The position numbers and the translations under genes are program-made. A stretch of 25,084 nt of DNA from a virus (Duplodnaviria > Caudoviricetes), in the IMG/VR virus record IMGVR_UViG_3300034073_000278, positions 1-25,084 of that record. The stretch is one strand, 5' to 3'. A model generated the notes under the pieces. It saw only the letters and a program-made list of their open reading frames with translations, ran no database searches and had not been told where the DNA came from. Numbering within the stretch: the first letter of the stretch is position 1; every line of letters starts with the position of its first letter. Below, piece after piece: positions 1-25,084 of this stretch.

Positions 1-2
1 AC

Positions 3-500
3 CAAGGGGCAGTGGCAATTGCACACCTCAAAGGGGACGCCCTTGCCAATGCAGTCCTCAAAGCGACCACGAAAGCGATTAGGCGTGCAGTCCTCGCCCA
101 CTGTGGCCTCGGGATGCTTGACGAAACAGAAGCCGAAACAATCCCGGGGGCCAGAATGGAACCAGTGGTTCAAGTTTCAACAGAAGCCGCCCCGTCGGTT
201 GCAGCAGTCGTTGAGCAGCCTACCGACGGCATTGCTTTGATGGTGCCCGGGAGTGACGAGCCTTATGCCTATCACGAAACGATGGACGATTGGGCAGACG
301 CTTTCCTAACCATGATTGACAAGATCGCAGCCAACAAGAAGATGGACGCAGGCACCAAGCTATTGAAAATGTCTGACTTTGAGAAGTGCAACTCAAAGAA
401 CATTCACGAGCTTGCCCGTAACCACGAGGGCTTGTATCAGGTCTTCAGCAACGGCATTGGCACGGCACGGCGCTCGATAGATGAAGAAGCAAAAAAGTAG
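3..500 (+). CDS. 5'-truncated putative ssDNA-annealing/recombination protein, C-terminal part
   Basis: The frame is open from the window edge (QGAVAIAHLKGDALANAVLKATTKAIRRAVLAHCGLGMLDETE). The NAxxKAxTKAxRRAxLxxxGLG motif is typical of phage annealases, and the gene precedes SSB-like and resolvase genes. Confidence 0.65.
   Translation, partial: QGAVAIAHLKGDALANAVLKATTKAIRRAVLAHCGLGMLDETEAETIPGARMEPVVQVSTEAAPSVAAVVEQPTDGIALMVPGSDEPYAYHETMDDWADAFLTMIDKIAANKKMDAGTKLLKMSDFEKCNSKNIHELARNHEGLYQVFSNGIGTARRSIDEEAKK
491..497 (+). promoter_or_regulatory. Candidate -1 programmed frameshift slippery heptamer A_AAA_AAG
   Basis: Codons GCA AAA AAG TAG at 489-500. The -1 frame is open from 491 to the HTH stop at 724. 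Confidence 0.6.
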
Positions 501-538
501 CCGAGCCAGTCAACGGCACCCGCTTCAGTCAGTCAGAG

Positions 539-724
539 TTGATTCTGCGCTACATGGCAAAGGGCCACACTCTGACTGCACTAGAAGCCTTGCAGATGAT
601 GGGCGTGTTCAGGCTGGCGGCACGCATTGATGATTTACGTCGTAAAGGTCACAACATTGTGACAGAAGAGGTACAGGAGGGCGGTAAGTCGTTCGCCCGT
701 TATCATTTGGTGAAAGGAGTTTGA
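539..724 (+). CDS. Small winged-HTH DNA-binding domain (HTH_39-like), possibly expressed as a frameshift fusion
   Basis: ILRYM..G.TLTALEAL...GVFRLAARIDDLRRKGHNI.T...ARYHL pattern. The TTG start has no recognisable SD. Confidence 0.8.
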   Translation: MILRYMAKGHTLTALEALQMMGVFRLAARIDDLRRKGHNIVTEEVQEGGKSFARYHLVKGV

Positions 725-725
725 C

Positions 726-1001
726 ATGGCGTTTGAAAGACCACCGGGCACAGGTGCCCTATTTGCACAAAACAAACCTGACGGCAGCAAGGGGCCAGAC
801 TGGAAAGGTGAGCTGCTTTTAGATCAGGACTACAAGGCAGGCGATACCCTGAAGATGGCAGGCTGGATTAAGAGTACCGCTAAAGGGCCGCTAATCAGCA
901 TTAAAGAGGATACTTGGAAGCCAGACCCTAACTACAAGCAGAATCGGCAGCCAACGCCTTCTAAGAGCTTTGACGACATTGACGGTGACGTACCCTTCTA
1001 A
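726..1001 (+). CDS. Putative small phage ssDNA-binding protein
   Basis: GALF...PDWKG motif, acidic tail DDIDGDVPF as in SSBs, and a strong SD (AAGGAG) upstream. Confidence 0.7.
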   Translation: MAFERPPGTGALFAQNKPDGSKGPDWKGELLLDQDYKAGDTLKMAGWIKSTAKGPLISIKEDTWKPDPNYKQNRQPTPSKSFDDIDGDVPF

Positions 1002-1363
1002 TGTCTAAACTAGCACGAGATCGGGGGGCTAACTACGAGCGAGAGGTTGCCGCAGCCGTCTTTGATGCTTTGGGCATCAAGATCAAGCGTAACCTCAAGC
1101 AGTATCAAGAAGCCGACCACGGCGATCTTGAGCTTGGCCCTTTTCTGATTGAGTGCAAGCGCAGACGTAACATAGCCGTCTACGAATGGATGGAACAAGC
1201 TGACAAAGCATGTGACGCAGATCACACCCCAGTCGTAATTTTTAGGGGGGATGGGAAGAAGTCGATGGCCATGTTCCACCTAGAGGACGCATTGAAGTTA
1301 ATGGGTAATGAATTAACCCCACCTGAGCCAGAGCAGGGAGTTCCCGCAAAAGGAACAGATTAG
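1001..1363 (+). CDS. Putative Holliday junction resolvase, PD-(D/E)XK fold
   Basis: RDRGANYERE ... GDL ... IECKRR motifs; starts in a TAATG overlap with the upstream gene. Confidence 0.8.
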   Translation: MSKLARDRGANYEREVAAAVFDALGIKIKRNLKQYQEADHGDLELGPFLIECKRRRNIAVYEWMEQADKACDADHTPVVIFRGDGKKSMAMFHLEDALKLMGNELTPPEPEQGVPAKGTD

Positions 1364-1372
1364 GACGTTGCC

Positions 1373-1398
1373 GGGGGGCAGCGATTCTGGCACCCCCC
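1373..1398. other. Intergenic GC-rich hairpin
   Basis: GGGGGG-CAG-cgatt-CTG-gca-CCCCCC, with no U-tract on either side. Confidence 0.4.
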
Positions 1399-1419
1399 AC
1401 CTAACTTAGAGAGGATGAC

Positions 1420-2202
1420 ATGCCACGCAAAAAGAAAGTAGAACCCGAGTTACCCGAGATCAGAGTGCAGGTTGCTACGCCCATGTACGGCGGCCAATGC
1501 ACGGGGGTCTATGTCCAATCATTGCTAGAGCTATCAGGGATGCTCACATCGCAAAACATACGCCTGACATGCGCCTTCATGTTCAATGAGAGCTTGATAA
1601 CACGGGCACGCAATAACCTTGCTGACCAGTTCTTGCAGACCGACAACACCCACCTGTTGTTTATCGACGCTGACATGAAGTTCAGAGCCATTGACATTCT
1701 CAACATGATTCTGGCCGACAAGGACATTATTGTGGGTATTTGCCCTAAGAAAGAGATCAACTGGCGCAGCGTCAAAGAGGCAGCCTTGGCAGGGCACGAG
1801 AACCTTGGCCGGTTCACGGGTAGCTTTGTCGTGAACCTTAAGGAAAACACCAGCCATATCTCAGTGCCGCAGAACCAGCCCTTTGAGATCGCAGCAGGTG
1901 GCACGGGCATCATGCTGATTAAGCGCAAGGTGTTTGAGAAGATGAAGAAGAAGGTGCCGTTCTTCAGGAACGACATGAGCCACTTACCGGGTGGTAAGCC
2001 GATCAGCCAATACTTCACCGAGAGCATTTGCCCCAAGACAGGCAGGCTGCTTAGTGAGGATTATCACTTTTGCCATAAGTGGCGAGAACTCAAGGGCAAA
2101 GTCTGGGGTGCCCCGTGGTGTAAGATCGGGCACTTTGGCACCTACCTGTTTGAAGGTCAACTAATTGAAGAGCCGGGAGTAAGCAATGGAAAACCAAAGT
2201 GA
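1420..2202 (+). CDS. GT-A fold glycosyltransferase-like phage protein
   Basis: VATPMYGG, ESLITRARN, THLLFIDAD (DxD), GTGIMLIKR and LSEDYHFC motifs; SD GAGG upstream. Confidence 0.8.
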   Translation: MPRKKKVEPELPEIRVQVATPMYGGQCTGVYVQSLLELSGMLTSQNIRLTCAFMFNESLITRARNNLADQFLQTDNTHLLFIDADMKFRAIDILNMILADKDIIVGICPKKEINWRSVKEAALAGHENLGRFTGSFVVNLKENTSHISVPQNQPFEIAAGGTGIMLIKRKVFEKMKKKVPFFRNDMSHLPGGKPISQYFTESICPKTGRLLSEDYHFCHKWRELKGKVWGAPWCKIGHFGTYLFEGQLIEEPGVSNGKPK

Positions 2203-2410
2203 TGAAGAGCGTTTCATGCACGAAGTACAAAGTGAGCAAGAATGGGTGCATGACATGCTCTGCACGCCTTGGGCCGCAGAGATCGGCAAAGACGGAGCCA
2301 TGATGATTATTGATAGAGATGGCGTACCCGTCTTTAAGATTGACTCCCGCAGCCCTGAGTACGCAGCACTAGCGGCTGCCGTCATTGTGGAGCATGTAAA
2401 CCGTGCGTAA
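2186..2410 (+). CDS. Hypothetical acidic protein
   Basis: 74-aa ORF overlapping both neighbours, with SD GGAG upstream. Confidence 0.7.
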   Translation: MENQSDEERFMHEVQSEQEWVHDMLCTPWAAEIGKDGAMMIIDRDGVPVFKIDSRSPEYAALAAAVIVEHVNRA

Positions 2411-2846
2411 GGAGTTTAGCCAAGCCCTGCATGACGAGAACGACGCCATAGCAAAGGAGGCCGTTAAAGGCTTCTTAGAGGGTATCTGGGGCTATCCTGT
2501 CGAAGAAGGCAGCCAGTACGAGGTTGATCTAGTCATCTACGAAGAAGACAAGATTTGCGGCTACGTTGAGGTCGAGCGTCGCCATAACTGGAATACCGAG
2601 GTTTTCCCTTTCGATACCCTGCATATCCCTGAGCGCAAGCGCAAGTTCTTTACGCTGGATCAGCCTAGCCTATTGTTTGCCGTGAGTAAAGACTGCAAGT
2701 GGGCCGTGTTCGTGCCGGGAGAGATTGTGACGCAGTGCCCCGTGGAGATGCGAGACAACAAGTTTTGCTTTCAAGAGCCGTTCTTCATCGTGCCCATTGA
2801 GTACTGCATGCTGGTTGATCTCGAAAAAAAACCCGACGGGGAATGA
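2403..2846 (+). CDS. Putative PD-(D/E)XK-type nuclease
   Basis: YEVDL...YVEVERR arrangement resembles a restriction-endonuclease-like active site; GTG start with SD GGAG. Confidence 0.55.
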   Translation: MRKEFSQALHDENDAIAKEAVKGFLEGIWGYPVEEGSQYEVDLVIYEEDKICGYVEVERRHNWNTEVFPFDTLHIPERKRKFFTLDQPSLLFAVSKDCKWAVFVPGEIVTQCPVEMRDNKFCFQEPFFIVPIEYCMLVDLEKKPDGE

Positions 2847-2857
2847 ACACCGCCGGG
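2824..2857 (-). terminator. Rho-independent terminator of the late operon
   Basis: Minus strand reads CCCGGCGG-tgttcattcc-CCGTCGGG-TTTTTTTT (8-bp stem with one G-U pair), about 30 nt after the last minus-strand stop. Confidence 0.8.
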
Positions 2858-2886
2858 TCAACCCTGTGACTCAGGGGGAGGAATGA

Positions 2887-3039
2887 CTATTTACGCTTCG
2901 CAGTACGTGCAGACTGCTTAAATGCCTTGGCAGTGGGGGCACCCTTGGTACCGGGTTTCCTCATTCTCTCGCCACTACCGGCAGCGATACGTTTACGTTT
3001 GGCGTTAATGTTTGAATAGAGTCCACGTTTTACCGACAT
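2887..3039 (-). CDS. Small basic protein, 50 aa (not in ORF track)
   Basis: Hand translation: MSVKRGLYSNINAKRKRIAAGSGERMRKPGTKGAPTAKAFKQSARTAKRK. SD AGGAG upstream. The GLYxNIxAKRxRI pattern is familiar from aquatic phages. Confidence 0.85.
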   Translation of the reverse strand: MSVKRGLYSNINAKRKRIAAGSGERMRKPGTKGAPTAKAFKQSARTAKRK

Positions 3040-3296
3040 TTCCATCTCCTTAGCGATGCCCTAGCCCTTGTTGCTGGCCCCTTGGCCTTGGCCACAACGC
3101 CACGCATACGGGCACAAAACGACTTCTTGCGGCCTTCGTCCTTCTTAGTTTTAGGGTTGGGGGCAGGTGCCTTTAACTTGCTGCCTGTCTCTCGATTGTA
3201 CTTGGCACGACCCTTAGCCGTTAAGCCAGCACCCTGCTTGACGGATTGTTTCTCACCCCGTCCAACAGACAAAGAGACACCCTTCTTATCAGCCAT
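3030..3296 (-). CDS. Small basic phage protein (DUF6321-like)
   Basis: GLTAKGRAKYN...LKAP...RKKSFCARM...SLRRWKC; starts in a TAATG overlap with the endolysin stop. Confidence 0.8.
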   Translation of the reverse strand: MADKKGVSLSVGRGEKQSVKQGAGLTAKGRAKYNRETGSKLKAPAPNPKTKKDEGRKKSFCARMRGVVAKAKGPATRARASLRRWKCR

Positions 3297-3760
3297 TACG
3301 CCACCAATCCGTCTTCATACTGTGTTTTACCGTCCTTCGTCATTGCCGTCAAGGTCTGCATCTTAAGATCGTAAGAGTTGTAAGACACATGCACCCACCC
3401 GCTATCAGGTATGCCGGGGGTATAAAACTCCAAGATCAACTGCGTGAACTTAAGGTTATCCCTAATCCACTCGGCTAGGTCAGCATTGGCCACACCCGGT
3501 ATTTCTATGTCGGCTGCCATGCCCTTGCAATGGTCTGATCGGGGGCTGCCACCCACCTTGGCATTGACCAGCGGGTGCCTATAACCACTGTTGACCTTCA
3601 CGCCTTTACCGTAATGATCTCTTACGGGTTGCAATACTTTCTCGCAAAGAATCTTAAGGTTCTCAAGCTCGGTATCGCCCGGGTGGTTGCCCATGTTAAA
3701 ACGCAATGCCGTCTCGGATTTAGTCATCTCGGCTAGAGTAAAGTTCTTGGTTAGGTTCAT
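3296..3760 (-). CDS. Endolysin, peptidase M15 family zinc peptidase
   Basis: LTKNFTLAEM, NSGYR, SDHCKGMAADI (H..D ligands) and WVHVS. Start revised to ATG 3760, an ATGA overlap with the holin stop. Confidence 0.9.
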   Translation of the reverse strand: MNLTKNFTLAEMTKSETALRFNMGNHPGDTELENLKILCEKVLQPVRDHYGKGVKVNSGYRHPLVNAKVGGSPRSDHCKGMAADIEIPGVANADLAEWIRDNLKFTQLILEFYTPGIPDSGWVHVSYNSYDLKMQTLTAMTKDGKTQYEDGLVA

Positions 3761-4158
3761 TTGTCCTTGCCTTTCATGTTCATAATCTTTTCGAGGGTAC
3801 GGCCACCAAAGTAGAAGGACATGATTAACATGCCCCACTGCCCAAGTAGCTCAACGTAGGGGCCGTTGACTTCCAAGTCCCATGCGCTCATAAAGCCAAA
3901 CACAGTGTAGATCAACAGTATGAAGATCAGCGTCATAGGCCTAATGTTCTTGCTCAACCAGCTATCCGACCTCATGTCGGCCTCGGCACGCTTAGTTAAT
4001 TCTTGCGCCTCGATGTTGTCAGCATTAAGCTCTGCAAGCCTACCCTCAGCCTGTATCTTGGCAAGCTCGGCCATCGCCTTGTTCTTAGCCTCTGGGTCGG
4101 GTAGAACCTTGTCCAGCACCTTTTCCCCGATACTCATAATGGCAGCCAAAGGAATCAT
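3757..4158 (-). CDS. Holin, 3-TM GTA-holin-like family
   Basis: DKVLPDP, SDSWLSKNIRP, hydrophobic segments and FYFGGRTLEK; directly upstream of the endolysin. Confidence 0.85.
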   Translation of the reverse strand: MIPLAAIMSIGEKVLDKVLPDPEAKNKAMAELAKIQAEGRLAELNADNIEAQELTKRAEADMRSDSWLSKNIRPMTLIFILLIYTVFGFMSAWDLEVNGPYVELLGQWGMLIMSFYFGGRTLEKIMNMKGKDK

Positions 4159-4430
4159 TGCTCGCCCTCCTTCTTCAGTGCGTTAGCGGCAGCATAGGCT
4201 CCTTTACGTCCCACGATGCCACCTACGGCTCCGATACAGAGCAGCATAATGTCTCGCAGTATGGCTAAGAAAGCCTCGTCAATCGGCGCTATGGACTGCA
4301 TGTCATGCTCGACAAACATGACGCCCATGATGATTCCAAAGGTGGAGAGCAGCAGAATCGAGGTTAGTGACAGGACAATGATTGCCCACACCCGCACCTC
4401 GATCTCTTCCGTAGACCAGCGTTCGTTCAT
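4155..4430 (-). CDS. Two-TM membrane protein of the lysis module
   Basis: Two hydrophobic helices; ATGA overlaps at both ends. Confidence 0.75.
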   Translation of the reverse strand: MNERWSTEEIEVRVWAIIVLSLTSILLLSTFGIIMGVMFVEHDMQSIAPIDEAFLAILRDIMLLCIGAVGGIVGRKGAYAAANALKKEGEQ

Positions 4431-4951
4431 TTTGCGTACCTAAAGATAAAGTCAATTGCCACATACATGAGCAGCAGGCCAATAACCACAATGGCACTGC
4501 CGCCGCCATAAAGCTGCACCTTGGCCCAGAACTCGGCCTGCATGTTTTCCTGATCTTGTTTCATCTTAATGCGGTCAGCCCTGATCTTGCGCCGCATCTC
4601 TAAGAACTTGCGGTAGCCATCCATGCCACCAAAGCCACCCTCAAGGTTGCAGAAGGCTCCGTAGAGGAACTCGTGCCTAATCTCACGCTCCATCTCGGCT
4701 AGCTTATGCTCTGCCTCAAACGCATTGAAGGCTTCTTGAGTGTCGTTGCCGAACTCTAGCTTGCCAAACAGTTTGGGTTTTTGAGGCTTGTTCTTTGCCT
4801 CTGTGATGTGCTGCTCTAGTTGATCGGCCAGCCCAACGTATTTACTTAGCTGACTCCAAACGCCTTCAGCCTCCTGAGCGAACTCGGAGGCTTGCTTTAT
4901 GCCACTCCATACTGCACTGCACGCAGCTAGTATCGTTATTGGGTCGATGAT
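4427..4951 (-). CDS. Helical protein with C-terminal TM anchor, about 174 aa, start uncertain
   Basis: The frame is open to 4960 and reads IIDPITILAACSAVWSGIKQASEF... into the track ORF 4427-4693. There is no in-frame ATG/GTG/TTG before 4693. Confidence 0.7.
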   Translation of the reverse strand: MIDPITILAACSAVWSGIKQASEFAQEAEGVWSQLSKYVGLADQLEQHITEAKNKPQKPKLFGKLEFGNDTQEAFNAFEAEHKLAEMEREIRHEFLYGAFCNLEGGFGGMDGYRKFLEMRRKIRADRIKMKQDQENMQAEFWAKVQLYGGGSAIVVIGLLLMYVAIDFIFRYAK

Positions 4952-4992
4952 TTGCCCCCATTAAACCAAGCCCCTAGCTTAACAACCGAATG

Positions 4993-5343
4993 TTACAACC
5001 CCTCTCCCGGTGTGACGTACAGCCGAGCATTGTTGTGCGGGGCAATGATCGCAACATACACATGTTTTGTTGCACTGACTTGTGGGCCAGTGAATACCTT
5101 TTCCGTGTATGGGGCAATTGCGACTACTGCCGCACTGTTGCCATCAGTAGGAATAACAGGCGTGACGCTATCTGTCTCACCGTATGCAACAAAGACAGGG
5201 TCATTTTTGTCTGGGTTGAAGACAAAGTATTGATTGACCGGGCTAACGGCAGTGATAACAGCAACATTACCCGCCACGTTTCCAGTGGAGGCAAAGGCTA
5301 CCACGCAGTTGCCCATCGGCTGAAAGGCAATGTTGTTGGCCAT
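4993..5343 (-). CDS. Hypothetical beta-rich virion protein, paralog of 16213-16557
   Basis: Shares NQY, VIPT and LYxTPGxGL motifs with the other copy. Confidence 0.8.
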   Translation of the reverse strand: MANNIAFQPMGNCVVAFASTGNVAGNVAVITAVSPVNQYFVFNPDKNDPVFVAYGETDSVTPVIPTDGNSAAVVAIAPYTEKVFTGPQVSATKHVYVAIIAPHNNARLYVTPGEGL

Positions 5344-5570
5344 TAGTAAAACCTCTTCTTAAAACCGACCACGCCCGGGGTGGTGGGCGACTTTTTCTGA
5401 TCGCCACCGCCAAAGCACATCATAGGCATAAAGCCGCCGACGGGGTTGGTACGGGTGGGTTTGCCCATGCCGTAGGTATCGGCAACGGAGGCTTGACGAA
5501 TGGGCTTACCGGCGCTGCCCGTGTTCATAGTAGAAGCGTACACCTCAGTCTTCTTGATGCTTACCTTCAT
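5343..5570 (-). CDS. Small basic protein, 75 aa
   Basis: Start revised to MKVSIKK (SD AGGA); its stop overlaps the next start (TAATG). Confidence 0.7.
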   Translation of the reverse strand: MKVSIKKTEVYASTMNTGSAGKPIRQASVADTYGMGKPTRTNPVGGFMPMMCFGGGDQKKSPTTPGVVGFKKRFY

Positions 5571-5778
5571 CTTTTTTCCTTTCAATGCTAATGCAAGGGA
5601 TATACACGCACACGGCAAAAAACGCTGCCATAGCCATTCTCTCGTAAGTAGGCTCCAACATCGTCCATACGGCCAATGCAAACGACATGACCATCGACAG
5701 GATCGTCAACAACCGCATAGAAACGGTCTGCACCGCCACACGGACGATCTTCAACAACATAGTTTCTTCCATCCTCAA
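5545..5778 (-). CDS. Small two-TM membrane protein
   Basis: Hydrophobic segments LLTILSMVMSFALAVW and MAMAAFFAVCVYIPCI, followed by a charged tail. Confidence 0.7.
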   Translation of the reverse strand: MRMEETMLLKIVRVAVQTVSMRLLTILSMVMSFALAVWTMLEPTYERMAMAAFFAVCVYIPCISIERKKDEGKHQED

Positions 5779-5975
5779 TCCCCTTCGTCATCGTTATAAA
5801 ATCCTTTGCCCCATTCATCGTCGCTAATCTTTTGCTTGATCTGCTCAAGTTTTAGCGCCCGATCTAGGACTTTTGTTTTGTCAGTCAGGCTTGCAGTTTC
5901 GTCATTCATCACCTGCTTTAGCAGCGTGGAGACAGCCTCTTCAAGCTCTGGATTTAGCCCCTTAACCCTCTTCAT
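5775..5975 (-). CDS. Hypothetical helical protein, 66 aa
   Basis: Four-base overlaps with both neighbours. Confidence 0.75.
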   Translation of the reverse strand: MKRVKGLNPELEEAVSTLLKQVMNDETASLTDKTKVLDRALKLEQIKQKISDDEWGKGFYNDDEGD

Positions 5976-6127
5976 CGTTCCATTTTTCTCCCAGAGCGTT
6001 TATCACGCTTCATGCGTGCCAAGACCTCGCCACCATTGCTGGAGCGCACCGGCATCGGCGCACCCTGCTTCAAGTTGCGATCAGGGTTACGCATCTCGTC
6101 GTAGTTACGCTCCTTGGGCGATTGCAT
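5972..6127 (-). CDS. Small basic protein, 51 aa (not in ORF track)
   Basis: MQSPKERNYDEMRNPDRNLKQGAPMPVRSSNGGEVLARMKRDKRSGRKMER; starts 1 nt after the previous stop and ends in an ATGA overlap. Confidence 0.7.
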   Translation of the reverse strand: MQSPKERNYDEMRNPDRNLKQGAPMPVRSSNGGEVLARMKRDKRSGRKMER

Positions 6128-6128
6128 C

Positions 6129-6305
6129 TTAGCCTCGCTTGCCTTTACGCATCGACCCTCTTTTTAGGTCTTTAACGATTCGGCTTCGTTCTTCGCTTAA
6201 ATTCCTCTTGCCCTTAGCAGTGCTTGCCTTTTCCGAATCCACACGGCCAAGCTCTTCAAGTTTGTTCATGCGTGAGGTGTTGCCCTTACCTTTGCCGTAC
6301 ATCAT
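6129..6305 (-). CDS. Small basic protein, 58 aa (not in ORF track)
   Basis: [58 protein letters not shown]; ATGA overlap with the upstream stop. Confidence 0.75.
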
Positions 6306-6442
6306 TTTCTGCGTTCCTTTCTGGCTTTACGGGCCGTAGATAGTGCAATGGCAATCGCTTGTTTCTGCGGCTTGCCGCTTTTCATCTCCTTGCGAATGTT
6401 ACTACTAATCGTCTTTTGGCTAGAACCTTTTTTTAACGGCAT
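6302..6442 (-). CDS. Small basic protein, 46 aa, QAIAIALS motif (not in ORF track)
   Basis: [46 protein letters not shown]; SD AGGAG upstream. Confidence 0.85.
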
Positions 6443-6443
6443 A

Positions 6444-9221
6444 TCATTCTCCTGTGATTAGTTCTAAACCGCTTTGTGCTGCGGCACCACCAAGTCGGCC
6501 AGCCTCAAATACCAATGCGTTTCTAACCAAGTTTTGAGCCATTGACAGCCTTTGTGCGGCAGCCATAGGCGTAACCAGTATTTCTTGCAATTGGCCTGCA
6601 ATACGGTCTGTAAAGGGCTTATCAAGAAGTCCAGCCTCGATCATGCGGTCACTAATGTACTTCCACTTCTGGGCTGCGCTCTTGGGACTTTGGGAGGCCA
6701 TGTCAGCCACCACCTGTGAAACAGCCTCAGCAAATCGCTCTCTACCTTGCGGATTGTCAATAATGACTCTAGCCGCCTCGACAAGCTCGTCATTCTTTTC
6801 GGTAGTGACTAAGTCACGAACACGGGCGGCACCCGACTGATCGCCTCTAGTAAGGAGTTCTGCTACACGCTGCCCTTCTTTGCGTGCTGCCTCTGCTTCT
6901 TTAGTGAGGGCACCAGCAGCCGTTTCAGCCGTCTTAACCTCAGCCTCACCTGTTTTACGGGCCTGCTCTTCCAGTGCCTTGCGCTGCCGTTCTACAACCT
7001 TAGCGGAAGCGCCAATCTGCCGTTCAGTGCCAGCAGTAATGTCGGCAAACTCACGCTCACCTGCGGCAATGGCCTCACCTGCTTTGCGCTCACCAGTACG
7101 GGTTAAATCGGATATGGCTGTTTCCCCTGCTTTTTCGGCACGTTGAGCCTCTTTTGCACCGGCTTCTTCTGCTCGTCGAATTTGTTTTGCTGCTTTTGCT
7201 GGTTCGCCAGACGGCAAGTTTGGATCAAGCCGAACACCAATGCCTTCAGCTATTGCACGACGACGCTGAGAAGTACGCTCGGCTATGCCTAAACGTCTAG
7301 CGCCTGCCATAAGCTCGTCACGCAGCCGTGGGAATGTATCAATCCAGTCCTGTGTCTTACGATCCATCAAGAATCGTTCATAGGCTGGTGCATCAGCATT
7401 TCGTAGCGTATTTGCAACATAGCTACGGGCGATAGCTTCAGCACGGTCTTGGCCAATGGTTTCAACAAGCTGCGCTACACCCTGTTGGGAGGCAAACACA
7501 TTGTCGGCAAGGCTAGCAGGGTCGAACTTAAACTGGGCAAAGTCGGCCTCTTCCCGTCCTGTAATGCGTCTGGACAGATTGTTAGCAAAACGGTTGATAG
7601 GCTCGGAATCTGCCTTGTACTTTTCTAAAAAGGCTGCAAACTTAGGAGCAAACTCACGCTGAGTGTTCTCAACCAAGTCAGCAAGACGGCCAGCCTGTTG
7701 TTGCCCAATGGCGTCATAGCCCTCAGCAGGCAAGCCAGCCGCACGATCACGCAGACTTCTACGAATGATCTCTAGCTGCTCAAACGATGTACGCATGGGA
7801 ACTTCGACCACTTGACCGCCCATTTCGCCAAGACGAGTGCCCTGCAATACATCACGGATGGATTTGATCTGGTTGCGTATTGTGCCTTCAGGTACGCCAG
7901 CAAGACCCGTTACGGGATTCTTGAGGATGGTATTTAGCTCTTGGACGGCGTTTTGCGCTGCCTTAGTCTGGTTAATGCTTGCGCCTGCCGCTTCTTTTTC
8001 AAACGCCTCACCAAAGGCTTCTTGAGCATAAGTCTTGGCATTTTCTGAGCGAGTAGCACGCAACCGATCCAATACGTCGGTAAAGCCCTGCCGTATGTCT
8101 TGGCCGATATTGCTGATCTTTTTGGGTTCGCCGACTTGGAACTGGGCGGCCTGCACTCGCTGTTGGCCTGTCGTGCGTAACTGGTCACGCACCTGACGCA
8201 ACCGACTAATACGTTGCGTGGCTTGGGCCGCAATCTGGTCAGCCTGTGCTTGAGCCTGAGCAATGGCTTGGTCAGCATCAATCCTAGCCACGGCCTGTAA
8301 CTGAGGCGATTGGTTCTGCACCTGTTGCATGATCTGATTGGCACGCTCTCGGCCAGCAACAACAGCAGCCTGTGCCCTGCTTGCCGCATCTTCTTGCAAT
8401 CGCATGGCGGCGTTTTCAAACTGGCTTTGCAGTGCAGCAACACGTTGTTGGCTGGTTACGTCCAACTGTCCCGCACGGGCTTGTGCCTGCGAAATCAAAT
8501 CTTGAGCCTGTCGCTCTAGTGCAGCGGCCTGCGTTTCAGCCTGCGACACTCGGGTTTGAGCGCCACGGGCAAGCATGTCGGCCACTTCTTTTTGCGCTGT
8601 AAGAGCGTCTTTGCCCCTACGAATTTCATCAATCTTGCCTTGAATAAAGGCACGTTGCTCGGCAGTTAATGAACCGGGCTGCCCCGCTTCACGCTCCATC
8701 ATCTGACCAATGGTGGCCATGCGAGACATTCCCGGGACGCCCATAGCGCCAAGACCACGGGCAATGACTGTGCCGCCAGCTCGCCCTAAACCTTGCACTG
8801 CTCCCGGGCCAAACGTGCCAGCAAGGAATCGAGTTACTTCGGCTTCACCCGGAGTTGCTCCTTTTGCTTCTGCAATTTGCCCACCAGTCTCACCAAGAGC
8901 GCCACCAAGGGCACCATAACCAGCACTAGCTAATCGTTGCCCTTTAAGAAGCTGTCCACCAGCGGCCAGAAATGGCGATAAGGGAGTTGGAACCAAACTT
9001 GCGGCAGTCATAATTTCTGGCGCAAAAACACCTGCTACGGCTCCAAAACCAGTCTCCCGGCCTATATCTTTCAACCGTTCAGTAAACGCCTTGCGTGGTT
9101 GTGCAGGCTCGGGCTGTGGCTGTGCAGGGCGTGGCACCTCGCCTTGAAGAAAGGCGTCTGGATCAAACTCTTTGCGCTTAGGCTCTGTAGTACCTAAAAA
9201 AGCATCGGGGTCAAAAGCCAT
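6444..9221 (-). CDS. Large internal virion/DNA ejection protein
   Basis: 925 aa, Ala/Gln/Arg-rich helical, with a Gly-rich hydrophobic N-terminal region; last of the large post-tail genes. Confidence 0.7.
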
Positions 9222-9222
9222 C

Positions 9223-10791
9223 TCATTGAACTCCTAAACGCTGTTTGATTTGCGCTGCCCGTGGGTCATTAGGGTTGCTGTTAGCCCAGTTCAAGGCTTC
9301 TTGTTGTTCTTGAGACATAGTTTGCGCTGGCTCATTGTCAACAATCGTGCCAAACAAAGCAGGCTGCCGTAGCAATGCTTGCGTAGACTGACTAAGGCTT
9401 CGCTGTCCACCGGGAAGAAGTTTAAGAACATCATCAACCGTGTAAGGCAGAATGTTGTCCACTTCGTTTTTAAGGCGCTCAATAATTTGCATTTGTGCGT
9501 CATTAGCACCCGTATTTGTCTCAAAAACCTCAAGGCCAATGTCAATCTCTTGTTTAAGGCGTGCAAGGTAGAGCGCCATGTTAATCGCCTTGTCGCCTGC
9601 TTTGGGACGCAAAGCATCGAATGATCGAATATTGGCTTGCGTCGTTCCACTTGCCAAGCCTTGCGCTTCGATTCGGGCAAGTGATGCAGCAATCTGCTCA
9701 CTAAGCTGTTGGAAGGCACGCTCGTCCTCTGACGTCATGTCTCGTGCAGCTAGTGCAATAAGACTGCCAGTAATCGTGGTCGGATCAGACGCAATAATTC
9801 CAGACAGGGCTGGCATAGCGGCTGTTTCAGGCGAATCAAGAAGGTTCTTAAAGTCTTGAACCACGCCACGCAATGCAGTAAAGGTACGCAAAGCAAAGCT
9901 ACGCTCTCGCACACCTGCTTGCGCTGCTTTAGGTGGTGCCTTGCCAATAACGCCGGGGGCACCAATTGTTGCATTGGCTGGATTAAAACCTTGAGCATTT
10001 ACATCAACCACAAGTGGCGTTGGCTTGCCGTTTTCGTCGGTGCCCTCAATGGTTGTAAGGCGTGGTGCTAAAGATTTGGGTTTGATTCCAGCCTCAAACG
10101 CCTTAAGCTCCATCTGTTCGCCAAGTTTTGCCATTTCATTTAAGGCATTACCGTAGCTTCTTAGGTCATTAGCCTTCAAGTGAGCAGCAGCCACACTATC
10201 GGAAAGCTCGGGAGCAAAAGCCTTAAGACGTGCTATACCAGCACCACGCTTTGCAGACTCTTCTTTCATGGCCATGTCGTAAACGCTTTTAGCGTTTGCT
10301 ACTTTGTCTTTGTAAGCCTGTAACTCAGACTCAAACTCTTTGACTGATCGCTCATACAAGTCTTGTTTGCCTGCACGGTAGCCCTCAGTAATGCCCTTCA
10401 TCGACTGAAGCGCAGCCTGACCACTAAATGAGCCAGCAAAAGCGCCTAATAGTGCCACCAATCCAGCCAACTCAATGCCAGCATCGGGATCAAATTCTTC
10501 GACTCGACGTTGCGGAGCCTGCTCCATAACGCCTTGCAACTCTTGTCTTGCCCTGCCCATGCCAGCGGCATAACCTTCTTCTACTCGGGCCTCTTCTTCA
10601 ACTTGTTGGCGTTTTGCGCCACGTTCTGCTTCAGACTTTTGGCGTGCAGCCTCCGATTCTTGACGCAACATCTCAGGTTGCGCTTCACGCACCATAGAGG
10701 CACGGCGACGTGGGCTAGCCTCTTTTGAAACCTGACCTACCAAATTGAGTGGGTCAACAGGGCGATTGAGTGTGCTTGCTAACTCAGCCAT
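9223..10791 (-). CDS. Internal virion/ejection protein
   Basis: 522 aa coiled-coil protein with one hydrophobic segment (LAGLVALLGAFAG); position in the operon. Confidence 0.65.
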   Translation of the reverse strand: MAELASTLNRPVDPLNLVGQVSKEASPRRRASMVREAQPEMLRQESEAARQKSEAERGAKRQQVEEEARVEEGYAAGMGRARQELQGVMEQAPQRRVEEFDPDAGIELAGLVALLGAFAGSFSGQAALQSMKGITEGYRAGKQDLYERSVKEFESELQAYKDKVANAKSVYDMAMKEESAKRGAGIARLKAFAPELSDSVAAAHLKANDLRSYGNALNEMAKLGEQMELKAFEAGIKPKSLAPRLTTIEGTDENGKPTPLVVDVNAQGFNPANATIGAPGVIGKAPPKAAQAGVRERSFALRTFTALRGVVQDFKNLLDSPETAAMPALSGIIASDPTTITGSLIALAARDMTSEDERAFQQLSEQIAASLARIEAQGLASGTTQANIRSFDALRPKAGDKAINMALYLARLKQEIDIGLEVFETNTGANDAQMQIIERLKNEVDNILPYTVDDVLKLLPGGQRSLSQSTQALLRQPALFGTIVDNEPAQTMSQEQQEALNWANSNPNDPRAAQIKQRLGVQ

Positions 10792-11940
10792 TTATCGCAC
10801 CTCGGGGCGTCGGGTTACGGGTTCTTGCGGCATACCAGACTGCATTTCAGGCTGCGGCTGCCCACCACCGCCCCTTGGCTGACCTGCCGCTGTTCTTACC
10901 AAGTCACCCATAATGCTTGCAAGTATCTGTGCAGACTGTGTATCCGTTTGCAACTTGGCACGAATAGCTGCTTCATCGTAAGCATTAGCCAAGTTCAACT
11001 GGCGAATGGCGTTGTTGAGATTGGTTTCGGCAATGCCTGCACGCTCTCTTGCTAGGGTGTTCTCAATCATGCCCTGCTGTGTGCCACTGGTTGCACCACG
11101 GGTAGAGGCCGCCTGACGCATAGAAGCCCTGCGTGCCTCTTCTTGACGTGCCTGTTGAGGCGTAAGGCCACCTGTAAGGGCCTGTTGGCGCAATGCCTCA
11201 CCTTGCTCACGCAACGGTTGGCCAAGGCGACGCAATTCATCTGCGGCTGCCCTACCTTCTTGCCTTGCACTTCTAGCAGCTAAAACGGCTGGTAGGCTTG
11301 TTGCGCCAGTCGTAAGCAATCGAGAAAGCATGGGGTATTGACTAGAAAAATCACGGTAGCGGGTTTCTAATCCTTGCAAACCCTCGCCTGCGCTTCTAGT
11401 AAGCCGATCAAGAATACTAGGCTGCACTTCCTGTGGCGTACGTAAGCCTTGTGCGTACTCTTGCAAACGCATAGTTTCGGCAGGCGATTGTGTCTGAATA
11501 GGTTGAAAACTGTCAGCAAAGGCTTGGGGGCCAGCGCCAAATGGCTGAAAGTTTGTCGGAGCTAAACTGCCTTGGCCCGTAAACATAGGTTGTTGGGCTG
11601 TAAATCGCTCAAACTGGTCGGGAGCCATGCCTTGTATGTCAGCAGCCTGTGTCTCAGGTGTGAATTGGCCGGGGCCAAAACCAATATCGAGTTGCGAGTA
11701 ATCAATCGGCTCTTGGTTCATTTCGAAGCCGTAATCCGCACCCGTAAAGTCTTCAGGCTGAAACTCTGGCAAACCTGTCATGGGGTTGATTCGGCCACTG
11801 CCACCCGACTCAAGAAGCATTTGCGCTTCTTCTGGTGTAATATGAGCCAACATAGTGTCTGGGCCACGGCCCATTTGACGCAGCATTTCTGCGAGTTCTC
11901 GGGCGCTTCCAGTACCGCCCATGCCGGTTAAAGTTTTCAT
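10792..11940 (-). CDS. Internal virion/ejection protein
   Basis: Start revised to MKTLTGM (ATGA overlap at 11937-11940). N-terminal GRGPDTMLAHITPEE...INPMTGLPEF motif; Q/A/R-rich C-terminal half. Confidence 0.65.
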   Translation of the reverse strand: MKTLTGMGGTGSARELAEMLRQMGRGPDTMLAHITPEEAQMLLESGGSGRINPMTGLPEFQPEDFTGADYGFEMNQEPIDYSQLDIGFGPGQFTPETQAADIQGMAPDQFERFTAQQPMFTGQGSLAPTNFQPFGAGPQAFADSFQPIQTQSPAETMRLQEYAQGLRTPQEVQPSILDRLTRSAGEGLQGLETRYRDFSSQYPMLSRLLTTGATSLPAVLAARSARQEGRAAADELRRLGQPLREQGEALRQQALTGGLTPQQARQEEARRASMRQAASTRGATSGTQQGMIENTLARERAGIAETNLNNAIRQLNLANAYDEAAIRAKLQTDTQSAQILASIMGDLVRTAAGQPRGGGGQPQPEMQSGMPQEPVTRRPEVR

Positions 11941-14873
11941 AAGCCTAACGCCCTTCGCAATCGCAATGAACGGCGGTTCCAAACGGCCCTTTGTTCGTCT
12001 GGATCACCGCCAAACAGCGGTTCTTTAGCCCCTAGAATACCCGCTAATGCCTCACCTGTCACTCTACTTGCAAAGGGTGCAACAGGTCTAGTATCGGGGG
12101 AATCAAATATCGCAACAGGGCGTAACGGCGTGCCTTCTTCCCCGCCGCCAGCGCCCCCTTCACCACCTCCACCGGGGCCAGTTCCTTGTTCACCCGCACC
12201 GGGGCCAAAACCCTCAGTACCGGCTCCCGGCCCGGCACCCTCTTCACCGGCTCCCGGGCCTTCGCCACCGCCTACACCGCCAGTGCCAGCACCCTCACGG
12301 CTTGGTAATCCCTCACCAAAGCCACCACGGATAAGGTCGCCAATAACTTCGCTACTCGGACGACCACCTTCTTGTCCTTCTTCTTGTTGCAGCGCACCAA
12401 TTGCACCTACTTGGGTTCCGAGGGATTCAATTTGCTCACGAGACTCTCGTTCGGCACGCTCTAAACCGGCTAATTCTTGCTCTAAAGCAGACTGCAAATC
12501 AGGCCCAATAGCGGCTACAAGGTTGGGGGCACGCAGTCTTTCTTGCTGTTCTCGTGCCCTAGCAAGGTTTACTTGGGTTTGTTCGTACTCTTTTTGGGCA
12601 TCTTGTAGGTTTTTCTCAAGTCTTCCTAGTTCGGCACGCAAAGCCTCTTGAATATCACCCGGTGTAGCACCGCCGGGGGTACCAGCAGCGCCTTCTGCAC
12701 CTGAAGCGCCCTCTGCACCCTCTGCTCGTGGCCCCGGCTCCAATCGAACGGGTTGTGGCTTTACAAGATCAGCTTTGACTTGCTCAATAGGTTTTGGTGT
12801 GAGCTTGAGTTCTGGCGTAACGTCTGGCGATGTGACGGGTGGCATCTGTAAATCCACCGTATACACCTTGTTTGTTATTTTTGAGGCAAGCAATTTAGTT
12901 TGAGCTTTGTTCGGAAGCACAATAACAGCGAATGGCTCGCCGTTAACTTTATAAACTTCGTTGTTATTACCGTCCCTGCCAATAAATATAAACTCTGCCG
13001 AGGAACCTGTGCCATAACCGCCACCGCCAATGACTGCACGTTTAGTTCCTTCTTGTCCACCAAACTCTCGCAAATCAATAAGTGCGTTGTACTCGCTAAG
13101 AAATGCCTGCGGTATGCCAAAACTGCCTGACTGACCACGCATGTCAGGGCGCTCACGGCTTACTACGCTTGTAAATGGCTCGGGCTGGTATTCGTAGAAA
13201 ATATTGCCAAGGTTGTCTGTAACGATAAAATATTCATAGGGCATACCGTCAAAACGCACACCCTCAACTAATTTACGAGTTTCGGTAACGCCATCAACAT
13301 CGGCAGTCTGAGTATCGACAACATTTTCGCTAGGCAACGCCTCTGCTTTTAGACGGTCAAACAACTCAAGCGTGTCGGAAAAACCTATTTCATCAGCGCC
13401 AGCTACCTGCAAACGATCTGTCTCAGCCCTTCGATCTGGCTCAGGTTCTTGCCCCAAACCGCTTAAACCGGCTTGTATAACAATGCCGGGGCCAGCCGCC
13501 TTGAGTGCATCACCCACGTCTTGACCTCTGACAGCAGCGTCCGTAGCAACTTGAGCAACGCCTTTAACTCCATTGAAAACTGTGGCCAAGGCTCGTGGGT
13601 TTTGTGTGATATTTGCCTCAACAAAGTCTTTAGCTTTGTTAGCGGCAGCCGTACCTAAACCACGGGCAACAAGGCTAGCACCGAGGGCTGAACCAAAGCC
13701 ATCACGGTTTTGAGCGTCAGCAACAATACCATCCGCAATAGAGCTAGCAATAATGTCTTGGGCTTGACGTAGTTCTAAGCCAGTCATATCGGCAATTGCC
13801 TGCACGTTAGCTTCGCCACCCATAAGCGTATTGGCAATGTCGGGGGCACTTGCAATAGCACCGCCAACGACAAAGCCAGTAATCATGGACTGTTCAACAT
13901 TGCCGCCAGTAACGCCTGCAATCAAACCACTAACGCCAGAGTTAACAATTGCATTTCCAGTAATTTTAGCGGCGGCAGTGTTTGCTAATTGCTCAGGAAG
14001 TACGGAGTTACCAATCTTGGTTGCGTAGTCTGCACTAGCAATCTCGCTACTTATGTAAGTTGTAGCTGCGGCCATAGCCACTTTTTCAGGCTCAATTTTT
14101 CCTGTAGTAGCCAATTGACCTAAAGAACTTCCTATGGCGGCACCAGCAGGGCCGCCGTAATAAGCGCCGACAATCGTAGCAACCGGCTCAATAAAAGCCG
14201 CTAAATCACGACCTAATAATTGTTGGCCAATGCTTTTAGTTTTTTCATGGACGGGGAAAAGAACGGCTCGGCCTGTGCTGTCAAAATAGATTGAAAGGTT
14301 GGCACCGTCTTTAACGCCACCAAGAATATCGCTCCACTTATCGGCACCCGTGTCTCGATCTTTTTTAATCTCGAAAAGGCTTTCGCCCGTGTCTCGGTTA
14401 ACCACAAACCTGCGGCCACGGTCATCCGTTGTTTCGGTAAGCTGTGCAAGGTTGTCCACACCCTTTTGGGCTAGCTTCTTGGCTGTTTCCGTGTGTATCT
14501 TGTCTAAGTCGCTTTGCCTACCGCCGTAGCGTGCTGTTGGGCTGGTTTCAACCACAATCCCATACATGCGTTTTAGTTCATCTGTAAGATTTGCAGTTCT
14601 TTCTTCACGGCTAGCAGGGGCAGCAGGTGCTTCGGGTGCCACAGTAGGCACGTTTTGCGGAAGCTCTACCGTTGCCTGCATCAAATCTTCAAACGGCATT
14701 TGATTAACAGGCGTGGTAGGCAACGTAATTGTTTCTACCGCCATAGGTGTTCGTGGCGAAACAACAGCAGGTTGTTGCGATGGTGGAAACGGCCCCATAT
14801 TTAGAACAGGCGAGCTTGCCGCCCGGTTTGCTGATGCTAAAAGGTCGGCAAAACTAAGGTTCTGAATCGCCAT
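11937..14873 (-). CDS. Large internal virion protein
   Basis: 978 aa with a Pro-rich N-terminus, glycine-zipper segments (GGPAGAAIG), a coiled coil and a Gly/Glu low-complexity tract. Confidence 0.65.
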   Translation of the reverse strand: MAIQNLSFADLLASANRAASSPVLNMGPFPPSQQPAVVSPRTPMAVETITLPTTPVNQMPFEDLMQATVELPQNVPTVAPEAPAAPASREERTANLTDELKRMYGIVVETSPTARYGGRQSDLDKIHTETAKKLAQKGVDNLAQLTETTDDRGRRFVVNRDTGESLFEIKKDRDTGADKWSDILGGVKDGANLSIYFDSTGRAVLFPVHEKTKSIGQQLLGRDLAAFIEPVATIVGAYYGGPAGAAIGSSLGQLATTGKIEPEKVAMAAATTYISSEIASADYATKIGNSVLPEQLANTAAAKITGNAIVNSGVSGLIAGVTGGNVEQSMITGFVVGGAIASAPDIANTLMGGEANVQAIADMTGLELRQAQDIIASSIADGIVADAQNRDGFGSALGASLVARGLGTAAANKAKDFVEANITQNPRALATVFNGVKGVAQVATDAAVRGQDVGDALKAAGPGIVIQAGLSGLGQEPEPDRRAETDRLQVAGADEIGFSDTLELFDRLKAEALPSENVVDTQTADVDGVTETRKLVEGVRFDGMPYEYFIVTDNLGNIFYEYQPEPFTSVVSRERPDMRGQSGSFGIPQAFLSEYNALIDLREFGGQEGTKRAVIGGGGYGTGSSAEFIFIGRDGNNNEVYKVNGEPFAVIVLPNKAQTKLLASKITNKVYTVDLQMPPVTSPDVTPELKLTPKPIEQVKADLVKPQPVRLEPGPRAEGAEGASGAEGAAGTPGGATPGDIQEALRAELGRLEKNLQDAQKEYEQTQVNLARAREQQERLRAPNLVAAIGPDLQSALEQELAGLERAERESREQIESLGTQVGAIGALQQEEGQEGGRPSSEVIGDLIRGGFGEGLPSREGAGTGGVGGGEGPGAGEEGAGPGAGTEGFGPGAGEQGTGPGGGGEGGAGGGEEGTPLRPVAIFDSPDTRPVAPFASRVTGEALAGILGAKEPLFGGDPDEQRAVWNRRSLRLRRALGL

Positions 14874-14874
14874 A

Positions 14875-15222
14875 CTAGGCTCCTAAGCGTCGAGCAATCT
14901 GCTCATGGATTAGCAAGTGCTGCTGAATCCAGTCATAAAAGTCATCCTCTTGGTTCCAATCGCTATCAAGAAGATTAAACGGGTTGTCTAAATCAAGGAT
15001 CGTGGCAAACGATTGATGCTCAATTTGATGAATGGCAAGCCAATCGTCTAAGTCTTCCACGTCAGCATCAATTAAGGGGAAACGTGGCACCTGAAAACCA
15101 AGGTCTTGCAAACGCTCGGCAAAGGACTGGTGCTGGATACCGTTTTCAAAGAGAAACTCATTAAGTCCGTCTGGGTCGCCAAAACGGACTTGAGACAAGG
15201 TATCCATGTTGTACCCACTCAT
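14875..15222 (-). CDS. Hypothetical acidic protein with repeated HxxxH motifs
   Basis: 115-aa ORF coupled to both neighbours; internal three-fold repeat. Confidence 0.8.
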   Translation of the reverse strand: MSGYNMDTLSQVRFGDPDGLNEFLFENGIQHQSFAERLQDLGFQVPRFPLIDADVEDLDDWLAIHQIEHQSFATILDLDNPFNLLDSDWNQEDDFYDWIQQHLLIHEQIARRLGA

Positions 15223-15452
15223 TTGTCTGCCTTTTTCCTTAGCTCTTGATAAATGTCCGTAAGCATCTGTTTGACTTCTTTAAAGTCATCTTTTACGTCA
15301 TCTCTTTGGGCGTAAGTCTTGGGCAACTCTTCTCGCAACTTAGCAAGATCGGTTTTAAGCTCCTTAACGGCAGTCCATAACTCACGGGCAAACCAGCCCA
15401 ATGCCGTTAAACCAATGCCACCAATAAGATTAAGAAGATCTTGTAAGGCCAC
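15219..15452 (-). CDS. Small protein with N-terminal TM and coiled coil (holin-like/XhlA-like architecture)
   Basis: LLNLIGGIGLTALGWF followed by heptad repeats; GTG start with SD GGAG. Confidence 0.7.
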   Translation of the reverse strand: MALQDLLNLIGGIGLTALGWFARELWTAVKELKTDLAKLREELPKTYAQRDDVKDDFKEVKQMLTDIYQELRKKADK

Positions 15453-15453
15453 A

Positions 15454-16203
15454 TCACACTCCGTAGTAAGGGACTTTTTTGGTTGTACCGTTAATCACAA
15501 TGGAAACGTAGCCTTCTGGCACCAACGGAAGCTCGTCCGTGGCAAAGGTAGCTGTTGCGGCAGTAGCAAGGTTAGCAAAGACGTTAGCCGTTACCGTGAC
15601 ATTGGCAGCCGTAAGGTTTGCAACTTCAATAACGCCACCCGTAATGTTGACGTTGCTGGCATCCTGTGTAGCTATGGTGCCAAGGCCAGAGACTTCAGCC
15701 GTGGTAATAGAAATTGTGACGTTAGAAGCGGCTGTAAGCCTGCCCTGCTGGTCTACGGTAAACGTGGCTACCGTGTTTGCACCACCGTAGTCGTCAGGCG
15801 ATACGGCAGTATTGGCAAGAAATACGTTGACGTTGGCCTCTAGGTTGCCACCACCGCCCAATCCTGTGCCTGCGGTCACATATACATTGCTTGCGGCAGC
15901 ATTGACATTGGCAGCAGTCAGTACAACCGTGCCCACCTGCCCGTTTACAGAGCTTACCGAGTCGGTGTTATCGACCTTTTCCCACACACTGCCGTTGAAA
16001 ATTGCCCAGTCGCCAATCTCCCAATTGGTAATGCCGTCAAGATTCGTGCTTCCAGCAACATTGACAACATAATAGTCGCCTTGCGTGCCCGTTCCAGACG
16101 CTAAGGTAGGCGTATTGGTACTCGCATCCCATGTGCCTTTGTAGGTAACAGCGCCTACGCCGCCACCACCTGTTACTGCAAAGCCCCCAAGCGCCTTAAG
16201 CAT
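15454..16203 (-). CDS. Short fibre protein
   Basis: YKGTWDASTNTP, GDYYVV, GDWAIFNGSVWEK and VSSVNGQVGTVVL motifs typical of phage fibres. Confidence 0.75.
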   Translation of the reverse strand: MLKALGGFAVTGGGGVGAVTYKGTWDASTNTPTLASGTGTQGDYYVVNVAGSTNLDGITNWEIGDWAIFNGSVWEKVDNTDSVSSVNGQVGTVVLTAANVNAAASNVYVTAGTGLGGGGNLEANVNVFLANTAVSPDDYGGANTVATFTVDQQGRLTAASNVTISITTAEVSGLGTIATQDASNVNITGGVIEVANLTAANVTVTANVFANLATAATATFATDELPLVPEGYVSIVINGTTKKVPYYGV

Positions 16204-16212
16204 GATGTTCTC

Positions 16213-16557
16213 CTACAAACCGTCACCCGGCGTGATGTACAAGTCGGCAGTGCCAGAGCTTGTAATCGCCGTGAAGTAAGCATTAGGAACAAACGATAAA
16301 ATCTCGTCTGTTTGAGGTAATAGTGTAAGCACTGCAGTGCTGTTTGCGCCACTCCCAGTGGGGATTACGCAGTTGGTCGCAGCATCGGCTGAGGCTTGAG
16401 CATAAGCCAGCCAACAGGCCGTATTGCTTGATAGGTTAATTACCCTGTACTGGTTTCCACCAAGGGTCGTAGAAGGCACCTGAACGGGCGTAGGAGCCGT
16501 TGTATCGGCAACCAGCTTTACCGTCTTGCCAAGGGCTGTAAAGGCGTTAATTCCCAT
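16213..16557 (-). CDS. Hypothetical beta-rich virion protein, paralog of 4993-5343
   Basis: Lies between fibre genes; shares motifs with the other copy. Confidence 0.8.
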   Translation of the reverse strand: MGINAFTALGKTVKLVADTTAPTPVQVPSTTLGGNQYRVINLSSNTACWLAYAQASADAATNCVIPTGSGANSTAVLTLLPQTDEILSFVPNAYFTAITSSGTADLYITPGDGL

Positions 16558-17012
16558 TAGATTACTCCTTCCATTGGCACATAATCAGGGTCATGCGGCA
16601 GGCTCACATCAGGAAAGCCCTCGGCACTAGGCAGATCACGCAATGCCTGTCGGTATGTTGCCCATTCCTGATCCATCGCCACGCCTGTCTCAGCCGCACG
16701 AATCACACGCCAGTCACAAGCCTCTAAAGCCCTGTCACGAGCCGCACGAACCTGTGCCGACTTGCTTGCAACATCAGCCGCAATTTCTTCTGCGGTTTTA
16801 TCAGCCACAGAGACAATAAAGGCAAAGCCGTTTTCTACTACAGGATCACAAGGCACAAGTTTCTGCGTGGCTCTGTTGTGTTCTCTGAACAATGAAACCT
16901 TAACCGCACCATGAGAGGCTAGGAACGAATCAGAAGGCCCAGAGGCGGGGAAGGATGTATTAGGAAATGCGTCTTTGTAGTGGCTTACTTTGCCGTTAAA
17001 GTAGATTTGCAT
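16557..17012 (-). CDS. Tail fibre assembly chaperone
   Basis: C-terminal VRAARDRALEACDW...WATYRQALRDLP motif; follows the fibre gene. Confidence 0.85.
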   Translation of the reverse strand: MQIYFNGKVSHYKDAFPNTSFPASGPSDSFLASHGAVKVSLFREHNRATQKLVPCDPVVENGFAFIVSVADKTAEEIAADVASKSAQVRAARDRALEACDWRVIRAAETGVAMDQEWATYRQALRDLPSAEGFPDVSLPHDPDYVPMEGVI

Positions 17013-17021
17013 GATTAGTCC

Positions 17022-19019
17022 TTATAAGTCAGGGAAAGCCGCAGTAGGTGGTGTAAATGTTGTGGTGTAACGGGCCACGCCCTTGGTAATACGGAGGTCG
17101 TCTATGAAGCCATCCCAATGAGAAGAAGCATTATTTCCTCTATCTGTTCCAACTCGCAAAACAACCGTTTGATTAAAGTTACTACTTACCGTTCCAATTC
17201 CGTCATTTACACCATTTATGTAAAGTTTAGTTTGGTTTGATCCTGTGCCTTCTCGCACTACAGCAACATGAGTCCATACACCAGTTGAAACAGAAGCAGA
17301 CGACCTAATAAAATCGCTTGCGTTATACGCAAACTCTAATTTATCGGCATTTAACCAAAACAACCACCCATCAGTTGCCCCCGTTCCTTTTTGAACAATA
17401 CCTTTGTTATTAGTAGAGTCTGGATATATCCATGCCTCTATCGTGAACGGCCCTGTACCAAGTTGGTTGTCTACAGAATTAGGAACAACCAAATAATCCC
17501 CAGTCCCATCAAACTCCATAGACCCAGTACCGTACTTCTTAGTGGTCGTATCTATCTGAGCATTGCCGACTGTCTCTAGGTTGTTCTTGCCTGTGTTGTC
17601 GAATATGCCAGCGTTGGTGAAGTTTAGAAGGAGTTTTGTATTGGTTACCGCAGTAAGCGGTGCGGTTGGTGGAGTGAACGCAGAAGGGTAGGTGTCTGTT
17701 CCGTTAACTACCCTTAAATCTGACATATAGCCAGTCAATGCGTATGCAGTTGCGTTAAGCGGAGTTCCACCTATGCCAACAGTTGATGCCGCCCCTGTTG
17801 TAAGAGAACCTAATGCCGCAGTTCCACCAGATACGCCATTAACATAAACACGAATGGTTGATCCGTCTGAACTCCAAGCAATATGATTCCATTGACCTTG
17901 GATGGGGCCAATAGATGACGCTAGAACAATTCCACTTGTGGTTAAGAAATAGGGGTTATATGGTGAAGAGTTATCAACCCAAAAGAAATAATTTGAAAAT
18001 GTTGCCGCAGTTCTTGTTTCTAAAAAAGTGCAACCTGTTGTAAGGTTTGTTGGGTAAATCCACCCCTCAACACTAAACGCTCCGCTGAATGTGAAGTCTG
18101 ATCCGTTTGGAACTGTTAGATTGTCACCGTTGCCATCAAAATACCCACTCCCGCCATTCACACTCGCAGAATAAGCCGCAGATGGCGCAAAGGGGCTGAA
18201 GGGTTGGACGGATACATCACCAGTAGGCGTGATCGCCTTAGCCGTTGTTGCGGTATTAGCATCAACAAAACGGTTGGAGTAGCAAGTAAGAAGTTTTTGG
18301 TTAGTTGTAGATGGGCTTAATGGTGTTGTACTTGGGGTAAATCCAGATGTATAGATTGCAGAACCAATTACAACACTTAAATTTGACAAATAACCATTGA
18401 GAGTAGTAGCGACTGAGTTTGCATTTGATCTAGCACCAATTCTAAAATCATCACCGTCTGATAAATCTGCCGTATAGGTTGCTGAATCTTCTTCTACCCC
18501 GTTTGCAAAAATACGCAAAGTACCAGATGATCTAGTAATTGCATAATGCGTCCAAACATTCGCTTGAATCGGAGCCTCAACTCTGGTTGCGGCATTATGA
18601 TAAAAACGCATTGTAAACGGCCCAGAGTTAGGTAATGAAATCATCCACCCAACATTATTATCGTCTCTAGTATCTACTACTATTGACCCACTATTCCAAT
18701 ATATCCAAAACTGAATACAAAAATCACCTGTACTTAAATCTTTAAGTGTGGAGTCTGTATCTAAATAATCATTAGTACCATCAAAATAATTACTCCACTG
18801 CCCTGCCGCTAAACTGAACGGGCTAAATGTACCCTGCGTGGTATTGCCGTTACGAGTGATGGTGAAGTTGTTTGTAGACGAGTCTAGGAAGGTGTTGTTC
18901 TGTGCGCCATTGGTTCCGTCACCGTGTAAGAGTAGGACGGTTTGGTTAAAGTTGGGGTCGGTAGCAAGCCCACCGCCTTGGCCTGCCGCACCCATCATTG
19001 CCTGAACGATGTTATCCAT
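17022..19019 (-). CDS. Tail fibre/receptor-binding protein with three LamG/concanavalin-A-like domains
   Basis: Three repeats of FDGxxDxL...FxxxxWIY...WxHxA...xxxNGV...GxxxxL...FTP. Confidence 0.88.
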   Translation of the reverse strand: MDNIVQAMMGAAGQGGGLATDPNFNQTVLLLHGDGTNGAQNNTFLDSSTNNFTITRNGNTTQGTFSPFSLAAGQWSNYFDGTNDYLDTDSTLKDLSTGDFCIQFWIYWNSGSIVVDTRDDNNVGWMISLPNSGPFTMRFYHNAATRVEAPIQANVWTHYAITRSSGTLRIFANGVEEDSATYTADLSDGDDFRIGARSNANSVATTLNGYLSNLSVVIGSAIYTSGFTPSTTPLSPSTTNQKLLTCYSNRFVDANTATTAKAITPTGDVSVQPFSPFAPSAAYSASVNGGSGYFDGNGDNLTVPNGSDFTFSGAFSVEGWIYPTNLTTGCTFLETRTAATFSNYFFWVDNSSPYNPYFLTTSGIVLASSIGPIQGQWNHIAWSSDGSTIRVYVNGVSGGTAALGSLTTGAASTVGIGGTPLNATAYALTGYMSDLRVVNGTDTYPSAFTPPTAPLTAVTNTKLLLNFTNAGIFDNTGKNNLETVGNAQIDTTTKKYGTGSMEFDGTGDYLVVPNSVDNQLGTGPFTIEAWIYPDSTNNKGIVQKGTGATDGWLFWLNADKLEFAYNASDFIRSSASVSTGVWTHVAVVREGTGSNQTKLYINGVNDGIGTVSSNFNQTVVLRVGTDRGNNASSHWDGFIDDLRITKGVARYTTTFTPPTAAFPDL

Positions 19020-19630
19020 TACTTTGAGTCCGTTGAGCTAACCATTCCATGCCACGTCGTACCAGCGTCATACGACACGAATACCAATATATCGAGGCCA
19101 TTGGCCGTTAACGAAGGCGCTACACCACCGGCCCAATCCACGTTTGTCCACGTCTGCGTATCTGCACCACCATTGCTAAGGGCTAACACCACACCACTCA
19201 AGGTATTGGCAGGCGAGGCATTAGCAAACGTCCATGTTGCATTGGCGTTGGTCGTGGCACTGTAGAAGTTGGCAACAGCAAGGTCAATTGTCACATTGCC
19301 ACTGGTAACGCCTAATGCGCTTCCCTCAACGCTGTAGTACTTGAGCTTAGGTTGGGTAGCCAGATTGCCTACAAAGTCCACAGAGACATTTGTAAGGGCT
19401 GAATTGGCTACGTTTAGCCCATCGCTTGTGCCCGTGGTAATCGTGACGTTGGACACGCTAATGTTGTCAAGACTGCCGCCAGTGACTTGCACGTTGGCAA
19501 GCGTTTCAACGCCGTTGGCAATGCCGTTAATAGCGTTTGATAGCGTGCCAAAGTTGGCATCTAACTGGGAAAGTGGGATAGAAGCCGTAGCACCGGCAAA
19601 CGTATTAGGAACAACGACAGGTAGTGCCAT
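19019..19630 (-). CDS. Tail fibre proximal/adaptor protein
   Basis: IPLSQLDANF anchor followed by a beta-rich TIDL...W.GG.APSLT...DILVF domain. Confidence 0.65.
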   Translation of the reverse strand: MALPVVVPNTFAGATASIPLSQLDANFGTLSNAINGIANGVETLANVQVTGGSLDNISVSNVTITTGTSDGLNVANSALTNVSVDFVGNLATQPKLKYYSVEGSALGVTSGNVTIDLAVANFYSATTNANATWTFANASPANTLSGVVLALSNGGADTQTWTNVDWAGGVAPSLTANGLDILVFVSYDAGTTWHGMVSSTDSK

Positions 19631-19631
19631 T

Positions 19632-21362
19632 TTAGAACCTCGCTCTTAGTTCATGTTCAAGTTGGAAGCCATTGATCGTGAATGGCGTGGTGTTGCCCGT
19701 CACGGTTAGCCCAAGATATTTACCGTACATTTTCGCATCGGATTTGTATAAAAAATAGCCACTGGTTACAGAGCCGCCTTGCCCCGTCCAGCCAATCTGA
19801 ATATTGCTATTGTTAATCCACGGTATGACTGTATTGCTATTGTTAGTCCAAAAAATAGTGTTGGAAAAATCAATGGCAGGCGATTGCTGGTTTTCCGAGT
19901 CAATAAAGGCTTGCAAGGAGGCAAAGCCCGTTCCAAGGGTTGCTTCAATGCCCACCTTAAGGGCTTGCTTATCCCGTATGGGGTCGCCCATTGGCCACAA
20001 TGCCGTTTCTAGCTCCCAGTCAATGCCCGTGGTGGAGTTGGAGTAGAACTTTACAAAGTCTGTGCCCGTGGTGCCGTACATGAGGATGTTGCCGTCAAGC
20101 GTGGCCGAGGCGGTAAAGGTAATGTTGTCGCCTTGACTAGTTATAAACCACTTGCGGTCAAAGAAAACAAGCTGCACCTTGCGTGGCGTGCCTGCATCGT
20201 TGTAGGTAAACGTCCAAGCAGCGCACAGAATGTTGTTAATAAGGACTTGACCAGCCGTAATGGGCTTCGTAAAGTCAATGTCCGTGAATATATCGTCGAT
20301 GGAATCGCTAATTTTGGTGGTGGTTGCACCCACAAGAGCGTACACACCGTAGCGATTGAGAAACAACATGCTTCGGAAGTACGGAAAAATGGCGTACTTA
20401 AAGCCCGATCCAATGCTTGCCGACACGTTGGTGTTGGTAAATAGGGTTTCCCCTGTGACGCTGTTGACCCGAACGTCGGAAAAGACGTTGATTGAGTCTT
20501 CGCCAAAGATGTAAAGGAAGTTGTTTGCCGCAATAATCGTGGCAATGTTGGTTCTAAGCGTGCTGTCGGTAAGCGTGATAAAGCCCGAACTGACGTTAAT
20601 GAAGTCGTTATAGGTGTCTGCGGCGGTGTAATAGACCGTCCGTTCCTCGCTAATCCATGTTCTGCCCGAAAAAGTAGCGATTCCAGTGCCACTTTGACTA
20701 AATAACGTGCAAGTTACGTTGGCATTGGAGCCGCCCGGGTCGGTAATTGTGATGGTTGGGGCTGCTGTATAGCCGGTTCCAGCCTCCGTAACAAGAATTT
20801 GTACGATGGTATTGCCAAGCGTAACGGCCTCACCTGTGGCTTGCACGCCACCCGTTTGGTCGGGTGCGCTAAATGTGACTGTGACGTTGGTGTAGTTGCT
20901 TCCACCGTCATTGATTGTGACTGTACCGACAGAGCCTATATCGACAAGATTCGTGCCATCCCATGTTTTGTACCCGTTATTCGGGTCAATGATAAGGATT
21001 CGCTCGTTTTTCCACTGCACAATCTGCACATTGGAGTTGGAAAACGTATTGGCTGCGGCTAGGTTGCCAAGGGTATTGTTTTCGATGTTGACGTACTGTG
21101 CCGAGCCGTCTTCTTGAAAGGCAAACTGAAACTCGGTGTTGTTAATGTTTGCGGCAGCCATGTAGCTAACCGTGTTGGCAAAGGTTACCCCTGCTTGCGT
21201 GTCGGGCGCATTGACGATCTTGACGTTACCAAAGCCAATGGGCTGTGCGTTTTCAAGCCACGCAAACTCACCCTCGCCAATAGCGGTACGGTTATTCGTG
21301 ACATTGATGCCCTTGAAGTCTTTTGAAACGTAATAAGACTTTTTCTGCTCTAACGCTGCCAT
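19632..21362 (-). CDS. Tail nozzle / DNA stabilisation protein (P22 gp10- or T7 gp12-like position)
   Basis: 576 aa, beta-propeller-like composition, directly after the adaptor gene. Confidence 0.75.
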   Translation of the reverse strand: MAALEQKKSYYVSKDFKGINVTNNRTAIGEGEFAWLENAQPIGFGNVKIVNAPDTQAGVTFANTVSYMAAANINNTEFQFAFQEDGSAQYVNIENNTLGNLAAANTFSNSNVQIVQWKNERILIIDPNNGYKTWDGTNLVDIGSVGTVTINDGGSNYTNVTVTFSAPDQTGGVQATGEAVTLGNTIVQILVTEAGTGYTAAPTITITDPGGSNANVTCTLFSQSGTGIATFSGRTWISEERTVYYTAADTYNDFINVSSGFITLTDSTLRTNIATIIAANNFLYIFGEDSINVFSDVRVNSVTGETLFTNTNVSASIGSGFKYAIFPYFRSMLFLNRYGVYALVGATTTKISDSIDDIFTDIDFTKPITAGQVLINNILCAAWTFTYNDAGTPRKVQLVFFDRKWFITSQGDNITFTASATLDGNILMYGTTGTDFVKFYSNSTTGIDWELETALWPMGDPIRDKQALKVGIEATLGTGFASLQAFIDSENQQSPAIDFSNTIFWTNNSNTVIPWINNSNIQIGWTGQGGSVTSGYFLYKSDAKMYGKYLGLTVTGNTTPFTINGFQLEHELRARF

Positions 21363-22001
21363 TTAGTACCCCGATTGGTAAACGGAGGGCAAGCGCCGTG
21401 TGAAGGTGCTGTTTAAGGCTCCAAGTATCTGTTTGGTGTACTCTTGCTTGAATATTTCTGACTCGCCATACGACTGCTCTTGGTACTTTGCACGGCTAGC
21501 GGCATAGTACGCCACAGCCTCATAGTAAGGCGACGGTATGTCATCGTCTTCATCGTCCGTACTAACAAGCGCAGTAGGCAAAACAACCGTATCAAGCTCG
21601 ATTTCGTAGGCTTGATCGGGCTTTGGCCCTATGTAAATCGTCTTGCCGCCATAGATTGAGAAGCCTATAGGACGGCCATTGTAGTTTTGCCAGAAACGCA
21701 ACTGGGCGTTGAAGTCCGTCCAAGCCATGTAATACATTGGCCAGCGGGAATCGCCCCAATACAGGTTAATGTTAAGCACATCAATCGTATTGTTGCCTTG
21801 CGGCAGTGCGCTGTATGCGATGGTTTCTTGTCCTACCGACATGGTGTAGGACTGGATTACTCTCTTACAACCCGTGTCTTGAACCGTGTGACTACGAGCG
21901 TCGTTAACGTAATCGGTTATTTCTGCTGTTGTCCAGAAATTCCCATTAACGTCATGCAAAAGTCGTCGGGTTTCGACGATGTAATCGTTTAGCGTAGGCA
22001 T
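21363..22001 (-). CDS. Head-tail adaptor (tail tubular protein A-like)
   Basis: TLNDYI...RRLL, DYVNDA, IYIGPKPDQAY and EAVAYYAA motifs; size and position fit. Confidence 0.78.
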   Translation of the reverse strand: MPTLNDYIVETRRLLHDVNGNFWTTAEITDYVNDARSHTVQDTGCKRVIQSYTMSVGQETIAYSALPQGNNTIDVLNINLYWGDSRWPMYYMAWTDFNAQLRFWQNYNGRPIGFSIYGGKTIYIGPKPDQAYEIELDTVVLPTALVSTDDEDDDIPSPYYEAVAYYAASRAKYQEQSYGESEIFKQEYTKQILGALNSTFTRRLPSVYQSGY

Positions 22002-22013
22002 ACATGCTCATAG

Positions 22014-22361
22014 TTAATGGGCATGGACTTTGGCTGCGCTTTTGCCTTTCGCTTTTGGCTCGGGCATCGGCGCAGCTACTCGCTCCACCACCGGGGCTGA
22101 CAAGTGGACTTTCTTTGCAGGCTCGGACGAAAATGAAATATCTGCCATGCGCTCTAAAGCACGGGGCAAATCCGTGTTCATTTTCATCCACCCAAGCCTT
22201 ACAAAATACGGCTCTTTATTGTCAACGCCATAACCAAAAATGTGTTTTGCCGCATCTAAGGAAATTTCTGTTTCTTTGTCTGTTTCGAAAACGTAATCCT
22301 TGCCTTCAAACCGACCAGTGACAGGCATACCCTTATTTGTGACAAAAATCATCTTGTTCAT
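22014..22361 (-). CDS. Hypothetical protein
   Basis: 115-aa ORF with an ATGA overlap and a Pro/Lys-rich tail. Confidence 0.75.
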   Translation of the reverse strand: MNKMIFVTNKGMPVTGRFEGKDYVFETDKETEISLDAAKHIFGYGVDNKEPYFVRLGWMKMNTDLPRALERMADISFSSEPAKKVHLSAPVVERVAAPMPEPKAKGKSAAKVHAH

Positions 22362-22762
22362 AGCGTGACAATATCTCCATACACAAAAATGTCTGCTGTA
22401 GCAGCAGCACCTTGCGGAGTTGTTAGTGAGAGATACAGGCTTGTGGCTGTACGGTAATCCGTGTTGCTGGCAAGCGTAAGGTCAAGAAACTTCGTGCCTG
22501 CCGACAACGTGCTGTATGCCTGCGAGTTAGCCACAACAGCCGTACCACCTTTGCTGACAGCGGTATAAATACCGCCGACAGCCGTGGTCAGACTAATTGA
22601 AGCGTTGGTCGCAACAATACGCCGAATGATGTACTTTGCTGGTGCCGAGAATATGACGATCTGCTGATCGCCAGTGCTATTCATATTGGCACCAATCAAT
22701 TCGCCAAGCAATATCCCGCCAAACCGATCAGGCAACTGCGCTCCTATACGATTAGCGTCCAT
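22358..22762 (-). CDS. Putative capsid decoration/virion protein
   Basis: Ala/Thr-rich beta protein two genes after the capsid gene; SD GGAG. Confidence 0.65.
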   Translation of the reverse strand: MDANRIGAQLPDRFGGILLGELIGANMNSTGDQQIVIFSAPAKYIIRRIVATNASISLTTAVGGIYTAVSKGGTAVVANSQAYSTLSAGTKFLDLTLASNTDYRTATSLYLSLTTPQGAAATADIFVYGDIVTL

Positions 22763-22773
22763 ATTGCTCCCCC

Positions 22774-23109
22774 TTAGCTAGCGTAAGTGCTGTTAGCGGC
22801 TTGCTCACTGCCTACAACAACGTAGGTTGAGGTCACAAGTTGGTCGCCAAGGTTGCTAAGACGCACGTTGGTACCATCAGAAACAATGAAACCACCAGCG
22901 TTATTAGCAAGCACCGTGGCAAAACCAGTGCCAGCAGAGGCGTTGTTAACCTGCACAGCGACGTTTACCGTGGGGTAAACGATGTAAGCGCCTGCGGCCA
23001 GAACAACATTGGCAGCATCCGTCAGTCCTTGCGAACCGGCGGTAAAGTACGCTGCCGTGCTGTTGGCGTTAGCGCCAGCAAGAAGAATTTTATTGAGTGC
23101 GAGTGACAT
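22774..23109 (-). CDS. Putative capsid decoration protein
   Basis: Ala/Asn/Val-rich 111 aa directly after the capsid gene; strong SD TAAGGAG. Confidence 0.65.
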   Translation of the reverse strand: MSLALNKILLAGANANSTAAYFTAGSQGLTDAANVVLAAGAYIVYPTVNVAVQVNNASAGTGFATVLANNAGGFIVSDGTNVRLSNLGDQLVTSTYVVVGSEQAANSTYAS

Positions 23110-23121
23110 GGTTATTTCTCC

Positions 23122-24123
23122 TTAAAGCGTAAGAGAGTTGTAGCCAGTCACCTTCGTCATCGACTTAGGTTTCGTGCTAACCATCTCAGCGATCATAAGC
23201 ACGGCACCGACGTAGCCGATTTGGAAGTTGGGCAGAGTGGACTCAAACCCAGTGAACGCAAACGATGCCTGCTCATGGATGTACATGGACAGATAGTTGG
23301 TGTTCAACAGGTAAAGCGTACCCTCTGGGCAGTAGGGGTCTGGGTAAATAGGTACACCAGCAACCATCAAAGCACGGAAAGCTGCTTGAGGGCCATTGGC
23401 ATCACCGTCAAAACCTGATCCCGGGGTAATCATGTACTGCTCTTGACCGACGTAATCTTGGGCAAGTAGCGTCCAAGTACCGAAGCCGCACACACCAAAC
23501 GTGGGCACTTCAGCGCAGTTTTTCACTGTGCCAGAGATGTATTGCAACACGTTTTGACGGGTGGGGTTAACGGAACCAGCCGCATACTCTTTGGACTGCC
23601 ACCAGCTATAGGTGGAACGATTGATGTTTCCGTAGGTACCAGACGAATCAACCGCTAAAGGCAGGCCAGTAAATTGCTGTGTATCGCTGGTGTTGTTGTA
23701 CAGCGACGTGGCCATAGCGTCCATCATCACGTTGGTCGCATCGTTCATGCGAGCCTCGATCAAAGGAATAATGGCGTAGTCTTGCTGAACAGCGCCTTCC
23801 ATACCGAGGAACGGTACGGGAGAAACCAGCAGCTTCAGGTTGAACTCAGCGTTATAAGCGCCTTGTTGCACTGAAGGTTGAGCAAAGGAGCCAGAGTAAT
23901 CTGACCACTGTGCGTTGACGAACTGCGACCCTTGGACGGGCACCGTCACCGACGACACACCGCCTGAAGCGGTCTGACTGTTGGCGATCAGTGCGGCCAT
24001 AAGGGGCGTAGAGTTGTAAATCTGCACGACCATTTTCGGGATAAACGCACGCCGAGTAACATAAGTTAACTCGGTGTATTGGTTGCTACCCGAGGCCGGT
24101 AAAATTCCACCGCCGATAGGCAT
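23122..24123 (-). CDS. Major capsid protein
   Basis: 333 aa after the scaffold gene; features such as QIYNSTPLMA, YGNINRS..SWW and GVPIYPDPYCPEGTLYLLNT fit an HK97-fold capsid protein; SD AGGAG. Confidence 0.9.
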   Translation of the reverse strand: MPIGGGILPASGSNQYTELTYVTRRAFIPKMVVQIYNSTPLMAALIANSQTASGGVSSVTVPVQGSQFVNAQWSDYSGSFAQPSVQQGAYNAEFNLKLLVSPVPFLGMEGAVQQDYAIIPLIEARMNDATNVMMDAMATSLYNNTSDTQQFTGLPLAVDSSGTYGNINRSTYSWWQSKEYAAGSVNPTRQNVLQYISGTVKNCAEVPTFGVCGFGTWTLLAQDYVGQEQYMITPGSGFDGDANGPQAAFRALMVAGVPIYPDPYCPEGTLYLLNTNYLSMYIHEQASFAFTGFESTLPNFQIGYVGAVLMIAEMVSTKPKSMTKVTGYNSLTL

Positions 24124-24168
24124 AACGATCTCCTAAACTAAAAAGCCCCTAAAACGAAAAACAGAATC

Positions 24169-24699
24169 CTACAGCCCAATGGGTCGAGGATTCTTCCTAA
24201 ATTCTGCTAATGCTGCATGTGCTGCGTCACGAGCAGCACCCACGGGATTCTTCATGTAATCCTTTGTGTTGAACTTGCTCATTACCGGCTGAGGAAACTG
24301 ACTGGGCGTAGGTGCCGTCATCTGCTTCATGTACTGATGGTACTCAGCGGCGGTTTCGTGATTGGCAATGCCTTTTTCAATCATCAATTTCTCGATCTCC
24401 TGAATATCATCATCGGAATCGACCAATTGCTTTTGCTTCAAAGACGAACGCCGACGCTCAAGCTCTTCTTTGGCCTCTTTTGCCCGTAACTTGGCTTCCA
24501 AGGACTCGACTCGCTTGTTGGCATCGGCTAGCACTTGGTTCGTGCGCTCCTCAATTTCAATTTCTGGGATGGGAACGTCAGGACGAACCTGCTTGGTGAG
24601 TTGCAAAAACTGCTTGCGGGTCTTGGGGTCTTCGGCCAATGACTTGGCTAAGGCCGCAAGTTCCGCTTGTGCTTCGACTGATAAGTTTTCTAATGACAT
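24169..24699 (-). CDS. Putative capsid scaffolding protein
   Basis: Charged coiled-coil protein of 176 aa directly upstream of the capsid gene. Confidence 0.7.
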   Translation of the reverse strand: MSLENLSVEAQAELAALAKSLAEDPKTRKQFLQLTKQVRPDVPIPEIEIEERTNQVLADANKRVESLEAKLRAKEAKEELERRRSSLKQKQLVDSDDDIQEIEKLMIEKGIANHETAAEYHQYMKQMTAPTPSQFPQPVMSKFNTKDYMKNPVGAARDAAHAALAEFRKNPRPIGL

Positions 24700-24721
24700 A
24701 CGTTAGCCCCTTTCGTTGAAA

Positions 24722-24907
24722 TTAGATAACCTTCTTGCCGTCACCGGGCTTGCTAAGAGTCATCTTGTTCTTAGGCCCGATCTTGGCTGAGTCCTTTAGA
24801 CCGCCAAAGGTGGCATAACGGGGAGTGTTAACAATCTGACCGTTCTGCTGCGTGTTGTCGGTAGGACGGCGGGGAGACATGTTGCCCCGAGGTTTGAAAA
24901 GTTCCAT
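24722..24907 (-). CDS. Small basic protein, 61 aa
   Basis: SD AGGAG; fills the gap between neighbours. Confidence 0.75.
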   Translation of the reverse strand: MELFKPRGNMSPRRPTDNTQQNGQIVNTPRYATFGGLKDSAKIGPKNKMTLSKPGDGKKVI

Positions 24908-24916
24908 TTGCTACTC

Positions 24917-25084
24917 CTATATTGGCATGGGTGGTTGCTGAGTACCGGGTACAGGCGCTTGGGCAATTGCTCTTGCTTCAGGCGTGGCGCCTCCCGCCTG
25001 CGGCAAAGTTTGAATCAAGTTCATTATTTCGGCTGGCATCAACTCACGGGTTGACGACTCACGCTCACCGAACTCACGGGTAAT
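24917..25084 (-). CDS. C-terminal fragment of an upstream head-module gene
   Basis: Open from the window edge: ITREFGERESSTRELMPAEIMNLIQTLPQAGGATPEARAIAQAPVPGTQQPPMPI*. Confidence 0.7.
   Translation of the reverse strand: MTREFGERESSTRELMPAEIMNLIQTLPQAGGATPEARAIAQAPVPGTQQPPMPI

Follow-up and report, generated by a model that had tools for sequence, protein, structure and literature searches.

The window, by which we mean the whole 25,084-nucleotide stretch of DNA that was analysed, is part of a tailed phage, with the major head and tail genes encoded on the opposite strand. The features considered here are found near its beginning, all on the plus strand:

3..500, +, Rad52-like single-strand annealase gene, 3′ part (PF04098, E 1.2e-4, above cut-off)
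228..497, +, CTD of the annealase, about 90 aa, predicted beta-hairpin plus helices (from alignment; model pLDDT 85-93)
491..497, +, slippery heptamer A_AAA_AAG, -1 phase (C_CCA_AAG in many relatives)
497..529, +, putative trans-frame linker VAEPVNGTRFS, 5′ of any start codon
498..500, +, zero-frame stop TAG, abutting the heptamer (in 7/26 lineages the stop is 0-3 nt past the heptamer)
522..588, +, predicted mRNA hairpin over TTG 539 and ATG 554 (z -2.6)
530..724, +, HTH_39 winged-helix domain in the -1 frame (PF14090, E 8.8e-13)
726..1001, +, SSB-like gene with its own SD and an acidic C-terminal tail (phrog_18154, E 0.002)
1001..1363, +, RusA-like / PD-(D/E)XK resolvase gene (phrog_244, E 1.4e-20)

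The start of the annealase gene lies outside the window. In an identical relative (L002) the full protein is 277 aa long, and a YqaJ/RecE-like exonuclease gene lies upstream. Profile and predicted fold place the product in the Rad52 superfamily: in the model, a flexible linker connects a Rad52-like N-domain to a separate 90-aa CTD, the top Foldseek match of the N-domain is human RAD52 (E 7e-4), and comparison with yeast Rad52 gives a VIA Z of 7.4, a middling score. From its family and gene context, the protein would be expected to form rings or other oligomers and to anneal single-stranded DNA. The arrangement resembles that of the Rad52/Redβ/RecT annealases (EATR exonuclease-annealase pairs), with a Rad52-like or RecT N-domain, an exonuclease upstream, SSB and resolvase downstream and a separate CTD. 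It differs in that the CTD has no specific solved match (generic helical matches only, Z ≤7.5; matches in the Atlas are unnamed clusters) and is found in this phage group on annealases of both the Rad52-like and the RecT type (the window; L018, L038 and L126). According to PMC11611040, the CTD of Redβ binds exonuclease and SSB. No tRNA genes were found in the window or in four long loci. An anti-restriction protein comes first in the early region (window plus L471).

The domain in the -1 frame matches HTH_39 at full length: PF14090 covers residues 15-77 of the peptide read from 485 to 721 (profile positions 1-69 of 70) at 48.4 bits against a cut-off of 21.3, and the domain is also phrog_4973. 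No solved relative was found by sequence. The model has three helices and a wing (pLDDT 84), and its closest folds are winged helices (Stf76, ROK, MarR and TFE; best E 4.6e-3, all E >0.001). By profile and fold, it is classed as an HTH_39 winged helix, with predicted DNA binding. HTH_39 genes are usually stand-alone, mostly with their own ATG and mostly distant from annealase genes (18/18 HTH matches in genome contigs are stand-alone), unlike the copy in the window, which is start-less and would be reached by a change of frame. Database entries for this HTH start at ATG 554 and are truncated, and in one GenBank relative just 37 aa of it are annotated.

Some variants of the domain were seen in passing. 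In relatives, a compensating deletion and insertion fall within four bases of the wing (673-676 in the window). HTH_39 also occurs as the N-terminal fusion partner of an MT-A70-type methylase (PF05063) and of a PF22763 protein (P0002, P0006). In L107 (1998-2474), the HTH frame continues in frame into an SSB-like gene without its own N-terminus, giving a 159-aa HTH-SSB; this is a single contig and may reflect a deletion or an assembly error.

A slippery heptamer and a coding linker

In the zero frame, 480-500 reads GAT GAA GAA GCA AAA AAG TAG, which confirms the original prediction of an in-phase A_AAA_AAG at 491-497 directly before the annealase stop. The same prediction held that the -1 frame is shut at 482-484 and offers no start before TTG 539. 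Both points stand: after TGA 482-484 the frame is stop-free from 485 up to TGA 722-724, and its earliest start codons are TTG 539 and ATG 554. Neither has a recognizable SD, with anti-SD pairing energies of +0.9 and -2.2 kcal/mol, respectively, vs -6.3 kcal/mol for the SSB-like gene (calculated with an anti-SD hexamer that we assume). Helix 1 of the HTH had been said to begin 5′ of both starts, and the Gln at 530-532, which is invariant in 30/30 aligned relatives and starts helix 1 in the model, does precede TTG 539 and ATG 554. Within annealase bodies, X_XXA_AAR occurs in phase at 6/10,689 codons; since this background amounts to only ~1.6% per 28-codon window, a heptamer at the junction is more than chance would give.

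The stretch between the stop and the first start carries a signature of its own. Across eight close variants, the linker (503-538, read in the -1 frame) has five synonymous vs two non-synonymous codon changes; its AGCCAGT is invariant in 12/12 aligned sequences. Over 24 lineages (two of the 26, L154 and L229, were skipped in this count), the linkers add up to 298 codons free of stops. To judge from these patterns, the linker is evolving as coding sequence, 3′ of the stop and 5′ of any start.

Elsewhere in the window, an eight-A run at 2824-2831 creates an in-phase A_AAA_AAA near the end of the PD-(D/E)XK gene at 2403-2846, either a second shift-prone site or chance.

The junction in related annealases

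Related loci were gathered by the HTH, by the annealase or CTD and, independently of the HTH, by the N-domain. The 297 annealase loci yielded 276 complete junctions (21 truncated ones were left out), of which 162 are distinct: 111 have the HTH in the -1 phase with a heptamer, 47 have neither HTH nor heptamer, three have the HTH in the +1 phase without a heptamer and one has it in the -1 phase without a heptamer. Put differently, the heptamer is present at 111/112 junctions with the HTH in the -1 phase vs 0/47 HTH-less annealases. The sole -1 exception is L339, whose CTD is cut short by a premature stop and where A_AAA_AAG persists further downstream. An adjacent HTH is in the -1 phase in 112/115 junctions. 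As for the three +1 cases, L005 is a contig with a 1-nt indel, and in L338 and L347 the HTH has its own ATG and the heptamer is absent. Loci picked by the N-domain alone (144 complete of 160) behave in the same way, with a heptamer in 99/100 with HTH vs 0/42 without. Grouped at 60% identity, the site is found in 26/26 HTH lineages vs 0/18 HTH-less lineages bearing the same CTD. A metagenome scan, which partly overlaps the viral set, returned the -1 phase in 54/54 cases, 51 with the heptamer and three with the A_AAG core alone; PMC5009743 describes Z_ZZN as the minimal -1 motif.

The site is C_CCA_AAG in 17 of the 26 lineages, A_AAA_AAG in eight and C_CCA_AAA in one, and the annealases with a heptamer include Rad52-like as well as RecT-type ones. 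PMC4066793 and PMC5009743 place C_CCA_AAG and A_AAA_AAG among the top three motifs in E. coli. A tree of the CTD (built without L005 and L339, which have the indel and the premature stop, and without their duplicates, and with the site's own columns included) shows five switches of the first triplet of the site between CCC and AAA, and three changes between Rad52-like and RecT N-domains. Domain swapping between annealase families is what these sequences point to behind the shared CTD. The lineages are related, and the tree has just four well-supported independent contrasts, all concordant but with p = 0.125.

Codon choice at the site differs from that of the same dipeptides elsewhere. Pro-Lys at the site is written C_CCA in 18/18 cases vs 1/38 in gene bodies, and Lys-Lys is written A_AAA in 8/8 vs 0/44. 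HTH-less lineages that keep a terminal Pro-Lys use non-slippery codons (e.g. G_CCA_AAG in L193). Because the site codons differ in this way, selection appears to act on the RNA. The proposal that related phage loci would share AAAAAAG, the -1 phase and the linker is thus upheld for the phase, for a coding linker and for a slippery heptamer at this position, and amended in one respect: AAAAAAG alternates with C_CCA_AAG.

At the usual HTH start, ATG, GTG and TTG are all absent in 18/26 lineages. In 6/26, at least one member has an ATG there besides the heptamer. Heptamer and HTH-start ATG coexist in the L025, L151, L314 and L332 groups, and the ATG overlaps the annealase stop in L025 and L314; such lineages may make both free and fused HTH. 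The conserved heptamer, the phase, the coding linker and the lack of an HTH start in most lineages support the original reading, and a programmed -1 ribosomal frameshift very probably operates at the end of the annealase gene in many uncultured phages.

Two other explanations of the junction were weighed against this frameshift. One has the HTH translated on its own, through reinitiation or a non-standard start codon, with a heptamer that just reflects a conserved Lys-Lys or Pro-Lys. Gene callers do open the window HTH at ATG 554, and the L025, L282 and L314 groups have an ATG or TTG that shares bases with the annealase stop. However, the codons chosen at the site are far from those of the same dipeptides elsewhere, and the linker is conserved as if translated. 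In addition, TTG 539 and ATG 554 lack an SD, would cut helix 1 and are lost in L009. An HTH with its own start and no conserved heptamer or phase, the pattern that would speak for independent translation, is seen just in the +1-phase L338 and L347; the heptamer is missing where the HTH is missing or, in the +1 phase, self-started. We therefore rate separate synthesis as very improbable.

The other explanation, in which RNA polymerase slips on the A run or the sequencing or assembly is in error, is hardly credible. The window site does contain six A's, and L005 has its 1-nt indel nearby, but most lineages (the 17 with C_CCA_AAG) have three A's only and the -1 phase recurs at nearly every adjacent junction. 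Moreover, no indel is listed at 470-540 in the contigs of four runs (this covers contigs only, and the best run is possibly the window's source). That the contigs of the four runs list no indel here and that the junction recurs in diverged relatives argue that it is not an assembly slip. No RNA run is listed as containing this sequence. An indel that would let ATG 481 open the HTH frame, an outcome foreseen as damaging to the frameshift, was likewise not seen in those contigs, and ATG 481 is unconserved.

A natural in-frame annealase-HTH fusion was looked for and not found in any locus, viral or metagenome. Nor did one appear in nine long HTH proteins, 99 CTD proteins and 109 representatives, or among 120 listed proteins out of 474 long Rad52-type ones; an HTH profile run over 337 proteins matched P0001-P0009 only, none of them an annealase fusion. 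These searches took in at most 8000 candidates and, for long annealases, the Rad52 type; their outcome is weak evidence that would fit selection for a low ratio of fusion to annealase.

In two HTH-less Rad52-type lineages, the HTH slot holds a 165-170 aa CPCC-motif protein with its own ATG (L349 2349-2852, L193 1776-2288).

Possible stimulatory signals and expected yield

SD-like pairing of -6 kcal/mol or stronger is found 7-12 nt 5′ of the heptamer in 13/26 lineages vs 2.4% of background positions, with a peak 7-10 nt ahead of the heptamer; PMC5009743 gives an SD spacing of 9-14 nt for -1 shifts. The residues encoded at this stretch differ between lineages, and Gly codons are GGR in 13/18 vs 192/448 cases (p 0.016). 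The window lineage is one without an internal SD (+0.3). Downstream, no conserved stem adjoins the site (50-nt mean z -0.19 vs -0.24 for the control), and the consensus RNA structure is at -2.1 kcal/mol, with compensatory changes in 0/11 pairs and no covariation. A GCCG/CGGC stem at 500-517 had been noted after the site; it is lost in L006-L009 and is not the stimulator.

In these respects the site can be set beside dnaX and the IS911/IS3 family. It shares with them a motif of the A_AAA_AAG or C_CCA_AAG class and, in half of the lineages, an upstream internal SD. Unlike dnaX and IS911, it shows no conserved 3′ stem-loop (the type of structure modelled) at their customary spacing. Moreover, the dnaX frameshift of E. 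coli shortens its product, whereas the annealase frameshift would lengthen it.

The predicted hairpin at 522-588 has a counterpart in 6/6 close relatives, with no covariation. More generally, the 5′ mRNA of the HTH is more structured in 26 linked genes (mean z -1.66) than in 49 stand-alone ones (-0.33; p 3e-5). Given its position over TTG 539 and ATG 554, the hairpin likely hinders independent initiation and might possibly serve as a distal stimulator.

Unstimulated motifs of this kind yield ~0.3% in E. coli, with a maximum of 3.7% in a good 3′ context. With no SD (+0.3), no nearby stem and such low unstimulated yields in E. coli, the fusion is likely a minor product in the window. On the E. 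coli figures, we would put the yield at no more than a few per cent.

A proposed dosed winged helix on annealase oligomers

We propose that most ribosomes would stop at TAG and release the 277-aa annealase. A minority would slip, the tandem tRNAs on Lys-Lys moving back one base so that Val is read at 497-499, and these ribosomes would add 75 residues to give an annealase-HTH fusion of 352 aa, a predicted and so far unannotated protein. In about half of the lineages, the internal Shine-Dalgarno 7-12 nt upstream would aid slippage. The fusion would then enter the annealase oligomer and provide a few subunits with a winged-helix grip on duplex DNA. Mixed oligomers of this type would assist the exonuclease-annealase-SSB-resolvase pathway as an accessory, their stoichiometry being set as in lambda G/GT. 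Taken as a whole, this account (a minority -1 slip producing a scarcer fusion that joins the oligomer and tethers it to duplex DNA) seems to us likely, with real room for doubt. PMC11783212 describes the annealases of this superfamily as assembling into rings or chains and as having low affinity for duplex DNA. Because annealases bind duplex DNA poorly, a dosed winged helix would tether the oligomer to it; we would call it an even bet that a winged helix on few subunits does so for annealase rings.

The module is accessory/dispensable, since 0/6 complete HTH-less relatives hold HTH_39 elsewhere in the genome (positive controls were found in 4/4). This also bears on a second use of a real frameshift, in which the scarce fusion, as a regulator, would bind a specific phage site (early promoter/origin repeats) and so link recombination with transcription or replication. 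Low-level frameshifting would suit such a regulator, and the winged helices closest in fold to the HTH are those of transcription factors, at E values that all exceed 0.001. An early intergenic region of L471, which is identical to the window over their overlap, has iteron-like repeats (3312-3378), and the scanned proteins of the window and L471 (a subset of ORFs) include no PHROGs match to a polymerase, primase, helicase, initiator or integrase. Nevertheless, the HTH-less relatives show that the HTH is not an essential initiator. A sequence-specific regulator is at odds with a recognition helix that hardly differs between linked copies and stand-alone ones of unrelated phages, an argument that is partly circular as the motif was used to find loci. 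We regard the regulator as unlikely.

The repeats deserve a description of their own. They are AT-rich tandem repeats of 17 nt, placed where gene blocks diverge, and are accompanied by several TGGATAC copies and one TTATCCACA, which is DnaA-box-like. Repeats, TGGATAC copies and TTATCCACA together are candidate origin features (L471 3312-3378 and 5245-5625, L466 2834-2854).

The winged helix could instead dock a protein, such as SSB or the resolvase, and so pass on the annealed product. RecQ and RPA32 offer examples of winged helices with SSB tails or repair factors as binding partners. The HTH gene is usually right before the SSB-like gene, and L107 has HTH and SSB in one frame. Yet the same SSB directly follows the annealase in HTH-less phages, most stand-alone HTH_39 genes are not near an annealase gene, and L107 is one contig. 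Docking is the less probable of the two alternative uses, and we consider it quite improbable.

To return to tethering by mixed oligomers, the closest precedent is lambda G/GT, described in PMC5009743 as a low-level -1 shift near the gene end with a 30:1 ratio, its site kept across phages of low similarity. Here too, a second domain would be appended by a -1 shift late in a phage gene. Unlike in lambda G/GT, the gene belongs to early recombination and not to morphogenesis, the added domain is a winged helix and the module is lost in many relatives. The lambda G/GT family is defined by a position between the major tail and tape-measure genes and by tail-chaperone products; the window site lies in an early exonuclease-annealase-SSB-resolvase module. 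PMC5009743 also locates phage frameshifts mainly in tail-chaperone, capsid and tail genes, in agreement with the original prediction that they are mostly known from tail chaperones and capsids.

The mechanism of frameshifting is thus known, and the class of gene, an annealase, appears to be new. No annealase frameshift came up in a literature search of titles and abstract beginnings. The terms 'frameshift' and 'helix-turn-helix' do not occur in two annealase reviews (PMC11611040, PMC11783212), and the main text of a frameshift survey (PMC3711429) contains none of 'RecT', 'annealing' and 'Rad52'. The PMC4066793 supplements list three unnamed prophage candidate clusters. If the account is true, one recombination gene would give two products, from a conserved recoding site in DNA recombination that is found on two annealase types and has natural losses as controls. 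It would also offer a direct test of how an annealase of low duplex affinity might be aimed at double-stranded targets, a question of relevance to recombineering enzymes.

More tentatively, the CTD, slippery site and HTH may form a portable cassette grafted onto Rad52-like and RecT-type annealases. A widespread phage group would then build mixed rings by programmed -1 shift, as a dosed route to duplex targets (for strand invasion or recombination-dependent replication) in phages without a recognisable replication initiator. This wider reading is possible, and we lean against it.

The earliest genes of L471 (3477, 4456, 4709 and 4890) share the start context AAGGGGC-NN-ACCATG, which also occurs in L461 and L466.
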